Shown here: positions 1 to 64,000 of the stretch, in pieces | How positions within the stretch are numbered: the stretch's first letter is position 1 | Layout: the number at the start of each line of letters is the position of its first letter | Source of the DNA: Escherichia coli | Lineage (GTDB): Bacteria; Pseudomonadota; Gammaproteobacteria; Enterobacterales; Enterobacteriaceae | Length of the DNA: 64,000 nucleotides | Strand: one strand, 5' to 3' | NCBI RefSeq assembly: GCF_016903815.1 | Contig: NZ_CP069973.1 | The notes under the pieces: model-generated | Seen by the model: the letters and a program-made list of their open reading frames with translations, nothing else | Database searches by the model: none | Told to the model about the DNA's origin: nothing | Program-made: the position numbers and the translations under genes

Positions 1-577
1 GCCGTTTGAAGGCGATAACGAGAGTCGGCTGGCAGTGCGCCCTTATCCGCATCAGCTGGAAGAATGGGTAGAATTGAAAAACGGTGAACGCTGCTTGTTC
101 CGCCCGATTTTGCCAGAAGATGAGCCACAACTTCAGCAATTCATTTCGCGAGTCACCAAAGAAGATCTTTATTACCGCTACTTTAGCGAGATCAACGAAT
201 TTACCCATGAAGATTTAGCCAACATGACGCAGATCGACTACGATCGGGAAATGGCATTTGTAGCGGTACGACGTATTGATCAAACGGAAGAGATCCTTGG
301 CGTCACGCGTGCGATCTCCGACCCTGATAACATCGATGCCGAATTTGCCGTGCTGGTTCGCTCGGATCTCAAAGGGTTAGGCTTAGGTCGACGCTTAATG
401 GAAAAGTTGATTACCTATACGCGAGATCACGGACTGCAACGTCTGAATGGTATTACGATGCCAAACAATCGTGGCATGGTGGCGCTGGCCCGCAAGCTCG
501 GGTTTAACGTTGATATCCAGCTCGAAGAGGGGATCGTTGGGCTTACGCTAAATCTTGCCCAGCGCGAGGAATCATGA
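1..577 (+). CDS. patZ: protein lysine acetyltransferase, C-terminal GNAT domain (5'-partial, continues upstream of window)
   Basis: Open frame from window edge with no upstream stop; translation recognised as C-terminal acetyltransferase domain of YfiQ/PatZ; followed by pssA as in K-12. Confidence 0.8.
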   Translation, partial: PFEGDNESRLAVRPYPHQLEEWVELKNGERCLFRPILPEDEPQLQQFISRVTKEDLYYRYFSEINEFTHEDLANMTQIDYDREMAFVAVRRIDQTEEILGVTRAISDPDNIDAEFAVLVRSDLKGLGLGRRLMEKLITYTRDHGLQRLNGITMPNNRGMVALARKLGFNVDIQLEEGIVGLTLNLAQREES

Positions 578-690
578 GTAAGGTACTGGAAATGTTGACC
601 ACTTAATCGGGACTGGTGTTATTATTGCCCGCTTATGTCGTCTGCATTGCACAGAGGACCCTTCAATGAACAGAGAAGAAATGCACTGTG

Positions 691-2046
691 ATGTTGTCAA
701 AATTTAAGCGTAATAAACATCAACAACACCTTGCCCAACTACCCAAGATTTCTCAATCAGTTGATGATGTCGATTTCTTTTACGCTCCCGCCGACTTCCG
801 GGAGACGCTGCTGGAAAAAATAGCCAGCGCGAAGCAGCGCATTTGCATTGTCGCCCTGTATCTCGAACAGGATGACGGTGGCAAAGGCATTCTGAACGCG
901 TTGTATGAGGCTAAAAGGCAGCGTCCGGAACTGGATGTGCGGGTGCTGGTCGACTGGCATCGTGCACAACGTGGACGCATTGGCGCTGCGGCATCTAACA
1001 CTAACGCTGACTGGTACTGCCGCATGGCGCAGGAAAATCCGGGCGTAGATGTTCCGGTTTATGGCGTTCCAATCAATACCCGTGAAGCCCTTGGTGTTCT
1101 GCACTTTAAAGGCTTTATCATCGACGATAGCGTACTTTATAGCGGTGCCAGCCTGAACGATGTTTACCTGCATCAGCACGATAAATATCGCTACGACCGT
1201 TATCATCTTATCCGTAACCGTAAGATGTCAGACATTATGTTTGAATGGGTTACACAGAATATTATGAATGGCCGCGGCGTTAATCGTCTGGATGATGTTA
1301 ATCGGCCAAAAAGCCCGGAAATCAAGAACGATATTCGTCTGTTCCGCCAGGAGCTGCGTGATGCCGCTTATCATTTCCAGGGCGATGCCGACAACGATCA
1401 GCTTTCCGTAACGCCGTTGGTAGGTCTGGGGAAATCGAGTCTGTTGAACAAGACCATTTTCCATCTTATGCCTTGTGCCGAGCAGAAACTAACCATCTGC
1501 ACACCTTACTTCAACCTGCCAGCAATCCTTGTGCGCAATATTATCCAGTTGCTGCGCGAAGGGAAAAAGGTCGAAATTATTGTTGGTGATAAAACCGCGA
1601 ATGACTTCTACATTCCGGAAGATGAACCTTTCAAGATAATTGGCGCATTGCCTTATCTCTATGAGATCAATCTGCGTCGTTTCCTGAGCCGTTTGCAGTA
1701 TTACGTCAACACTGACCAGTTAGTGGTTCGGTTATGGAAAGATGACGACAACACCTATCACCTGAAAGGGATGTGGGTTGATGATAAGTGGATGTTGATC
1801 ACTGGTAATAACCTGAACCCGCGCGCCTGGCGTCTGGATCTGGAAAACGCTATTTTGATCCACGATCCGCAACTGGAGCTTGCGCCACAGCGAGAGAAAG
1901 AACTGGAGCTGATCCGCGAGCATACCACCATCGTTAAGCACTATCGCGACCTGCAAAGTATTGCCGATTATCCGGTGAAGGTTCGTAAACTCATCCGTCG
2001 TTTGCGCCGTATCCGCATCGACCGATTAATTAGCCGCATCCTGTAA
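691..2046 (+). CDS. pssA: phosphatidylserine synthase
   Basis: 451-aa product starting MLSKFKRNKHQQ from the ATG at 691 (track ORF begins 3 nt earlier at GTG); recognised PssA sequence. Confidence 0.9.
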   Translation: MLSKFKRNKHQQHLAQLPKISQSVDDVDFFYAPADFRETLLEKIASAKQRICIVALYLEQDDGGKGILNALYEAKRQRPELDVRVLVDWHRAQRGRIGAAASNTNADWYCRMAQENPGVDVPVYGVPINTREALGVLHFKGFIIDDSVLYSGASLNDVYLHQHDKYRYDRYHLIRNRKMSDIMFEWVTQNIMNGRGVNRLDDVNRPKSPEIKNDIRLFRQELRDAAYHFQGDADNDQLSVTPLVGLGKSSLLNKTIFHLMPCAEQKLTICTPYFNLPAILVRNIIQLLREGKKVEIIVGDKTANDFYIPEDEPFKIIGALPYLYEINLRRFLSRLQYYVNTDQLVVRLWKDDDNTYHLKGMWVDDKWMLITGNNLNPRAWRLDLENAILIHDPQLELAPQREKELELIREHTTIVKHYRDLQSIADYPVKVRKLIRRLRRIRIDRLISRIL

Positions 2047-2051
2047 TCACA

Positions 2052-2079
2052 ACCCCGTCCTGTACGGGGTTTGTTTTTT
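2052..2079 (+). terminator. rho-independent terminator after pssA
   Basis: Inverted repeat ACCCCGT/ACGGGGT followed by a T-run. Confidence 0.6.
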
Positions 2080-2091
2080 GGAGGCCACGTT

Positions 2092-2415
2092 TTGCGTATT
2101 CTTTTTGTCTGTTCGCTATTATTACTTTCTGGATGCAGCCATATGGCTAACGATAGCTGGAGCGGGCAGGATAAAGCTCAACACTTTATCGCCTCGGCGA
2201 TGCTTTCCGCCGCCGGAAATGAATATGCACAGCATCAGGGGATGAGTCGCGATCGCAGTGCCACTTTCGGGCTGATGTTCTCTGTTGGGCTGGGGGCGTC
2301 AAAAGAACTTTGGGATAGCCGCCCCGAGGGGAGCGGCTGGAGCTGGAAAGATTTTACCTGGGATGTCGCCGGTGCAACTACTGGCTATACCGTCTGGCAA
2401 CTGACCCGTCACTAA
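2092..2415 (+). CDS. yfiM: small lipoprotein YfiM
   Basis: Signal peptide with lipobox LLSGC; GGAGG 8 nt upstream of a TTG start; the track ORF start at 2071 lies inside the pssA terminator T-run, so the shorter start is preferred. Confidence 0.7.
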
Positions 2416-3710
2416 AGACGCATCCCCTTCCCTTTGCGATGTAGCATCAAAGAAACCAGAAACGCCACCACGGCCATCAAGGTCACATACCAGAAGAAGG
2501 CTGTTTCCATTCCTATTGATTTCAGCGACAACGCTACGTACTCCGCCGAACCACCAAATATAGCATTGGCGACCGCATATGACAGACCAACACCTAATGC
2601 ACGAACCTGTGCCGGGAACATCTCAGCCTTCAGTATTCCACTGATTGAAGTATAAAAACTCACGATCAGCAGGGCACACATCACCAGACCAAAAGCGGCA
2701 TAAGGCGAGGAAACGTTTTGCAATGCTGAGAGAATAGGAACGGTAAAAATGGCTGCCAGAGAACCGAAACATAACATTGAGGTACGACGACCAATCTTAT
2801 CCGACAGCGCGCCAATGAGTGGTTGAATAAGCATGAATACAAACAATGCGGCAGTCATAATGCCACTCGCCACGTTGGCATGCATTCCCGCAGTATTTAC
2901 CAGATACTTCTGCATATAAGTGGTGAAGGTATAGAAACAAAGGGAGCCCGCAGCGGTAAAACCGAGAACCATGATGAATGCACGGCGATTGCGCCATAAT
3001 CCTTTCAGAGATCCAGCTTCTTTTAAAGCGCGTGTTTCTTGTTGTGAAGTTTCATCTAACTGACGACGTAACCACAACGCCACAACAGCTAACACAGCTC
3101 CTAACGCGAAAGGAATACGCCATCCCCACTCTCTGAGTGCAGCGTCTTCCATGGTGTGTTGTAAAACCACGACAACCAGTAGAGCTAGCAGTTGCCCGCC
3201 GATCAACGTCACATACTGAAATGATGCGTAAAAACCTTTGCGCCCTTCAACGGCAACTTCACTCATATAGGTGGCGCTGGTGCCATATTCTCCGCCAACG
3301 GATAATCCCTGGAATAAACGAGCAAGAAGCAATAATGCCGGAGCCCAGGTACCGATTGTTTCGTAGCCTGGCAAACAGGCGATAACCAGTGAGCCGAAAC
3401 ACATCATACACACCGATAACAGCATCGATTTTTTGCGACCATGTTTATCGGCTATGCGGCCAAATAGCCAACCGCCTATTGGGCGCATCAGAAATCCCGC
3501 AGCAAAAACACCTGCTGTTTGCAGTAGTTGAGTCGTCGTGTTCCCGGAAGGGAAGAAGATGTGAGCGAAGTAGAGTGAACAGAACGAGTAGACATAGAAA
3601 TCGAACCACTCGACCAGATTACCTGAAGAGGCCCCCACAATTGCCCAAATGCGGCGACGAGTATCACTACTTGTCAGTTTGCTGTCTGCCGTTACAGTAC
3701 TTTCAGCCAT
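2412..3710 (-). CDS. kgtP: alpha-ketoglutarate permease (MFS transporter)
   Basis: 432-aa product starting [11 protein letters not shown]; track ORF extends 34 codons further upstream, probably non-coding. Confidence 0.9.
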
Positions 3711-3985
3711 GCCATTATGTCTCCTGCCGTAATCCGATGCTTTTGTCGGTCGCTTTTGTTTATTTCTTTTGGTAAAGAAAATGTTATACATTTGTTGCAT
3801 ATCATCATGCAACCTTAACCACGAATTTAGTTAGCAGGAAAATGGTTATTGAGGAGCTTAAGGATAAATTTCTGGTAAGGAGGACACGTATGGAGGTGGG
3901 CAAGTTGGGGAAGCCGTATTCGCTGGCGTATGTGGAGGAATAAGCTGCCCCCTATCGTGCCTGCGTAAGCTAGATAAGACGCGCC

Positions 3986-4741
<756 letters not shown>

Positions 4742-4845
4742 ATCAGCATACTTGTCCTTAGCCTTCTGCAGTGACAGCTGGTAGTACAGCGTGCTTCTGG
4801 CCAGCCCTGCAGCCTTTAACAGATCAGACTGGCAGTGTCCGCACC

Positions 4846-5376
4846 TCAGGCTCCGGATGACTTTCGTTTTTTCTCCAGCTCCTGGCGCTTTTTTTCCAGG
4901 AGATGCTCCTGCATGGCTTTCAGATATGCATTTTCTGCGCGAAGATAACGCAGCTCATTCTTCATCTCTTCCGGCGTCATGTTTGCCTCGTTTTCATGGG
5001 TATCATCAGAACGGGTCATGCATTTCTCCTTCCTGCGCCTGATAAAGGCCTCATTACCAGATTTGCGGTAGCCTTTTATCCAGTTTTTAACCGTGTTGTG
5101 GCTGGGAATGTTAAACCGGGCAGCTACCCGGGGTAGAGACTCAGAATGCCCGAGAGCATAAAGAACCACGCAAAGTTTATCTTCAGGAGAATAGCTACGC
5201 CTGTGTCTGCAATCCAGTGCCCGAGGACCGTGAAGAAGAAAAAGATTAATCCAGTGTGAGAGGCTGGTGTGAGAAAGTTGAAAGAGTTTTGCCGTAGAAA
5301 TGATGCCTGCATGACCAGCCAGGTAATGATTTACAGCGGCAAGTTTTACTTCAAATGAATGTTTCATAAACTGCAC
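4846..5376 (-). CDS. IS3-family transposase orfA (HTH DNA-binding part, leucine-zipper-like C-terminus)
   Basis: ORF inside the IS; 3' end carries A AAA AAC slippery heptamer (about 4868..4875) typical of IS3-family frameshifting. Confidence 0.8.
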   Translation of the reverse strand: MQFMKHSFEVKLAAVNHYLAGHAGIISTAKLFQLSHTSLSHWINLFLLHGPRALDCRHRRSYSPEDKLCVVLYALGHSESLPRVAARFNIPSHNTVKNWIKGYRKSGNEAFIRRRKEKCMTRSDDTHENEANMTPEEMKNELRYLRAENAYLKAMQEHLLEKKRQELEKKRKSSGA

Positions 5377-5449
5377 CTTCAGATGTCAGATTATGTCCAA
5401 CATTTGGGGTGCAGTTCAGCCAGCGTCGCATCCGGCATTTTTTTCACCA

Positions 5450-5482
5450 ACGCAAAAAGGCCATCCTGACGGATGGCCTTTC
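5450..5482 (-). terminator. rrn operon terminator
   Basis: Minus-strand hairpin AAGGCCATCC-GTCA-GGATGGCCTT followed by T-rich tract, immediately after the 5S gene. Confidence 0.6.
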
Positions 5483-5492
5483 GCTTAATTTG

Positions 5493-5612
5493 ATGCCTGG
5501 CAGTTCCCTACTCTCGCATGGGGAGACCCCACACTACCATCGGCGCTACGGCGTTTCACTTCTGAGTTCGGCATGGGGTCAGGTGGGACCACCGCGCTAA
5601 GGCCGCCAGGCA
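5493..5612 (-). rRNA. rrfG: 5S ribosomal RNA
   Basis: 120-nt reverse-complement match to the enterobacterial 5S rRNA sequence; operon identity (rrnG) inferred from kgtP/clpB synteny. Confidence 0.95.
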
Positions 5613-5704
5613 AATTCTGTTTCATCAGACCGCTTCTGCGTTCTGATTTAATCTGTATCAGGCTGAAAATCTTCTCTCATCCGCCAAAACATCTTCGGCG
5701 TTGT

Positions 5705-8609
<2,905 letters not shown>

Positions 8610-8802
8610 TCACAACCCGAAGATGTTTCTTTCGATTCATCATCGTGTTGCGAAAATTTGAGAGACTCACGAACAACTTTCGTTGTTCAGTGTTTCAATT
8701 TTCAGCTTGATCCAGATTTTTAAAGAGCAAATATCTCAAACGTCACCCGAAGATGAGTTTTGAGATATTAAGGCAGGTGACTTTCACTCACAAACCAGCA
8801 AG

Positions 8803-8878
8803 TGGCGTCCCCTAGGGGATTCGAACCCCTGTTACCGCCGTGAAAGGGCGGTGTCCTGGGCCTCTAGACGAAGGGGAC
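8803..8878 (-). tRNA. gltW: tRNA-Glu (UUC) in 16S-23S spacer
   Basis: Reverse complement of GTCCCCTTCGTCTAGAGGCCCAGGACACCGCCCTTTCACGGCGGTAACAGGGGTTCGAATCCCCTAGGGGACGCCA. Confidence 0.95.
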
Positions 8879-8963
8879 GTATCAGTCTGCTTCGCAAGAC
8901 GCCTTGCTTTTCACTTTCTATCAGACAATCTGTGTGAGCACTGCAAAGCACAGTTCTTTAAGG

Positions 8964-10505
<1,542 letters not shown>

Positions 10506-10686
10506 AAAAGTTTGATGCTCAAAGAATTAAACTTCGTAATGAATTACGTGTTCACTCTTGAGACTTGGTATTCATTTTTCGTCTTGCGACGTTAAGAATC
10601 CGTATCTTCGAGTGCCCACACAGATTGTCTGATAAATTGTTAAAGAGCAGTGCCGCTTCGCTTTTTCTCAGCGGCGCGGGGTGTGC

Positions 10687-10714
10687 ATAATACGCTTCCC
10701 CGCTACAGAGTCAA
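10687..10714 (-). promoter_or_regulatory. rrn P2 promoter
   Basis: Minus strand -35 TTGACT, 16-nt spacer, -10 TATTAT. Confidence 0.6.
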
Positions 10715-10804
10715 GCATTTTTTTGCTTTTCTCTGTTGAGATTCTCAGGAGAACCTCGCTGACCCGGCGGCGTGCTTGCCGTTGTTCCGTGTCAGTGGTG
10801 GCGC

Positions 10805-10832
10805 ATTATAGGGAGTTATTCCGGCCTGACAA
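10805..10832 (-). promoter_or_regulatory. rrn P1 promoter, with A+T-rich UP/Fis region further upstream (about 10833..10920)
   Basis: Minus strand -35 TTGTCA, 16-nt spacer, -10 TATAAT followed by GC-rich discriminator (GCGCCACC). Confidence 0.7.
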
Positions 10833-10947
10833 GCGAAAAATATAAAAACTTTATCGTTCGCTCATTTTTCAGGCAAAACATCTTAAATATAGTCTTTTCC
10901 GTCTAACTTATAGACAAAAACGAGCCCCGAAGGGCTCGTTTTATCAT

Positions 10948-13521
10948 TTACTGGACGGCGACAATCCGGTCTTCATTAACTTCCAGGCGAATCACTTTAC
11001 CCGGAACCAATTCACCAGACAGTATTTGCTGTGCCAGCGGGTTTTCAATCTGCTGCTGAATTGCACGTTTCAGAGGACGTGCGCCATAGACCGGATCGTA
11101 ACCGTTCTCGCTCAGCAGTTTCAGCGCCTCGTCAGAAATGTGGATTTCATAACCACGTTCTTCCAGACGTTTATACAGACGTTTCAACTGAATCTGCGCA
11201 ATCGACGCAATGTGCTGTTCACCCAGCGGATGGAAGACCACCACTTCATCGATACGGTTAATGAATTCCGGACGGAAGTTATGGCTAACCACACCGAGCA
11301 CCAGCTCTTTCATGTGCGCATAATCCAGTTCACCGAAGCGTTCCTGAATCAGATCGGAACCGAGGTTAGAGGTCATAATGACGACCGTATTACGGAAGTC
11401 GACCGTTCTCCCCTGCCCGTCAGTCAGACGCCCATCATCCAGTACCTGCAACAGAATGTTGAAGACATCCGGATGCGCTTTTTCCACTTCATCCAGCAGG
11501 ATAACGGAATACGGACGACGACGCACAGCTTCGGTCAGGTAGCCACCTTCTTCATAACCAACATATCCCGGAGGCGCACCAACCAGACGAGACACCGAAT
11601 GTTTCTCCATAAACTCGGACATATCGATACGGACCATCGCCTCGTCGCTATCAAACATAAAGTTCGCCAGCGCCTTACAAAGCTCAGTTTTCCCCACACC
11701 CGTTGGGCCGAGGAACAGGAATGAACCAATCGGGCGATTTGGATCCGCCAGCCCCGCACGGCTACGACGAATAGCGTTAGATACCGCATCAACCGCTTCG
11801 TTCTGACCAATAACGCGATGGTGCAGCTCTTGCTCCATACGCAGCAGTTTTTCGCGCTCGCTTTCCATCATGCGAGAAACCGGAATCCCCGTCCAACGCG
11901 CCAGCACTTCAGCAATTTCGGCGTCGGTCACTTTATTACGCAACAGACGCATAGTTTTGCCTTCGAGCTGCGTTGCGGCTTCCAGTTGCTTTTCCAGTTC
12001 CGGGATTTTGCCGTATTGCAGTTCAGACATCCGCGCCAGGTCACCCACACGGCGAGCCTGTTCAATAGCGATTTTCGCCTGTTCCAGTTCCGCTTTAATG
12101 GTCTGTGTACCAGAAAGCGATGCTTTCTCTGCTTTCCACTCTTCTTCTAACTCGGAGTACTGACGTTCTTTGTCGCTCAGTTCTTCGTTGAGCATATCCA
12201 GGCGTTTTTTACTGGCTTCATCAGACTCTTTCATTAACGCCTGTTGTTCCAGTTTGAGCTGGATAATACGACGATCGAGTCGGTCGAGTTCTTCTGGTTT
12301 TGAGTCAATCTGCATACGAATGCTGGATGCTGCTTCATCGATCAGGTCGATGGCTTTATCCGGCAGCTGACGGTCAGCAATGTAGCGATGAGACAACGTC
12401 GCCGCTGCAACAATTGCCGGGTCAGTAATTTGCACATGGTGGTGCAGTTCGTAACGTTCTTTTAAGCCACGCAGAATAGCAATGGTGTCTTCAACAGAAG
12501 GCTCGGCAACAAACACTTTCTGGAAACGACGTTCCAGCGCAGCATCTTTTTCGATGTACTGGCGATATTCGTCAAGCGTCGTGGCACCTACGCAGTGCAA
12601 TTCACCACGCGCCAGCGCCGGTTTCAGCATGTTTCCGGCGTCCATTGCGCCATCGGCTTTACCCGCGCCGACCATGGTATGTAATTCGTCGATAAACAGG
12701 ATGACGTTGCCTTCCTGTTTGGCAAGATCGTTAAGCACGCCTTTTAAACGTTCTTCAAACTCACCGCGATATTTCGCCCCAGCCACCAGCGCGCCCATAT
12801 CCAGCGCCAGTACGCGGCGGCCTTTCAACCCTTCCGGCACTTCGCCGTTGATAATACGCTGCGCCAGACCTTCAACGATGGCAGTTTTACCGACGCCGGG
12901 TTCACCAATCAGTACTGGGTTATTTTTAGTACGACGTTGCAGCACCTGAATGGTACGGCGAATTTCTTCATCACGACCAATCACCGGATCGAGTTTGCCC
13001 TGTTCGGCTCGTTCGGTAAGGTCGATGGTATATTTTTTCAAAGCCTGACGTTGGTCTTCAGCACCTTGATCGTTCACGCTTTCACCTCCACGCATTTGTT
13101 CAATCGCTTGAGTAATGTTGGCGGTGGTCGCCCCTGCTGCTTTCAGGATGTCGGCCAGCGTGCCGCGAGACTCAAGTGCCGCCAGAACGAACAGTTCTGA
13201 CGAGATAAAGTTATCACCACGTTTTTGCGCCAGCTTGTCGCAAAGATTAAGAACGCGCACCAGATCCTGTGATGGCTGGACATCACCACCAGTACCTTCA
13301 ACCTGCGGTAAACGATTTAATGCCTGATTGATATCTGTGCGCAACTGGCCAGCATTTATGCCAGCGGATGTTAATAAAGGACTAACCGAACCCCCTTCCT
13401 GATTCAGCAGGGCGCTCATTAAATGAAGTGGTTCGATAAATTGGTTGTCGTGCCCGAGTGCAAGTGATTGGGCATCGGCAAGAGCAAGCTGGAATTTATT
13501 AGTAAGACGATCCAGACGCAT
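10948..13521 (-). CDS. clpB: ATP-dependent disaggregase chaperone ClpB
   Basis: 857-aa product starting [11 protein letters not shown]; two AAA+ modules with Walker A motifs ([16 protein letters not shown]). Confidence 0.95.
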
Positions 13522-13560
13522 AACTCCTCCCATAACGGATCAAAGTTGCTACTGGAGATT

Positions 13561-13588
13561 AAATGAGGTCATCCCTCAATTATTCAAG
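13561..13588 (-). promoter_or_regulatory. candidate sigma-32 heat-shock promoter of clpB
   Basis: Minus strand CTTGAA, 14 nt, CCTCATTT upstream of clpB start. Confidence 0.5.
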
Positions 13589-13650
13589 GTTATTGACCAG
13601 ATTAATGTGAAAAGAAAATCACGCGTACCGGATCGTCTTGATTCTTTAGG

Positions 13651-14382
13651 TTATATCAGCCAAATGAAACTTGCCATACGACCAGTGGTCTTGTCGCGAC
13701 GATAAGAGAAGAAAGTCTCATTTTCCGTATATGTACAACGGTTGCCGCCGAAAATTTGTTCGACACCGACGTTCGCCAGACGCTGCCGGGCAAGGAGATA
13801 AATATCCGCCAGATACTTATCACCATGCTGAATGAAAGCTGTACTCGCTTTGGCGTCTACTGCCATAAACGCCTCGCGAACCTCCGCCCCCACTTCAAAC
13901 GCGCGTGGACCAATTGCCGGCCCTAACCAGGCGAGAATATTTTCCGGATTATCAGCAAAACAGGAAACCGTCTCTTCCAGCACGCCTGCGCACAGTCCAC
14001 GCCAGCCAGCATGAGCGGCGGCGACTTCCGTTCCCGCTCGATTGCAAAACAGCACGGGGAGGCAGTCGGCAGTCATCACTGCGCAAACCGTGCCCGGCGT
14101 GTTGCTATAAGAGGCATCTGCTCGTTTTGAGGCATAAGGTTCGCCAGTAAGCTTAAGCACATCTTTGCCGTGTACCTGCTCAAGCCAGACCGGTTTTGAA
14201 GGCAAATGGCCCGCAGCAAAAAGTCGCTTGCGATTCTCCTCAACGTGATCCGGGTTATCGCCACAATGGGCACCGAGGTTGAGCGAGTCATACGGGGGCA
14301 AGCTCACGCCGCCGATACGAGTGGAGCTACAGGCCGCAACACCTTTTGGCAGCGGCCACTGCGGGACAATCAGCTTACTCAT
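13651..14382 (-). CDS. yfiH: purine nucleoside phosphorylase / laccase-domain protein YfiH (PgeF)
   Basis: 243-aa ORF, recognised YfiH-family sequence, overlaps rluD stop as in K-12. Confidence 0.85.
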   Translation of the reverse strand: MSKLIVPQWPLPKGVAACSSTRIGGVSLPPYDSLNLGAHCGDNPDHVEENRKRLFAAGHLPSKPVWLEQVHGKDVLKLTGEPYASKRADASYSNTPGTVCAVMTADCLPVLFCNRAGTEVAAAHAGWRGLCAGVLEETVSCFADNPENILAWLGPAIGPRAFEVGAEVREAFMAVDAKASTAFIQHGDKYLADIYLLARQRLANVGVEQIFGGNRCTYTENETFFSYRRDKTTGRMASFIWLI

Positions 14383-15359
14383 AACCAGTCCACTTCATCC
14401 TTATGCTCTTCGAAATCGGCGCGCATCACCTCAATCAGCTCCACCATATCTTGTGGAATAGGCGCATGCCATTCCATTTCGATGCCGGAGATCGGGTGAT
14501 AAAGACGCAGCATGGTTGCATGAAGCGCCTGGCGGTCAAACTTACGCAGCGTGGAGATAAACGCTTCCGAAGCACCTTTTGGCGGACGCGGACGGCCACC
14601 ATAAACCGGATCGCCCACCAGCGGATGAGTGATATGGGCCATATGCACGCGGATCTGGTGCGTACGTCCGGTTTCCAGACGCAACCGCAGACGCGTGTGC
14701 ACACGGAAGTGTTCCATGATGCGATAGTGAGTGACCGCCGGTTTACCCATCGGATGCACCGCCATGTGAGTACGTTTGGTCGGGTGGCGGCTGATTGGTT
14801 CATCTACTGTACCGCCAGCGGTCATATGACCAATTGCCACCGCTTCATACTCACGAGTAATTTCACGCCGTTGCAAAGATTCGACTAAACGCGTCTGAGC
14901 CGGAACGGTTTTTGCCACAACCATCAGGCCGGTGGTGTCTTTATCCAGACGATGGACGATGCCCGCACGCGGTACATCGGCAATGGGCGGATAGTAATGA
15001 AGCAACGCATTCAATACCGTACCATCCGGGTTACCCGCGCCAGGATGTACCACCAGGTCGCGTGGTTTATTAATGACGATGATATCTTCATCTTCATAGA
15101 CGATATCCAGCGGGATATCCTGCGGTTCAAAACGCGCTTCTTCTTCAATCTCAGCGTTGATGGCCACCTGCTCGCCACCCAATACTTTTTCTTTCGGCTT
15201 ATCACAAACTTTGCCGTTAACCAGCACGCGCTGGTCGAGGATCCATTCTTTTATTCGCGAACGTGAATAATCCGGGAACATTTCGGCCAAAGCCTGATCT
15301 AAGCGTTGACCGAGTTGGTTTTCGGACACCGTTGCAGTGAGCTGTACTCGTTGTGCCAT
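14379..15359 (-). CDS. rluD: 23S rRNA pseudouridine synthase D
   Basis: 326-aa product with S4 domain and RluA-family catalytic core (HRLDKDTTGLM). Confidence 0.9.
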   Translation of the reverse strand: MAQRVQLTATVSENQLGQRLDQALAEMFPDYSRSRIKEWILDQRVLVNGKVCDKPKEKVLGGEQVAINAEIEEEARFEPQDIPLDIVYEDEDIIVINKPRDLVVHPGAGNPDGTVLNALLHYYPPIADVPRAGIVHRLDKDTTGLMVVAKTVPAQTRLVESLQRREITREYEAVAIGHMTAGGTVDEPISRHPTKRTHMAVHPMGKPAVTHYRIMEHFRVHTRLRLRLETGRTHQIRVHMAHITHPLVGDPVYGGRPRPPKGASEAFISTLRKFDRQALHATMLRLYHPISGIEMEWHAPIPQDMVELIEVMRADFEEHKDEVDWL

Positions 15360-15493
15360 ATATACTGCTTCTTCGTTTATCGTTGGGGTTTTACGGCTTT
15401 GCCGTTTAATATAGTGTGCTATTGTAGCTGGTCTTAACCGGGAGCAGGAACAGAGAATCTCCCGTATTACATTTTGAGGAAAGTCAAAACGTC

Positions 15494-16231
15494 ATGACGC
15501 GCATGAAATATCTGGTGGCAGCCGCCACACTAAGCCTGTTTTTGGCGGGTTGCTCGGGGTCAAAGGAAGAAGTACCTGATAATCCGCCAAATGAAATTTA
15601 CGCGACTGCACAACAAAAGCTGCAGGACGGTAACTGGAGACAGGCAATAACGCAACTGGAAGCGTTAGATAATCGCTATCCGTTTGGTCCATATTCGCAG
15701 CAGGTGCAGCTGGATCTCATCTACGCCTACTATAAAAACGCCGATTTGCCGTTAGCGCAGGCTGCCATCGATCGTTTTATTCGCCTTAACCCGACCCATC
15801 CGAATATCGATTATGTCATGTACATGCGTGGCCTGACCAATATGGCGCTGGATGACAGTGCGCTGCAAGGGTTCTTTGGCGTTGACCGTAGCGATCGCGA
15901 TCCTCAACATGCTCGAGCTGCGTTTAGTGACTTTTCCAAACTGGTGCGCGGCTATCCGAACAGTCAGTACACCACCGATGCCACCAAACGTCTGGTATTC
16001 CTGAAAGATCGTCTGGCGAAATATGAATACTCCGTGGCCAAGTACTATACAGAACGTGGCGCATGGGTTGCCGTCGTTAACCGCGTAGAAGGCATGTTGC
16101 GCGACTACCCGGATACCCAGGCTACGCGTGATGCGCTGCCGCTAATGGAAAATGCATACCGTCAGATGCAGATGAATGCGCAAGCTGAAAAAGTAGCGAA
16201 AATCATCGCCGCAAACAGCAGCAATACATAA
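15494..16231 (+). CDS. bamD: outer membrane protein assembly factor BamD (lipoprotein, TPR)
   Basis: 245-aa product with lipobox LAGCSG; recognised BamD/YfiO sequence. Confidence 0.9.
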
Positions 16232-16246
16232 CAGAAATCTGAAACA

Positions 16247-16276
16247 CAAAACGGCAGCCCTTGAGCTGCCGTTTTT
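16247..16276 (+). terminator. rho-independent terminator after bamD
   Basis: Hairpin ACGGCAGC…GCTGCCGT followed by T7. Confidence 0.55.
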
Positions 16277-16447
16277 TTATTCTGTTAGTTGTGAAACTGA
16301 AGCGATTTAGTCACTATCGATCTCATCAAATATGGCTCGCTTTGAGATATTCCTCAAGTAAAAAAACACCTCTTCCTGCGATTTCTCACAAAAAAACTTC
16401 GTTGACAAAAAGTGACAAAATTATGAGATTTCCATCACACATTTTGA

Positions 16448-16843
<396 letters not shown>

Positions 16844-16866
16844 TCCTTTATATTGAGTGTATCGCC

Positions 16867-16890
16867 AACGCGCCTTCGGGCGCGTTTTTT
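16867..16890 (+). terminator. rho-independent terminator after raiA
   Basis: AACGCGCC-TTCG-GGCGCGTT followed by T6. Confidence 0.65.
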
Positions 16891-16946
16891 GTTGACAGCG
16901 TGAAAACAGTACGGGTACTGTACTGAAGTCACTTAAGGAAACAAAC

Positions 16947-16994
16947 ATGAAACACACACCGTTTTTCTTCGCATTCTTTTTTACCTTCCCCTGA
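16947..16994 (+). CDS. pheL: pheA leader peptide (Phe-rich, MKHTPFFFAFFFTFP)
   Basis: 15-codon ORF with 7 Phe codons followed by terminator hairpin; classic attenuation layout. Confidence 0.85.
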   Translation: MKHTPFFFAFFFTFP

Positions 16995-17040
16995 ATGGGA
17001 GGCGTTTCGTCGTGTGAAACAGAATGCGAAGACGAACAAT

Positions 17041-17070
17041 AAGGCCTCCCAAATCGGGGGGCCTTTTTTA
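17041..17070 (+). terminator. pheA attenuator terminator
   Basis: GC-rich hairpin (AGGCCTCCC…GGGGGGCCT) followed by T6 between pheL and pheA. Confidence 0.7.
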
Positions 17071-17092
17071 TTGATAACAAAAAGGCAACACT

Positions 17093-18253
17093 ATGACATC
17101 GGAAAATCCATTACTGGCGCTGCGAGAGAAAATCAGCGCGCTGGATGAAAAATTATTAGCATTACTGGCAGAGCGGCGCGAACTGGCCGTCGAGGTGGGA
17201 AAAGCCAAACTGCTCTCGCATCGCCAGGTACGTGATATTGATCGTGAACGCGATTTACTGGAAAGATTAATTACGCTCGGTAAAGCGCACCATCTGGACG
17301 CCCATTACATTACTCGCCTGTTCCAGCTCATCATTGAAGATTCCGTATTAACTCAGCAGGCTTTGCTCCAGCAACATCTCAATAAAATTAATCCGTACTC
17401 AGCACGCATCGCTTTTCTCGGCCCCAAAGGTTCTTATTCCCATCTTGCGGCGCGCCAGTATGCTGCCCGTCACTTTGAGCAATTCATTGAAAGTGGCTGC
17501 GCCAAATTTGCCGATATTTTTAATCAGGTGGAAACCGGCCAGGCCGACTATGCCGTCGTACCGATTGAAAATACCAGCTCCGGTGCCATAAATGACGTTT
17601 ACGATCTGCTGCAACATACCAGTTTGTCGATTGTTGGCGAGATGACGTTAACTATCGACCATTGTTTGTTGGTCTCCGGCACTACTGATTTATCCACCAT
17701 CAATACGGTCTACAGCCATCCGCAGCCATTCCAGCAATGCAGCAAATTCCTTAATCGTTATCCGCACTGGAAGATTGAATATACCGAAAGTACGTCTGCG
17801 GCAATGGAAAAGGTTGCACAGGCAAAATCACCGCATGTTGCTGCGTTGGGAAGCGAAGCTGGCGGCACTTTGTACGGTTTGCAGGTACTGGAGCGTATTG
17901 AAGCGAATCAGCGACAAAACTTCACCCGATTTGTGGTGTTGGCACGTAAAGCCATTAACGTGTCTGACCAGGTTCCAGCGAAAACGACGTTGTTAATGGC
18001 GACCGGGCAACAAGCTGGTGCGCTGGTTGAAGCGTTGCTGGTACTGCGCAACCACAATCTGATTATGACCCGTCTGGAGTCACGCCCGATTCACGGTAAT
18101 CCATGGGAAGAGATGTTTTATCTGGATATTCAGGCCAATCTTGAATCAGCGGAAATGCAAAAAGCATTGAAAGAGTTAGGGGACATCACCCGTTCGATGA
18201 AGGTATTGGGCTGTTACCCAAGTGAGAACGTAGTGCCTGTTGATCCAACCTGA
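17093..18253 (+). CDS. pheA: bifunctional chorismate mutase / prephenate dehydratase
   Basis: 386-aa product, recognised PheA sequence. Confidence 0.95.
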
Positions 18254-18260
18254 TGAAAAG

Positions 18261-18288
18261 GTGCCGGATGATGTGAATCACCCGGCAC
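18261..18288. terminator. candidate bidirectional terminator between convergent pheA and tyrA
   Basis: Inverted repeat GTGCCGG…CCGGCAC in convergent intergenic region. Confidence 0.45.
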
Positions 18289-18295
18289 TGGATTA

Positions 18296-19417
18296 TTAGT
18301 GGCGGTTGTCATTCGCCTGACGCAATAACACGCGGCTTTCACTCTGAAAACGCTGTGCGTAATCGCCGAACCAGTGCTCCACCTTGCGGAAACTGTCAAT
18401 AAACGCCTGCTTATCGCCCTGCTCCAGCAACTCAATCGCCTCGCCGAAACGCTTATAGTAACGTTTGATTAACGCCAGATTACGCTCTGACGACATAATA
18501 ATGTCGGCATAAAGCTGCGGATCCTGAGCAAACAGTCGCCCAACCATCGCCAGTTCAAGGCGGTAAATCGGCGAAGAGAGCGCCAGAAGTTGCTCAAGCT
18601 GAACATTTTCTTCTGCCAGGTGCAGCCCATAAGCAAAAGTAGCAAAGTGGCGCAGAGCCTGAATAAACGCCATATTCTGATCGTGCTCGACAGCGCTAAT
18701 ACGATGCAGCCGAGCGCCCCAGACCTGAATTTGCTCCAGAAACCATTGGTATGCTTCCGGCTTACGTCCATCACACCAGACCACAACTTGCTTTGCCAGG
18801 CTACCGCTGTCCGGACCGAACATCGGGTGTAGCCCCAGCACCGGACCATCATGCGCCGCCAGCATGGCCTGTAATGGCCCATTTTTCACTGATGCCAGAT
18901 CGACCAGAATACAATCTTTCGGTAAAGGCGGTAATTTGCCGATAACTTGCTCAGTAACGTGGATTGGCACACTAACAATCACCATTCCGGCATCGGCAAC
19001 AATATCAGCCGCTCGATCCCAGTCATGTTGCTCCAGAATCCGCACCTGATAACCCGATAGTGTCAGCATCTTCTCGAACAGGCGTCCCATCTGACCGCCA
19101 CCGCCGACGATAACCACCGGACGCAGTGACGGACAAAGTGTTTTAAATCCTTTGTCATTTTCACTGGAGTAAGATTCACGCATCACCCGACGCAAAACAT
19201 CCTCAATCAGATCTGGCGGTACACCCAGAGCTTCCGCCTCTGCACGACGCGAGGCCAACATAGATGCCTCGCGCTCCGGCACATAAATAGGCAGTCCAAA
19301 GCGGCTTTTCACCTCGCCCACTTCAGCAACCAGTTCCAGACGCTTCGCTAATAAATTCAGCAGCGCTTTATCGACTTCATCAATTTGATCGCGTAATGCG
19401 GTCAACTCAGCAACCAT
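18296..19417 (-). CDS. tyrA: bifunctional chorismate mutase / prephenate dehydrogenase
   Basis: 373-aa product, recognised TyrA sequence. Confidence 0.95.
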
Positions 19418-19427
19418 AATAAACCTC

Positions 19428-20498
19428 TTAAGCCACGCGAGCCGTCAGCTGCCCGTTCAGATCCTGATGAATTTCACGCAGCAAGGCATCGGTCATTTCC
19501 CAACTAATGCAGGCATCGGTTACGGATACACCGTATTTCATTTCACTGCGCGGTTGCTCGGAAGACTGATTGCCCTCGTGGATATTACTTTCGATCATCA
19601 GACCAATAATTGAGCGATTGCCATCTTTGATTTGAGCAACCACGGATTCTGCCACCGCAGGCTGACGGCGATAATCTTTATTGGAATTACCGTGGCTGCA
19701 ATCTACCATCAGAGACGGGCGCAGTCCCGCCTGTTCCATCTCTTTTTCACATTGCGCAACATCCGCAGGGCTATAGTTCGGCGCTTTACCACCGCGCAGG
19801 ATCACATGCCCGTCCGGATTCCCCTGAGTTTGTAGCAACGCCACCTGCCCTGCCTGGTTAATGCCAACAAAACGGTGCGGCTGGGCGGCGGCGCGCATAG
19901 CGTTAATTGCTGTTGCCAGACTGCCGTCGGTGCCGTTTTTAAAACCAACCGGCATGGAAAGCCCGGAGGCCATTTCACGGTGAGTTTGCGATTCCGTTGT
20001 ACGAGCACCAATTGCTGACCAGCTAAACAGATCGCCCAGGTATTGCGGGCTATTTGGATCTAACGCTTCCGTCGCCAGTGGCAGTCCCATATTCACCAGC
20101 TCAAGCAGCAATTTACGCGCGATCTGCAGCCCGGCTTCTACATCAAAAGAGCCATCCATATGGGGATCGTTAATCAACCCTTTCCAACCGACAGTGGTAC
20201 GGGGTTTTTCAAAATAGACGCGCATTACCAGATAGAGGCTATCGCTGACCTCTGCGGCAAGGGCTTTAAATCGACGAGCATATTCCAGAGCAGTTTCCGG
20301 ATCATGAATGGAACAAGGACCACATACTACCAACAGACGAGGATCGCGCCCGGCGATAATATCTGAAATGGTTTTACGCGAGTCAGCAATCTGGGCTTCT
20401 TGTTGCAGGCTTAATGGAAAAGCGGCCTTCAGTTGTTCCGGAGTCATTAAAACCTGTTCGTCGGTAATATGTACGTTATTCAGCGCGTCTTTTTGCAT
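19428..20498 (-). CDS. aroF: Tyr-sensitive DAHP synthase
   Basis: 356-aa product starting [11 protein letters not shown]; track ORF is extended 23 codons upstream. Confidence 0.9.
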
Positions 20499-20592
20499 GA
20501 TGGCGATCCTGTTTATGCTCGTTTGCGATAGTTGATCCTCAGCGAGGATGACGTAACGATAACACATAAAGTAAAGTTTTCAATCCATATTT

Positions 20593-20662
20593 CGTACATT
20601 TTTATTTACACAAGCAATTTATTCGCGCTTTTGACGCTTATTTTCGTACAAATAAATTTACA
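20593..20662 (-). promoter_or_regulatory. aroF promoter region with TyrR boxes
   Basis: Two copies of TGTAAA-N6-TGTACG (reverse complement of CGTACATTTTTATTTACA and CGTACAAATAAATTTACA) upstream of aroF. Confidence 0.6.
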
Positions 20663-20707
20663 CCTCCTTTAAAAACAATCCGCTATGCTTTGAAAAAGGA
20701 GAAAGAA

Positions 20708-21073
20708 ATGATGAAAAAGTTTATTGCCCCCTTGTTGGCTTTACTGGTTAGCGGATGTCAGATTGATCCTTATACTCACGCGCCAACCTTGACCAGCACC
20801 GACTGGTATGATGTCGGTATGGAAGATGCGATATCGGGCAGCACCATAAAAGATGACGATGCATTTAGCGATTCACAGGCGGATCGCGGTCTATACCTTA
20901 AAGGATATGCCGAAGGACAAAAGAAAACTTGTCAGACCGATTTTACTTATGCCCGAGGACTTTCCGGTAAAAGCTTTCCTGCCAGCTGCAACAATGTTGA
21001 AAATGCCAGCCAACTGCATGAAGTATGGCAAAAAGGGGCTGATGAAAATGCCAGCACAATACGATTAAATTAA
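20708..21073 (+). CDS. yfiL: lipoprotein YfiL
   Basis: Signal peptide with lipobox LVSGC; start chosen at MMKKF, track start is 6 codons upstream. Confidence 0.7.
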   Translation: MMKKFIAPLLALLVSGCQIDPYTHAPTLTSTDWYDVGMEDAISGSTIKDDDAFSDSQADRGLYLKGYAEGQKKTCQTDFTYARGLSGKSFPASCNNVENASQLHEVWQKGADENASTIRLN

Positions 21074-21222
21074 TTAAACCCCCGCAAATAAATTAAGCAT
21101 GAGATTTTGCTCATTGTGTTTTATTTCTCACATTGATGACGACCGCATGAAAGAATGATATTTTAATGAGCATTCTGAAAAAATATCGATGCATTTCGAG
21201 CGAAGATGGTGAGGATCCCTGA

Positions 21223-21741
21223 ATGCGTTTTTCTCACCGACTGTTCTTACTGCTGATTCTCCTGCTGACGGGAGCACCAATACTCGCTCAGGAACCTTCT
21301 GACGTTGCGAAAAACGTGCGTATGATGGTTTCCGGTATTGTCAGTTACACCCGCTGGCCTGCGCTATCAGGGCCACCAAAGTTATGTATCTTTTCATCTT
21401 CACGTTTTAGTACCGCCCTACAAGAGAATGCCGCGACATCTTTGCCTTATCTGCCTGTCATCATTCACACTCAACAAGAGGCGATGATTTCAGGCTGCAA
21501 TGGTTTTTATTTTGGCAACGAGTCACCGACATTCCAGATGGAATTAACCGAACAATATCCGTCAAGGGCGTTATTATTAATTGCCGAACAAAATACCGAG
21601 TGCATTATTGGTAGCGCCTTTTGTCTGATCATCCACAATAATGACGTCAGATTTGCCGTAAACCTGGATGCCTTATCGCGTAGCGGAGTAAAGGTCAACC
21701 CGGATGTCTTAATGCTCGCACGGAAGAAAAATGATGGATAA
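21223..21741 (+). CDS. yfiR: periplasmic regulator of diguanylate cyclase YfiN
   Basis: 172-aa product with signal peptide; yfiR-yfiN-yfiB operon layout. Confidence 0.85.
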
Positions 21742-22957
21742 CGATAATTCTCTTAATAAGCGCCCCACGTTTAAAAGAGCATTACGCAACATCAGTATGA
21801 CCAGCATATTTATCACTATGATGCTGATCTGGTTGCTGCTTTCCGTGACCTCGGTGCTGACCCTGAAACAGTACGCGCAAAAAAACCTGGCACTGACAGC
21901 AGCAACAATGACTTACAGTCTGGAAGCAGCGGTCGTTTTTGCCGATGGCTCTGCAGCAACTGAAACACTGGCAGCGCTGGGGCAGCAAGGCCAATTTTCA
22001 ACTGCAGAAGTGCGTGATAAGCAGCAAAATATTCTGGCATCCTGGCATTACACCCGTAAGGATCCAGGCGATACTTTCAGTAATTTCATAAGCCACTGGC
22101 TCTTCCCTGCCCCCATCGTTCAGCCGATTCGTCACAATGGTGAAACCATTGGCGAAGTTCGCTTAACCGCTCGCGACAGTTCAATCAGCCATTTCATCTG
22201 GTTTTCGCTCGCTGTCCTGACCGCCTGCATTCTGCTGGCATCAGGCATCGCAATTACCCTCACCCGCCATTTGCACAAGGGTCTGGTTGAAGCGTTAAAA
22301 AACATCACCGATGTCGTACATGATGTGCGTTCCAACCGCAATTTTTCCCGACGAGTTTCGGAAGAACGTATCGCAGAGTTTCACCGCTTCGCTCTCGACT
22401 TCAACAGTCTGCTGGATGAAATGGAAGAGTGGCAGCTTCGTTTACAGGCCAAAAATGCGCAGCTTCTACGTACCGCACTACATGACCCATTAACCGGGCT
22501 GGCTAACCGCGCAGCGTTTCGTAGCGGTATCAACACGTTGATGAACAGTTCCGATGCCCGAAAAACGTCGGCGTTACTATTTCTTGATGGCGATAATTTC
22601 AAATATATCAATGATACCTGGGGTCATGCGACGGGCGATAGAGTCTTGATTGAAATCGCAAAACGGTTAGCTGAATTTGGCGGGCTGCAACATAAAGCAT
22701 ACCGCCTGGGCGGCGATGAATTCGCGATGGTGCTCTATGATGTACAGTCGGAATCTGAAGTGCAGCAGATATGCTCAGCACTGACACAAATCTTTAATCG
22801 CCCGTTTGATCTTCATAATGGCCATCAGACCACCATGACATTAAGCATTGGTTACGCAATGACCATTGCGCACGCTTCTGCGGAAAAATTACAAGAGCTG
22901 GCCGATCACAATATGTATCAGGCCAAACACCAGCGTGCCGAAAAGCTGGTGAGATAA
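21731..22957 (+). CDS. dgcN: diguanylate cyclase (membrane, HAMP + GGDEF)
   Basis: 408-aa product with TM segments and GGDEF-type motif ([10 protein letters not shown]). Confidence 0.85.
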
Positions 22958-22972
22958 CAAGGATATATCGAT

Positions 22973-23455
22973 ATGATAAAGCACCTGGTAGCACCCCTGA
23001 TTTTCACCTCGCTAGTACTGACTGGCTGCCAGTCCCCTCAGGGAAAGTTTACTCCTGAGCAAGTCGTCGCTATGCAATCTTATGGATTTACTGAATCCGC
23101 CGGCGACTGGTCGCTGGGCTTATCAGATGCCATTCTGTTCGCAAAAAATGACTACAAATTGCTCCCGGAAAGCCAGCAACAGATCCAAACCATGGCAGCC
23201 AAATTGGCCTCGACAGGGCTAACACATGCCCGTATGGATGGACACACCGATAACTATGGTGAAGACAGTTACAACGAAGGCTTATCATTGAAACGGGCGA
23301 ATGTCGTGGCCGATGCATGGGCTATGGGTGGAAAAATTCCACGCAGCAATCTCACCACACAGGGTTTAGGAAAAAAATATCCCATAGCCAGTAACAAGAC
23401 CGCCCAGGGCCGCGCCGAGAACCGCCGCGTCGCAGTGGTGATTACAACCCCTTAA
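22973..23455 (+). CDS. yfiB: OmpA-family outer membrane lipoprotein YfiB
   Basis: 160-aa product, lipobox LTGC, OmpA-like C-terminal domain. Confidence 0.85.
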   Translation: MIKHLVAPLIFTSLVLTGCQSPQGKFTPEQVVAMQSYGFTESAGDWSLGLSDAILFAKNDYKLLPESQQQIQTMAAKLASTGLTHARMDGHTDNYGEDSYNEGLSLKRANVVADAWAMGGKIPRSNLTTQGLGKKYPIASNKTAQGRAENRRVAVVITTP

Positions 23456-23472
23456 AACACGAGCAAACAGAC

Positions 23473-23501
23473 AAAAAAAGGGCCAGCCAATTGGCCAGCC
23501 C
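23473..23501 (-). terminator. orphaned native terminator of the rplS operon, separated from rplS by the prophage
   Basis: Minus strand GGGCTGGCC-AATT-GGCTGGCCC (9-bp stem with 2 G-U pairs) followed by T7; lies immediately bacterial-side of attL. Confidence 0.6.
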
Positions 23502-23533
23502 TTCTTAACAGGATGTCGCTTAAGCGAAATCTT

Positions 23534-23546
23534 AGTTAAGACGCTC
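23534..23546. repeat. attL core (AGTTAAGACGCTC)
   Basis: Identical 13-mer to attR; reverse complement encodes E-R-L-N-stop, a displaced copy of the rplS 3' end. Confidence 0.7.
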
Positions 23547-23627
23547 CTATTAACACCCCGCAACAAACAAACGCTTACCATATAAAACAATTAGTTAAAG
23601 TAATTTTTAATGCAATGAATTGCAGTG

Positions 23628-24677
23628 TTATGCAACCTCTGCCGCCATATTGTCGCCAACATACAGCGATAACGGATTAAGGGTTACAGCTTGTTCAAGG
23701 TGGTCAGGAGCAAAGTGTGCATACTTCATTGTTTCTCGAATATTGGCATGCCCGAGAATTTTCTGCAGTACCAGTATATTCCCGCCGTTCATCATAAAAT
23801 GCGCACCAAAAGTATGACGCAAAACGTGCGTCTTCTGCCCTTCCGTCAATTCAATATTCGTTAGTTTGAGCATCTTCTTAAACTCCTGATAGCAGGGTTT
23901 AAACATTCTGCCTTGACGTACGGACAACTCGTCGTACAGCCATTTAGGAATAGGAACTGTGCGATTCTTCTTACCTTTGGTTTTGGTGAACGTCAGTTTA
24001 TATGGAGAAAGTTGAGGGCGGGTCAATCTCTCCGCTTCCCCCCATCGAGCGCCGGTTGCAAGGCACACCTTAACAATCATGGTGAGGTCTTCTTTGCCGT
24101 ATTGCTCGCAGGCTCGAAACAGCTCCGGGAGCTGAGACAAAGTTAGCCAGGACATTTCTTTCTCAGCCTCTTTGAATACTCGGATCCCATCAAGTGGATT
24201 GGGTAGGCTCCACTCCCCTAACCGGCGGAGCTCATTAAACACTGCTTCTAGGTATTGTTGTTCGCGATTGACGGTTATAGGTTTGGCGATCCATTTCGAG
24301 GGGTCTTTATGATAACCGTTGTCTATTTCACCACGTAATCGACGGTCACGATAATGAGCCCAGTCTTTCGCGGTAAGGCGAGATGCAATCGGGTCACCAA
24401 GCCCATTACATACGATTTGAAGCTTTGCTAACCTCGACTTACTGGCGACTAACGCTTGACCGTGCAAATTGTGCCAAAGCTGAATAATCTCGCTTAAGCG
24501 TCGGCGGTCTTCTTTCTTGCCAAGCCACGGCTTATCTTCACTCTCGCTTTTGGTAAATGCTTCGAATGCCTCGGCCTCACCTTTGGTATTGAATTGCCGA
24601 CGTATACGCCGCCCTTCTCGACCATTTGGATAGAGCTCGCATAACCATTTGCCATTTTTTTGCTTACTTACAGTCAT
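23628..24677 (-). CDS. int: tyrosine site-specific integrase
   Basis: 349-aa product with R…HxxR…Y catalytic signature (VLRHTFGAHF, MKYAH); adjacent to attL. Confidence 0.9.
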   Translation of the reverse strand: MTVSKQKNGKWLCELYPNGREGRRIRRQFNTKGEAEAFEAFTKSESEDKPWLGKKEDRRRLSEIIQLWHNLHGQALVASKSRLAKLQIVCNGLGDPIASRLTAKDWAHYRDRRLRGEIDNGYHKDPSKWIAKPITVNREQQYLEAVFNELRRLGEWSLPNPLDGIRVFKEAEKEMSWLTLSQLPELFRACEQYGKEDLTMIVKVCLATGARWGEAERLTRPQLSPYKLTFTKTKGKKNRTVPIPKWLYDELSVRQGRMFKPCYQEFKKMLKLTNIELTEGQKTHVLRHTFGAHFMMNGGNILVLQKILGHANIRETMKYAHFAPDHLEQAVTLNPLSLYVGDNMAAEVA

Positions 24678-24699
24678 AATGTCACCGAGGCAACTCTAA

Positions 24700-25038
24700 T
24701 TATTCGCAAAGTGCTGTTGCGGCATCCATTACAGGATCCAAAGGAATTTTTACACCTGCATACTCTGGACTGTCTTTCCAAACAGCATCAATATTGCTCC
24801 CCTCAAGCTTTCCAGACTTTACTCCATCAATAGCAAAACCATTTAATGGGTATCGGTCATCAGTTGCTTTGTCGTATACAAAGGCATACTTACCGTTAAC
24901 GCAAGACACCGTAGCTTTTTCAAAAGTTAACGGCCAATCCTCACCAAACTTAGCGCCATCTAAATCCTGTGTTTTTTCAGCGGCTAAGGAGCCAAAAGAA
25001 AAGGTAAGAAGCATAGCTAAAAAGAGTTTACGTTTCAT
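24700..25038 (-). CDS. small secreted/periplasmic protein of unknown function (moron between cI and int)
   Basis: Start chosen at MKRKLFLAMLLTFSFGSLAA (cleavable signal peptide); two Cys residues; no recognised domain. Confidence 0.55.
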   Translation of the reverse strand: MKRKLFLAMLLTFSFGSLAAEKTQDLDGAKFGEDWPLTFEKATVSCVNGKYAFVYDKATDDRYPLNGFAIDGVKSGKLEGSNIDAVWKDSPEYAGVKIPLDPVMDAATALCE

Positions 25039-25046
25039 AATTTCCC

Positions 25047-25907
25047 TTATACGTGTTTTTCCAATGTGAAAACTACAACCCCGGCAGGCGTAATGTCGGT
25101 AATGTTGCATTCAAACTCAGCAGACTTATTTGACAACCTGACTTTTCCACCAGGTAAACGAATTACATCAAAAACATCAAGAGCGCCGTCGATATCAATT
25201 AACCAGCGACCATTACTTATATTCGAAGCAGAACAGTCGACAAGCCAAGAGGCAGCTACACCGTCAACAAAAATCAATTCCCCTGAGTTAGAAGGAATCA
25301 TTGAGGGGTCAGGATGCCACGTTCCTGCATCCTTAAGCTCACCAGATTCAAGACGAGATTTTTTAATAGAAAAACCAGATGTGACATCTTCCCTGTTAGC
25401 TCGCATTTGCCCCTTGCCTGTTGCTAACCATTCCAGTGACGTATCGGTATCAAGAGCGCATGTAACAACAACATCACCAGGGAAAAAATCTCGCCTTACC
25501 CATGTGCTAATTGTGCCAGAGGAAATGCCGAGCAAATCACCGAGCTCCTTTTGCATGGTAAAGCCATACGCATCAAGAATCCTACGCAAAACGGTTTTAC
25601 CACCATTCGTCATAATCTCGTCATAAAGCTCTTTGCCTTTTAACTTGCAACTGGCTCGCTCGTGATTTGCATTTGCAAGCTCTCCATTTACAAGCCAATT
25701 GATATCAGCTCCCGTGTCAAGACAACACCTAACTATGACATTGCCAGGTATTGCATCACGCTGAACCCAGCCGCTAACGCTGTGTTTAGCGATACCTAGC
25801 AGGTCAGCCAAATCCTTTTGCATCTTGACCCCATAGGCTGACATTAAGCGTTCCAATACGCCGTTCGTTGCACTAACACGCCACTGAACATCAAGCTCAG
25901 AACTCAT
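25047..25907 (-). CDS. CI-like immunity repressor with tandem duplicated N-terminal HTH domains
   Basis: Two homologous segments (…RLMSAYGVKMQKDLADLLGIAKHSVSGWVQRDAIPGNVIVRCCLDTGADINWLVNGE and …RILDAYGFTMQKELGDLLGISSGTISTWVRRDFFPGDVVVTCALDTDTSLEWLATGKG) resembling the 186/P2 CI DNA-binding domain, plus a C-terminal domain; divergent from the early operon. Confidence 0.75.
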   Translation of the reverse strand: MSSELDVQWRVSATNGVLERLMSAYGVKMQKDLADLLGIAKHSVSGWVQRDAIPGNVIVRCCLDTGADINWLVNGELANANHERASCKLKGKELYDEIMTNGGKTVLRRILDAYGFTMQKELGDLLGISSGTISTWVRRDFFPGDVVVTCALDTDTSLEWLATGKGQMRANREDVTSGFSIKKSRLESGELKDAGTWHPDPSMIPSNSGELIFVDGVAASWLVDCSASNISNGRWLIDIDGALDVFDVIRLPGGKVRLSNKSAEFECNITDITPAGVVVFTLEKHV

Positions 25908-25936
25908 AAAACCCCCTACAGATAATTTTATGGGTG

Positions 25937-25965
25937 TTTACAGAAAACTTTTTACGATCTATAGT
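25937..25965 (+). promoter_or_regulatory. candidate early lytic promoter (pR-like)
   Basis: -35 TTTACA, 17-nt spacer, -10 TATAGT in the cI/apl divergent intergenic region. Confidence 0.45.
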
Positions 25966-26028
25966 GGCATTCATCGACCAAGATGCACACCACTGCACTA
26001 CATTTCAAACAACAGGAGATAATGCGAT

Positions 26029-26400
26029 ATGTCAGATGCAAAATCAATCTCGACGCACGACTCGCAAAACTCACAAAATCAAACTGTGCTGCTAAATCCA
26101 ACACAGTTTGATGCCATCGTTACCGCCATGCTGCCAGCTCTACAGACAATGATTCGCTCCGCTATGTCAGACACGATGACTGTGAAAGACTTCGCCGCTA
26201 CTCGCGGTGTTAGCGAGCGTCTGGTCTGGCAATGGCTCGATGAGGGAGTCCTTCTCAAAGCTCCGACCAAAGACTTTTCCAACAAAGAGGAAGCTGCTAA
26301 ACGAAGCCGAACCCTCGTAAACGTAAAAGCATGGCGCGATAAGCTGACTCAACAAGCGATTGATTGTCGCTACATCGACCAGCGCACCGCTCTTAACTGA
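26029..26400 (+). CDS. Apl/Cox-like excisionase-regulator (HTH)
   Basis: First gene of early operon, AGGAG SD; HTH-like segment VKDFAATRGVSERLVWQWL; role assigned by position. Confidence 0.5.
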   Translation: MSDAKSISTHDSQNSQNQTVLLNPTQFDAIVTAMLPALQTMIRSAMSDTMTVKDFAATRGVSERLVWQWLDEGVLLKAPTKDFSNKEEAAKRSRTLVNVKAWRDKLTQQAIDCRYIDQRTALN

Positions 26401-26432
26401 ATTTGATTATGCAAGTTAGAGGGAATTTAACC

Positions 26433-26942
26433 ATGTTTGATTTTCAGGTTTCCAAACATCCCCACTATGACGAAGCATGCCGCATTTTCGCACAGCGTCA
26501 CAACATGGCGAAGCTGGCCGAGCGTGCAGGTATGAACGTTCAAACGTTACGTAACAAGCTCAACCCGGAACAGCCTCACCAGTTCACGCCGTCTGAATTG
26601 TGGCTGCTGACTGACCTGACCGAAGACTCAACCCTCATTGATGGTTTTTTAGCGCAGATTCACTGCCTACCATGCGTGCCGGTTAATGAGTTGGCTAAAG
26701 ACAAATTGCAGTCTTATGTCATGCGCGCAATGCGTGAACTCGGCGAACTGGCGAGCGGCGCGGTATCTGATGAACGTCTGACCATTGCCCGTAAGCACAA
26801 CATGATTGAAAGCGTTAACTCCGGCATTCGCATGTTGTCATTGTCGGCTCTGGCGCTGCATGCACGTCTGCAGACTAATCCAGCTATGTCGAGCGTGGTC
26901 GATACCATGAGCGGTATTGGCGCATCGTTTGGTCTGATTTGA
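26433..26942 (+). CDS. cII: CII-like lysogeny establishment regulator (phage 186 type)
   Basis: 169-aa product starting MFDFQVSKHPHYDEACR, recognised as 186 CII-like. Confidence 0.8.
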   Translation: MFDFQVSKHPHYDEACRIFAQRHNMAKLAERAGMNVQTLRNKLNPEQPHQFTPSELWLLTDLTEDSTLIDGFLAQIHCLPCVPVNELAKDKLQSYVMRAMRELGELASGAVSDERLTIARKHNMIESVNSGIRMLSLSALALHARLQTNPAMSSVVDTMSGIGASFGLI

Positions 26943-26943
26943 G

Positions 26944-27150
26944 GTGCGTATGCTGAAAAGTGAACCGTCATTCGCATCTCTGCTCGTTAAGCAAAGCCCC
27001 GGCATGCACTACGGCCACGGCTGGATCGCAGGTAAGGACGGCAAGCGCTGGCACCCGAGCCACTCGCAGGCTGATTTACTGGCTGGCCTCTCTACTCAAA
27101 AGCGGGGGGGATCATGGCTATCGAAGCTGTTTCCGCGACTGTTCCGCTAA
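26944..27150 (+). CDS. hypothetical early protein
   Basis: ORF in early operon, start codon overlaps cII stop; no recognised motif. Confidence 0.4.
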   Translation: MRMLKSEPSFASLLVKQSPGMHYGHGWIAGKDGKRWHPSHSQADLLAGLSTQKRGGSWLSKLFPRLFR

Positions 27151-27452
27151 AAGCGGGTGAACGTCTGGCCGGTCTCAATCATGTTGCCGAATTGCGCGCG
27201 AGATATTGGGGCGATAGCTGGAAAGAGGTTGAACGTTTTGTCGATGATATGCGCGATAAACGTGACCCACAATTTGAAGAAAATAATCGGGCGCTGGCCG
27301 CTATTTTCTTTCTGGCAAAAATACCGGCGGCTCGTCATGAACTCGAATTAAGTGAGCTGACTACTGACGAGAAAAAGGCGCTTATTACAGCGATGAATCA
27401 TTTTCGTGCAGTAGTGAGCTTATTTCCCAAACGGCTAACCATGCCGAATTAA
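27114..27452 (+). CDS. hypothetical early protein
   Basis: 112-aa ORF in early operon. Confidence 0.5.
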   Translation: MAIEAVSATVPLKAGERLAGLNHVAELRARYWGDSWKEVERFVDDMRDKRDPQFEENNRALAAIFFLAKIPAARHELELSELTTDEKKALITAMNHFRAVVSLFPKRLTMPN

Positions 27453-27519
27453 TCCAAACAGAAATTTAATGGCGTAAACCCGCCGGGCATCTTATTGCCC
27501 GAAATCAGGAGAGTTAATT

Positions 27520-27747
27520 ATGCGTAATACCGAAATCCGTAGTTTTAACACTGATAGCGATGCGCTGGCCGTATTGCTGACCGATGCAAAAAAAGAAGAG
27601 CGTAAAGACCGCGCGCTCGCTGTTTCCATCCGCCTTGAGGCGCTGGCTATCCATATTACCAGAGAGGGAATGAGCGGCACCGAAGCTGCCGAACTGCTGC
27701 GCCGTGAAGCAACCCGCTTTGAGAATGAATCACAGGAGCTGCACTAA
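27520..27747 (+). CDS. hypothetical early protein
   Basis: 75-aa ORF with SD, immediately upstream of the TraR-like gene. Confidence 0.5.
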   Translation: MRNTEIRSFNTDSDALAVLLTDAKKEERKDRALAVSIRLEALAIHITREGMSGTEAAELLRREATRFENESQELH

Positions 27748-27968
27748 TGGCCGACGCAATGGATTTAGCACAACTGCGCGAGCAGGAAGACCGCGAACGC
27801 CACATCAGCAACGCACGCACCCGTATCGCTGCACCTTCCCGTTTTCTTTGCGAGGAATGTGACGCACCAATCCCGGAAGCTCGCCGCATTGCGATTCCGG
27901 GCGTGGCTTTTTGCGTAACCTGCCAGCAAATCGTAGAGCTAAAAAACAAACACTATCGGGGGGTATAA
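27747..27968 (+). CDS. TraR/DksA-family C4 zinc-finger protein
   Basis: CEECDAPIP…N17…CVTCQ motif. Confidence 0.7.
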   Translation: MADAMDLAQLREQEDRERHISNARTRIAAPSRFLCEECDAPIPEARRIAIPGVAFCVTCQQIVELKNKHYRGV

Positions 27969-27969
27969 A

Positions 27970-30192
27970 TTGGCTGTTCAATTCGCTTATCCGTGGAACG
28001 TCCCACGGTCGGCAATCTCCAGCCCATACCTTACTTATGAGCAACAGCATCGCCGCGACCGTATGTTCGCGGCTTTGCTGCATGCAAAAAAGGTGCTTTC
28101 TCTCCAGCCCGACTGCGTGCGGTTAGATGTTTATCGCACTGCTGCGGTGCTGGAGCAAAATCAGGGTAGTCAACGAGCCAATGCATTTTTAATCAGCTTC
28201 TGCAAAAAGGCATTGCCGCGTCTTGAACTGGTCGCAAAAAAATACGAATGCGCTGGTATCAACAGCAAGGTATCAACCGCTGTTTTTGGAAGTCATTTTG
28301 ATACTCAGCAAATGCAATATCTGTCGTCACGCATGGTTAATATGGTCGCCCGATATAACCGTCTCCCGGACATGTCGCGCGCTGATGTTGACCTGTTGGC
28401 CGCTGATATTGCTAATTTCATTCGTGGTGAACTTGCCAACATTAATGACCACGGATTCGGCGAGCTTAAAACGCTGTACACCTGGTATATTCGTGCTGGC
28501 TTTATTTCCCTCCAATTCAACGTTATCCCACCACATTGGGAGCGGGTTGAAAAAAAATATGTCGGTGCGGATGAAATCGCACCGGCTATCGCCAAAATGT
28601 TTAACGATGGGTGGTGGCGCGGTCGTTTGCGCCGTGTAGCAGCTACGTGGCGCGAACACCTGCAAATTGCAGTCGGCAACGTCAGTAAGAAAAAAAACAC
28701 TTACGCGAGTAAAAACTGCGTGACTGACTGGCGTGAACAAAAGCGCCGCACTCGTGAATTTCTCAAAGGTCTGGATCTCGAAGACGAAGACGGCAACCGT
28801 ATCAGCCTAATTGAAAAATATGATGGCTCAGTTGCTAACCCTGCGATTCGCCGCTGTGAGCTCATGACCCGCATTCGTGGGTTTGAAAACATCTGTAATG
28901 AGCTCGGTTATGTCGGTGAGTTTTACACTCTAACCGCGCCGTCAAAATATCACGCCACGACTAAAGCCGGTTACCGTAACAGCAAATGGAGCGGTGCCAG
29001 CCCGGCTGACACGCAAAACTATCTAACCGGTATCTGGGCGCGTATCCGTGCCAAACTACATCGGGAAGATGTCCGTATTTTCGGTATTCGTGTCGCCGAG
29101 CCCCATCACGACGGCACTCCACACTGGCACATGCTGATGTTCATGCTGCCGGAAGATGTTGAATATGTTCGCTCCATCGTCCGTAAATACGCATGGAAAG
29201 AAGACCGCCACGAACTGAAAAGCGATAAATCCAAAAAAGCACGTTTCCACGCGGAGTCCATTGACCCGGAGAAAGGCAGCGCAACCGGCTATGTTGCTAA
29301 ATACATTTCAAAAAATATCGACGGTTATGCTCTCGATGGTGAAACCGATGATGAAAGCGGTGAGCTGCTGAAAGAGACAGCCCCCGCCGTTTCAGCATGG
29401 GCTGCGCGCTGGCACATCCGTCAGTTTCAGTTTATTGGTGGTGCGCCGGTGACGGTTTACCGTGAGTTGCGTCGCCTCGCTGATACCGAAACCGCGCACG
29501 GTCTGAGCGTTGAGTTTGCCGCCGTCCATGATGCCGCCGACGCTGGTGACTGGGCTGGTTATGTTAATGCTCAGGGTGGGCCGTTTGTCCGTCGCGATGA
29601 TTTACAGGTGCGCACACTGTATGAACCGCGTACCGAGCTTAATCAGTACGGTGAGGAAACGGTATGTATTAAGGGGGTCTACGATTCCTCCATAGGTGCA
29701 GGAAGCCCGATTTTAACCCGGCTCACTCAGTGGAAGATTGTTCCGAAGCGTGCTGTTGATTTGGCCGTTGACCTTCAGGACGGCAAAGCCGTCCCTCGGA
29801 GTTCTGTCAATAACTGTACGGGAAGCGAAAGCGATCCACCGATACTGGATTTAACAAAACCACTGAGTCGGCGTGAAAGACGAGAATTGACCAACCGACT
29901 CAGGAAGCAAAAGCCAGCAGCACGGCGAAAATTCATCCACGGAACGGATGAGCAAAACGCAGCTATAGCTAAAACTATCGATGAGATACATCTGACAACC
30001 GGCATTAATATCAGCCGGGGCGAAGCCCTGCACCTGATGGCCGGTGGTAAAAGTTGTTTTGATGGTAAATGGCTACGCGGAACGGCCAAAGGAGAAATAT
30101 TTTCCGCAGCACCATCGCATGAAGCTAAAGCTCGGAAAATCCTTAATCGTGTTGCGGCGATGGCTGAAGCATCAAAACCAATACATGAGTAA
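27970..30192 (+). CDS. replication initiation endonuclease (P2 gpA-like rolling-circle Rep)
   Basis: 740-aa product with HxH metal motif (HWHMLMF) and active-site Tyr context (YVAKYISK). Confidence 0.9.
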   Translation: MAVQFAYPWNVPRSAISSPYLTYEQQHRRDRMFAALLHAKKVLSLQPDCVRLDVYRTAAVLEQNQGSQRANAFLISFCKKALPRLELVAKKYECAGINSKVSTAVFGSHFDTQQMQYLSSRMVNMVARYNRLPDMSRADVDLLAADIANFIRGELANINDHGFGELKTLYTWYIRAGFISLQFNVIPPHWERVEKKYVGADEIAPAIAKMFNDGWWRGRLRRVAATWREHLQIAVGNVSKKKNTYASKNCVTDWREQKRRTREFLKGLDLEDEDGNRISLIEKYDGSVANPAIRRCELMTRIRGFENICNELGYVGEFYTLTAPSKYHATTKAGYRNSKWSGASPADTQNYLTGIWARIRAKLHREDVRIFGIRVAEPHHDGTPHWHMLMFMLPEDVEYVRSIVRKYAWKEDRHELKSDKSKKARFHAESIDPEKGSATGYVAKYISKNIDGYALDGETDDESGELLKETAPAVSAWAARWHIRQFQFIGGAPVTVYRELRRLADTETAHGLSVEFAAVHDAADAGDWAGYVNAQGGPFVRRDDLQVRTLYEPRTELNQYGEETVCIKGVYDSSIGAGSPILTRLTQWKIVPKRAVDLAVDLQDGKAVPRSSVNNCTGSESDPPILDLTKPLSRRERRELTNRLRKQKPAARRKFIHGTDEQNAAIAKTIDEIHLTTGINISRGEALHLMAGGKSCFDGKWLRGTAKGEIFSAAPSHEAKARKILNRVAAMAEASKPIHE

Positions 30193-30266
30193 TTCATATC
30201 CATATCATGCACATACAGCAATCGCTCTATTCGTTTTTTTTCTTCCCATCTTTTGCCAATACGTGC

Positions 30267-30286
30267 TACTGTATAAATATACAGTA
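30267..30286 (+). promoter_or_regulatory. LexA operator (SOS box) upstream of tum/dinI-like pair
   Basis: TACTGTATAAATATACAGTA, near-perfect CTGT-N8-ACAG palindrome, followed by GGGAGGG SD and ATG at 30306. Confidence 0.75.
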
Positions 30287-30305
30287 ACCCTATGGGAGGG
30301 ACTTC

Positions 30306-30488
30306 ATGGTTGGCGAACATTTCAGCCGAACGCAGCAAAAGTGGGCTTGTGTGCAATTTATTGCCGAGGTATCTCTGATTGCAAACTGCAAGCCATCAGA
30401 CTTAAAGCTCGCGCTCACTCTCATTGCAGACCTAGCAAACAGCGAAAATAACGAAACCGAAGATGATAATTTTTATAAGGCTGATTAG
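30306..30488 (+). CDS. small protein, candidate Tum-like antirepressor module
   Basis: 60-aa ORF directly downstream of the LexA box; function inferred from position only. Confidence 0.45.
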   Translation: MVGEHFSRTQQKWACVQFIAEVSLIANCKPSDLKLALTLIADLANSENNETEDDNFYKAD

Positions 30489-30491
30489 ATT

Positions 30492-30722
30492 ATGAGAATC
30501 AATATCACGTTGGATAAAGAGCAAAAATTAGGGCAACAGATCATTGATGCTTTTCAAAATGAAATAACACATCGAGTACAATGCGTTTTTCCTGCAACAA
30601 AAGTTAACGTTAAGAAAGGGTCAATGACTGGTGTAGAGGCTATCGGATTCGATAAAGAGGCGGACAGAGAAACATTAGGCAGCATATTACAAGAGATTTG
30701 GGAAGACGATAGCTGGCGTTAA
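30492..30722 (+). CDS. DinI-family protein
   Basis: 76-aa product with DinI-like C-terminus (…LGSILQEIWEDDSWR). Confidence 0.75.
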   Translation: MRINITLDKEQKLGQQIIDAFQNEITHRVQCVFPATKVNVKKGSMTGVEAIGFDKEADRETLGSILQEIWEDDSWR

Positions 30723-30761
30723 ACATAATAACCGTGCTGGCGCAAAAACTAGCTTTTTGCG

Positions 30762-30795
30762 TCGGCGGGGTTGAGTAACGAGCCCACGAGGCTTA
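30762..30795 (+). repeat. direct repeat copy 1 (GGCGGGGTTGAGTAACGAGCCCACGAGGC)
   Basis: About 80 percent identical to copy 2 at 31165..31198; follows a hairpin. Confidence 0.5.
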
Positions 30796-30921
30796 AGTCC
30801 TGCCTTTCAAAATTTCTCAATGTGCTATTGATGACACGCCCATGATTAATGAGGCATGACCTGAGATGGTTTTATAGTGGCGTTTTGACGGCACTGATTA
30901 AAATTCATTGAGGGTGATAAT

Positions 30922-31131
30922 ATGCATCGACTACCAGGTGAAATACCGCAACACAAAACTAAAAGCATCAAACTGATGGCCATCGTTCATCGTTTGCAGC
31001 AGATAATGGTCAATGAGAATTTGACACCCGCAGAGCTGGTCGGGTGTGCCGAAATAGTCAGGGATAATTACGGCAAGCTGGATAGCATCAGCAGGTCGAA
31101 ACAATACGCACCACCACCACGTCGACGATAG
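30922..31131 (+). CDS. hypothetical small protein (69 aa)
   Basis: Good SD (GAGGGTGA) 6 nt upstream of ATG; flanked by the two direct repeats. Confidence 0.4.
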   Translation: MHRLPGEIPQHKTKSIKLMAIVHRLQQIMVNENLTPAELVGCAEIVRDNYGKLDSISRSKQYAPPPRRR

Positions 31132-31164
31132 CAAACGCCGCCGGTTCTGAAACTCGCTTTCAGT

Positions 31165-31198
31165 ACTGGCGGGGGTTGAACAACGAGCACCGCGAGGC
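31165..31198 (+). repeat. direct repeat copy 2 (GGCGGGGGTTGAACAACGAGCACCGCGAGGC)
   Basis: See copy 1; lies in the convergent gap between the 69-aa ORF and the 313-aa gene. Confidence 0.5.
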
Positions 31199-31205
31199 GT
31201 TAGCA

Positions 31206-32147
31206 TTAATTTATTTTTAATGAATGGTAATCTCGTGAGTTGACCGAAGATTTGAGATAACTGCAATCATTAACCGACAGTATTGCCGCTAATAGGCGAC
31301 ATACCAGTGCCTGCATTTGCAGCAATATATCGTTACCATATTGACTGTTGTTAACACTTGAGAAACCAAGCGGTTGACCAAAAAAAATAGCCTCATGAAA
31401 ATTATCATTGCGGATGCCAGAAATGTTTTTTTTACCTGACACCCATGTGGGGATTGATAACCCATAAATTTTGCACATCCACTTTAATCGCTTGTAATGA
31501 TTTGGCGGTTTTTTATCAGGAGCCTTGTCATGCTCAGCCCACGACAAAGCAAAGCACCCATCAAGTGCCATGTAAAGGTACTGGAATTTTTCAAAAGAAA
31601 GGTATTGTGGGTTTTGAGATAAGAATAGTGCATGCACCACTGCCGCAATTCTTTTGGGGGAGTGCGCATCCTTATGTTTGCCATTTATATAATTAAGAGC
31701 CAGTTCTATGACTTCTTTTTCAGAGCATCCAACGAGAATAAAGTCGGTTAACTTAGTGGGCTTGATAGTGGTTGCATCTAAAAAACCAGCGTCAGTGGTT
31801 GTCAATCTTATTCCCTTGAAAAAAGAAAGGCACCACACAATAAAGTTGAGAGTTTCTAACGAGGATGTATTTTTTAATTTTAGTGTGTGCGTTTTGGGCA
31901 TACTGAATACTCGGTGACTATAAGGCATTGTGGATATGCCACCATTAAGGTTATATACATCTTGGTTTCCAGGGTATATCCAACCTTTCACAACGTTTTT
32001 ATCATTATTAACACGCTCCACTTTCTCATTGAGACCAGGTAAAGTAAGCAAAGAAAATTGTTCAGTCTCAATGTTAACTTCTACTGGATAGTATCCAAAC
32101 TCCGACATAATCTCATTGGGTTGCTGTTCGTCAACTTCACCTTGCAT
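31206..32147 (-). CDS. accessory protein (313 aa) with Rx4H motif; candidate HEPN-like abortive-infection protein
   Basis: A+T-rich ORF in the region between replication gene A and cos; motif GIRNDNFHEA (R-x4-H); no other recognised domain. Confidence 0.65.
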   Translation of the reverse strand: MQGEVDEQQPNEIMSEFGYYPVEVNIETEQFSLLTLPGLNEKVERVNNDKNVVKGWIYPGNQDVYNLNGGISTMPYSHRVFSMPKTHTLKLKNTSSLETLNFIVWCLSFFKGIRLTTTDAGFLDATTIKPTKLTDFILVGCSEKEVIELALNYINGKHKDAHSPKRIAAVVHALFLSQNPQYLSFEKFQYLYMALDGCFALSWAEHDKAPDKKPPNHYKRLKWMCKIYGLSIPTWVSGKKNISGIRNDNFHEAIFFGQPLGFSSVNNSQYGNDILLQMQALVCRLLAAILSVNDCSYLKSSVNSRDYHSLKIN

Positions 32148-32384
32148 ATCTTTCTCCGTTCAAAAATAGGCTCGATAATTATCGAGAGGCTATCATGTTT
32201 GGAAAGAATCAATGTCCGTAATTTTTGTAAATTTAAGGTGATTTATCAATAAATAAGCTGTGCATGCAACAGGTGCATGGTTCTGCATGCGCCGGGGTTA
32301 CCCGTTTTGTACGTGCGCCGCAAGAGCTGGCGGGGATCCAGAGTGGTCATGCAACTGCATTAAAACCGCCCCATAAAGCGGGCA

Positions 32385-32403
32385 GGCGTGGCGGGGAAAG
32401 CAT
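32385..32403. other. candidate cos site (cohesive end)
   Basis: GGCGTGGCGGGGAAAGCAT closely resembles my recollection of the P2 cohesive end (GGCGAGGCGGGGAAAGCAC); embedded in a GC-rich non-coding stretch near Q. Confidence 0.55.
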
Positions 32404-32622
32404 TGCGCGCCAGCAGTGATGCGTAATAATAAAAATTATCCTCTGAGCGCGTCGTGATGGCGCTGTCGTGGTCGCTGCTGGTTCGTTGGTGGTCGGGTGT
32501 GTTCGTGCGCGTGAGACGCATCTGATGCGTGATGGTGGTGTGCATGGAAAAGCCACCAGGAGCAGCGGCTTTACAGGAGTGGCAGGATTCAAACTGCTAA
32601 TTATGTTTCTACTATGATTAAA

Positions 32623-33627
32623 CTAATTTACATGTATGTAGAGTTCACCGTCGCCAGACCAATCGGGACACTCTAAAACAAGCCCAAACTGCTTGAATAT
32701 TTCATCAATGATTATTGTTATCTCCCGAAAATCACCAAAACCTGTAATGTGCTGGTCATTAAACTTCCCATAAAGATTCTGAAAAGCAATGCCTAATTCT
32801 GATAATTGATATCTTATCTTTGAGTTGGATAGTGTAAGGGATAGCTTTGGATCGTATTCTTTAATATTGATGTTTAGAGAATGGACATAACCCATCGCAT
32901 AAGCATAAGAGTTGATGATTAGCCTGATACGTTTTTTTACTTCGAGATACATGTCATTCAGAGAAATATTACCGTACTTATAACCCCAGATGAGTTTTTC
33001 AATCTCGTCAGATACTTCATTTACAACAGTGTCAAGATTCTCTAAAAATAAATCGATAGTTTCTTGAGGGGCAGACCCCGAAGACATGTAATTAGCGAGA
33101 TATTCAGACCATGCACGCGTGGCTGAGATAAGAAGCGCGCTACCATACTCGTTGACTGTAAAGTTTTGGGCTAAGCATGTTAGTAAGTTTTTTTCATGTA
33201 CGTGCACTAATTCATGGTGAATGCGATGGATGACTGCGAGGTATCCTTCTTCTTTCAGTTTTAAGAAGCTACCATCATTGAAAAGCTCAACAAAAAAATC
33301 AATCGATAGCACAAGGGTATATTCTTCACATAGCCCATCATTGCCAATTTTTGTTACTAACTGCCCGACGGCTGCGCCCTGTTTGCTATTGGTAAATGAA
33401 CTAGGGGATTTGTGTTGGTAAGAGGATGTTACCTTTTGAAGAGCTTCACTGAAGTTATAGGAAACAATCACGCATTTTAATTTGGAGATATCAAGATTGA
33501 GATTTTTTGTTAAAGCTCGGATAGCTTCTAGTGTGAAATTACCGATATTATTTGCTTCTTGCTCAGTAGCGAAACCTTCGAGGGTTATTTTAAAATCAGT
33601 TTCCAAAATATTAATCTCCGCGCCCAT
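32623..33627 (-). CDS. accessory protein (334 aa) with HExxH motif; candidate zincin-like metallopeptidase
   Basis: A+T-rich ORF between cos and portal gene Q; motif HRIHHELVHVHE with Glu about 23 residues downstream. Confidence 0.65.
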   Translation of the reverse strand: MGAEINILETDFKITLEGFATEQEANNIGNFTLEAIRALTKNLNLDISKLKCVIVSYNFSEALQKVTSSYQHKSPSSFTNSKQGAAVGQLVTKIGNDGLCEEYTLVLSIDFFVELFNDGSFLKLKEEGYLAVIHRIHHELVHVHEKNLLTCLAQNFTVNEYGSALLISATRAWSEYLANYMSSGSAPQETIDLFLENLDTVVNEVSDEIEKLIWGYKYGNISLNDMYLEVKKRIRLIINSYAYAMGYVHSLNINIKEYDPKLSLTLSNSKIRYQLSELGIAFQNLYGKFNDQHITGFGDFREITIIIDEIFKQFGLVLECPDWSGDGELYIHVN

Positions 33628-33704
33628 TGTTTTGATATTCGATGCACTATAGCTTTCGCAGATTGCATCTTCAATAATGAGCGCAGAGATTGTGGCGGCC
33701 TAAG

Positions 33705-34751
33705 TTATTCTGGGTTGTCGAGGGTGTACTCTTTGAATCTGATGACCTCCATGCCGAGCCAGTCATTTACCTCCCTGAACCGGTCCTGTAGCGGCGACAG
33801 CTCGTTGCGCACAAATACCTTTGCCACCTTCTCAACATCACCGAGTGAACCGATATTCTCGGGCTTGCCGCCCATGAGCTGGAACGGTACGCGGTGCGCG
33901 TCCATCAGATCGGCGGCACTGGCCTTCTTGATGTTGAAAAAGTCATCCTTTGTGGCGACCTCGCTCAGTGGCACGATTTTGATGCCGTCCGGTTTTCCGC
34001 CGGGAGCGTAGAAAAACAGGTTCTTAAAGTTGCCGAGCCCTTTTGAGTTGCGCATCGCCTCGCGCAGCGATTCGACGTCGGTCGCGCTCTGCGCCGGGTC
34101 AGTCACATACATGATGTAACCCGCGTGCGCGCCGTTCTGATAATACTTGCGGCGGAACAGCGTCGCGGATTCATTCAGCCAGGCGGAATTTAGCGCGCTG
34201 AGATATTCGGGCAGGCCGTAAATCTCCTGATTAATGTCGGGCTCCAGCAGGTGAAACACGGTATCAGGCGCGAACTCGTGCGGCTGGGTGAAGTTTTCCA
34301 CAAACCAGAAAATCGAATCGTCGACTCCGCGTCGGGTGTATTTGGCTGGCGAGGCCAGCAGTTTGATTAACTGGCCGGTGACGCTGTGGCGCTGCTCAAG
34401 AAAGGCGTTACCGAACACCAGATAATCGAGCGCAAAGCGGCTGAAATCCTGACGGGATAACAACGGGTGCGGAATGTAGGTGCTCGCGAGCACGTTACGC
34501 TTAACATAAATTGGCGAGCTGTGATGCACGGCAGAGCGCAGGCTCTTTGCCAGCCCTGAGAAGCTGACCGGCGGCTCGTACCATTTGCCGTTACTGATGC
34601 ACTCGACGTAATCCAGAATGTCGCGCTTATCGAGCACCGGCACCGGCTCGCCGAAGGTGAACGCTGTCGTTTTTGGCGGTGCGCTGGCGGTCAGTTGTTG
34701 TGGTTTGCTGGCCTTTTGTGCGTTGGCTTTACGGGATTTTTGTTTACCCAT
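33705..34751 (-). CDS. portal protein (P2 gpQ-like)
   Basis: 348-aa product, size and position match P2 Q; adjacent to terminase. Confidence 0.9.
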   Translation of the reverse strand: MGKQKSRKANAQKASKPQQLTASAPPKTTAFTFGEPVPVLDKRDILDYVECISNGKWYEPPVSFSGLAKSLRSAVHHSSPIYVKRNVLASTYIPHPLLSRQDFSRFALDYLVFGNAFLEQRHSVTGQLIKLLASPAKYTRRGVDDSIFWFVENFTQPHEFAPDTVFHLLEPDINQEIYGLPEYLSALNSAWLNESATLFRRKYYQNGAHAGYIMYVTDPAQSATDVESLREAMRNSKGLGNFKNLFFYAPGGKPDGIKIVPLSEVATKDDFFNIKKASAADLMDAHRVPFQLMGGKPENIGSLGDVEKVAKVFVRNELSPLQDRFREVNDWLGMEVIRFKEYTLDNPE

Positions 34752-34752
34752 T

Positions 34753-36522
34753 TTAGTTGAACTCCAGAATAGATTTAGGCTGCATGCCGCTACCGGCAGA
34801 AAGCGGTTCGTTTAACAGGGCGTGCATGGTCGCCCATGCGATATCGGCGTGGCTGGCTTCCTCGGTGCGGCTGGCCTCATAGGTGGCGCTGCGCCCGCTG
34901 CTGGTCATGGTTTTGCGGATGGACATAAACGACTGCGTGACGTCGGTTGCTCCGGCGTCGTACTCCAGACAGCCACGGCGAATGGTGTCTTTCGCCTTGA
35001 GTACCATTGCGGTTTTCATTTCAGGTGTGTAACGGATGCCGCGTGCCGCCGGGTAAAATGAGCGCACCAGCTGGAACACGCCGAGACCGAGGCCGGTTGC
35101 GTCAATGCCGATGTATTCGACGTTGTATTTCTCGGTCAGCTTGCGGATGCCCTCTGCCTGTGCTGCAAAATCCATGCCCTTCCACTGGTGGCGCTCCAGC
35201 ATGCGGAACTTGCCACCAGAGACCACCGGCGGCGCGAGCACGACGCACCCGGCACTGTCGCCGGTGTGTGACGGGTCGTAGCCAATCCAGACAGGACGAG
35301 AGCCGAACGGATGGTCGGCGAACGGGGCAAAGTCCTCCCATTCCTCCATTACATCGACCATGCAGCGCTGCAGCTCCTCGAACGGGAATACCGACGCTTT
35401 ATCGTCGACAAACTCGCACATAAACAGGTTCTTAAAGTCCTCATCACTGTTTTCGCGTTTGAGCTGGTCGAGGTCGAACAGGGTGCAGCCACCCGCAAGG
35501 GCGTCCTCAATGGTGACAATCTGCCGCCACTGGCCATCGTCGCAGAGCTGGCCACCGGCGAGCGCGCTGTGACTGATGTCGATTTCGATGCGGTCGGCAA
35601 TCCGGCTGCGCCCCTTGTTGAACAGCTCGCCAGACCAGAAGGGGTAAGCGCCGTGCGCCAGCGTGGAAGGTGTCGAAAAATAGGTCGAGCGCAGGTGCTT
35701 TTGCGAGGCCATGCCCGAGGCGACTTTGCGCAGTTTCTGAAAATTCGGGATCCAGAATATTTCATCGACATACAGATCGCCGTTATGGCTCTGCGCGGTG
35801 TTGGAATTGGTACCGAGAAAAATCAGTTTTGCGCCGTTGTTACCGATGACAATCGGGTCGCCAGTCAGGTCAACGTCGACCAGTCGCGCAAACTGGATGA
35901 TGTATTCGCGGAACACGTAAGCCTGCGTTTTACTGGCTGATAAAAATATCTGGTTATGGCCGGTTTTGAGTGCGCGCAGCAGTGCCTCGCGGGAGAAATA
36001 GAATGTCGCGCCAATCTGGCGGGATTTGAGAATGTCACGAATACGGTGCTCCAGTCCTGCGCGGTACCACTGCAACTGGTACTCGAAAGACTGGTCGAAA
36101 AATAATTCCTCTAGTTTATCGATAGCCTCGTCGCTGAAAAAATTCTTTTTCGGCTTTTTGCGCTCCCCTTTGTTGCGGTTGGCGACGTTGGGGTTAAGGT
36201 CGGCTTCGTTGCCGGTCTGGCTGTAGCGGTTGACTCGCGCCAACCGTTCAATCTGCCGTCCGAGCAGGTCAATCTCTTTGAAATCACCCCCTGTCTTTTG
36301 CGGCTTGGCGATGAGCTGAATCAGCCTAGCCTCAAGGCTGCTTTCAACGCGGGAAATCGGCGCGATGCCGTCCCAGCCGTCACGCTGCTTCCAGCTCTGC
36401 ACGGTCGGGCGCTTGACCTGCAGCATTTCGGCAATCTGTGGCACGGAAAAACCCTGCCAGTAAAGCAGCGATGCCTGCCGTCGCGGGTCATGCAACAAGG
36501 TTGTATCGGTGGAAATGGTCAT
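34753..36522 (-). CDS. terminase large (ATPase) subunit (P2 gpP-like)
   Basis: 589-aa product; divergent from capsid operon. Confidence 0.9.
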   Translation of the reverse strand: MTISTDTTLLHDPRRQASLLYWQGFSVPQIAEMLQVKRPTVQSWKQRDGWDGIAPISRVESSLEARLIQLIAKPQKTGGDFKEIDLLGRQIERLARVNRYSQTGNEADLNPNVANRNKGERKKPKKNFFSDEAIDKLEELFFDQSFEYQLQWYRAGLEHRIRDILKSRQIGATFYFSREALLRALKTGHNQIFLSASKTQAYVFREYIIQFARLVDVDLTGDPIVIGNNGAKLIFLGTNSNTAQSHNGDLYVDEIFWIPNFQKLRKVASGMASQKHLRSTYFSTPSTLAHGAYPFWSGELFNKGRSRIADRIEIDISHSALAGGQLCDDGQWRQIVTIEDALAGGCTLFDLDQLKRENSDEDFKNLFMCEFVDDKASVFPFEELQRCMVDVMEEWEDFAPFADHPFGSRPVWIGYDPSHTGDSAGCVVLAPPVVSGGKFRMLERHQWKGMDFAAQAEGIRKLTEKYNVEYIGIDATGLGLGVFQLVRSFYPAARGIRYTPEMKTAMVLKAKDTIRRGCLEYDAGATDVTQSFMSIRKTMTSSGRSATYEASRTEEASHADIAWATMHALLNEPLSAGSGMQPKSILEFN

Positions 36523-36687
36523 TGATGCCTCGCCGTAGTGGATTCAGGGCAAGGCTACTTAATGGCCGTCAGTGATTCGCTAAGGTGCTGTTGTGTGGGC
36601 GGTTGTCCAGTCGTCATTGGTGGTCTGGCGTGTCCTGAGTCTGGAAACTGGCGGTGACCAGTAACCTCAACCTCAGGACTCCTGACA

Positions 36688-37542
36688 ATGGCAAAAAAAG
36701 TCTCAAAATTCTTTCGCATCGGCGTCGAGGGTGACACCTGCGACGGCCGCATTATCAGCGGCAACGATATTCAGGAAATGGCCGAATCGTTTGACCCTCG
36801 CGTCTACGGTTGCCGCATTAACCTTGAGCATATTCGCGGTCTCTTTCCTGATGGCGACTTCAAACGCTTAGGCGATGTGGTTGAACTGAAAGCTGAAATA
36901 ATTGACGACGATTCTGCGCTTAACGGCAAATGGGCGTTGTTCGCCAGAATCACCCCAACCGACGACCTGATTGCGATGAATAAAAAATTGCAGAAGGTCT
37001 ACACCTCAATGGAAATTCAGCCGAATTTTGCCAATACCGGCAAATGCTACCTCGTCGGCCTTGCTGTCACCGATGACCCGGCGAGCCTCGGCACTGAATA
37101 CCTCGAATTCTGCCGCAACGCGAAGCACAACCCTCTGCAGCGCTTTAAGGCCAACCCTGAAAACGTCTTTTCCGCTGCCACGCTGGCCGAACTGGAATTT
37201 GAAGACGTTCCCGATACGGTGCTAAACAGCCTGGCAGATAAGGTGAAAGCCATTTTCAGCCGTAAGCAGGTCAGCGACGATGCGCGCCTGAATGATGTGC
37301 ATGAAGCGGTGACCACCGTCAGCGAGCATGTGCAGACCAACCTCACTGCGCAGGATAAGCGTCTTTCCGCTATGGAAGCCGCGCTTACCACCTTTAAACA
37401 GGAACTGACCGGCAAGATTGAAGAAACCAGCCAGGCATTTTCCGCCCTGAAAGCCACCCTCGACAAAACCGAAAGTTTCAGCCAGCCGCGACGCACGAAA
37501 GCCAGCGGCGGTGGTGGCGATGAGCTGCTGACCGACTGCTGA
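36688..37542 (+). CDS. capsid scaffolding protein (P2 gpO-like)
   Basis: 284-aa product, position and size. Confidence 0.85.
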   Translation: MAKKVSKFFRIGVEGDTCDGRIISGNDIQEMAESFDPRVYGCRINLEHIRGLFPDGDFKRLGDVVELKAEIIDDDSALNGKWALFARITPTDDLIAMNKKLQKVYTSMEIQPNFANTGKCYLVGLAVTDDPASLGTEYLEFCRNAKHNPLQRFKANPENVFSAATLAELEFEDVPDTVLNSLADKVKAIFSRKQVSDDARLNDVHEAVTTVSEHVQTNLTAQDKRLSAMEAALTTFKQELTGKIEETSQAFSALKATLDKTESFSQPRRTKASGGGGDELLTDC

Positions 37543-37618
37543 TAAACCGCAGACCAGAAACCGGGCGGTAACTCCGCCCGATGCAGTGACTAACCGATAA
37601 ATTCAAACAGGAAATACT

Positions 37619-38686
37619 ATGCGCCCGGAAACCCGTTTTAAGTTCAATGCCTATCTGACCCGCGTCGCTGAGCTGAACGGCATCAGCACTGATGACGTCA
37701 GTAAAAAATTCACCGTCGAGCCGTCCGTCACGCAAACGCTGATGAACAAAGTGCAGGAGTCATCCGCGTTTCTGCAGACGATTAACATTCTGCCGGTCGC
37801 AGAAATGAAGGGTGAGAAAATCGGCGTCGGTGTGACCGGTACTATCGCCAGCACGACCGACACCTCGGGCGATGATGAGCGTAAGACCGCAGACTTCACC
37901 GCGCTTGAGTCCAACAAGTACGAGTGCGACCAGATTAACTTTGACTTCCATCTGAAATATAAAACCCTCGACCTGTGGGCGCGTTTTCAGGACTTTCAGC
38001 GCCGCATCCGTGACGCCATTGTTAAGCGTCAGGCGCTCGATTTCATCATGGCCGGTTTTAACGGTACCACCCGCGCCGCCACCTCTGACCGCACCAAAAA
38101 TCCGATGCTGCAGGATGTAGCCATCGGCTGGCTGCAGAAATACCGCAACGAAGCCCCGACGCGTGTGATGAGCAATATCACCGATGCTGACGGTAAGGTC
38201 GTTTCGGCAGTGATTCGCGTCGGTAAAAACGGCGACTATGAGAACCTCGACGCGCTGGTGATGGATGCTACCAACAACCTGATTGACGAGGTTTATCAGG
38301 ATGACCCGAAACTCGTTGCCATCGTTGGCCGTAAGCTGCTGGCCGACAAATATTTCCCACTGGTGAACAAGCCGCAAGAAAACAGCGAAGCGCTCGCGGC
38401 AGATATCATCATCAGCCAGAAGCGAATCGGCAACCTGCCTGCTGTGCGTGTGCCGTACTTCCCGGCGAATGCCGTGTTAGTGACAACGCTGGAAAACCTC
38501 TCTATCTATTTCATGGATGAGAGCCACCGCCGCAGCATTGATGAAAACCCGAAAAAAGACCGCGTGGAAAACTACGAGTCAATGAATATCGACTATGTGG
38601 TCGAGGCGTATGCCGCCGGGTGTCTGCTGGAAAACATCACCCTGGGCGATTTCACCGCACCTGCAGCACCGGAAAGCGGAGAGTAA
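37619..38686 (+). CDS. major capsid protein (P2 gpN-like)
   Basis: 355-aa product, position and size. Confidence 0.9.
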   Translation: MRPETRFKFNAYLTRVAELNGISTDDVSKKFTVEPSVTQTLMNKVQESSAFLQTINILPVAEMKGEKIGVGVTGTIASTTDTSGDDERKTADFTALESNKYECDQINFDFHLKYKTLDLWARFQDFQRRIRDAIVKRQALDFIMAGFNGTTRAATSDRTKNPMLQDVAIGWLQKYRNEAPTRVMSNITDADGKVVSAVIRVGKNGDYENLDALVMDATNNLIDEVYQDDPKLVAIVGRKLLADKYFPLVNKPQENSEALAADIIISQKRIGNLPAVRVPYFPANAVLVTTLENLSIYFMDESHRRSIDENPKKDRVENYESMNIDYVVEAYAAGCLLENITLGDFTAPAAPESGE

Positions 38687-38690
38687 GCCC

Positions 38691-39440
38691 ATGACGAGCC
38701 CCGCACAGCGTCACATGATGCGGGTCTCGGCCTCTCAAGCCGCGCAGCGGGAACAAGCCCCGCTGCGCCATGCAACCGCCTACGAGCAGATGCTGGTAAA
38801 GCTGGCCGATGACCGCCGCACGTTGAAAACCATCCGTTCAAACGAACTGAAAGCCGCGAAAAAGCGTGAGCTGCTGCCGTTCTATGCGCCGTGGGTCGCC
38901 GGTGTGCTGGCTGATGGCCGTGGTGCGCAGGATGACATTCTGATGACAGTCATGCTGTGGCGTCTCGATGCCGGTGATATCGCTGGCGCGCTGGAAATTG
39001 CGCCATACGCGCTGAAGCACGGCCTCACCTCTGACTATCGCCGCACGCCACCTTACATGCTGGTTGAGGAGGTGGCGATTGCCGCGCTGCGCCTGCGCGA
39101 TGCCGGTGAGCCTGTCGACCTCGCATTACTGCTGACCACCCTTAGCCTGACCGACGGCGCTGACGTTCCCGATATGGTGCGCGCTCGACTGCATAAGGTG
39201 ACCGGTCTAACCCTGCGCGATGCCGGTCAGAGCGCCGAAGCACTGGCACAGTTTCAGCGCGCGATGCAGCTCGACCGCAATGCCGGTGTGCGCAAAGAGA
39301 TTGAGCGACTGGAGCGGGCATTGAAGCCTAAGCCCGATGCCGCGCCCCGTAAAACGACTAAACCGCGCACGCGCAAACCTGCCACCAAACCGGCGGCAAA
39401 GCGCGGGCGTCCACCAAAGGCGGTAAAAACCGCCGGTTAA
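38691..39440 (+). CDS. terminase small/endonuclease subunit (P2 gpM-like)
   Basis: Start chosen at MTSPAQRHMM after N stop; track ORF extended upstream in overlap with N. Confidence 0.8.
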   Translation: MTSPAQRHMMRVSASQAAQREQAPLRHATAYEQMLVKLADDRRTLKTIRSNELKAAKKRELLPFYAPWVAGVLADGRGAQDDILMTVMLWRLDAGDIAGALEIAPYALKHGLTSDYRRTPPYMLVEEVAIAALRLRDAGEPVDLALLLTTLSLTDGADVPDMVRARLHKVTGLTLRDAGQSAEALAQFQRAMQLDRNAGVRKEIERLERALKPKPDAAPRKTTKPRTRKPATKPAAKRGRPPKAVKTAG

Positions 39441-39533
39441 CTGAACGCTCCCCGAGCCGGGCGGCACGCCGGTCAAAGCGGGTTTTGACCCTGACGGCGA
39501 CCGGCGTCCACCGCCCAACCTAATGAGGTTGTC

Positions 39534-40043
39534 ATGACGACAGTAATACTGAATCAGCCCGACGAACCGCAGGACGTACCGGGCGTGGTGATTCCCGCAC
39601 CGGAGACGGGCGACGCAGTGATTAAAAACACGTTCTTTTTCCCTGATGTGGATCCGAAGCGGGTGCGCGAGCTGATGCGCCTTGAGCAGACGGTTTCCGA
39701 TGCGCGCCTGCGCAACGCCATCAAGACCGGCATGGCGGAAACCAATGCGGAGCTTTACGACTACCGGCTGCGCCAGATTGCCGCAGGGTTTAAGACACTG
39801 GCCGACGTGCCTGACGCCGAGGAAATCGACGGCGAGAATGTGCGCGTTTTCCACTACCTCAGCGCCGTGACGGCGATGGCGACCGCCACCCTGTATGAGC
39901 GTTATCGCGGGGTTGAGGCCACCGGCAAGGGTGACAAAAAAGCCGACAGCGTCGAAACCACCATTGATGACCTGTGGCGGGATATGCGCTGGTCGGTCTC
40001 GCGCCTGCAGGATAAGCCGCGCTGTATCGTGGGTCAGCTCTGA
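39534..40043 (+). CDS. head completion/stabilization protein (P2 gpL-like)
   Basis: 169-aa product, position and size. Confidence 0.8.
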   Translation: MTTVILNQPDEPQDVPGVVIPAPETGDAVIKNTFFFPDVDPKRVRELMRLEQTVSDARLRNAIKTGMAETNAELYDYRLRQIAAGFKTLADVPDAEEIDGENVRVFHYLSAVTAMATATLYERYRGVEATGKGDKKADSVETTIDDLWRDMRWSVSRLQDKPRCIVGQL

Positions 40044-40246
40044 TGAAAGTCTACGCGATGCAGGGCGACACCATCGACGCGCTTTGCGCCCGGTATTACG
40101 GGCGCACTGAGGGCGTGGTCGAGGCGGTGCTGCAGGCTAATCCCGGTCTGTCTGAGCTGGGCGTCATTCTGCCGCATGGCACGGCAATTGACCTGCCCGA
40201 CGTGGCATCGTCACCCGTAACAGAAACTATCAACCTTTGGGAGTAA
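40043..40246 (+). CDS. tail protein X (P2 gpX-like)
   Basis: 67-aa ORF, start overlaps L stop. Confidence 0.7.
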   Translation: MKVYAMQGDTIDALCARYYGRTEGVVEAVLQANPGLSELGVILPHGTAIDLPDVASSPVTETINLWE

Positions 40247-40249
40247 ACC

Positions 40250-40546
40250 ATGACAGAAGGGGAAAAAGGCGTCCTGTCACTGTTTGTGATTGGCGTGATG
40301 ATTGTTGTCGGAAAAGTGCTGGCGGGTGGTGAGCCCATTACCCCGCGCCTGTTTATCGGCCGCATGCTGCTCGGCGGTTTTGTTTCAATGGTCGCCGGTG
40401 TTGTTCTGGTGCAGTTTCCAGATATGTCACTGCCTGCCGTTTGTGGGATTGGATCCATGCTCGGCATTGCAGGTTATCAGGTGGTGGAAATCGCCATTCA
40501 GCGCCGCTTTAAGTCACAAAAGGGGGATAGCGATGCCGGTCATTAA
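40250..40546 (+). CDS. holin (P2 gpY-like)
   Basis: 98-aa product with hydrophobic TM segments and charged C-terminus. Confidence 0.75.
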   Translation: MTEGEKGVLSLFVIGVMIVVGKVLAGGEPITPRLFIGRMLLGGFVSMVAGVVLVQFPDMSLPAVCGIGSMLGIAGYQVVEIAIQRRFKSQKGDSDAGH

Positions 40547-41030
40547 TACTCACCAGAATATCGCCGCGTTTCTGGACATGCTGGCCTATTCCGAAGGGAC
40601 GGCGACGCATCCGCTGACGAAAAATCGTGGTTACGACGTCATTGTCACTGGCATTGATGGCAAGCCGGAAATTTTCACCGACTACACCGATCACCCTTTC
40701 GCACATGGCAGACCAGCGAAAGTGTTTAATCGACGCGGCGAAAAATCCACGGCATCAGGGCGTTACCAGCAGCTTTATCTCTACTGGCCGCACTATCAGA
40801 AACAGCTCGCATTGCCTGATTTCAGCCCGTTGTCGCAGGACAAACTTGCGATTCAGTTAATCCGGGAGCGCGGTGCCATTGAGGATATTAAAGCGGGGCG
40901 TATTGAGCGAGCAATTTCACGTTGCCGCAATATATGGGCGTCGCTGCCGGGTGCAGGTTACGGCCAGCGTGAGCACAGCCTCGACAAACTGGTCACTGTG
41001 TGGCGCACGGCTGGCGGGGTGATGGCATGA
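40533..41030 (+). CDS. endolysin (P2 gpK-like lysozyme)
   Basis: Start at MPVINTHQNIAAFLDMLAYSEGT; the track ORF 40302..41030 has a spurious N-terminal extension overlapping the holin. Confidence 0.85.
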   Translation: MPVINTHQNIAAFLDMLAYSEGTATHPLTKNRGYDVIVTGIDGKPEIFTDYTDHPFAHGRPAKVFNRRGEKSTASGRYQQLYLYWPHYQKQLALPDFSPLSQDKLAIQLIRERGAIEDIKAGRIERAISRCRNIWASLPGAGYGQREHSLDKLVTVWRTAGGVMA

Positions 41031-41440
41031 AAATCCTGATAACGCTGCTGGTGCTGGCCGTGCTCGGGCTGCTGTGGTTGCGCCATGAGAACGGCAATTT
41101 ATCCCGCTCCTTTGAGACGGCAAACCGCGTCGCAAGCGAACAAAAGACGACGATTGGAATGCTGAAAAATCAGCTCAGTGTTGCCGGTCAGCTTGCCCGA
41201 CGTAATGAATCCGCGCAGGTGGAACTGCGCGAGCAGCTCGCAAAGGCCAGCGCAGAGGCCAGCCGCCGTGAGCAGACGATAACGAGGTTACTTAATGAAA
41301 ATGAAGCCTTTCGCCGCTGGTATAACGCTGCTTTGCCTGATGTTGTGCGTCGGCTGCACACCCGCACCGCCTGTGCCAGTGCCGGTGATTGTGGTCAGCG
41401 GATGCCCGAGGGTGAGCCTTTGTCCGATGCCGGGAAGTGA
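41027..41440 (+). CDS. LysB-like spanin (Rz-type, inner-membrane component)
   Basis: Start at MKILITLLVLAVLGLLWL (N-terminal TM helix), coiled-coil-like remainder. Confidence 0.7.
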   Translation: MKILITLLVLAVLGLLWLRHENGNLSRSFETANRVASEQKTTIGMLKNQLSVAGQLARRNESAQVELREQLAKASAEASRREQTITRLLNENEAFRRWYNAALPDVVRRLHTRTACASAGDCGQRMPEGEPLSDAGK

Positions 41441-41585
41441 CCCGAAAACCAATGGTGACCTGAGCGCAGATATCCGCCGTCTTGAGGGCGCGCTGACCGC
41501 CTGCGCGCTGCAGGTTAAAACCGTCAAACACTGTCAGGATGAACTCGATGCAGAAGCACAAAAGCCTGCGCAAAGCGCTGATTAA
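41295..41585 (+). CDS. LysC-like spanin (Rz1-type lipoprotein), out of frame within and beyond lysB
   Basis: Signal peptide with lipobox LCVGC, Pro-rich; overlaps lysB in another frame. Confidence 0.6.
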   Translation: MKMKPFAAGITLLCLMLCVGCTPAPPVPVPVIVVSGCPRVSLCPMPGSDPKTNGDLSADIRRLEGALTACALQVKTVKHCQDELDAEAQKPAQSAD

Positions 41586-42015
41586 CGCCGTGCCGCAGCT
41601 CCGAAATAATCCCGATATGCTGCGCCTTTTTGCCGACAACGGCCATACCGATTCCCGACTGGCGAGCTCGCTGTCGTTTGAAAAGGTGTACGTGCTTAAC
41701 GTGGTGGTGACCGACTTCACCGGTGACCTTGATTTGATATTCGTGCCGGTGCAGGCGTGGCTGCGTGAACATCAGCCGGACATTATGACCACCGACGACG
41801 GGCGGGAAAAAGGATTCACCTGGATTATTGATATCAATAACGACGATTCGCTCGATATCAGTATCAGCCTGAGGCTCACCGAGCGCACGCTCGTCAAAGA
41901 GGTCGACGGCGCGCTGCACGTCAGCTATGCCCCTGAGCAGCCACTGCCTGAGCCGGTGACGCGCCCGGTCGAGCTGTACGTTAACGGCGAACTGGTGAGT
42001 AAGTGGGATGAGTGA
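41539..42015 (+). CDS. tail completion protein R
   Basis: 158-aa product, recognised P2 R-like sequence. Confidence 0.85.
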   Translation: MNSMQKHKSLRKALINAVPQLRNNPDMLRLFADNGHTDSRLASSLSFEKVYVLNVVVTDFTGDLDLIFVPVQAWLREHQPDIMTTDDGREKGFTWIIDINNDDSLDISISLRLTERTLVKEVDGALHVSYAPEQPLPEPVTRPVELYVNGELVSKWDE

Positions 42016-42463
42016 ATTAACCGCGCTGCAGGAACGCCTTGCCGGTCTGATTGCCAGCCTGTCACCGGCGGCACGTCGGCAAATGGCGGTTGAGGTTGCG
42101 AAAAAGCTGCGTACCAGTCAGCAACAGCGTATCAAGCGCCAGCAGGCACCCGACGGCACCCCGTATGCGGCACGAAAGCGCCAGCCGGTGCGGAGCAAGA
42201 AAGGTCGGATTAAACGTGAAATGTTCGCCAAACTGCGCACCAGTCGCTTTATGAAAGCCAAAGGCAGCGACAGTGCGGCGGTGGTGGAGTTTACCGGCAA
42301 GGTGCAGCGCATGGCGCGGGTGCATCAGTACGGCCTAAAAGACCGGCCAAACCGCAACAGCCGGGATGTGCAGTACGAGGCGCGACCGTTGCTCGGATAC
42401 TCTTCATCAGACTTACAAAAAGTTGAGAGTTTAATTATGGATGCTTTATGTCAACGCCATTGA
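42008..42463 (+). CDS. tail completion protein S
   Basis: 151-aa product, position and size. Confidence 0.85.
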   Translation: MSELTALQERLAGLIASLSPAARRQMAVEVAKKLRTSQQQRIKRQQAPDGTPYAARKRQPVRSKKGRIKREMFAKLRTSRFMKAKGSDSAAVVEFTGKVQRMARVHQYGLKDRPNRNSRDVQYEARPLLGYSSSDLQKVESLIMDALCQRH

Positions 42464-42519
42464 CTTTGGATTCGCTGAGAATTATTATATAACTCAGCGA
42501 TAGAGGTGGACTGGTGTCT

Positions 42520-42563
42520 AGGTGGGCGTGCCCACTGAGTTGGGTTCGATTCCCTAACCTCGT
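42520..42563 (+). other. tRNA 3'-end-like fragment (T-arm-like GGGTTCGATTCCC), not a complete tRNA
   Basis: T-loop consensus TTCGATT with flanking G/C stem; upstream part cannot be folded into a cloverleaf. Confidence 0.3.
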
Positions 42564-43390
42564 ATTATTCCTCTCGATATTTTTATTGCTGGGTTTTCCT
42601 TTCTTATTTCATTTTTAATTTGCTCATCACAAATTAAATAATCTATGTTTTTTGCTTTAACAAGTTCTTTAACGCTAATGTTAATTGAATTTAATAGATT
42701 TGCATTCCGCATGTTAGCCCCTTCATAAGTAACGGATTTAAAATCACATCCTTTTAATATGCAGCTTTTCATTTCGCTATCTGTAAAATACCCCCCTTCA
42801 AAACTGCAGTTTTCGAAAGTGACATTTTGAAAACATGTATTAAATGCCTTAATATTTCTTAGCTTGCAGTTTTTGAATTTAACACTCTTAACTCTATTGC
42901 CTGTAATATTTAGAGCTTGAATTGTGCAATTATCGAAAGAACAATCTCTAATGTATGATTCGCTCATATTCAAGCCGGTTAAGTCAGCGTCTTTAAAATG
43001 TAAATATTTGATAGTGGACATTTTATCAAGTTCAATCCTTGGAACTTGAATGTTATATATTCCTTTAGCATTTAACTGACGTATGATTTTTATCTTCATA
43101 ATATTCAGTTCTGCAGAAGAATGCTTTGCCAGATTTTCAAGATCTTCAATTAGTTCGTGAATAGCATCTTTATTTTGCCTTTTATTTTCAAAATAGTAAA
43201 GAATCACACCCAAAACAAGAAAGTCTAAAATTGAAGAATTTGCATTAACAAGAAAATTCTCCATGAATTTTGAGTTGTAGTTATCATTATAAACAGACAA
43301 CCCTACTATAAGCCCGGAGTATAAAAAAAAGATACCTATAATATATTTCATATTGCTTATTGTACGCCTAAAAGATGAAGTTCTTTTCAT
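42554..43390 (-). CDS. membrane-anchored pentapeptide-repeat protein (accessory/moron)
   Basis: Very A+T-rich ORF; start chosen at MKRTSSF (AGGT 5 nt upstream); two N-terminal hydrophobic segments, then tandem 5-residue repeats (…DADLTGLNMSESYIRDCSFDNCTIQALNITGN…). Confidence 0.7.
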   Translation of the reverse strand: MKRTSSFRRTISNMKYIIGIFFLYSGLIVGLSVYNDNYNSKFMENFLVNANSSILDFLVLGVILYYFENKRQNKDAIHELIEDLENLAKHSSAELNIMKIKIIRQLNAKGIYNIQVPRIELDKMSTIKYLHFKDADLTGLNMSESYIRDCSFDNCTIQALNITGNRVKSVKFKNCKLRNIKAFNTCFQNVTFENCSFEGGYFTDSEMKSCILKGCDFKSVTYEGANMRNANLLNSINISVKELVKAKNIDYLICDEQIKNEIRKENPAIKISRGIIRG

Positions 43391-43462
43391 TACTACCTGC
43401 CATATGTTTTGTGTGATTTTCGAATGAGTCAACACTCAAATGATACATGAATGCACACCGAA

Positions 43463-43480
43463 TTGTGTAGAAGAGCATAC
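43463..43480 (+). promoter_or_regulatory. candidate Ogr-dependent late promoter element for V (TGT-N12-ACA)
   Basis: TGTGTAGAAGAGCATACA about 50 bp upstream of V start. Confidence 0.45.
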
Positions 43481-43527
43481 AGCTGAATCGTTTTGCTCTT
43501 GGCTTTAACAATCGGCATTCTTTGTTC

Positions 43528-44163
43528 ATGAACACATTAAACACCATTCAAGAGTTAGCACGTGCCATTCGCAACCTCATCCGCTCAGGCGTGGTGACTG
43601 AGGTCGATACTGTGCAGGGGCTGTGCCGCGTACAAAGCGGCGGGATCCAGACTACATGGCTGAACTGGCTGACCACCCGCGCCGGTCGTTCGCGGACGTG
43701 GTGGGCTCCCTCGGTCGGTGAGCAGGTTCTGCTGCTGGCAATCGGTGGCGAGCTTGATACCGCTTTCGTGCTGCCGGGTATTTTCTCCGACGATAACCCC
43801 GCCCCGTCTGCCTCGGCGGATGCGTGGCATGTGGCTTTCCCTGATGGTGCGGTCATTGAGTACGAGCCCGAAACCGGCGCGCTGACGGTCAGCGGCATAA
43901 AAACGGCCGACGTGACGGCATCGGAGTCCATCACCGCAACCGTACCGCTGGTACTGGTGAAAGCCTCGACCAGTATCACCCTCGACACCCCGGAGGTGAT
44001 TTGCACCAATAAGCTAACGACGGCGACGCTTGAGGTGCAGAAAGGCGGCAAGATGAGCGGCAATATCGAACATACCGGCGGGTCACTGTCGTCTAATGGC
44101 AAGGTACTCCACACCCATAAACACCCGGGCGACAGCGGCGGGCAAACGGGGGCACCGTTATGA
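43528..44163 (+). CDS. baseplate spike/assembly protein V
   Basis: 211-aa product from the ATG at MNTLNTIQELARA; recognised P2 V-like sequence. Confidence 0.85.
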   Translation: MNTLNTIQELARAIRNLIRSGVVTEVDTVQGLCRVQSGGIQTTWLNWLTTRAGRSRTWWAPSVGEQVLLLAIGGELDTAFVLPGIFSDDNPAPSASADAWHVAFPDGAVIEYEPETGALTVSGIKTADVTASESITATVPLVLVKASTSITLDTPEVICTNKLTTATLEVQKGGKMSGNIEHTGGSLSSNGKVLHTHKHPGDSGGQTGAPL

Positions 44164-44507
44164 CGGCGCGCTATCAGGGGATGAACCGAAATACCGGCCT
44201 TGGCATCAGCGATACCGAGCATATCAGCCAGAGCATGCGCGATATTCTGCTGACGCCGGTCGGCTCGCGGGTGATGCGTCGTGAATATGGCTCGCTTCTG
44301 TCGGCGCTGATTGATATGCCGCAAAACCCGGCGCTCAGGCTGCAAATTATGGTGGCTTGCTATTCGGCTATCCAGAAGTGGGAACCGCGCATCAGGCTTA
44401 CATCCATCAGCTTTGAGGCCGGCGACGCTGGCGAGATGTATGTCGATATTACCGGGATGCGTACCGATACCGGTGCGTCAGTTTCAACCACTGTTTCACT
44501 GAGTTAA
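44160..44507 (+). CDS. baseplate protein W (gp25-like)
   Basis: 115-aa product, position and size. Confidence 0.85.
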   Translation: MTARYQGMNRNTGLGISDTEHISQSMRDILLTPVGSRVMRREYGSLLSALIDMPQNPALRLQIMVACYSAIQKWEPRIRLTSISFEAGDAGEMYVDITGMRTDTGASVSTTVSLS

Positions 44508-44513
44508 ATAACT

Positions 44514-45422
44514 ATGGCAACCGTTGACCTGAGTCAGTTACCCGTTCCCGATGTGGTTGAGGAACTGGACTATGAAACCATCCTTGCGGAACGCAAAGCG
44601 ACGCTGATATCGCTCTATCCAGAAGACCAGCAGGAGGCCATTGCCCGGACGCTCACACTTGAGTCAGAGCCGGTTGTTAAGCTGCTGCAGGAAAACGCCT
44701 ACCGTGAAGTTATCTGGCGTCAGCGGGTGAACGAAGCCGCACAGGCGGTGACGCTGGCCTACTCCGCCGGTAACGACCTCGACGTCGTAGCCGGGAACAA
44801 TAATACCGAACGCCTGACCATCACCCCGGCGGATGATACCACCATCCCGCCGACACCTGCCGTTATGGAATCTGATACCGACCTGCGACTGCGCACGCAA
44901 CAGGCGTTTGAGGGATTGAGCGTGGCGGGTCCGGTCGGTGCATATGAGTATCACGGCCGCAGCGCCGACGGGCGGGTCGCTGACGTTTCGGTCGCCAGCC
45001 CGTCGCCAGCCTGCGTGACGATTACCGTGCTATCGCGTGAGGGGGACGGCACTGCCAGCCCTGAGCTACTGGCGATTGTTGATAAAGCGCTGAACGCCGA
45101 AGATGTGCGCCCGGTAGCTGACCGGGTGACCGTCCAGTCAGCCGAGATTGTGCCGTACCAGATTGACGCGACGATCTATGTTTACCCCGGCCCCGAATCT
45201 GAACCCATCAGGCAGGCGTCAGAGCAGAAGCTGCAGAGCTACATCAGCGCGCAGCACCGCCTCGGGCGTGATATCCGTCTGTCAGCCATTTATGCGGCGC
45301 TGCATGTTGAGGGGGTGCAGCGTGTCGAGCTGACATCACCGCAGGCCGACATAGTGCTGAGTAAGTCGCAGGCGTCGAACTGTACCGAGTACCAGATAAC
45401 TATCGGGGGCTCAGATGAATGA
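44514..45422 (+). CDS. baseplate protein J
   Basis: 302-aa product, position and size. Confidence 0.85.
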   Translation: MATVDLSQLPVPDVVEELDYETILAERKATLISLYPEDQQEAIARTLTLESEPVVKLLQENAYREVIWRQRVNEAAQAVTLAYSAGNDLDVVAGNNNTERLTITPADDTTIPPTPAVMESDTDLRLRTQQAFEGLSVAGPVGAYEYHGRSADGRVADVSVASPSPACVTITVLSREGDGTASPELLAIVDKALNAEDVRPVADRVTVQSAEIVPYQIDATIYVYPGPESEPIRQASEQKLQSYISAQHRLGRDIRLSAIYAALHVEGVQRVELTSPQADIVLSKSQASNCTEYQITIGGSDE

Positions 45423-46023
45423 CCGGCTATTACCCGTTGGCTCGTCGCCGCTGGAGGTCGCCGCCGCCGCTGCGTTCTCTGAGATTCAGCGCGTGCCGGT
45501 ACCGCTGCGCACCCTGTGGAACTGGCGCACCTGCCCGGTAAAGCTGCTGCCGTATCTGGCGTGGGCGCTGTCGGTCGACAGGTGGGATGAGAAATGGCCG
45601 GAGGCGACAAAGCGCAGCGTCTGCGCGTCCTCGTTTTTCGTCCATCAGCACAAAGGCACCATCAGCGCATTGCGTCGGGTCGTCGAGCCGCTCGGCTTTC
45701 TGATTGAGGTGCGCGAGTGGTGGCAACTCGACGAGGAGCCAGGCACATTCCGCCTCGTTGTTGGCGTCCTCGACAGCGGCATCACTGACGAAATGTATCA
45801 GGAGCTTGAGCGCCTGATTGAAGACGCCAAACCGGCAAGTCGCCACCTGACCGGGCTGGCTATCAGTCTGAGCTCGACCGGCGAACTGTATGTCGGCGCG
45901 GGATGCTATCACGGCGACGCGCTGACTGTTTACCCCTACACCCCCGAGGAGATTGTCGTCGGCGGTGAATATTACCCGGCCTCGGCCATCCATTTGATTG
46001 ATAATCTGAGAGTGAACGCATGA
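45415..46023 (+). CDS. baseplate/tail protein I
   Basis: 202-aa product, position. Confidence 0.8.
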   Translation: MNDRLLPVGSSPLEVAAAAAFSEIQRVPVPLRTLWNWRTCPVKLLPYLAWALSVDRWDEKWPEATKRSVCASSFFVHQHKGTISALRRVVEPLGFLIEVREWWQLDEEPGTFRLVVGVLDSGITDEMYQELERLIEDAKPASRHLTGLAISLSSTGELYVGAGCYHGDALTVYPYTPEEIVVGGEYYPASAIHLIDNLRVNA

Positions 46024-46994
46024 CCGCAAAATATTTTGCCATTCTGACCAATCAGGGCGCGGCGCGGCTGGCGAACGCGGCGGCACTCGGTACCAAACTC
46101 AACCTGACGCAGATGGCCGTCGGTGATGCGAATGGTACGTTGCCGACCCCTGACCCGGCGCAGACGAAGCTCATTAACCAGAAACGCATCGCGCCGCTGA
46201 ACCTGCTGACCGTTGACCCGGCCAATACCAGTCAGATTATCGCGGAACAGATTATTCCCGAGAATGAAGGTGGTTTCTGGATCCGCGAGATTGGTCTCTA
46301 TGACGATGATGGTATTCTGATTGCCGTGGCGAACTGTCCGGAGACCTACAAGCCACAACTGCAGGAGGGAAGCGGTCGCACGCAGACCATTCGCATGATT
46401 CTGATTGTGTCGAGCACATCGGCAATCACCCTGAAAATCGACCCGGCAGTCGTGCTGGCAACGCGCCAGTATGTCGACGACAAGATTATCGAGGTGAAAG
46501 GATATGCTGATGACCTGATGAAAAAACATGTTGAGGCCGCCAATCCACACAAGCAGTACCCGTTAATCGCTAATGCTCTGAAAGAAATGGTTGACGCGGG
46601 ACTGGCCGGCGACGTTCTTAAAAACCTTGGTTTGGGAGAAGCGGCAAAACGGAATGTAGGTAACGGGCAAAACCAAATTCCGGATATGGCGGCGTTTGCC
46701 AGTTCACTTTCATCAACGGGTTTTCAAAAACTCCCTTCAGGTCTGATTATTCAGTGGGGTATTGTCAGTGGAGCATCAAACTATACGGTGACTTACCCGG
46801 TAACATTCCCAAATCGTTCACTTGCGCTGTTGGCTGTGCCACATACAACGTCGGTGGCTGGTATATCTGCAATGGGCATAGCGAACTGTTCTGATATCAG
46901 CAAATCACAGTTCTATATAATTGTTGGCGGTATATCTCAGGGAGAAATTGTCAAATATGAAAGGTCCTGTTTTTGGGTAGCAATCGGTGTATAG
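46020..46994 (+). CDS. tail fibre protein H (constant N-terminus plus currently expressed variable C-terminus)
   Basis: 324-aa ORF; C-terminal third begins at the crossover repeat and has a diverged homologue on the minus strand. Confidence 0.8.
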   Translation: MTAKYFAILTNQGAARLANAAALGTKLNLTQMAVGDANGTLPTPDPAQTKLINQKRIAPLNLLTVDPANTSQIIAEQIIPENEGGFWIREIGLYDDDGILIAVANCPETYKPQLQEGSGRTQTIRMILIVSSTSAITLKIDPAVVLATRQYVDDKIIEVKGYADDLMKKHVEAANPHKQYPLIANALKEMVDAGLAGDVLKNLGLGEAAKRNVGNGQNQIPDMAAFASSLSSTGFQKLPSGLIIQWGIVSGASNYTVTYPVTFPNRSLALLAVPHTTSVAGISAMGIANCSDISKSQFYIIVGGISQGEIVKYERSCFWVAIGV

Positions 46995-47002
46995 GTATAT
47001 CT

Positions 47003-47398
47003 ATGATTTATTTCTCAAAATCGACTAATGGTTTTTTCTTTGATGGTATAAACAGCGACATGCCTGCTGACATTGTTGAGATAAGTACAGACTTATACAA
47101 TGAATTAATTGCCGGACAGCAGGAAGGGGGGAAATTAATCACGTCAGATGAAAATGGTTTACCGGTACTGAAATCTCCGGCGATTGATTATGTCGCACGT
47201 GCGGAAAATCAGCGAATGCAGTTACTTGCTCATGCCGATAATGTCACAGCTGACTGGCGAGTGGAATTAATGCTTGGTGATATCAGCAGTACAGATAAAG
47301 AAAAACTATCCGCCTGGATGAACTACAAAAAAGAAGTAAAAGCCGTCGACACTTCGACGGCTCCTGAGATTAGCTGGCCTGAGTTACCGGAGGCGTAG
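47003..47398 (+). CDS. tail fibre assembly chaperone (G), current orientation
   Basis: Start chosen at MIYFSKSTNGFFF after H stop. Confidence 0.7.
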   Translation: MIYFSKSTNGFFFDGINSDMPADIVEISTDLYNELIAGQQEGGKLITSDENGLPVLKSPAIDYVARAENQRMQLLAHADNVTADWRVELMLGDISSTDKEKLSAWMNYKKEVKAVDTSTAPEISWPELPEA

Positions 47399-47813
47399 GC
47401 CATTCAATATCTGGCGCACTGGAAGTATTGACCTGTTCCAGTGCGTCCAGGTAATCCAGCCACAAATTATATTGCGCCAGTTCGTCACCGTTCAGACGAC
47501 CAATAGCTGCTTTACCGGGCCATTGCTTACTGTTCATGTAGTCGTTTGCCTGGTTGATTTTTTTCTGCTTTTCGGCGTTCGCAGCTTCCACTTCTTCATC
47601 GTGACTTAACGGTGGTAAATCCACCCATACAGGCTGCCCATTTTCATCAGCGCCGCGGGTTTGCCCTTCTGGTGGCATTCCTGAATATGTGAGAAAAACG
47701 TCATCAGAAACACCTACTAAGTCATCTGGCCAGGTGTTGGCTGCTATGTACAGCGACTTCATTTCTTCAGGGTAAAAACCTAGAGTTGATGGAGAAAAAT
47801 AATAAAGAGTCAT
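47370..47813 (-). CDS. alternative tail fibre assembly chaperone (G')
   Basis: 147-aa ORF convergent with G; shares C-terminal motif (…SAPDIEWPTPP vs …TAPEISWPELP). Confidence 0.7.
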   Translation of the reverse strand: MTLYYFSPSTLGFYPEEMKSLYIAANTWPDDLVGVSDDVFLTYSGMPPEGQTRGADENGQPVWVDLPPLSHDEEVEAANAEKQKKINQANDYMNSKQWPGKAAIGRLNGDELAQYNLWLDYLDALEQVNTSSAPDIEWPTPPVTQAS

Positions 47814-47814
47814 A

Positions 47815-48165
47815 TCAGCTTCCTATTGCGAACCAGCGAAAGACATAAACCCCAGATGTTGCATCACAGCGCATCAGGAAATTTGTTTTTGTAAAACTTC
47901 CTGCCGCTCCCGCAATAACCTTTCCACCACCATTGTCGTAAGAGACTACAACCTGATGGCAAATGTTCGGAAAAGAAACCGAGAAGTTAATTGCATTTCC
48001 CGTATTACCTGTCGCACCCACTCCGGCTGTTGCTGATCCCCATTGAATGATTAAGCCGCTAGGTAGTTTTTGATATCCAGCAGCACCCGTTACAGACAAA
48101 AATGAATTTATATCTGGAATCTGGTTTTCCCCTGTTCCGACATCCCGTTTCGCTGCTTCTCCCAA
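47815..48165 (-). CDS. alternative tail fibre C-terminal segment (H'), silent in this orientation
   Basis: Homologous to H C-terminus (GEAAKR.VG.G.NQIPD…YQKLPSGLIIQWG); has no promoter or start of its own. Confidence 0.6.
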   Translation of the reverse strand: MGEAAKRDVGTGENQIPDINSFLSVTGAAGYQKLPSGLIIQWGSATAGVGATGNTGNAINFSVSFPNICHQVVVSYDNGGGKVIAGAAGSFTKTNFLMRCDATSGVYVFRWFAIGS

Positions 48166-48236
48166 ACCAACCTTTTAGAAAATGCAGATATTCCGTTCAG
48201 CTGGCATGTTTCCGACTTTTTACCGGGTTATTTCTC

Positions 48237-48483
48237 ATGTTTATCGGTTATGTACGTGTATCAACAAATGACCAGAACACCGCATTACAGCGAAATGAAC
48301 TGGAGTGCGCAGGATGTGAGCTGATTTTCGAAGATAAAATCAGCGGCAAAACATCAATCAGACTGGCCGGGGCTAAAGAGGTTACTCAGAACCTTGTCAG
48401 AGGGCGATACGCTTGTGGTCTGGAAACTGGATCGCCTCGGGTATCTCAACGCTATACAAACAATTTCCCGCATCCGTTGCTGA
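48237..48483 (+). pseudogene. Hin/Gin/Pin-family serine DNA invertase, frameshifted and 3'-truncated remnant
   Basis: N-terminus MFIGYVRVSTNDQNTALQRNELECAGCELIFEDKISGK matches the invertase catalytic region; homology continues in another frame (…PGLKRLLRTLSEGDTLVVWKLDRLG) after an A4 run at 48349..48352, then is lost before a stop at 48481. Confidence 0.75.
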
Positions 48484-48581
48484 TGTCTCAATGTGTCAGA
48501 CATCGCCCAACACTGACAAATAGCCCCTCAACAGACCAGCCAGGACAATAACACTTGCCCACTAACCACGGAGTTAACCGG

Positions 48582-49760
48582 ATGAGTGATTTTCACCACG
48601 GCGTGCAGGTGCTTGAGATTAACGACGGCACCCGCGTCATTTCCACTGTTGCAACCGCAATTGTCGGCATGGTCTGCACGGCCAGCGATGCGGATGCCGA
48701 GACATTCCCCCTCAACGAACCGGTATTGATTACCAATGTGCAGAGCGCCATTGCAAAAGCCGGTAAAAAAGGCACGTTGTCTGCCTCCCTGCAGGCTATC
48801 GCCGACCAGTCAAAACCCGTCACAGTTGTCGTGCGTGTTGCCGAAGGTACCGGAGAAGACGCCGAAGCGCAGACCATTTCCAATATCATCGGCGGCACGG
48901 ATGAGAACGGTAAATATACCGGCATCAAGGCGCTGTTGACTGCCGAAGCAGTCACCGGCGTTAAGCCGCGCATTCTCGGCGTGCCGGGTCTCGATACCAA
49001 AGAGGTCGCAGTCGCACTTGCTTCGGTCTGTATCAGCCTGCGCGCGTTTGGTTATGTCAGCGCATGGGGTTGTAAAACCATTTCCGAGGCGATGGCCTAT
49101 CGCGAGAATTTCAGCCAGCGCGAGCTGATGGTCATCTGGCCTGATTTCCTTGCATGGGATACCACCACAAACGCCACCGCACCGGCATACGCAACTGCGC
49201 GCGCACTCGGCCTGCGTGCCTATATCGACCAGACCGTCGGCTGGCACAAAACCCTGTCTAACGTCGGCGTGCAGGGTGTTACCGGCATCAGTGCGTCAGT
49301 GTTTTGGGATTTGCAGGCATCCGGCACCGATGCTGATCTGCTCAACGAGGCCGGGGTCACGACACTGGTGCGTAAGGATGGCTTCCGCTTTTGGGGTAAC
49401 CGCACCTGCTCTGATGACCCGCTTTTCCTGTTTGAGAACTACACCCGCACCGCGCAGGTGCTGGCCGACACGATGGCCGAGGCGCACATGTGGGCGGTCG
49501 ATAAGCCCATCACCGCATCACTTATCCGTGACATTGTCGACGGCATTAACGCCAAATTCCGCGAGCTGAAATCAAACGGCTACATCGTGGACGGTGAATG
49601 CTGGTTCGACGAGGAATCGAACGATAAGGAAACCCTCAAGGCCGGGAAACTGTATATCGACTACGACTATACACCGGTTCCACCACTGGAAAGCCTAACC
49701 CTGCGCCAGCGTATCACCGATAAATATCTGGTGGATCTGGCCGAATCGGTCAACAGCTAA
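48582..49760 (+). CDS. tail sheath protein FI
   Basis: Start at MSDFHHGVQVLEINDGTRV; recognised P2 FI-like sequence. Confidence 0.9.
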   Translation: MSDFHHGVQVLEINDGTRVISTVATAIVGMVCTASDADAETFPLNEPVLITNVQSAIAKAGKKGTLSASLQAIADQSKPVTVVVRVAEGTGEDAEAQTISNIIGGTDENGKYTGIKALLTAEAVTGVKPRILGVPGLDTKEVAVALASVCISLRAFGYVSAWGCKTISEAMAYRENFSQRELMVIWPDFLAWDTTTNATAPAYATARALGLRAYIDQTVGWHKTLSNVGVQGVTGISASVFWDLQASGTDADLLNEAGVTTLVRKDGFRFWGNRTCSDDPLFLFENYTRTAQVLADTMAEAHMWAVDKPITASLIRDIVDGINAKFRELKSNGYIVDGECWFDEESNDKETLKAGKLYIDYDYTPVPPLESLTLRQRITDKYLVDLAESVNS

Positions 49761-49775
49761 GGAGCCTGAAACAAC

Positions 49776-50294
49776 ATGGCACTACCCCGCAAACTTAAAT
49801 ATCTGAACATGTTCAATGACGGCCTTAGCTACATGGGCGTTGTGGAATCCGTGACGCTGCCGAAGCTGACCCGCAAGCTCGAAAACTATCGCGGCGGCGG
49901 CATGAATGGCGCGGCGGCGATTGACCTTGGTCTCGACGATGATGCGCTCACCGTCGAATGGTCTGTCGGTGGCCTGCCTGATGTGGCGCTGTGGGCGCAG
50001 TACGCCGCGCCGGGTGCTGACGCTGTGCCGTTGCGTTTTGCTGGCTCTTACCAACGTGACGACACTGGCGAAATCGTGGCGGTCGAGGTGGTCATGCGTG
50101 GCCGTCATAAAGAAATCGACGGCGGCGAGAATAAGCAGGGTGAAAACACCTCGACCAAACTGTCGACCGTATGCACCTATTACCGCCTCACGATTGATGG
50201 TAGCGACGTCATCGAAATCGACACCGTCAACATGGTTGAGAAGGTGAACGGCGTCGACCGTCTGGAACAGCACCGCCGCGCAATCGGGCTGTAA
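49776..50294 (+). CDS. tail tube protein FII
   Basis: 172-aa product, position and size. Confidence 0.9.
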   Translation: MALPRKLKYLNMFNDGLSYMGVVESVTLPKLTRKLENYRGGGMNGAAAIDLGLDDDALTVEWSVGGLPDVALWAQYAAPGADAVPLRFAGSYQRDDTGEIVAVEVVMRGRHKEIDGGENKQGENTSTKLSTVCTYYRLTIDGSDVIEIDTVNMVEKVNGVDRLEQHRRAIGL

Positions 50295-50357
50295 TTCCCT
50301 GACCGGTCAGCACTGCTGGCCGGTTATTAATCCCCATTCAGAGCAGAGAAAAACATC

Positions 50358-50693
50358 ATGGCAAAAGCACCACGTAAAACCGCTGAATTTGTTGATATGG
50401 CTGGCAATGAAATTGACACCGTAAACCCGAACGTCGTGACCCTCGACAAGCCGATTAAGCGCGCCGGTCAGACGATTGATAAAGTCACACTGATTGAGCC
50501 GAACGCCGGTACCCTGCGCGGTGTCAGTCTGGCAGCGGTGGCGCAGTCCGAAGTCGATGCGCTGATTAAGGTATTGCCACGCATGACCTACCCCGCGCTT
50601 ACGGCGCAGGAGCTTACCGCAATGAACCTGCCCGATATGCTGTCGTTGGCCGCTAAGGTGATTGGTTTTTTGTCACCGGCTTCGGCGGAGTAG
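50358..50693 (+). CDS. tail assembly chaperone E
   Basis: 111-aa ORF upstream of tape measure gene. Confidence 0.8.
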   Translation: MAKAPRKTAEFVDMAGNEIDTVNPNVVTLDKPIKRAGQTIDKVTLIEPNAGTLRGVSLAAVAQSEVDALIKVLPRMTYPALTAQELTAMNLPDMLSLAAKVIGFLSPASAE

Positions 50694-50845
50694 ATTTCCC
50701 GCCCGACCTGTCGACCGATGACCTGATGGCGGATATCGCGGTGATATTCCACTGGCCGCTATCAGATCTCTATTCCCTGAGCCTGACCGAGCTCATCACA
50801 TGGCGCGAAAAGGCGCTGCAGCGTAGCGGACACCACAATGAGTAA
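50358..50845 (+). CDS. tail assembly chaperone E+E' (predicted -1 frameshift product)
   Basis: Slippery TTTTTTG at 50665..50671 near 3' end of E; the -1 frame stays open to 50845, overlapping the T start. Confidence 0.55.
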
Positions 50846-53282
50846 TAACCTGAGACTTGAGGTTTTGCTGAAAGCGGTCGACCAGGCGACCCGACCGCTT
50901 AAATCCATCCAGACCGCGAGTAAAACCCTGTCGGGCGATATTCGCGACACACAAAAAGGGCTGCGTGACCTGAACGGGCAGGCCGCGAAAATCGACGGCT
51001 TTCGCAAAACCAGCGCTCAACTGGCCGTAACCGGCCAGTCGCTGGAGAAGGCAAAGCGCGAGGCTGAAGCGCTTGCCACGCAATTCAAAAATACTGAGCG
51101 CCCGACGCGAGCGCAGGCACAGGTGCTCGAATCCGCAAAACGTGCCGCCGAGGGGCTGCAGGTTAAATACAACAGCCTCACCGAGTCGGTTAAACGCCAG
51201 CAACGCGAGCTGGGTGCCGCCGGTATCAATACCCGCAATCTGGCAAACGATGAGCGGGGGCTTAAAACACGTATCAGCGAGACGACGGCGCAGCTCAACC
51301 GGCAGCGTGAAGCATTGGCGAAGGTCAGCGCACAGCAGGCGCACCTAAACCGAGTGAAAGAGCGATATAAATCGGGTAAGGAGCTTGCCGGTAACATGGC
51401 CGCTGCAGGTGCTGCCGGGGTCGGTATTGCGACAGCGGGAACGATGGCCGGGGTTAAATTGCTGATGCCCGGTTATGACTTTGCGCAAAAAAACTCCGAG
51501 CTGCAGGCTGTGCTCGGGGTCGATAAGCAGTCGCCAGAAATGCAGGCGTTACGCAAACAGGCGCGCCAGCTCGGTGACAATACAGCCGCTTCTGCTGATG
51601 ATGCAGCCAGTGCGCAGATTATCATTGCAAAAGGTGGTGGTGATGCGGCGGCTATAGCGGCCATGACACCTGTGACTCTCAACCTGTCGCTTGCAAACAA
51701 AAAAACAATGGAGGAAAACGCGCAACTGTTGATGGGGACAAAAGCCGCCTTTCAACTTTCTAATGACGCGGCTGCGCATATCGGTGATGTTCTTTCAACC
51801 ACGATGAACAAAACCACCGCTGATTTTCAGGGACTAAGTGACTCATTAAGTTACCTTGCCCCTGTTGCGAAAAATGCTGGGGTGAGTCTTGAACAGGCGG
51901 CGGCGATTACCGGCACACTTCATGATAATAACATCAGGGGGTCAATGGCTGGGACTGGCGGCGCTGCTGTTATAACGAGACTACAGGCACCCACAGGCAA
52001 AGCATACGATGCTCTCAAAGAGCTGGGAGTTAAAACCTCAGACAGCAAAGGCAATACGCGCCCGCTATTTACCATCCTGAAAGAAATGCAGGCCAGTTTT
52101 AAGCGCAACAATCTTGGTACCTCACAAAAGGCCGAGTACGTGAAAACGATATTCGGCGAGGAGGCTATGAAGTCTGCAAGTGTCCTTATGGCGGCAGCGG
52201 CAAGCGGAAAACTCGATAAGCTAACTGCCACGATAAAGGATTCAGACGGTAAAACAGAGGAGCTGGTCAAGGTTATGCAGGATAACCTCGGCGGCGACTT
52301 CAAGGAGTTCCAGTCAGCATATGAGGCGGTCGGCACTGACCTCTATGACCAGCAAGATAGCTCATTGCGTCAGCTAACTCAGACAGCAACACGGTATGTG
52401 CTAAAGCTTGATGACTGGATCAAAGACAACAAGGAGTTAGCGGAAACTATCGGCATCATCGCCGGTGGTGCGCTGGCGCTGATTGGTATCATCGGCGGCA
52501 TTGGTCTCGTTGCGTGGCCGGTTGTCATGGGGATTAATGCAATTATCGCCGCTGCTGGCGTGCTGGGTACGGTCTTTACTGTCGTCGGTAGTGCCATTGC
52601 GACAGCGCTCGGTGCGATTACCTGGCCGATAGTGGCCGTCGGTGCGGCGATTGTGGCGGGGGCGCTACTCATCCGTAAATATTGGGAGCCCATCAGCGCA
52701 TTTTTCTCGGGAGTGATTGAAGGCATCATGAGTGCCTTTGCCCCAGTCGGGGAAATGTTAGCTCCACTGGCTCCCATTTTTGATGGTCTCGGCGAGAAAC
52801 TGCGCGGCGTCTGGCAGTGGTTTAAAGACCTGATAGCACCGGTTAAGGCCACACAGGAAACGCTTGATAGCTGCAAAAATGTCGGCGTCATATTTGGTCA
52901 GGCACTGGCCTCTGCCTTGATGGCTCCGCTCAATGTTTTTAACAAGCTGCGCAGCGGTGTCGACTGGCTTCTCGAAAAGCTCGGCATCATCAACAAAGAG
53001 TCGGACAGCCTCGACCAGACCGCCGCCAAAACCAATGCCGCCACACAGGGTAATTCCTACATCCCGGCAACCAGCACATATGGCGGCTATCAGGCTTATC
53101 AGCCAGTTACCGCACCGGCGGGGCGCTCTTACATTGACCAGAGCAAAAGCGAATACAACATCAATCTGCCGGGAGGTGTTGCGCCGGGGCATCAGCTTGA
53201 CAGACAACTACGCGACACGCTCGAACAGATTGAGCGCGATAAACGCGCCCGCCAGCGTGCCAACATGACCCACGACTATTGA
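50838..53282 (+). CDS. tail tape measure protein T
   Basis: 814-aa product, coiled-coil-rich N-terminus, Gly/Ala-rich TM-like segment. Confidence 0.9.
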   Translation: MSNNLRLEVLLKAVDQATRPLKSIQTASKTLSGDIRDTQKGLRDLNGQAAKIDGFRKTSAQLAVTGQSLEKAKREAEALATQFKNTERPTRAQAQVLESAKRAAEGLQVKYNSLTESVKRQQRELGAAGINTRNLANDERGLKTRISETTAQLNRQREALAKVSAQQAHLNRVKERYKSGKELAGNMAAAGAAGVGIATAGTMAGVKLLMPGYDFAQKNSELQAVLGVDKQSPEMQALRKQARQLGDNTAASADDAASAQIIIAKGGGDAAAIAAMTPVTLNLSLANKKTMEENAQLLMGTKAAFQLSNDAAAHIGDVLSTTMNKTTADFQGLSDSLSYLAPVAKNAGVSLEQAAAITGTLHDNNIRGSMAGTGGAAVITRLQAPTGKAYDALKELGVKTSDSKGNTRPLFTILKEMQASFKRNNLGTSQKAEYVKTIFGEEAMKSASVLMAAAASGKLDKLTATIKDSDGKTEELVKVMQDNLGGDFKEFQSAYEAVGTDLYDQQDSSLRQLTQTATRYVLKLDDWIKDNKELAETIGIIAGGALALIGIIGGIGLVAWPVVMGINAIIAAAGVLGTVFTVVGSAIATALGAITWPIVAVGAAIVAGALLIRKYWEPISAFFSGVIEGIMSAFAPVGEMLAPLAPIFDGLGEKLRGVWQWFKDLIAPVKATQETLDSCKNVGVIFGQALASALMAPLNVFNKLRSGVDWLLEKLGIINKESDSLDQTAAKTNAATQGNSYIPATSTYGGYQAYQPVTAPAGRSYIDQSKSEYNINLPGGVAPGHQLDRQLRDTLEQIERDKRARQRANMTHDY

Positions 53283-53295
53283 GGGGGATTAAACG

Positions 53296-53781
53296 ATGAT
53301 GCTTGCTCTCGGAATGTTTGTGTTTGAACTTCGCACCCTGCCTTACCAGTCGATGCAGCATTCGAAAGATTATCGCTGGGTGTCCAATGACCGGGTGGGT
53401 AAACCACCTGCCTATCAGTTTCTTGGCGAGGGGGAAACCTCTATACAGCTTGCTGGTACGCTATACCCCGCTATCACTGGCGGTTGGATCTCACTAAAGG
53501 CTGTAGAGGTGATGGCCAATGAAGGCAGAGCGTGGCCGTTGATAGAGGGAACCGGAAATATCCTCGGGATGTATATCGTCGATAAAGTATCGACTACACG
53601 CACCGAGTTTTTCAGTGATGGTGCGGCCAGAAAGATTGATTTCACGCTTTCGCTAAAACGGGTTGATGAATCGCTGACAGAGATGTTTGGTGACCTGAAT
53701 AAACAGGCCAGTGAGCTTCTCGGCTCTGCCGGTAATTTGACAGATAAACTGCAGGGTATGCCCGGAGGTTTCACTGCATGA
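53296..53781 (+). CDS. tail protein U
   Basis: 161-aa product, position. Confidence 0.8.
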   Translation: MMLALGMFVFELRTLPYQSMQHSKDYRWVSNDRVGKPPAYQFLGEGETSIQLAGTLYPAITGGWISLKAVEVMANEGRAWPLIEGTGNILGMYIVDKVSTTRTEFFSDGAARKIDFTLSLKRVDESLTEMFGDLNKQASELLGSAGNLTDKLQGMPGGFTA

Positions 53782-54947
53782 TAACGGGGATGGCAATTGA
53801 CGCCGGTGCCAGCCTTGCACCGGCATTTATGTTGACGCTGAACAGCCAGGACATTACCAGCAATTTTAGTGACCGATTGATTTCTCTCACCATGACCGAT
53901 AACCGGGGTTTTGAGGCTGACCAGCTCGATATTGAGCTTGATGATACCGACGGGAAAGTTGAGTTACCCCTGCGCGGGGCAGTGCTGACGCTGTGGCTTG
54001 GCTGGCAGGGCTCGGCGTTGCTGAATAAGGGGGATTTTACGGTCGATGAGATTGAGCACCGGGGAGCGCCTGACACCCTGACCATCCGGGCGCGCAGCGC
54101 GGACTTTCGCGGCACGCTAAATTCCAGGCGTGAAGAGTCATGGCATGACACCACCATCGGAGAACTGGTCAGCACCATCGCAAAACGCAATAAACTGACG
54201 GCCAGTGTCGCTGATTCACTGAAAAAAATCCCGGTACCGCATATCGACCAGTCGCAGGAGTCCGACGCGGTGTTTCTGACCCGGCTAGCTGACCGAAACG
54301 GAGCTGCGGTGTCAGTGAAAGCGGGGAAATTGCTGTTTCTGAAAGCCGGTAGTGCGATGACGGCCAGCGGCAGACCCATCCCGCAAATGACGCTGCCCCG
54401 TAGCAATGGTGACCGTCATCAATTTGCTATTGCCGACCGTGGGGCTTATACCGGCGTAACGGCAAAATGGTTGCACACCAAAGACCCGAAGCCGCAAAAG
54501 CAAAAAGTGACGCTGAAACGCCAGCCAAAAGAGAAACACCTACGCGCACTGGAGCACCCGAAAGCAAAGCCTGTCAGCAAAAAGACAAAGGCCAAAAAAG
54601 AGCAGGAGGCTCGCGAGGGTGAGTATATGGCCGGTGAAGCCGATAACGTGCTGGCGCTGACAACGGTCTACGCATCAAAGGCGCAGGCGATGCGTGCCGC
54701 TCAGGCTAAGTGGGATAAACTGCAGCGAGGCGTTGCGGAGTTTTCAATCACACTGGCGCTAGGGCGAGCGGATTTATTTCCTGAGACGCCTGTACGTGTG
54801 TCGGGCTTTAAGCGCGTAATAGACGAACAGGTATGGTTAATCAGTAAAGTAACTCACATTCTGAATAATAGTGGCTTCACGACGGGGTTAGAGCTTGAGG
54901 TTAAGCTATCTGATATAGAGTACAGCTCAGAGGAAAGCGAAATATAA
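53778..54947 (+). CDS. tail protein D (late control D)
   Basis: 389-aa product, position and size. Confidence 0.85.
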   Translation: MITGMAIDAGASLAPAFMLTLNSQDITSNFSDRLISLTMTDNRGFEADQLDIELDDTDGKVELPLRGAVLTLWLGWQGSALLNKGDFTVDEIEHRGAPDTLTIRARSADFRGTLNSRREESWHDTTIGELVSTIAKRNKLTASVADSLKKIPVPHIDQSQESDAVFLTRLADRNGAAVSVKAGKLLFLKAGSAMTASGRPIPQMTLPRSNGDRHQFAIADRGAYTGVTAKWLHTKDPKPQKQKVTLKRQPKEKHLRALEHPKAKPVSKKTKAKKEQEAREGEYMAGEADNVLALTTVYASKAQAMRAAQAKWDKLQRGVAEFSITLALGRADLFPETPVRVSGFKRVIDEQVWLISKVTHILNNSGFTTGLELEVKLSDIEYSSEESEI

Positions 54948-55022
54948 AAAAGCAAATCATAACTTGCAAATGCAATTTTAGAGTTTATTATTCCCTCAAA
55001 CGCGCCAGCAGGGGGAAAAATT

Positions 55023-55241
55023 ATGATGCACTGCCCGTTATGCCAAAACGCCGCACATGCTCGTACTAGCCGGTACCTTAGCACCGAAACGAAAGAACGT
55101 TATCACCAATGCCAGAACATAAATTGCGGATGTACATTTATCACTTTTGAGACGCTATCAAGATTCATTGTGAAACCGGGCACTGTTGATCCTGCTCCGC
55201 CACATCCCATCAGAAACCAACAACAGCAACTTTGGCTTTGA
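55023..55241 (+). CDS. ogr: late gene transcriptional activator Ogr (zinc finger)
   Basis: 72-aa product MMHCPLCQNAAHARTSRY…HQCQNINCGCTFIT, recognised Ogr/Delta family. Confidence 0.85.
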   Translation: MMHCPLCQNAAHARTSRYLSTETKERYHQCQNINCGCTFITFETLSRFIVKPGTVDPAPPHPIRNQQQQLWL

Positions 55242-55264
55242 ACCTGCTTCGGCAGGTTTTTTAT
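55241..55264 (+). terminator. rho-independent terminator after ogr
   Basis: AACCTGC-TTCG-GCAGGTT followed by T6. Confidence 0.7.
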
Positions 55265-55315
55265 ATCTGTCGCCATCGCGCCAATCTCTGCCGCCAATTT
55301 GCCGCCACCACCAAT

Positions 55316-55345
55316 GAAAAAGGGGTTAGCAATTCGCTAACCCCT
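55316..55345 (-). terminator. phage-borne palindromic terminator now positioned downstream of rplS
   Basis: Perfect 10-bp stem AGGGGTTAGC/GCTAACCCCT with 5-nt loop; T-tract on the minus strand; about 40 bp beyond the rplS stop. Confidence 0.6.
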
Positions 55346-55384
55346 TGTTTCATAACACGCTTTGGATGTAGCGCGAATACGTTA

Positions 55385-55735
<351 letters not shown>

Positions 55736-55773
55736 TTAATCTCTTATCCTGGGTAAACTGATATCTCGGGGGC

Positions 55774-56541
55774 TTACGCCATCCCATCATGTTTATGTTG
55801 CTGTTGTGCGTGTTCCGTTTTGAACTCCGCCAGCAACCTTGCTTGCTCTTCAGTCAGAGCCAGGTTTTCCAGAAGTTCAGGTCTTCTAAGCCAGGTACGG
55901 CCCAGCGACTGTTTCAAACGCCAGCGACGTATCTCGGCATGGTTGCCCGACAGTAACACTGACGGAACTTCCATCCCTTCTAACACCTCAGGCCGCGTAT
56001 AGTGCGGGCAATCCAGCAATCCTTCAGCAAAGGAATCTTCCGTTGCCGAGGCTTCATGTCCCAGTACTCCCGGAATAAACCGGGAAACGGAGTCAATCAG
56101 CGTCATTGCTGGTAACTCACCACCACTGAGAACGTAATCGCCGATTGACCATTCTTCGTCAATTTCGGTTTGGATCACGCGCTCATCTATACCTTCGTAG
56201 CGACCGCACACCAGAATCAATTTTTGATTCGTTGCCAGTTCGCTGACGCCCGCTTGATCAAGCTTGCGTCCCTGTGGTGACAGATAAATCACCTTTGCGC
56301 CTTCACCCGCCGCGGCTTTTGCTGCATGAATGGCGTCCCGCAAAGGTTGCACCATCATTAACATCCCCGGTCCGCCGCCGTAAGGACGATCGTCCACGGT
56401 ACGGTGCCGGTCATGCGTGAAGTCGCGAGGACTCCAGCTCTGGATGCTCAGCAGGCCATTTTTAACTGCCCGGCCAGTTACCCCGTAATCGGTAATTGCG
56501 CGGAACATTTCAGGAAACAGGCTAATTATGCCAATCCACAT
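55774..56541 (-). CDS. trmD: tRNA (guanine37-N1)-methyltransferase
   Basis: 255-aa product, recognised TrmD sequence. Confidence 0.95.
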
Positions 56542-56571
56542 AGCGCCGTCTTTTACCGTTTATCCGGTGGT

Positions 56572-57120
56572 TTAAAAACCAGGATCCCAATCTACTTCGA
56601 TTGAACGAGTAGTGAGATCGACTTTCTTGATAACCTGCCCATCGAGGAACGGTACGAGACGTTCCTTGATACCAAACGCATCTTTCAGGTTTGCCTTAAT
56701 GACGAGAACATCATTAGATCCGGTTTCCATCATATCGACGACTTTACCGAGATCGTAGCCTTCAGTGGTTACTACCTGGCAGCCCATCAGGTCTTTCCAG
56801 TAGTAGTCACCCTCTTCAAGCTGAGGCAGCTGCGATGAATCCACGACAATTTCACAATTCGTCAGTAGGTTCGCCGCATCACGATCGTCAACGCCTTTCA
56901 GCTTGATGATCATGTCCTGATTGTGGTGCTTCCAGCTTTCCAGCTGGACTTGCTGCCACTGACCCGCCTTCTGGATAAACCAGGGCTGATAGTCAAAAAT
57001 GCTTTCGGCGTCTTCGGTGGAAGAAAACACTCTGAGCCACCCACGAATACCGTAAGACGAACCCATTTTTCCCAAAACGATGGGATCAACAGGTGCTTGC
57101 GCGGTGAGTTGTTTGCTCAT
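56572..57120 (-). CDS. rimM: ribosome maturation factor RimM
   Basis: Start chosen at [13 protein letters not shown] (track ORF 3 codons longer). Confidence 0.9.
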
Positions 57121-57138
57121 CATGACCACCGTGACAGA

Positions 57139-57465
<327 letters not shown>

Positions 57466-57635
57466 TTACTCATTTTTGCGGAAATTGCAATCAACAGTTG
57501 CTAACTCTGCTGTAAAAGGCCGTCGGCGGTGCAGCCAGTTTGGTGCCGGAGTGCGCGCAGTCACCGGAGCGTACACGCAGTACGTGAGGATGACGAGCAC
57601 ACCCCGGTGCCAAAATGGCAAACAAGCCAGGCCGA

Positions 57636-58997
57636 TTAGCGACCAGGAAATCCCGGCGGCATCATCCCTTTCATGCTTCTCATCATCTTCGCCATTCCGC
57701 CCTTCTTCATTTTCTTCATCATGCGCTGCATGTCGTCGAACTGCTTCAGAAGGCGGTTAACGTCCTGTACCTGCATCCCGCAACCGGCGGCGATACGACG
57801 CTTACGTGAACCTTTGATGATTTCTGGCTTAGCGCGCTCTTTCATCGTCATTGAGTTGATGATGGCTTCCATACGCACCAGCACTTTATCGTCCATCTGC
57901 GACTTGACGTTATCCGGGATCTGCCCCATGCCCGGCAGTTTGCCCATCAAGCTGGCCATGCCGCCCATATTTTTCATCTGCCGCAGCTGCTCAAGGAAGT
58001 CGTTGAGATCGAAGCCGTCGCCTTTTTTCAGCTTGCTGGCTAATTTCTCTGCCTGCGCGCGGTCAACTTTGCTTTCGATATCTTCGATCAGCGACAGTAC
58101 GTCGCCCATGCCGAGAATACGCGACGCGATGCGGTCCGGATGGAACGGCTCCAGCGTCTCAGTTTTCTCGCCAACACCGAGGAACTTGATCGGTTTGCCA
58201 GTGATGTGACGAATAGAGAGCGCCGCACCGCCGCGGGCATCGCCGTCCACTTTGGTCAACACTACGCCGGTAAGCGGTAACGCTTCATTAAATGCTTTTG
58301 CCGTATTGGCCGCATCCTGACCGGTCATGGCGTCAACCACAAACAGGGTTTCAACCGGGTTAATCGACGCATGGACTTGTTTGATCTCGTCCATCATCGC
58401 TTCGTCAACGTGCAGACGACCAGCGGTATCCACCAGCAGCACGTCGTAGAATTTCAGTTTGGCTTCTTTCAACGCCGCGTTAACAATATCAACCGGCTTC
58501 TGACCAACATCAGAAGGGAAGAAATCAACGCCCACCTGCTCAGCCAGCGTCTCAAGCTGTTTGATTGCCGCCGGGCGATAGACGTCGGCAGAAACCACCA
58601 GCACTTTCTTCTTGTGCTTCTCGCGCAGGAACTTACCGAGTTTACCAACGCTGGTTGTTTTACCGGCACCTTGCAGGCCTGCCATCAGCACGACCGCAGG
58701 CGGTTGCGCAGCCAGGTTCAGGGTCTGGTTCTCTTCGCCCATCGCCGCAACCAGTTCGTTACGGACGATTTTGACGAACTCCTGCCCCGGCGTCAGGCTC
58801 TTATTAACTTCATGACCAACCGCTTTCTCTTTTACGCGATTGATAAACTCACGCACTACCGGCAGAGCGACGTCCGCCTCCAGCAGCGCCATGCGCACTT
58901 CGCGCAGCGTATCTTTTACGTTGTCTTCAGTGAGGCGTCCACGGCCACTGATATTGCGCAGCGTGCGCGACAAACGATCGGTTAAATTATCAAACAT
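57636..58997 (-). CDS. ffh: signal recognition particle protein Ffh
   Basis: 453-aa product with GTPase motifs (GLQGAGKTT, DTAGR) and Met-rich C-terminal M domain. Confidence 0.95.
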   Translation of the reverse strand: MFDNLTDRLSRTLRNISGRGRLTEDNVKDTLREVRMALLEADVALPVVREFINRVKEKAVGHEVNKSLTPGQEFVKIVRNELVAAMGEENQTLNLAAQPPAVVLMAGLQGAGKTTSVGKLGKFLREKHKKKVLVVSADVYRPAAIKQLETLAEQVGVDFFPSDVGQKPVDIVNAALKEAKLKFYDVLLVDTAGRLHVDEAMMDEIKQVHASINPVETLFVVDAMTGQDAANTAKAFNEALPLTGVVLTKVDGDARGGAALSIRHITGKPIKFLGVGEKTETLEPFHPDRIASRILGMGDVLSLIEDIESKVDRAQAEKLASKLKKGDGFDLNDFLEQLRQMKNMGGMASLMGKLPGMGQIPDNVKSQMDDKVLVRMEAIINSMTMKERAKPEIIKGSRKRRIAAGCGMQVQDVNRLLKQFDDMQRMMKKMKKGGMAKMMRSMKGMMPPGFPGR

Positions 58998-59163
58998 TGT
59001 CTCTCGCCTGGGGTGGAAACGGTTGGCCGCAATCGCGACACATCATCAGTATTTTGCCGCAGTATAACATGAAGGCGTCTTTGTTGTTATGCAACGGTTG
59101 GAGCAGCGTTCACCTGACGCTATACTGCTTCTCTTTCTTATTGCTCAAACTGTCGACATCACT

Positions 59164-59955
59164 ATGCCCGTTTTTGCTCTGCTCGCGCTTGTCGCCTACT
59201 CCGTCAGTCTTGCGCTGATTGTTCCCGGTCTGCTGCAAAAAAACGGCGGCTGGCGGCGCATGGCTATTATTTCTGCGGTCATTGCGCTGGTCTGCCACGC
59301 AATCGCTCTGGAAGCCCGCATCCTGCCCGACGGTGATAGCGGACAAAACCTCAGCCTGCTGAACGTTGGTTCATTGGTCAGTTTGATGATCTGTACGGTA
59401 ATGACCATTGTGGCTTCTCGCAATCGTGGCTGGTTGCTGCTACCCATTGTCTATGCCTTTGCGCTTATCAACCTGGCGCTGGCGACCTTCATGCCCAATG
59501 AATACATCACTCATCTGGAAGCAACGCCTGGGATGCTGGTGCACATTGGCTTATCGCTCTTTTCCTATGCCACGCTGATTATCGCCGCCCTGTACGCGCT
59601 GCAACTGGCGTGGATTGATTACCAACTGAAGAACAAGAAGCTGGCGTTTAACCAGGAAATGCCGCCATTAATGAGTATCGAGCGTAAAATGTTCCACATC
59701 ACGCAGATTGGCGTGGTGCTGCTAACGCTCACGCTTTGCACTGGCCTGTTCTACATGCACAACTTATTTAGCATGGAAAATATCGACAAGGCCGTGCTCT
59801 CTATCGTGGCGTGGTTTGTCTATATTGTGCTGCTGTGGGGACATTATCATGAAGGATGGCGTGGACGTCGCGTCGTCTGGTTTAACGTTGCGGGTGCAGT
59901 CATTCTGACACTGGCCTACTTCGGCAGCCGAATTGTCCAGCAGTTAATCAGCTAA
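59164..59955 (+). CDS. ypjD: inner membrane protein YpjD (cytochrome c assembly family)
   Basis: Polytopic membrane ORF; start chosen at internal Met (MPVFALLALV); start uncertain. Confidence 0.75.
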   Translation: MPVFALLALVAYSVSLALIVPGLLQKNGGWRRMAIISAVIALVCHAIALEARILPDGDSGQNLSLLNVGSLVSLMICTVMTIVASRNRGWLLLPIVYAFALINLALATFMPNEYITHLEATPGMLVHIGLSLFSYATLIIAALYALQLAWIDYQLKNKKLAFNQEMPPLMSIERKMFHITQIGVVLLTLTLCTGLFYMHNLFSMENIDKAVLSIVAWFVYIVLLWGHYHEGWRGRRVVWFNVAGAVILTLAYFGSRIVQQLIS

Positions 59956-59999
59956 ACCCAGAAAAGGAGTTTCCCCTGGAACACATTTCTACTACTACG

Positions 60000-61262
60000 T
60001 TGATCATTATTCTGATCATCATGGTGGTCATTTCAGCCTATTTTTCCGGGTCCGAAACCGGAATGATGACCCTCAACCGCTATCGTCTGCGACATATGGC
60101 GAAACAGGGTAATCGCTCGGCCAAGCGCGTCGAAAAATTGCTGCGTAAGCCAGACCGCCTGATAAGCCTGGTATTAATCGGCAATAACCTGGTCAATATT
60201 CTTGCCTCCGCGCTCGGCACTATTGTTGGGATGCGTTTGTACGGCGATGCGGGCGTGGCAATTGCGACTGGTGTGCTGACTTTTGTCGTACTGGTTTTTG
60301 CTGAGGTATTGCCGAAAACCATTGCCGCGCTGTACCCGGAAAAAGTCGCTTATCCGAGTAGTTTTCTGCTGGCTCCGCTGCAAATTTTGATGATGCCGCT
60401 GGTCTGGTTGCTGAATGCTATCACCCGTATGCTGATGCGCATGATGGGTATCAAAACCGATATCGTGGTTAGCGGCTCTTTGAGCAAAGAAGAGTTGCGC
60501 ACTATCGTGCATGAGTCGCGCTCACAAATTTCCCGTCGCAATCAGGATATGCTGCTGTCTGTGCTCGATCTGGAAAAGATGACCGTTGATGACATCATGG
60601 TGCCGCGCAGTGAAATTATCGGTATTGATATCAACGATGACTGGAAATCGATTCTGCGCCAACTATCCCACTCACCTCACGGGCGCATCGTGCTCTACCG
60701 TGATTCGCTGGACGACGCCATCAGTATGCTGCGAGTACGTGAAGCCTGGCGGTTGATGTCGGAGAAAAAAGAGTTCACCAAAGAAACCATGCTGCGCGCC
60801 GCGGACGAGATCTATTTTGTCCCGGAAGGTACGCCCCTCAGCACGCAGTTGGTGAAGTTTCAGCGCAACAAAAAGAAAGTCGGCCTGGTCGTCAACGAAT
60901 ATGGAGACATTCAGGGGCTGGTGACGGTTGAAGATATTCTGGAAGAGATAGTTGGTGATTTCACCACGTCGATGTCGCCAACACTTGCCGAAGAAGTCAC
61001 TCCGCAAAACGACGGTTCGGTGATTATTGATGGCACTGCCAACGTGCGGGAAATCAACAAAGCCTTTAACTGGCATCTACCGGAAGATGATGCCCGCACG
61101 GTTAATGGCGTCATTCTTGAGGCACTGGAAGAGATCCCTGTCGCAGGCACCCGCGTGCGTATTGGCGAGTACGATATTGATATTCTCGACGTACAGGACA
61201 ATATGATTAAGCAGGTAAAAGTTTTTCCTGTGAAACCGCTGCGCGAGAGTGTGGCGGAGTAA
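60000..61262 (+). CDS. yfjD: CNNM/CorC-family membrane protein with CBS pair and CorC_HlyC domains
   Basis: 420-aa ORF; frame is open further upstream so the true start may be a non-ATG codon a few codons earlier. Confidence 0.8.
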   Translation: MIIILIIMVVISAYFSGSETGMMTLNRYRLRHMAKQGNRSAKRVEKLLRKPDRLISLVLIGNNLVNILASALGTIVGMRLYGDAGVAIATGVLTFVVLVFAEVLPKTIAALYPEKVAYPSSFLLAPLQILMMPLVWLLNAITRMLMRMMGIKTDIVVSGSLSKEELRTIVHESRSQISRRNQDMLLSVLDLEKMTVDDIMVPRSEIIGIDINDDWKSILRQLSHSPHGRIVLYRDSLDDAISMLRVREAWRLMSEKKEFTKETMLRAADEIYFVPEGTPLSTQLVKFQRNKKKVGLVVNEYGDIQGLVTVEDILEEIVGDFTTSMSPTLAEEVTPQNDGSVIIDGTANVREINKAFNWHLPEDDARTVNGVILEALEEIPVAGTRVRIGEYDIDILDVQDNMIKQVKVFPVKPLRESVAE

Positions 61263-61269
61263 CGAAAAC

Positions 61270-61293
61270 GGCCCTGCATTCGCATGCAGGGCC
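61270..61293. terminator. bidirectional terminator between convergent yfjD and grpE
   Basis: GGCCCTGCAT-TCGC-ATGCAGGGCC perfect 10-bp stem. Confidence 0.6.
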
Positions 61294-61316
61294 GTGAATT
61301 ATTACGAAAACAGAAA

Positions 61317-61943
<627 letters not shown>

Positions 61944-61955
61944 CTAACTTCGCTT

Positions 61956-61984
61956 ATTATGGGGATCAGTTTCAGGGTTTCAAG
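61956..61984 (-). promoter_or_regulatory. sigma-32 heat-shock promoter of grpE
   Basis: Minus strand CTTGAAA, 13 nt, CCCCATAAT. Confidence 0.65.
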
Positions 61985-62032
61985 GGAAGCACTCACATTG
62001 TCATCAATCTTCGCAACAAGGACCTCGGAAAA

Positions 62033-62911
62033 ATGAATAATCATTTCAAGTGTATTGGCATTGTGGGACACCCACGGCACCCCACTGCACTGACAACACA
62101 TGAAATGCTCTACCGCTGGCTGTACACAAAAGGTTACGAGGTCATCGTTGAGCAGCAAATCGCTCACGAACTGCAACTGAAGAATGTGAAAACTGGCACG
62201 CTCGCGGAGATTGGGCAACTGGCTGATCTCGCGGTAGTCGTTGGTGGCGACGGTAATATGCTGGGCGCGGCACGCACACTCGCCCGTTACGATATTAAAG
62301 TTATTGGAATCAACCGTGGCAACCTGGGTTTCCTGACCGACCTTGATCCCGATAACGCCCAGCAACAATTAGCCGATGTGCTGGAAGGCCACTACATCAG
62401 CGAGAAACGTTTTTTGCTGGAAGCGCAAGTTTGTCAGCAAGATTGCCAGAAACGCATCAGCACGGCGATTAACGAAGTGGTACTTCATCCTGGCAAAGTG
62501 GCGCATATGATTGAGTTCGAAGTGTATATCGACGAGATCTTTGCGTTTTCTCAGCGTTCTGATGGCCTGATTATTTCGACGCCAACAGGCTCCACCGCCT
62601 ATTCCCTCTCTGCGGGCGGTCCTATTCTGACACCCTCTCTGGATGCGATTACCCTGGTGCCCATGTTCCCGCATACGTTGTCAGCGCGACCGCTGGTGAT
62701 AAACAGCAGCAGCACGATCCGTCTGCGTTTTTCGCATCGCCGTAACGACCTGGAAATCAGTTGCGACAGCCAGATAGCACTGCCGATTCAGGAAGGTGAA
62801 GATGTCCTGATTCGTCGCTGTGATTACCATCTGAATCTGATTCATCCGAAAGATTACAGTTATTTCAATACATTAAGCACCAAGCTCGGCTGGTCAAAAA
62901 AATTATTCTAA
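62033..62911 (+). CDS. nadK: NAD kinase
   Basis: 292-aa product with GGDGN motif. Confidence 0.95.
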
Positions 62912-62930
62912 TTTTACGCCAGCCTCTTTA

Positions 62931-62968
62931 CTGTATATAAAACCAGTTTATACTGTACACAATAACAG
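62931..62968 (+). promoter_or_regulatory. recN promoter with two LexA operators (SOS boxes)
   Basis: CTGTATATAAAACCAG (62931..62946) and CTGTACACAATAACAG (62953..62968) just upstream of the recN ATG. Confidence 0.75.
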
Positions 62969-62996
62969 TAATGGTTTTTCATACAGGAAAACAACT

Positions 62997-64000
62997 ATGT
63001 TGGCACAACTGACCATCAGCAACTTTGCTATCGTTCGTGAGCTTGAGATTGATTTTCATAGCGGCATGACCGTAATAACTGGCGAGACCGGCGCGGGTAA
63101 ATCTATTGCAATAGATGCCCTCGGCCTTTGTCTCGGTGGTCGCGCTGAAGCCGACATGGTGCGTACCGGCGCTGCTCGTGCCGACCTGTGCGCCCGTTTT
63201 TCTCTGAAAGATACGCCAGCGGCCCTGCGCTGGCTGGAAGAAAACCAGCTTGAAGACGGTCATGAATGTTTGCTTCGTCGCGTAATCAGTAGCGATGGTC
63301 GCTCACGAGGTTTTATCAACGGTACAGCTGTTCCTCTGTCACAACTTCGCGAACTGGGCCAGTTGTTGATTCAGATCCATGGTCAGCACGCCCATCAGTT
63401 ACTCACCAAACCCGAGCACCAAAAATTCCTGCTTGATGGCTATGCCAATGAAACCTCTCTGCTCCAGGAAATGACCGCACGTTATCAGTTGTGGCATCAA
63501 AGCTGCCGTGACCTCGCACATCATCAACAGTTAAGTCAGGAACGCGCCGCCCGTGCGGAACTGCTGCAATACCAATTAAAAGAACTTAACGAATTTAATC
63601 CGCAGCCCGGAGAGTTTGAGCAAATCGACGAAGAGTACAAACGTCTGGCGAACAGCGGTCAATTGCTGACTACCAGCCAGAATGCATTGGCAGTAATGGC
63701 CGACGGTGAAGACGCAAACCTGCAAAGTCAGCTTTACACGGCTAAACAACTGGTGAGCGAATTGATTGGCATGGACAGCAAACTGTCCGGCGTACTTGAT
63801 ATGCTGGAAGAAGCTACCATCCAGATTGCTGAAGCCAGCGATGAACTGCGCCACTACTGCGATCGTCTGGATCTCGATCCCAACCGACTGTTTGAACTTG
63901 AACAGCGCATCTCAAAACAGATTTCGCTGGCACGTAAACATCACGTCAGCCCTGAGGCATTGCCACAGTATTACCAGTCGCTACTGGAAGAACAGCAGCA
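62997..64000 (+). CDS. recN: DNA repair protein RecN (3'-partial, runs off window end)
   Basis: Start [20 protein letters not shown] with Walker A GETGAGKS; frame open to the window edge. Confidence 0.9.

Follow-up and report, generated by a model that had tools for sequence, protein, structure and literature searches.

A Pin/Gin-type inversion switch in the tail-fibre gene of a 186/P2-type Escherichia coli prophage, most likely turned in trans

The tail-fibre region and its prophage

The 64,000 nt stretch of E. coli DNA analysed here (the window) contains a phage tail-fibre gene, H, whose 3′ part lies in a 1,544 bp segment enclosed by two sites that are inverted relative to each other (Table 1). 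The arrangement is a mirror image, with a constant part of H outside the segment, two C-termini that can each be read in frame with it, and a chaperone gene of its own behind each C-terminus. Residues 1-180 of H are 82.8% identical to H of phage P2-T22, and residues 89-186 are homologous to canonical P2 H, of which the comparison covered a part. The first-pass annotation had placed the 3′ part of H and an assembly gene on the plus strand, and a second fibre C-terminus with its assembly gene on the minus strand, and the domain matches listed in Table 1 bear out both assignments; the minus-strand ORFs are thus fibre and chaperone homologues rather than genes unrelated to fibre proteins. The Hv tip also has a weak match to PDB 4mtm, a putative tail fibre protein.

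Table 1. Features of the tail-fibre region (positions are those of the window)
Feature	Position	Strand	Details
H constant 5′ part, aa 1-202, outside invertible segment	46020..46626	+	Phage_tail_fib N-terminal domain (Pfam PF12571, 8.9e-63, residues 1-150)
Left crossover site, 26 bp	46615-46640	.	TTCTTAAAAACC-TT-GGTTTGGGAGAA; central TT 46627-46628; within H reading frame
Variable tip Hv, in use in window orientation	46627..46994	+	Starts GLGEAAKRNVGNGQNQIPD; Gp53-like_C (Pfam PF21882, 1.4e-14)
Tail-fibre assembly chaperone, 131 aa, cognate to Hv	47003..47398	+	Caudo_TAP 2.2e-24; phrog_188 6.7e-41; PGAP WP_061350398.1
Alternative chaperone, 147 aa, silent in window orientation	47370..47813	-	Caudo_TAP 3.3e-31
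Alternative tip Hv′, 117 aa from GLGEAAKRDVG..., silent in window orientation	47815..48170	-	Gp53-like_C 1.1e-17
Right crossover site, 26 bp	48157-48182	.	TTCTCCCAAACC-AA-CCTTTTAGAAAA; central AA 48169-48170
Pin/Gin-family serine invertase stump	48237..48445	+	Codons 1-40, 4-nt insertion (about 48353-48356), codons 41-67, deletion junction after ...GATCGCCTCGGG
Putative recombinational (Fis) enhancer inside stump	48258..48321	.	Two G-N13-C 15-mers, +21 and +70 of ORF; by homology only
Late promoter PF region (activator-binding dyad + leader) for FI operon	48486..48581	+	Intact, just downstream of deletion junction; aligns with the activator site annotated in P2 and with the P2 and P2-T22 PF regions

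Both C-termini open with nearly the same peptide, as had been noticed at the first reading: Hv′ starts with GLGEAAKRDVGTGENQIPD, and the two tips are 53% identical over their first 68 aa, beyond which they cannot be aligned. The plus- and minus-strand chaperones are 28% identical. The in-frame exchange that this had suggested is borne out by inversion in silico, which leaves H in frame with 320 aa, as against 324 aa in the window orientation, followed by the 147-aa chaperone ORF; the annotation of strain 222 has a fused fibre gene of 320 aa (963 nt, WP_106651929.1) at the H position. By analogy with Mu, P1 and carotovoricin, the two tips would be expected to confer different host ranges. A scan of positions 46000-48700 for promoters and terminators gave nothing above shuffled sequences (1 promoter-like site, 3.7 expected), a result that fits a silent, promoterless inverted copy but does not count as evidence for one.

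In strain 2779 the identical prophage, which sits between yfiB and rplS, is annotated by PGAP with a complete P2-type order from int to an ogr-like regulator, comprising int, CI, a Cro/CI-family regulator in the apl position, CII, Fil, A, portal, terminase, capsid and lysis genes, and the late genes V-W-J-I-H and FI-FII-E-T-U-D ahead of the ogr-like regulator; the sole pseudogene is the invertase. The earlier description of the fibre module as mosaic and foreign to canonical P2 stands in so far as canonical P2 has the order H-G-fun(Z)-PF-FI without an invertase, the segment has a G+C content of 0.448 against 0.55-0.59 in the flanks, and sister prophages with flanks 96-99% identical carry different cassettes between identical sites; the backbone, however, is of the 186 type (CI/CII/Fil) and not P2 proper. 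Among P2-like prophages of E. coli, invertible fibre segments are common, and examples have been published (PMC4272514, PMC4134206).

Crossover sites and the remains of an invertase

Each crossover site consists of two 12-bp half-sites and a 2-bp core, and the cores match, AA being the reverse complement of TT. The inner halves of the left and right sites are identical and the outer right half is degenerate. Both sites had been reported as 26-bp inverted hix/gix-type sites with the pattern TTCT…AACC, and this describes three of the four half-sites; the exception is the outer right half-site, TTTTCTAAAAGG, which has AAGG and not AACC beside the cleavage point, a feature that counts against reading the segment as an inversion switch. 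The left site is unchanged in the sister prophages L005, L008 and L009. A search of the 64 kb with a degenerate site pattern, allowing ≤3 mismatches, returned three matches against 0.03 expected, namely both sites and one weak outlier at 55849-55874; this last was rejected as a further site, having CA at its centre and lying outside the prophage. The left end and the length of about 1.5 kb given in the first-pass annotation agree with ours, but the right site extends 10 nt further than the position given there (48172), to 48182. Position 48172 falls just beyond the crossover centre, and inversion in silico with a right site at 48147-48172 is not exact, whereas with the site in Table 1 it is. 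The crossover sites form the outer ends of a 67-nt inverted repeat (46621-46687 and 48110-48176) with 82% identity, in which the longest perfect run common to both arms is 16 nt and the next are 7 and 6 nt. A shufflon, with an Rci tyrosine recombinase and multiple sfx repeats, was also considered and rejected: there are only two sites, and the adjoining gene is the stump of a serine recombinase.

No functional serine invertase (resolvase catalytic domain plus C-terminal HTH) adjoins the segment, where only this stump is present, and no other invertase was found within the window. Three-frame translation, tblastn and alignment of the DNA to gin, pinE and the invertase gene of P2-T22 show that the stump keeps codons 1-67 of about 190, and that the rest of the catalytic domain (the E-helix included) and the whole DNA-binding domain are absent. 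After frame correction it corresponds to residues 1-67 of the 193-aa Gin (PDB 4m6f, 3e-29); PGAP labels it 'recombinase family protein, frameshifted'. The cis invertase is certainly dead, being a frameshifted and truncated pseudogene, a state that had gone unnoticed in the first-pass annotation.

Mu gin and e14 pinE have both 15-mers of the putative enhancer at the positions they take here; the first is identical in all three, and the second differs at 2 nt from each of the other two. Between the crossover centre and the middle of the first 15-mer there are 95.5 bp, and the distance from the ATG to the crossover centre is 67.5 bp in the stump, Mu gin and e14 pinE alike; in the native Hin arrangement the proximal Fis site and hixL are about 100 bp apart (PMC3798978). 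A common 3′ deletion junction is found in the window, VG888 (L005) and CH423 (L008), in which the flanks differ by up to 3.5% and the frameshifts are independent. Across three lineages with flanks 2-3.5% apart, the stump is identical over its first 116 nt and independently frameshifted downstream of them. This identity, and the fact that the deletion leaves the enhancer and the PF promoter intact on either side, are hints that the stump, rather than decaying at random, may be retained for its putative Fis enhancer, as part of an orphan cis module of two sites and an enhancer run by the invertase of another element on the same chromosome, a tentative idea to which we give rather less than even weight.

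Orientation in other genomes and the proposed mechanism

When the segment is flipped in silico at the central dinucleotides, the 9,177 nt compared show 0 mismatches to either strain 222 (L002) or isolate 613 (L003), and the flanks of both are 100% identical to those in the window. The exchange is confined to 46627-46642 and 48155-48170, an interval of 16 nt that starts at the site centre and is bounded outward by CC versus GG flanking the central dinucleotide. The cassette occurs in exactly seven complete E. coli genomes, of which four show the orientation of the window and three the opposite. In CH423 and CH425, a sister prophage that has another cassette between the same sites shows opposite orientations of it, and the two correspond with 0 mismatches in 8,919 nt after inversion in silico; these isolates come from the same hospital and have chromosomes of 4,740,904 and 4,740,899 bp respectively, and CH423/CH458 and CH425 look like one clone, yet they differ in orientation. 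The segment is therefore found inverted in nature, between genomes, exactly at the predicted crossover points, and the proposal of a Hin/Gin-type invertible fibre segment is supported, with every structural element present except an intact cis invertase, the enhancer being a putative one.

Since the deletion junction is common to diverged prophages with independent frameshifts, the truncation predates the inversions, and since clonal-looking isolates carrying this shared truncation are found in opposite orientations, inversion has occurred after loss of the enzyme. With the prophage's enzyme broken and strains that are otherwise identical found in both orientations, the switch is probably flipped in trans by a serine invertase encoded elsewhere. 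A tag specific to the cassette is present at one place in each of the seven chromosomes, the tag plus the 3′ two-thirds of pinE at two places in each, and the tag plus the 5′ third of pinE at two places where the window orientation is present and three where it is inverted; these counts of matching places, with the 5′ and 3′ parts scored separately, thus indicate that each of the chromosomes has one more pin-like locus, in which both halves are represented. We infer that this one other pin-family locus on the same chromosome most likely provides the flipping enzyme. No such invertase was found in the predicted prophage vB_EcoM-613R2 of isolate 613, nor after the fibre genes in the strain 222 copy identical to the Rac-like vB_EcoS-613R10 (the 613R10 record ends before the fibre end).

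With its own invertase dead and the sites and the enhancer-equivalent stretch surviving, the locus is in our judgement very probably an inversion switch of the Pin/Gin/Cin/Hin type, most likely still turned in trans, within the fibre gene of a 186/P2-type prophage that is otherwise intact. The late operon V-W-J-I-H-tfa would read into the segment from outside, so that the first 202 codons of H would be fixed and the last ~120 codons and the chaperone would be supplied by the segment end that faces the promoter. A serine invertase would cut both 26-bp sites at the central TT/AA and rotate the strands, and may use Fis and the enhancer assigned by homology to gin and pinE; the inversion would exchange Hv and its chaperone for Hv′ and its chaperone, and progeny virions would carry one of two receptor-binding tips.

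That the cis invertase is certainly dead would also fit a frozen relic, in which inversion ended when the invertase was lost and the present orientations are vertically inherited leftovers from before that loss. We think this unlikely, because the truncation junction is common to prophages that are 2-3.5% diverged and have three different cassettes, the pairs with opposite orientations have zero flank differences over about 9 kb, stump included, and the clonal-looking CH423/CH458 and CH425 isolates are among those that differ. RecA-dependent homologous recombination across the 67-nt imperfect inverted repeat could also flip the segment, and the 16-nt crossover interval is indeed the longest identical run between the repeat arms, so its location alone cannot separate site-specific from RecA-dependent exchange. 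However, efficient RecA-dependent exchange in E. coli usually needs roughly 20-30 nt of identity (the MEPS). With only 16 nt, flips would be expected to be very rare, yet clonal-looking isolates differ and the orientations are split 4:3; moreover, the first two nucleotides of the interval are the central dinucleotide of a canonical 26-bp site, the dinucleotide of the partner site matches, and all seven chromosomes have a pin-like locus, all of which make this explanation very unlikely.

Inverted repeats can also mislead assemblers, which emit alternative contigs at such loci, as in EC958 (PMC4134206), and the opposite orientations might then be mis-assemblies across the repeat. This we consider extremely improbable: the repeat is only 67 nt long at 82% identity and is spanned by any type of read, independent projects in Boston, Houston, the UK and Islamabad produced the complete genomes in which the orientations are seen, and the alternative contigs of EC958 reflect real mixed populations (PMC4134206).

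Relation to known switches and implications

Switching of tail fibres by an invertase has been textbook knowledge since Mu, P1 and e14, and in Fels-2 (Fin) and carotovoricin Er the fibre C-terminus of a P2-type tail module is exchanged by a working cis invertase. By sequence, the sites in the window are closest to those of e14 (Pin), and alignment with the e14 P segment, as proposed in the first-pass annotation, shows near-identical sites, the same layout and the same site-to-ATG geometry. The P segment (stfP/tfaP - tfaE/stfE - pinE in K-12) likewise has mirror-image tips and chaperones and an invertase beside the right site. Its left and right sites are CTCTCGAAAACCTTGGTTTGGGAGAA and TTCTCCCAAACCAACGTTTATGAAAA, in which the inner half-sites and the central TT are identical to those in the window, and the outer right half-site is also degenerate. 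Nucleotide identity is 74% across the right site and the invertase 5′ region, and e14 TfaP is 69% identical to the 147-aa chaperone over the C-terminal half, although the fibre tips share only 31-37% aa identity. e14 is a defective lambdoid element with an intact 184-aa PinE, whereas the window has a 67-codon stump in a complete 186/P2-type myovirus.

The Mu G segment follows the same logic, with Sc, Sv and Sv′ fibre parts, U and U′ chaperones, 26-bp gix sites and an enhancer in the 5′ end of the invertase gene, although it is about 3 kb long with Gin intact, as against 1.5 kb and a stump of Gin residues 1-67 here; the gix sites (TTATCCAAAACCTCGGTTTACAGGAA) differ from those in the window, and DNA similarity is detectable only at the invertase 5′ end. 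Phi4 of the ST131 strain EC958 also has a severely truncated invertase, and both orientations were seen in PacBio reads, from which its authors inferred inversion in trans by the invertase of another prophage (PMC4134206). It is nevertheless a different prophage, with a segment of 3,106 bp and sites (TTATCGAATACCTC GGTTTACAGGAA) unlike those in the window, and its mixed orientations were seen within one culture, those of the window's cassette between genomes. P2-like prophages of EPEC E2348/69 undergo phase-variable, invertase-driven inversions of the fibre C-terminus (PMC4272514); they have working cis invertases where the window has a stump, and one of the loci has three repeats and four variants where the window has two sites only.

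There is therefore little new here in principle, as fibre switches of P2-like E. coli prophages, including one with a truncated invertase that is flipped in trans, have already been published. We note that annotation pipelines break such loci up into CDSs called 'phage tail protein' and 'gp53-like' as if these were unrelated, and that the call for one and the same gene varies with the orientation, and that differences in orientation among near-identical clinical genomes reflect phase variation, not mutation or mis-assembly. If the enhancer in the stump is under selection, the locus would be a clean natural case of cross-prophage host-range control, in which the host-range choice of one prophage would be set by the enzyme of another element.

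A Pin-type switch in the tail-fibre gene

The first-pass annotation had proposed a hix/gix-type invertible segment in tail-fibre gene H, and this is a genuine Pin-type switch with two inverted sites. The left end assigned to it, 46615, holds, but the right site runs 10 nt past the assigned end. A degenerate site pattern scanned over the 64 kb found both sites and one weak outlier, against 0.03 matches expected; the outlier is probably a chance resemblance in sequence, since its core is incompatible with TT and it lies outside the prophage, and no further half-sites were found in the window beyond the two sites. These head a 67-nt inverted repeat (82 % identity), both arms of which encode the peptide GLGEAAKR(N/D)VG(N/T)G(Q/E)NQIPD, so that the near-identical starts noticed earlier are borne out, as are the second fibre C-terminus and assembly gene on the minus strand. 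The two tips share 53 % identity across their first 68 residues and are unalignable past that, and the two chaperones are 28 % identical. A hairpin directly past the stop of the silent chaperone gene, overlapping the 3′ end of the plus-strand one, would be the terminator of the now-silent gene once inverted.

Features of the prophage and its fibre region (window coordinates)
Feature	Position	Strand	Description
Prophage	~23.6-55.3 kb		Complete, Peduoviridae; between yfiB and rplS
Low-GC stretch	30300-33700		GC 0.42-0.44; flanked by gpA replication and portal genes
ORFs in low-GC stretch	31206-32147, 32623-33627, 30931-31266	-	
Pentapeptide-repeat gene	42554-43435	-	Low GC; Pfam Pentapeptide_4, 1.5e-16
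Left crossover site	46615-46640		TTCTTAAAAACC-TT-GGTTTGGGAGAA
Right crossover site	48157-48182		TTCTCCCAAACC-AA-CCTTTTAGAAAA
Inverting segment	46627-48170		1,544 nt between central dinucleotides
Exchange interval	46627-46642 / 48155-48170		16 nt
Segment genes		+	H 3′ end (Gp53-like_C); 131-aa Caudo_TAP chaperone
Segment genes		-	Second tip (Gp53-like_C); 147-aa Caudo_TAP chaperone
Hairpin	47338-47365		GC-rich 12-bp stem; T-run after it on minus strand
Invertase stump	48237-48445	+	Starts MFIGYVRVSTNDQNT
4-nt insertion in stump	48353-48356		After codon 40
Site-like outlier	55849-55874		TTCAGTCAGAGCCAGGTTTTCCAGAA; 3 mismatches, core CA

When 5,426 complete E. coli genomes were searched by megablast with positions 46000-48600, four were identical to the window, and strains 222, 103 and 5283, together with the predicted prophage vB_EcoM-613R3, matched over exactly 46621-48170 in the orientation opposite to that of their flanks (99.9 %). 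Inversion in silico between the central dinucleotides reproduced strain 222 and 613R3 without a mismatch in 9,177 nt. Exchange is limited to the 16-nt interval tabulated and reaches no further outward, because the outer half-sites differ beside the central dinucleotide (CC versus GG). As anticipated, H stays in frame on inversion, giving 320 aa followed by the other chaperone, and the annotation of strain 222 has a fused 320-aa fibre gene at this position. With the two variable tips as a tag, exactly seven genomes carry the cassette pair, in orientations 4 : 3. In isolates CH423 and CH425, from one hospital (chromosomes of 4,740,904 and 4,740,899 bp), a sister prophage with a different cassette likewise has its segment exactly inverted in one relative to the other (no mismatch in 8,919 nt).

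The host prophage and its mosaic fibre module

In strain 2779, whose DNA is identical here, PGAP annotates int, CI, a Cro/CI-family regulator (apl position), CII, Fil, gpA, portal, terminase, capsid and lysis genes, V-W-J-I-H, FI-FII-E-T-U-D and an ogr-like regulator; its regulatory genes mark the prophage as 186-type, as distinct from P2 itself. In canonical P2 the corresponding place is occupied by H-G-terminator-fun(Z)-PF-FI, without an invertase, which agrees with the earlier view that the layout is foreign to P2 and the fibre module mosaic. The segment has a mol fraction G+C of 0.448, the constant part of H one of 0.55 and the tail genes upstream one of 0.59, and P2-family H homology stops near residue 180-186. 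Taken by itself, the plus-strand tip recurs (100 % identity) beside different partners in other genomes, where its annotation is 'phage tail protein' in some and 'gp53-like' in others; prophages swap cassettes and even halves of them at the conserved ends.

The low-GC stretch lies where P2 has tin/old, a defence hotspot; its three ORFs gave no matches in Pfam or PADLOC and may be uncharacterised cargo. The pentapeptide-repeat gene, inserted between tail-completion genes R/S and baseplate gene V, had no PADLOC match; the prophages of 2779, 222, 613 and VG888 have it, and that of CH423 lacks it at the corresponding spot.

A dead invertase with retained sites and a putative enhancer

Downstream of the right site PGAP annotates, in strain 2779, a 'recombinase family protein, frameshifted', the one pseudogene of the prophage. 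Aligned with Mu gin, e14 pinE and the invertase of a P2-like phage, it reveals the 4-nt insertion and an end at codon 67 (...WKLDRLG), the remainder being lost at a deletion junction after 48445; once frame-corrected, the stump matches residues 1-67 in the structure of Gin, which has 193 residues. Just beyond the deletion come the PF activator site and FI, which are undamaged. No second invertase was found within the 64-kb window, and the prophage's own enzyme is dead. The 165-aa 'DNA invertase' annotated in phage P2-T22 from O157:H43 (KC618326; 5015-5509 of record L004) has an aberrant C-terminus past about residue 128 and no HTH domain, and is probably frameshifted too.

The closest sites are those of e14 (left CTCTCGAAAACCTTGGTTTGGGAGAA, right TTCTCCCAAACCAACGTTTATGAAAA), with identical inner halves and cores and, as here, a degenerate outer right half. 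In Mu and e14, as in the window, 67.5 bp separate the crossover centre from the ATG of the invertase gene. Two G-N13-C 15-mers stand at +21 and +70 of the stump ORF: the first, GTATCAACAAATGAC, is identical in all three and centred 95.5 bp from the crossover, and the second is GCGCAGGATGTGAGC. By homology, an enhancer is thus plausibly retained in the stump.

Inversion after loss of the cis enzyme

The sister prophages of VG888 and of CH423/CH425, with flanks 99.3-99.8 % and 96.5-98.1 % identical respectively, combine identical crossover sites with other cassettes. All share the deletion junction, and the first 116 nt of the stump are identical in the three lineages despite 2-3.5 % flank divergence; the frameshifts differ, the window and VG888 sharing +4 nt and CH423 having a 1-nt deletion instead (5640-5680 of its prophage record, L008). 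Truncation therefore predates the divergence of these prophages. Since the flanks of both orientation pairs show zero differences, inversion has recurred after the cis enzyme was lost, and this timing contradicts a frozen relic in which inversion ceased with the invertase, a reading we regard as unlikely. RecA exchange between the repeat arms would also suit the location, as the crossover interval is the longest identical run in the repeat (16 nt, followed by runs of 7 and 6), so that location alone does not discriminate; such a run is, however, little for RecA to act on, and flips occur often enough to set apart clonal-looking isolates, making this very improbable. That the orientations are mis-assemblies is scarcely credible, given independent projects and a repeat of just 67 nt.

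Most likely, then, the switch is operated in trans, which, like the stump, is an addition to the first-pass annotation. Pin, Gin, Cin and Hin can substitute for each other. Counting matching places per chromosome, the cassette tag alone gave one place in each of the seven chromosomes, and adding the 3′ two-thirds of pinE (not in the stump) to the tag gave two in each; adding the 5′ third instead gave three in the inverted orientation and two in that of the window, in which tag and stump are collinear. Each chromosome thus has one more locus with both 5′ and 3′ pin-like parts, found neither in prophage 613R2 nor, in the Rac-like prophage of this lineage, at the fibre end. Among the 5,426 genomes, 4,697 matched the tag plus the 3′ part versus 471 the tag alone, so that pin-family genes are near-ubiquitous in E. 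coli. Six of the seven cassette genomes have the Rac-like prophage of isolate 613 at 100 % identity, as do 'strain 405' and an O102:H6 strain, and the host lineage is probably ST405/O102:H6; in strain 222, sitABCD comes after this prophage.

The switch in P2-like prophages has already been published (PMC4272514), as has trans operation of one with a truncated invertase, likewise inferred for Phi4 in the EC958 paper (PMC4134206).

Follow-up and report, generated by a model that had tools for sequence, protein, structure and literature searches.

The stretch of Escherichia coli DNA considered here (64 kb of contig NZ_CP069973.1, hereafter the window) differs by a single nucleotide over its 64 kb from the corresponding sequence of strain 2779, a blood isolate from Houston (NZ_CP103521.1). 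The annotation of that chromosome places in it a 186/P2-type prophage located between yfiB and rplS, with the integrase beside yfiB and an ogr-like regulator beside rplS (Table 1). All prophage genes are annotated as intact with one exception, an invertase locus flanked by the tail-fibre genes and the tail sheath gene FI and recorded in RefSeq as a pseudogene ("recombinase family protein, frameshifted"). Several features of the window lie away from this locus. A pentapeptide-repeat protein gene, cargo that is absent from P2 and 186, occurs amid the tail and baseplate genes in the orientation opposite to its neighbours (42554-43435, minus strand). The portal-to-replication interval (ca. 31200-33610) comprises a block of hypothetical genes (WP_225568245.1, WP_164966458.1, WP_001622299.1 and WP_001622297.1), which is possibly accessory or defence cargo. 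An IS3-family transposase gene with a programmed frameshift (ca. 4019-5367) abuts the 5S end of an rRNA operon.

Table 1. The prophage, its invertible tail-fibre segment and the adjoining invertase remnant (window positions).
Feature	Position	Strand	Details and basis
186/P2-type prophage	23628-55241	-	ca. 31.6 kb; annotation of NZ_CP103521.1
Tail-fibre gene H	46020-46994	+	324 aa in the window orientation; ORF list
Left crossover site, 12-2-12, hix/gix/cix-like	46615-46640	+	TTCTTAAAAACC TT GGTTTGGGAGAA; inside H; sequence, inverted repeat and clone-mate endpoints
Invertible segment	46629-48168	.	ca. 1.54 kb; 46643-48154 is an exact reverse complement in strains 222, 5283 and record vB_EcoM-613R3
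Tail-fibre assembly gene	47003-47398	+	annotation
Tail-fibre assembly gene	47370-47813	-	convergent with the preceding gene; annotation
Silent alternative fibre C-terminal exon	47815-48165	-	annotation
Right crossover site	48157-48182	+	TTCTCCCAAACC AA CCTTTTAGAAAA; inverted relative to the left site; sequence
Remnant piece 1, original frame	48237-48356	+	codons 1-40, MFIGYVRVSTNDQNTALQRNELECAGCELIFEDKISGKTS; Pfam Resolvase match and alignment to intact invertases
Putative recombinational enhancer	48259-48321	.	two Fis-consensus-like 15-mers; motif scan
Tandem duplication ATCA/ATCA	48353-48360	+	4 bp; frameshift, secondary lesion; alignment with JX21CE33 and pro483
Remnant piece 2, second frame	48361-48441	+	DWPGLKRLLRTLSEGDTLVVWKLDRLG; translation and comparison with JX21CE33
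Internal deletion junction	48439-48441	+	311 bp, ca. codons 67-170; GG(G) microhomology; flank-wise local alignments
Remnant piece 3, third frame	48440-48523	+	last 27 codons and ancestral stop TAG at 48521-48523; translation and alignment to intact 3' ends
Homologue of the phage 186 B-protein (late activator) site for pJ	48490-48509	+	alignment to U32222.1 features
Homologue of the phage 186 late promoter pJ	48521-48558	+	start point ca. 48558; predicted, drives the tail sheath operon; alignment to U32222.1
Tail sheath gene FI	48582-49760	+	ATG at 48582; annotation and ORF list

Within the invertible segment, each of two fibre C-termini is followed by its own assembly gene (131 and 147 aa), and the arrangement is complete in either orientation. 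Gene H combines a constant part (residues 1-211) with an expressed variable C-terminus of 113 aa. In-silico inversion of the segment converts the 324-aa product into one of 320 aa, the first 211 residues being common to both and the C-terminal parts being different, and the annotation carries no pseudogene flag on the fibre or assembly genes in either orientation. Both 26-bp crossover sites are contained in an inverted repeat (46621-46687 and 48110-48176) whose 67-nt arms are 82% alike and include an identical run of 16 bp at the crossover. The right site is identical in the aligned loci that carry the remnant (strain 222, VG888 and CH423/CH425). As judged from its sequence, the DNA substrate of the switch is intact, with both crossover sites present and both fibre C-termini accompanied by their assembly genes.

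Downstream of the segment, positions 48237-48523 are recognisable as the wreck of a Hin/Gin/Cin/Pin-type (Din-family) serine invertase gene. An uninterrupted ORF of ca. 185-200 codons is absent, and homology to invertases is scattered over three frames. The initial annotation had already recognised here the start of a Hin/Gin/Pin-type recombinase, a jump of the homology to another reading frame after an A4 run, and a stop after roughly 80 codons. The first piece does begin at ATG 48237, with 40 typical codons and the catalytic Ser kept in the motif YVRVST, and the second frame terminates at 48481-48483, ca. 82 codons into the gene. The frame jump is likewise real, but the A4 run is not its cause: the reading frame is shifted by the duplicated ATCA, and the A4 run just 5' of it is unchanged in the alignment with strain JX21CE33 and phage pro483. 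In the second piece, the conserved Arg of the DRPG motif has been changed to Trp (DWPG). The third piece reads GISTLYKQFPASVADVSMCQTSPNTDK up to the stop, or ISTLYKQFPASVADVSMCQTSPNTDK and stop in summary form.

The internal deletion was mapped by separate local alignment of each flank to JX21CE33, pro483 and MET_P1_103_31; a full-length MAFFT alignment misplaced it, and the flank-wise alignments resolved its placement. In this comparison set, the invertases of phages pro483 and MET_P1_103_31 are intact, and the JX21CE33 gene is full-length but frameshifted by 1 nt. The latter, a P2-type prophage gene that reads ISGKTSDRPGLKRLLRTLSEGDTLVVW, is the closest relative of the remnant (87.5% at the nucleotide level). 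The lengths balance, since 594 + 4 - 311 gives the 287 bp found between 48237 and 48523. When the frameshift was repaired, the resulting peptide matched the Resolvase N-terminal model (PF00239) only, over positions 2-78 of 145, and Pfam found no helix-turn-helix (HTH) domain in it. The catalytic domain is incomplete, with the Ser present and everything from DRLG/R onward deleted, and from the region encoding the C-terminal HTH DNA-binding domain just the last 27 codons of the gene are left, out of frame. The earlier statement that the last two-thirds of the gene, including the DNA-binding domain, are missing before FI does not hold for the 3' end of the gene, which is kept, the deletion being internal; nearly all of the domain is gone. 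Descent from the Din family is supported by the 87.5% nucleotide identity to the JX21CE33 gene, by the 85% amino acid identity between the repaired N-terminus and the intact invertase of the phage-plasmid pMB9880_2 (see below), and by the alignment of the 3' end to pro483.

With half of the catalytic domain and nearly the whole DNA-binding domain deleted, the prophage cannot make its own invertase, in agreement with the initial annotation, which concluded that it cannot invert its own segment. From the loss of this enzyme it follows, again as first proposed, that any inversion would have to be catalysed in trans. Lesions in invertase genes also occur in other members of this phage group. The JX21CE33 gene (locus L019, 3054-3607) is broken by a 1-nt deletion in an A run, and in phage "P2" from O157:H43 T22 (KC618326.1; locus L004, 3515-4009) a 4-nt deletion leaves a 164-aa invertase without the DNA-binding domain. 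Invertase decay looks recurrent in this phage group, with a different small lesion in each of these genes. The decay of the window's invertase gene is itself of an ordinary kind.

BLASTN searches revealed the full-length remnant in 34 of 5,426 complete E. coli genomes, originating from many laboratories, with 97.6-100% identity. In the VG888 lineage, both the deletion junction and the ATCA duplication are present. The CH423 lineage has the same deletion junction without the duplication, together with a separate 1-nt deletion at 48369. Since the deletion occurs in both lineages checked and the duplication is lineage-specific, the deletion came first and the frameshifts represent later decay. 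The 311-bp deletion was thus the primary inactivating event, and all 34 remnants, which share it, go back to that one event. These data also bear on the suggestion that sequencing or assembly produced the frameshift, or even the entire remnant, and that the gene is really intact. The initial annotation had considered an error at a homopolymer for the frameshift, and the nearness of the A4 run is the only element that speaks for an artefact. Yet the shift is a 4-bp duplication, with no change in homopolymer length, that recurs in many independent assemblies; the remnant occurs in 34 complete genomes from different studies; and both lineages checked carry the 311-bp deletion, one of them without the duplication. 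Sequencing error is thus excluded, and an artefact can be given practically no credence. The fibre cassettes that accompany this remnant form at least three different pairs, in VG888-46E9 (locus L003), in CH423 (locus L009) and in the window itself (46629-48168), which indicates that cassettes have been exchanged around a constant, dead invertase locus across E. coli lineages.

The initial annotation further presented the switch as apparently locked, a view that comparisons among close relatives contradict. Strain 5283 (Houston) has no difference from the window over 50 kb (50,000 aligned positions), apart from the exact reverse complement of 46643-48154, and strain 222 (Boston) displays the same exact inversion with 2 SNPs elsewhere in 50 kb. 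A second pair, CH423 and CH425, comes from one hospital in Islamabad, with chromosome lengths 5 bp apart; the two are identical over 6.8 kb except for an exact inversion of 1,837 bp, and their crossover sites have just 15 identical bases in common. In these comparisons of clone-mates, the inversion endpoints always fall inside the 26-bp sites. Seven genomes carry a remnant that is 100% identical to that of the window. Four of these have the window orientation, and three match only from inside the repeat onward, as the opposite orientation predicts; for two of the three (222 and 5283) this orientation was confirmed directly. Over 6.55 kb, the GenBank prophage entry vB_EcoM-613R3 differs from the window in nothing but the orientation of the segment. 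This record was considered as evidence of particle production and rejected as such, since the corresponding preprint places these phages in the genomes of the isolates, which reads as in-silico prophage calling.

Sequencing reads greatly exceed the repeats in length, which makes it implausible that these inversions arose by mis-assembly. As the genomes with the opposite orientation carry the same dead invertase, inversion postdates the death of the gene. A switch locked in an absolute sense is thus not supported, and the segment appears to have flipped after its invertase was destroyed, although one or two inversion events are all that the orientation differences in the window's clone need. 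This small number of events would also suit a switch that is truly locked, in which the two orientations would be an old polymorphism, or would stem from separate lysogenisations by phage stocks of either orientation, with no inversion since the invertase died. The failure to detect any Din-family invertase on the chromosome and three large plasmids of strain 2779 points in the same direction. However, both orientations share the deletion, the duplication and the Arg-to-Trp change, and both occupy the same attachment site in chromosomes that are 0-2 SNPs per 50 kb apart. The unrelated pair CH423/CH425 displays the same pattern, and the lesions are older than the split between lineages with different cassettes, so that the polymorphism would have to have stayed unflipped throughout. 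A lock dating from the death of the gene is therefore considered improbable, and flipping after that event is retained here as the working interpretation. The segment of strain 2779, for its part, probably does not flip at present.

The source of the recombinase was sought on chromosomes and plasmids. BLASTN searches with the remnant and a 150-bp catalytic-core probe detected invertase-like sequences in ca. 3,600 of the 5,426 genomes, pinE being among the annotated matches. On the seven chromosomes of the window's clone, BLASTN searches using N-terminal (200 bp) and catalytic-core probes, with a detection limit of ca. 68% nucleotide identity, revealed only the remnant. The search of the genome for an intact Pin/Gin-family invertase, a check put forward in the initial annotation, had a different outcome in different strains. 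In strain 2779, neither annotation nor TBLASTN identified a Din-family invertase on the three large plasmids (an IncI1 plasmid, an IncF plasmid with CTX-M-15 and a 49-kb phage-plasmid); their sole TBLASTN match was a fragment of resolvase type, which the annotation lists as a recombinase family protein truncated at its N-terminus. Coverage of a fourth plasmid (5.2 kb) was partial. The 49-kb phage-plasmid of this strain, pMB9272_3 (locus L016, 12125-16360), has a full fibre gene followed by a fibre fragment that lacks the N-terminus and has its own assembly gene. These genes all share one strand, an invertase was not detected, and the arrangement may be the remnant of another cassette system.

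In strain 5283, the outcome was positive. This strain has a 97-kb P1-like phage-plasmid, pMB9880_2, which encodes an intact invertase of 190 aa (locus L022, 36344-36916) beside its own multi-site fibre inversion region. This is the enzyme to which the repaired N-terminus of the remnant is 85% identical. The crossover sites of the plasmid have the form AAAACG TT GGTTTGGGGGAAGG, and one of them reads exactly TTGGTTTGGGAGAA, as in the window. The invertase gene of P1-like plasmids is common in E. coli, with 127 records at 99% identity or more. The fibre region of pMB9880_2 (locus L022, 36982-42447) contains at least seven crossover-type sites in both orientations and resembles the Min system of p15B rather than the two-site C segment of P1. 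The opposite orientation is likewise found in strains 222 and 103. Nothing P1-like was found in the first 3 kb of each plasmid of strain 222 (of 279 kb in total), and neither 222 nor 103 is among the best 60 of 952 matches to the P1-like invertase.

Taken as a whole, these observations are probably best explained by flipping through a related invertase that was supplied in trans from a co-resident element, and in strain 5283 the pMB9880_2 enzyme may have performed it. That serine invertases can complement one another was recognised in the 1980s. The P segment of prophage e14, for instance, is a substrate for PinQ of prophage Qin (PMC12529663), fibre segments switch orientation in ST131 prophages that have no invertase (bioRxiv 10.1101/2022.05.07.487787), and constant flipping has been measured in P2-like prophages of E. 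coli (PMC4272514).

Two other sources of inversion have to be weighed. The first dispenses with any site-specific enzyme and invokes RecA-dependent homologous recombination, or replication slippage, between the 67-bp imperfect inverted repeats. The repeat itself, with arms that are 82% alike and a 16-bp identical run at the crossover, is compatible with this mechanism, as are the chromosomes of the clone, on which no invertase was seen. Yet the crossover sites of CH423 and CH425 share 15 bp, which is too few, and their inversion is nevertheless exact and falls within that 26-bp site; the 16-bp identical run maps onto a canonical 12-2-12 invertase site, and the flipped clone-mate 5283 carries a matching invertase. 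Homologous recombination is thus very unlikely to account for the inversions. The second places the activity in a divergent serine recombinase resident in the clone, on the chromosome or on an unexamined plasmid, which would be invisible to BLASTN and would flip the segment in all strains of the clone, the P1-like plasmid being incidental. The ca. 68% identity limit leaves room for such an enzyme, and strains 222 and 103 are flipped with no P1-like plasmid found in the plasmid sequence sampled. It is, however, difficult to reconcile with the results of two independent probes, which match ca. 3,600 of 5,426 genomes and retrieve the remnant alone on the seven chromosomes of the clone, or with the TBLASTN search of the three large plasmids of strain 2779, in which a resolvase-type fragment was the only match. 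A divergent resident enzyme thus seems unlikely, and supply in trans by a related invertase remains the preferred reading.

Both ends of the dead gene have been retained, and each coincides with a candidate cis-acting element. At the 5' end, two Fis-like 15-mers have their centres at 48266 and 48314, a spacing of 48 bp, and the first is 96.5 bp from the centre of the right crossover site. A pair of this kind arose in 1.3% of shuffled sequences, and the pair is conserved across five related invertase genes, with the qualification that the motif is degenerate and lies within former coding sequence, so that its conservation may reflect the protein once encoded. In hin, gin and cin, the enhancer is located in the 5' coding region, and wild-type Din invertases require an enhancer on the same DNA molecule. 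Given this requirement in cis, the retained 5' end would explain how flipping could continue with an enzyme supplied in trans. The geometry of the putative enhancer agrees with that published for Hin-type recombination, in which the enhancer lies ca. 100 bp from one site and comprises two Fis sites ca. 100 bp from hixL, with an "ATTTA/TAATG" description (PMC3798978).

At the 3' end, the homologue of the phage 186 B site lies inside the retained part of the invertase gene, and the B site and pJ homologues are at the same distance from the start of the sheath gene as in phage 186. A deletion reaching the B site would probably silence the tail operon. In pro483 (locus L005, ca. 3035-3075), whose invertase is intact, the last codons of the gene overlap the late-activator site of the sheath-operon promoter, so that coding sequence and promoter share bases. 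The function of the enhancer and selection for both ends are proposed here as a working hypothesis. Survival of the two ends could instead be a historical accident, because a single deletion event underlies all 34 remnants.

Based on these elements, the following sequence of events may be proposed. The 311-bp deletion killed the invertase, and the 4-bp duplication and the Arg-to-Trp change came later. The 5' 200 bp of the dead gene would have been kept with the likely Fis-dependent recombinational enhancer that they carry, and the 3' 83 bp with the late-activator site of the tail sheath operon promoter. From then on, the segment would invert only when a co-resident element supplies a related invertase in trans, a concrete candidate donor being the Cin/Min-like enzyme of P1-like phage-plasmids. 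Where the donor enzyme is missing, as is apparently the case in strain 2779, the segment would stay in its last orientation. A bolder and more tentative version, which we regard as possible and somewhat doubtful, sees in the remnant a retained composite cis-regulatory module, in which the 5' end provides the Fis enhancer and the 3' end the late-activator site, and in the lineage a switch that has no invertase of its own and uses those of other elements in the cell, such as P1-like phage-plasmids. If this were true, host-range switching would depend on the mobile elements that share the cell.

For genome annotation, these data illustrate that a dead invertase beside an invertible segment does not amount to a frozen switch, as a compatible incoming enzyme can change the orientation. 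The receptor specificity of the prophage particles could hinge on an unrelated phage-plasmid, a small case of cross-talk between mobile elements. With regard to gene decay, the overlap with an enhancer and a late promoter may influence what is left of a gene as it dies. The finding leaves the current understanding of serine invertases unchanged, the system being of a known kind and the principle of cross-complementation already established.

Several known systems offer points of comparison. With phage 186 (U32222.1), the resemblance concerns pJ and its B site: window positions 48490-48558 align base for base, upstream of the sheath gene. Phage 186 lacks both an invertase and an invertible segment there, whereas the activator site of the window prophage and of pro483 forms part of the 3' end of an invertase gene. 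With the C segment and Cin of P1, and with Min of p15B, the prophage shares the exchange of fibre C-termini through inversion at 26-bp sites that belong to the same sequence type, and the location of an invertase directly adjoining one crossover site. The sites of the P1-like pMB9880_2 (...TT GGTTTGGG(G/A)GAAGG) and of the window (TT GGTTTGGGAGAAGC) match in the inner half-site. In contrast to P1 and p15B, the adjoining invertase of the window is dead, and the window has two sites and two cassettes only.

A parallel for flipping in trans is the P segment of e14 with Pin and PinQ, where a fibre segment is flipped by the invertase of another element in the same cell (PMC12529663). However, e14 retains pinE, whereas the cognate gene in the window has been destroyed, making supply in trans obligatory. 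In Salmonella, the Fin invertase of prophage Fels-2 reportedly cross-acts on the H segment of the Hin system, a result attributed to Kutsukake and colleagues in 2006. In that case, the invertase of a P2-type prophage and a chromosomal switch cross-react, and recombination depends on Fis and the enhancer. The Salmonella switch differs in controlling a flagellin promoter instead of a fibre gene, and both of its enzymes are intact. The G segment and Gin of Mu share with the prophage the overall design, in which two fibre C-termini and their own assembly genes reside on the segment, leaving only the constant 5' portion of the fibre gene beyond its limits. In the Mu system, the enhancer occupies the 5' end of the invertase gene; here, a 186/P2-type phage carries the system, its enzyme gene no longer functions and the enhancer is putative. 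The system is thus a further member of the classical G/C/P-segment family in which the enzyme gene has decayed, and it departs from that family solely in having no functional cognate invertase adjoining the segment.

Follow-up and report, generated by a model that had tools for sequence, protein, structure and literature searches.

In phage P2, a -1 shift at TTTTTTG in the tail genes gives two products, E (91 aa) and E+E' (142 aa), as reported by Christie et al. (2002, J Bacteriol 184:6522), here cited through PMC3091744 and PMC5009743. The shift site is conserved in P2-like phages of Burkholderia and the P2 site has no downstream hairpin (PMC3091744). P2 is listed among the conserved tail-assembly frameshifts in the Atkins review (PMC5009743). 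The P2 record (AF063097) contains a joined CDS described as "gpE+E', -1 frameshift, essential tail protein" and a misc_feature "site of -1 translational frameshift", which lies 1 nt 3' of the heptamer homologous to the one studied here. In the record of phage 186 (NC_001317; Eganvirus), orf52 is described as "probably produced by a translational frameshift from orf51", so that the 186 shift is only predicted, in a record note. The analogous system of lambda, gpG/gpGT, uses G_GGA_AAG. Its genes lie between the tube and tape-measure genes, a short abundant product and a rarer -1 product are made from one start, and the extension ends at the tape-measure start. In lambda, the tape measure protein is bound by gpG and by the G portion of gpGT, and the tube protein by the T portion; the virion contains neither product (PMC5009743).

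The window analysed in this study was a stretch of 64,000 nt from Escherichia coli. It contained a prophage at about 23.6-55.3 kb, extending from the integrase gene (about 23.6 kb) to ogr (55.2 kb) and located between yfiB and rplS. As judged from sequence similarity, the prophage is of the 186 type (Eganvirus) and not P2 proper. Over positions 50300-50900, nucleotide identity was 94% to 186, 95% to PSP3 and 74-76% to P2, and the genes described below are H (orf51/orf52) and G in the 186 nomenclature. The region was 100% identical to E. coli strain 2779 (NZ_CP103521) and to Escherichia phage vB_EcoM-613R3, whose deposited genome record contained an identical stretch of 601 nt. The locus very probably carries the conserved programmed -1 ribosomal frameshift of the tail assembly chaperone genes of P2/186 phages (Peduoviridae), here in a 186-like prophage. 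The E/E' shift is an already known, textbook recoding signal, and the present case adds nothing new biologically to the paradigm of P2 E/E+E' and lambda G/GT.

The zero-frame product, a tail assembly chaperone of 111 aa homologous to P2 E and to 186 gene H/orf51, was encoded at 50358-50693 on the plus strand, with its ATG at 50358 and its stop codon TAG at 50691-50693. The slippery heptamer T_TTT_TTG was found at 50666-50672 on the same strand. Counted from the ATG at 50358 it begins at offset 2, on codon position 3, and the E frame reads GGT TTT TTG; this is the X_XXY_YYZ phase, with TTT (50667-50669) in the P site and TTG (50670-50672) in the A site. In the -1 frame, a stop codon TAA at 50654-50656 (plus strand) confines the zone in which a shift can lead into E' to 50657-50690. 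The -1 frame is open from 50657, and the overlap of the two frames is thus only 34 nt long, with the heptamer inside it. The first codon read after the shift is GTC at 50672, and the E' extension (50672-50845, plus strand) comprises 57 codons (50672-50842) and TAA at 50843-50845. The predicted E+E' fusion is 162 aa long. The tape measure gene (P2 T, 186 G; Pfam PhageMin_Tail, E=8e-41) was located at 50838-53282 on the plus strand, and its ATG at 50838 overlapped the end of E' (ATGAGTAA), the E' stop codon lying 5 nt past that ATG. The first-pass annotation had placed TTTTTTG 20 nt before the E stop and had described the -1 frame as open for about 50 codons, to just past the tape-measure start. 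The heptamer and the end point were as described; the distance had to be corrected to 18 nt and the length to 57 codons. A similar junction was seen in 14 of 19 diverse lineages, in which the E' stop was located -8 to +5 nt from the start of T. By our own inference, since the 145 nt that precede the tape-measure start are translated by shifted ribosomes only, translation of T might be coupled to termination of E+E'.

Both frames encode recognizable proteins. E matched Pfam PF10109 Phage_TAC_7 ("tail assembly chaperone proteins, E, or 41 or 14") with E=1.2e-11 and PHROG 103 "tail protein" with E=7e-43, and its amino acid identity was 95% to 186 orf51 and 70% to P2 gpE. The 57-aa peptide of the -1 frame matched Pfam PF06528 Phage_P2_GpE (E=9.2e-21), a model that covers residues 19-54 and starts from a Met, and PHROG 1756 (E=2.7e-23) over residues 1-57. 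No NCBIfam model matched E, E' or the E+E' fusion. The local gene order according to Pfam was sheath, tube, E, E', tape measure, U, D and ogr, the last encoding an Ogr/Delta zinc-finger activator. The tube gene (Phage_tube, 49776-50294) lies upstream of E and the tape measure gene downstream. Between the tube gene and E, a hairpin with a T-rich tail was found at 50303-50331 on the plus strand (CCGGTCAGC-ACT-GCTGGCCGG followed by TTATTAAT). It is the counterpart of the partial terminator "tI" annotated at the homologous place in the 186 record, and such a terminator would leave E, T, U and D less transcribed than sheath and tube.

The locus shares with P2 a TTTTTTG at homologous codons (G-F-L), a 34-nt overlap bounded by TAAGGTG…, a 57-codon E', an overlap of ATG…TAA with the tape-measure gene and matches to both Pfam families. 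It differs from P2 not only in nucleotide sequence but also in amino acid sequence (70-72% identity), and E is 20 residues longer at the N-terminus (111 vs 91 aa), as in 186. The similarity to 186, where gene H (orf51/orf52) precedes G, extends to identical gene lengths and the tI hairpin. A single base differs in the overlap (GGAATAG vs GGAGTAG), and there are a few substitutions in E', where HWPLSDLY is found here and HWPPSELY in 186. Lambda gpG/gpGT resembles the locus in position, in the making of two products and in the end point of the extension, but it has no detectable sequence similarity, its proteins belong to other Pfam families and its heptamer is another one. E. coli dnaX and IS3/IS911 also use tandem slippage on X_XXY_YYZ, with an upstream Shine-Dalgarno (SD)-like sequence as a possible parallel; however, their heptamer is A_AAA_AAG and its stimulation by an SD and a hairpin or pseudoknot is proven, whereas no conserved RNA structure was found at the E/E' site and the SD-like element there is not robustly supported.

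The variant HWPLSD (50774-50785; HWPLSDLY) has Leu and Asp at positions that are Pro and Glu (HWPPSE) in at least 90% of the P2/186-group sequences. The same variant was present in the vB_EcoM-613R3 record and in several viral contigs, and Leu is found at this position also in Smp131 and RSA1.

Two sets of loci were used to determine how far the shift site is conserved. The close set comprised 84 loci, namely the window, P2, 186, vB_EcoM-613R3 and 80 viral contigs; the searches for related loci gave mainly near-identical relatives. The diverse set comprised 20 Peduoviridae, namely P2, 186 and 18 distant loci from 12 host genera that were obtained by tblastn against phage records. The hosts of the diverse set were Escherichia, Yersinia, Erwinia, Klebsiella, Salmonella, Stenotrophomonas, Pseudomonas, Burkholderia, Ralstonia, Mannheimia, Vibrio and Zymomonas. 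Relative to E, the frame of E' was -1 without exception, both in the 84 close loci (by tblastn) and in the 20 of the diverse set. TTTTTTG was present in the overlap of all close loci except two, and these two had TTTTTTA, which contains a synonymous Leu codon and keeps the motif. The T run (alignment columns 31-36) was invariant in 39 distinct sequences of the P2/186 group, and the heptamer at 50666-50672 aligned column for column with that of P2. The overlap of 34 nt was identical in length in P2, 186 and YenM06.16-2. An in-phase X_XXY_YYZ motif was found within the overlap in 20/20 diverse Peduoviridae, and it was T_TTT_TTN in 18/20. T_TTT_TTG occurred in 14 of them, T_TTT_TTT in two and T_TTT_TTC in one, and one more lineage had A_AAT_TTT followed by T_TTT_TTG. 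The remaining two were a P2-like phage of Mannheimia, with G_GGA_AAG, the heptamer of lambda, and Klebsiella phage Kp4847-1, with C_CCT_TTC. Both G_GGA_AAG and C_CCT_TTC are classical ribosomal shift motifs and not homopolymer runs.

The heptamer by itself is uninformative. TTTTTTG was present in 30 copies on both strands of the window, against 20.0 +/- 4.3 in shuffled sequences, and its presence in E is no more than expected by chance. The 153 ORFs of 80 aa or more in the six frames of the window were searched for an X_XXY_YYZ that stands in phase within the final 75 nt and is combined with a long -1 extension. In four of the 153, such a heptamer was accompanied by a -1 frame that stayed open for 39 codons or more beyond the stop, and two of these four were genuine shift sites, the E/E' site and an IS3 transposase. 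The third positive, an antisense ORF inside the capsid gene, was trivial. The fourth was an in-phase C_CCG_GGC at 44124-44130, close to the end of baseplate gene V, after which the -1 frame stays open for 114 codons beyond the V stop; it is very likely coincidental, because that frame is simply the following gene, W (GPW/gp25), whose start lies at the V stop. The arrangement of overlap and heptamer alone, taken without homology, is suggestive and not decisive. The evidence against chance is the Pfam match of the -1 peptide together with the conservation across the phage family.

The IS3-family transposase lies at 4019-5367 on the minus strand (CTGGAAAAAAAGCGCC) and represents a second programmed -1 frameshift in the window. 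Its A_AAA_AAG is located at about 4888-4894, its orfA at 4846-5376, and the -1 extension past the orfA stop is 275 codons long. RefSeq gives this transposase as a joined CDS marked "programmed frameshift".

The -1 region evolves as protein-coding sequence. In 65 unique sequences of the P2/186 group, nucleotide diversity outside the overlap was 0.082, 0.056 and 0.198 at positions 1, 2 and 3 of the E' codons, and variable columns made up 40/50 of position 3 against 38/100 of positions 1 and 2 (Fisher p=1e-6). This coding pattern has a bearing on whether E' is a separate small gene read from its own start, either ATG at 50726 or the CTG at 50708 chosen by RefSeq, with the heptamer being incidental. 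At 50708-50845 PGAP calls a 45-aa "GpE family phage tail protein" on its own, a separate CDS for E' also appears in several phage records, and the Pfam model starts at the Met (residues 19-54 of 57). However, direct reading of the -1 frame revealed no ATG, GTG or TTG from TAA at 50654 to ATG at 50726 and no SD-like sequence upstream of 50726. The segment 50693-50725, after the E stop and before the first -1 ATG, also showed the third-position variation of coding sequence (0.154, 0.128 and 0.307 at positions 1, 2 and 3; p=0.054 over only 33 columns), and F114, P115, D121, D122 and L123 within it were invariant in the P2/186 group. The Met of the LMAD motif, which serves as the E' start for Pfam and for many annotations, was V, I, A or W in 8 of 21 lineages. 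The coding pattern of 50693-50725, its invariant residues and the variable LMAD Met all argue against an independently initiated E'. In addition, the -1 relation and the in-phase heptamer were universal in the compared loci, and the fused product is given in the P2 record and in the literature. We consider a separate E' gene extremely unlikely.

Slippage of RNA polymerase on the six T, with one U inserted into the mRNA, would replace the ribosomal shift and would give the same downstream frame, and the site is indeed a run of six T. A run of six residues is short for efficient transcriptional slippage, however, and it always stood in the X_XXY_YYZ codon phase, which polymerase slippage would not need. 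The fact that the codon phase was constant and that two lineages had the non-homopolymeric G_GGA_AAG and C_CCT_TTC argues for ribosomal over transcriptional slippage, to which we give hardly any probability. It is also conceivable that the prophage is defective and that the site is a relic conserved by descent only and out of use. An invertase pseudogene with a frameshift 2 kb upstream and the two unusual substitutions in E' would fit such a relic. On the other hand, all other structural, lysis, replication and integration genes were annotated as intact, and E/E' were 100% identical to the vB_EcoM-613R3 record and to several viral contigs. A relic is very unlikely, if slightly less so than the other two explanations.

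Under a programmed ribosomal frameshift, most ribosomes would translate E (111 aa) and stop at TAG at 50691, and a minority would slip by -1 with TTT in the P site and TTG in the A site of T_TTT_TTG. The slipped ribosomes would resume at GTC at 50672 and produce the 162-aa E+E', whose coding sequence runs over the tape-measure start codon and ends at 50845. Two readings of the junction are predicted: …KVIGFLVTGFGG… for tandem slippage once Leu has been decoded, and …VIGFFVTGFGG… for slippage of the P-site tRNA-Phe ahead of the decoding of UUG. By analogy with lambda gpG/gpGT, the tape measure protein would be coated by the E part that both products share, and tube subunits would be recruited by the rarer E' domain. 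A fixed ratio of E to E+E' would be set by the shift frequency, and neither protein would be expected to stay in the virion. The anatomy of the locus, the homologies, the coding selection and the family-wide conservation come from the present sequence comparisons, and the shift of P2 at this heptamer comes from the literature; that the shift is used in this prophage, how efficient it is and how E and E' share the work are what we infer here.

The region around the heptamer was examined for stimulators of the shift. No downstream stimulatory structure, such as the hairpin or pseudoknot 5-9 nt from the heptamer in dnaX/IS3-type signals, was indicated by folding, as the segments 50673-50760 and 50640-50720 folded no better than shuffled sequences (z=-0.02 and -0.31). 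A hairpin of 50674-50678 with 50683-50687 (C[A/G]CCG…CGG[C/T]G) could pair in 84% of the cells of the alignment, but its covariation was below the shuffle mean. Its second pair was an A·C mismatch in most 186-type sequences, and the hairpin (50674-50687) sits in doubly coding sequence; it was rejected. A hairpin enclosing the heptamer, formed by GGTGAT at 50657-50662 and GTCACC at 50672-50677, paired in 96% of cells, showed no two-sided changes and equalled the shuffles. It was not conserved beyond the P2/186 group, and both arms would be inside the ribosome at the moment of the shift. It was likewise discarded. No Rfam family scored above its threshold in the region. The sole match was toga_FSE with 19 bits against a threshold of 40 bits (E=0.71), and it is a chance match, falling on the tI terminator hairpin and not on the shift site.

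A candidate upstream stimulator is the SD-like sequence AGGTGAT at 50656-50662 on the plus strand, which is complementary to the 3' end of 16S rRNA and lies 3 nt 5' of the heptamer. In 13 of 23 lineages no other site in the E gene matched the anti-SD as strongly as the SD-like element, and similar GGTG or GAGGTG elements were found 5' of the heptamer in many Peduoviridae. As a control, the eight upstream codons were recoded synonymously according to the codon usage of each phage. Under recoding, an SD match of the observed strength had a probability of 0.07 in the window and 0.04 in P2; two Burkholderia phages gave 0.01, and many others about 0.5. The probability was 0.04-0.09 in the P2/186 group and below 0.05 in 3 of 22 lineages, and the combined p was 0.016 over lineages that are not independent of one another. 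The SD-like signal thus mostly dissolves under recoding, because the conserved K/E-V residues largely dictate AGGT. AGGTGAT is a weakly supported candidate for a stimulator of the shift.

Published efficiencies of the heptamer are not easily reconciled. In E. coli reporters, -1 frameshifting on U_UUU_UUG amounted to 0.118% when no stimulator was present, and to 0.247% or 0.765% when the stimulator of IS911 or of IS3, respectively, was included (Sharma et al., PMC4066793 Table S3), and this heptamer is absent from the efficient prokaryotic motifs in that study (PMC4066793). The shift in P2 and its relatives is reported to be 2-3 times more efficient than that of lambda (Atkins review, PMC5009743), where the ratio of gpG to gpGT is about 30:1 (PMC5009743). 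Either the native context gives the weak heptamer an unrecognised boost, or the estimate published for P2 depends on the expression system. An undescribed stimulator is suspected because a reporter shift of 0.1-0.8% stands against 2-3 times lambda's roughly 1:30. It is conceivable, though on balance we doubt it, that the P2/186 shift site depends on such a context-specific stimulator, which may be the SD-like AGGTGAT/GAGGTG or an effect of the nascent peptide or of codon context. If so, the locus would be a compact natural model for boosting a weak heptamer without RNA structure. This gap in efficiency is the sole part of the finding with research interest.

The main value of the finding is practical. 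The recoding signal on which tail assembly would depend is still present in the tail module of this E. coli prophage. The first-pass annotation had likened the arrangement to P2 E/E' and, by analogy, to lambda G/GT, and gene order, both Pfam families, the site in the P2 record and the literature agree with this. It had further taken the tail module to be intact, and so it appears in the RefSeq annotation of the 100% identical chromosome, where the tail, head, lysis, replication and integration genes are intact and the only nearby pseudogene is the frameshifted DNA invertase, which adjoins an inverted tail-fibre cassette. Its suggestion that gene calling should include a fused product is well founded. 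On the identical chromosome RefSeq gives E as "phage tail assembly protein" and E' as a separate 45-aa CDS from the non-canonical CTG at 50708 (WP_306344985.1), with no joined product, and the same split of E and E' is found in several phage GenBank records. The error of annotation is systematic and easily corrected for P2/186-like prophages.

Some other features of the window may be mentioned. The segment 46973-48483 looks like an invertible tail-fibre cassette for host range, with facing tail-fibre assembly genes at 47003-47398 (plus strand) and 47370-47813 (minus strand) and a gp53-like fibre tip at 47815-48165 (minus strand). It also contains the frameshifted DNA invertase, annotated "recombinase family protein", at 48102-48483, and the tail-fibre switch is probably locked in its present orientation. 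A pentapeptide-repeat gene at 42554-43390 on the minus strand, between the tail-completion genes and baseplate gene V, looks like inserted cargo ("moron"). The gene for the pheL leader peptide of the pheA operon was found at 16947-16994 on the minus strand; PMC3082878 reports a high level of apparently incidental frameshifting in the decoding of pheL.

Follow-up and report, generated by a model that had tools for sequence, protein, structure and literature searches.

A palindrome in the attP of a PSP3-like phage as the probable replacement for the native rplS terminator in an Escherichia coli lysogen

How does transcription of the rpsP-rimM-trmD-rplS operon end, when a prophage adjoins the last gene of the operon? 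We addressed this question in a 64,000-nucleotide stretch of Escherichia coli DNA (contig NZ_CP069973.1, assembly GCF_016903815.1)—hereafter called "the window"—in which rplS, the gene for the ribosomal protein L19, occupies positions 55385-55732 on the minus strand and is preceded by trmD, rimM, rpsP, and ffh. The original prediction, made from the window sequence, was that a prophage has separated rplS from its native terminator, and that a palindrome in the phage DNA now insulates the phage and the operon from each other. Our comparisons argue that this palindrome, at 55320-55346, is probably a Rho-independent terminator residing in the attP of a PSP3-like phage, which would replace the native rplS terminator upon integration.

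Where does the phage DNA begin? A 13-bp att core, AGTTAAGACGCTC, is directly repeated at 55387-55399 (attR) and 23534-23546 (attL). The 31.8-kb prophage delimited by the two copies (23547-55386) is PSP3-like (Eganvirus, P2 family): its D-ogr end and its int-orf-cI end flank attP, its gene order is that of PSP3, and its Int is 80-98% identical to that of the related loci. The host homology starts at 55387; 5,358 of the 5,425 matching complete E. coli genomes match only from there rightwards, and the whole 55387 junction is present in 67 of them. In the unoccupied site of E. coli C, the core is flanked by the host part of attL on the left and by that of attR on the right. In addition, the attP reconstructed by joining 55200-55399 to 23547-23700 is colinear with the free phages PSP3, SEN1, SW9, Midge, and RCIP0057, and it has in common with these phages the succession of ogr, the ogr terminator, the arm repeats, the hairpin, the core, and int. 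The identity over the ogr-to-int interval is 92-94% for PSP3, SEN1, and SW9 (54950-55399) and 84% for Midge and RCIP0057, in which the core is AGTTCAGACGCTC, with the Leu codon CTG in place of CTT. Taken together, the core repeat, the attP reconstruction, and the match to the unoccupied site indicate that the palindrome is phage DNA within attP, in agreement with the prediction that the phage supplies the hairpin 3' of rplS.

In this attP, the hairpin is placed between the core and the integrase arm-type repeats of the P arm. The latter have the sequence YGYCGCCA on the plus strand (at 55268, 55289, and 55300, together spanning 55268-55307), and are conserved in the PSP3-like and Fels-2-like attP. 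The P'-arm repeats, TGCCGCCA and TGTCGCCA, are located on the plus strand at 23640 and 23651 (23640-23658), inside the 3' end of int. We also considered CTCTGCCGCCA, present at 23637 and 55286, as an alternative core, and rejected it: it would leave two rplS ends in the host, it belongs to the YGYCGCCA arm repeats, and AGTTAAGACGCTC is the core that agrees with the unoccupied site of E. coli C.

The exact position of the junction differs from that originally predicted, which was beyond the rplS stop codon. Read on the minus strand, the core is GAG CGT CTT AAC T and thus comprises the last four codons of rplS and the first base of its stop codon, so that the junction falls inside the open reading frame. 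In the lysogen, the stop codon is TGA (55385-55387) and is directly followed by an in-frame TAA (55382-55387 for the pair, minus strand), whereas rplS in unoccupied E. coli ends with a single TAA; only the first base of the stop is within the att core. L19 ends with KERLN in both the occupied and unoccupied states, and its accession, WP_000065253.1, is identical in the lysogen and non-lysogen annotations. As deduced from these sequences, the integration point of the prophage is inside rplS, with the protein product unchanged. For annotation, this means that the true prophage boundary is inside rplS, and not in a yfiB-rplS or yfiN-rplS spacer.

What does the phage place behind rplS? The hairpin starts 38 nt past the rplS stop—not immediately beyond it, as had been claimed—and no gene lies between. 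The plus strand of 55316-55346 reads gAAAAAGGGGTTAGC-AATTC-GCTAACCCCTT, in which the stem GGGGTTAGC/GCTAACCCC pairs 55322-55330 with 55336-55344 and leaves a loop at 55331-55335. This stem can be extended by AA/TT to cover 55320-55346, giving 11 perfect pairs (nine G/C-rich and two A-U pairs); the palindrome is perfect, as predicted, and its stem is 11 bp long rather than 10 bp. The hairpin alone folds on the minus strand with an energy of -18.7 kcal/mol (z = -6.8; 0 of 200 shuffles as good), and its 80-nt context folds with -30.6 kcal/mol (z = -4.7). Moreover, the 64-kb window contains five perfect hairpins with stems of 11 bp or longer, compared to 0.17 expected from shuffles.

The other four perfect hairpins of this size in the window are located at 5456-5481, 10917-10942, 16248-16275, and 61268-61295. 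Three of them have runs of A and T on their sides, and resemble bidirectional terminators.

On the minus strand, which is the rplS strand, the stem is followed by the U-rich tail UUUUUCAUU (55313-55321). Its first two U residues are able to pair with the AA at the stem base, and the four stem pairs adjoining the tract are all G-C. The terminator consensus scan called the site on the minus strand only, counting 12 pairs, one of them G-T, and giving the tail as TTTCATTGGT. The sequences on both sides of the stem are T-rich, as had been noted, but they are unequal: the rplS-strand tail has the pattern U5-C-A-UU, while the plus strand, on which ogr is encoded, has only UUGUUUCAU. The combination of a stable G/C-rich stem, a U tract, an upstream stop codon, and RNA-type substitutions (described below) is that of an intrinsic terminator, and we infer from it that transcripts would end at the hairpin, with some efficiency. 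One point counts against this assignment: the U tract of the window copy is interrupted after five U residues, as compared to mostly U6-7 in the relatives and U7 in the native E. coli terminator.

An Rfam search at both prophage junctions returned nothing at threshold. The only hit, a weak full-length match to the Streptococcus sRNA SpF03 (24.5 bits, E = 0.42; gathering score, 50), coincides exactly with the rplS end, the 3'UTR, and the terminator (55302-55414, minus strand), and is probably due to chance.

The native rplS terminator is now at attL (23473-23506, minus strand). It consists of a stem-loop at 23480-23501, which folds on the minus strand with -20.4 kcal/mol, and the subsequent U7, corresponding to the A7 at 23473-23479 of the plus strand. 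The same sequence is directly 3' of rplS in unoccupied genomes, such as E. coli C, which confirms the prediction that the native terminator, located at 23473-23501, has been moved about 32 kb away. The displaced terminator remains oriented towards the convergent yfiB; in E. coli, yfiB and rplS have the native terminator in common. In the Salmonella flanks (L119, L126, and L097), the alignment with the window (compared region, 22942-23455) runs to 22942 in dgcN/yfiN and then jumps straight to the rplS terminator, and Salmonella therefore has no yfiB at the rplS site.

Next, we compared the phage segment with the native ends of rplS. A search pattern derived from the spacer between the stop and the hairpin was run on IMG/VR and on bacterial contigs from one genome per species, and the loci were classified by the positions of the Ogr, Int, and L19 matches and of the host flanking genes. 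Four kinds of locus were found: an attP (L021); attR junctions in Enterobacter, Escherichia, Lonsdalea, and Brenneria; about 20 attL junctions with Salmonella-like host DNA on the outer side; and native unoccupied rplS sites in Salmonella arizonae, Salmonella diarizonae, Lonsdalea, Brenneria, and Affinibrenneria. In the native sites, no ogr is present to the left, and the flank matches dgcN and its neighbours. The phage and native loci align as one element, with the layout stop, small hairpin, ACATCC, G/C-based hairpin, and U tract, which is also that of the native Enterobacterales rplS terminators. In the window, the part of this element preceding the terminator is the phage-borne 3'UTR copy at 55347-55384 (minus strand), which contains the second in-frame stop TAA, the small hairpin, and ACATCC, as recognized by the alignment with native 3'UTRs and by folding.

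How similar are the phage and native copies? Counted over 72 positions beyond the 13-nt core, the copies in Midge and RCIP0057 share 63-64 positions (88-89%) with the Salmonella native flank, and the window copy shares 54 with that of S. arizonae and 33 (46%) with that of E. coli. Overall, the phage copies beyond the core are 63-89% identical to the native unoccupied Salmonella flanks, and the Lonsdalea and Brenneria flanks are similar as well; the prophage copies in Brenneria and Lonsdalea are closest to those genera's own native versions. The window copy exceeds the native flank of E. coli by 10 nt, and has U5 instead of U7 and TGA-TAA instead of TAA. Judging from this alignment as one element, the phage segment of about 90 nt is a diverged homologue of the native Enterobacterales rplS end, 3'UTR, and terminator, and so is not an unrelated insulator. 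The proposed insulation of the phage from rplS read-through is therefore retained in the form of a replacement terminator, recognized by comparison, while the notion of a phage-invented device is not.

The ACAUCC motif (55355-55360 and 23511-23516 in the window; alignment columns 31-36) is invariant in all of the host and phage copies, although the search pattern by which several of the related loci were retrieved required GGATGT and the core, and the conservation of those columns is partly due to ascertainment. ACATCC is also present in the E. coli native flank, a sequence outside the pattern-based search.

In order to determine which strand the hairpin serves, we counted the stem pairs of 33 unique hairpins per sequence, in register from the stem base. 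The 21 rplS-type hairpins, from phages and hosts, have 177 Watson-Crick pairs, 14 G·U pairs, and no mismatches on the rplS/int strand, and the 12 ssrA-type hairpins described below have 105, nine, and none, respectively, on the ssrA/int strand. The two sets together contain 282 Watson-Crick pairs and 23 G·U pairs, with no mismatches. On the ogr strand, each of the 23 G·U positions is a C·A or A·C mismatch, and the reverse case does not occur; as the sequences are related, the 23 represent fewer independent events, corresponding to roughly 8-10 distinct variants. The direction of the asymmetry, favouring the rplS/int strand, is unambiguous despite this kinship. One stem position shows U-A, U·G, and C-G across the family. 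Consistently, the rplS/int strand folds better in 27 of 30 sequences, with a mean advantage of 6.1 kcal/mol. With RNAalifold, the MAFFT alignment yielded no more than the outer seven pairs, of which three show double changes, as differences in loop length shift the inner stem.

The presence of G·U pairs on the rplS strand, where the ogr strand has C·A, suggests that selection on the hairpin acts in one direction only. A purely DNA-level palindrome is excluded by this strand-specific pattern. The prediction had also assigned the hairpin a role in shielding the host operon from ogr, and this part is not supported, in view of the asymmetry and of the fact that ogr has its own terminator. The late-gene activator gene ogr (55023-55241, plus strand; annotated as pag in PSP3 and ogr in Midge) is the last gene at that prophage end, and its intrinsic terminator, with an 8-bp stem and T6AT, is at 55240-55265 (scan call, 55240-55259), with no U tract on the opposite strand. 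More generally, strand-specific G·U variation provides a cheap indicator of which strand a palindromic terminator serves.

Integration would also change the 3' end of the integrase transcript. The tyrosine integrase gene int (23628-24677, minus strand; assigned from the PSP3 int annotation) is the last gene of the leftward cI-orf-int block, and is transcribed towards attL. The interval from the int stop to the core contains no terminator. Downstream of int, the nearest terminator in the circular phage is the 55320-55346 hairpin, at 132 nt from the int stop; in the prophage, the displaced native rplS terminator takes this place.

From these observations, we propose the following sequence of events. 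The tyrosine integrase would recombine the phage and host DNAs at the 13-bp core, which is made up of the four terminal codons of rplS and the first base of the stop. Beside the core, attP carries a diverged copy of what normally follows: the rest of the stop codon, a 3'UTR of roughly 40 nt that includes a small hairpin, and the terminator hairpin, followed by its U tract. Upon integration, L19 is left unchanged, the native 3'UTR and terminator are displaced by 32 kb to attL, and the phage copies come to lie behind rplS. RNA polymerase arriving from rpsP-rimM-trmD-rplS would then stop at about 55313-55320, before entering ogr and D in the antisense direction. The swap would be reciprocal: the hairpin would end the cI-orf-int transcript in the circular phage, and the native rplS/yfiB terminator would take this position after int in the prophage.

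Is rplS the transcript for which the hairpin is maintained? As the hairpin is downstream of int across attP, ending the cI-orf-int operon is an equally good reason for its conservation. The hairpin might thus be kept mainly as the cI-orf-int terminator, separating convergent int and ogr transcription, with the termination of rplS as a by-product. Its place as the first terminator after int in attP suits this possibility, and since int and the hairpin share a strand, the G·U asymmetry fits equally well; in addition, the ssrA-targeting phages Fels-2, SopEPhi, and SEN8 carry a sister hairpin at the same position relative to the arm repeats. However, the hairpin and 3'UTR are homologous to the native rplS flanks of prophage-free sites, which points to an origin as a host terminator, and in relatives with cargo genes after ogr, the hairpin stays beside the core and the host gene. 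We therefore regard int termination as the main reason for conservation as possible, but as the less probable of the two accounts. The two are not mutually exclusive: a terminator for rplS in the lysogen is the best-supported statement, and it is plausible that the hairpin has a job in both the lysogen and the circular phage. A symmetric, bidirectional insulator, blocking the rplS and ogr/late transcripts equally well, is unlikely. In the window copy, the stem is a perfect palindrome, the two strands fold about equally well (-18.7 and -19.2 kcal/mol), both sides have T-rich runs, and relatives have TTGTTTTAT on the ogr strand. Nevertheless, this symmetry is not a family-wide property, as every imperfect stem position in the family is C·A on the ogr strand, with a mean cost of about 6 kcal/mol; furthermore, the scan made no plus-strand call, and the ogr terminator is already present 60 nt upstream.

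We consider two further explanations to be very improbable. The location of the hairpin in attP, with the arm-type repeats on one side and the core on the other, would suit a DNA-level recombination-site element, bound by a dimeric protein (an Int accessory protein, an IHF-like protein, or an excisionase), rather than an RNA signal. Such an element would not be expected from the homologous hairpins 3' of rplS in hosts without a phage at the site, nor from the mode of variation: the stem bases change with the pairing kept, the loops vary freely, a U tract always follows, and the imperfections are strand-specific G·U pairs, which are meaningless in duplex DNA. In addition, neither att arm contains a match to the IHF consensus. 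The hairpin might also take part in a regulatory exchange of 3' ends like that of lambda sib, with the int mRNA stability depending on the circular or prophage state: the mRNA would end in the phage hairpin only if transcribed from circular DNA, and in the host terminator if transcribed from the prophage. The geometry is indeed that of lambda int/sib, with an RNA hairpin located across attP from int and uncoupled from it by integration. The resemblance is limited to this position: the partner sequence gained on integration is also a terminator, both of the alternative 3' ends are ordinary and similar terminators (-18.7 and -20.4 kcal/mol), no extended RNase III-type duplex is present, and no support was found in the literature. 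The replacement of the rplS terminator thus remains the preferred reading of the hairpin.

How does this arrangement compare with known systems? It is long established that phages integrate at the 3' ends of tRNA, tmRNA, and some protein genes and restore these ends; phage 21 and e14 integrate in icd. Phages 186 and HP1 integrate in tRNA genes, and Fels-2 and SopEPhi in ssrA (PMC3448106). These systems share with the present one a core that overlaps the 3' end of the gene, the exact restoration of the product, a phage arm homologous to the normal downstream part of the gene, and an adjoining tyrosine integrase. The present case differs from the tRNA, ssrA, and icd ones in its target, the ribosomal-protein gene that closes a very highly expressed operon, in the short identity to E. 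coli of only 13 bp, and in what is replaced, which is essentially the stop, 3'UTR, and terminator, and not a functional RNA or protein sequence. The case fits the known design of 3'-end integration; no new mechanism is involved, and the current understanding is not overturned. It illustrates how a temperate phage can occupy the end of a heavily transcribed operon without harm to its host or to itself, by bringing along a copy of the last codons, the 3'UTR, and the presumably functional terminator of the target gene.

Streptococcal phages also use the 3' end of rplS (PMC7487436). In Salmonella Pullorum, the PsP3-like prophage phiSPU2 is listed at "yfiN-rplS" (PMC6449608, Table 1), and thus represents the same phage group at the same chromosomal site as the window prophage. 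The site is given there as intergenic, and the table entry mentions neither a core inside rplS nor a terminator copy. Our literature searches found no described terminator in the attP of P2/PSP3 or Fels-2.

A further close parallel is the attP of Fels-2, SopEPhi, and SEN8 (Felsduovirus), in which ogr, the ogr terminator, the TGYCGCCA repeats, the hairpin, the core, and int follow one another in the same order as in the attP described here. The sister hairpin is at the same place relative to the TGYCGCCA arm repeats, its flanks are nearly identical (ATAAAACAAGGGGTTA...CCCCTTTTTC), and it has the same pattern of G·U on the sense strand. In contrast to the window hairpin, it abuts the CCA end of the tmRNA, without the 38-nt copy of the rplS 3'UTR, and its inner stem is TTACG instead of TTAGC. 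This ssrA-type form is found in L008, L009, L010, L132, and about 60 IMG/VR loci (L011-L090), as well as in about 230 E. coli genomes. In a comparison that sought the unoccupied ssrA site, the ssrA flanks in E. coli differed in almost every genome.

Of 5,426 complete E. coli genomes, 84 (about 1.5%) are occupied at rplS, and in these the rplS mRNA would have a stop codon and a 3'UTR of foreign origin. Seventeen E. coli genomes, E2348/69 among them, contain another type of prophage at the rplS site, which differs in its arm repeats (AGTGTCCA) and in the presence of a cargo gene that separates ogr from the att site. Even so, rplS is directly followed by the 3'UTR copy and the hairpin in these prophages. 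In E2348/69 (L131, 1645-2573), AGTGTCCA occurs twice, and the cargo gene encodes 240 aa, is oriented like rplS, and lies just beyond the hairpin; a promoter-like TTTACA-17-TATAAG precedes it. A Pfam search of the cargo genes beside the hairpin in the relatives gave one sub-threshold BRCT match only, and the L131 cargo had no match.

On a broader scale, lysogeny may rewrite the RNA end of the rplS operon, which is essential and highly expressed, by supplying a Salmonella-like 3'UTR in E. coli, and the exchange of UTRs and terminators between phages and hosts may recur across Enterobacterales, an extension that we put forward as speculative and rather doubtful. If true, the foreign 3'UTR could alter the stability of the rplS mRNA, the read-through, or any RNA derived from the 3'UTR.

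Three of the compared sequences have unusual features. In Salmonella enterica subsp. arizonae CCUG 6322T (L119, about 13440-13544), the unoccupied rplS site has a chimeric 3'UTR: the stop-proximal part, TGATAACGTATTCACGCTACATCC, is of the phage type, as in the window and PSP3, and the hairpin is of the Salmonella native type. This chimera suggests a past exchange between the phage and host copies. The phage record ON470592.1 (vB_EcoM-613R3, 45 kb) is 100% identical to the window across attR (record positions 11390-11839) and includes the host rplS, annotated as L19p; the record evidently contains the host flank. Finally, the 7.5-kb contig JAEYMU010000045.1 (L127), labelled "MAG: Bacillota bacterium", contains an attR junction with Ogr and L19 matches that are 100% identical to the window, and is probably a mis-binned E. 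coli contig.
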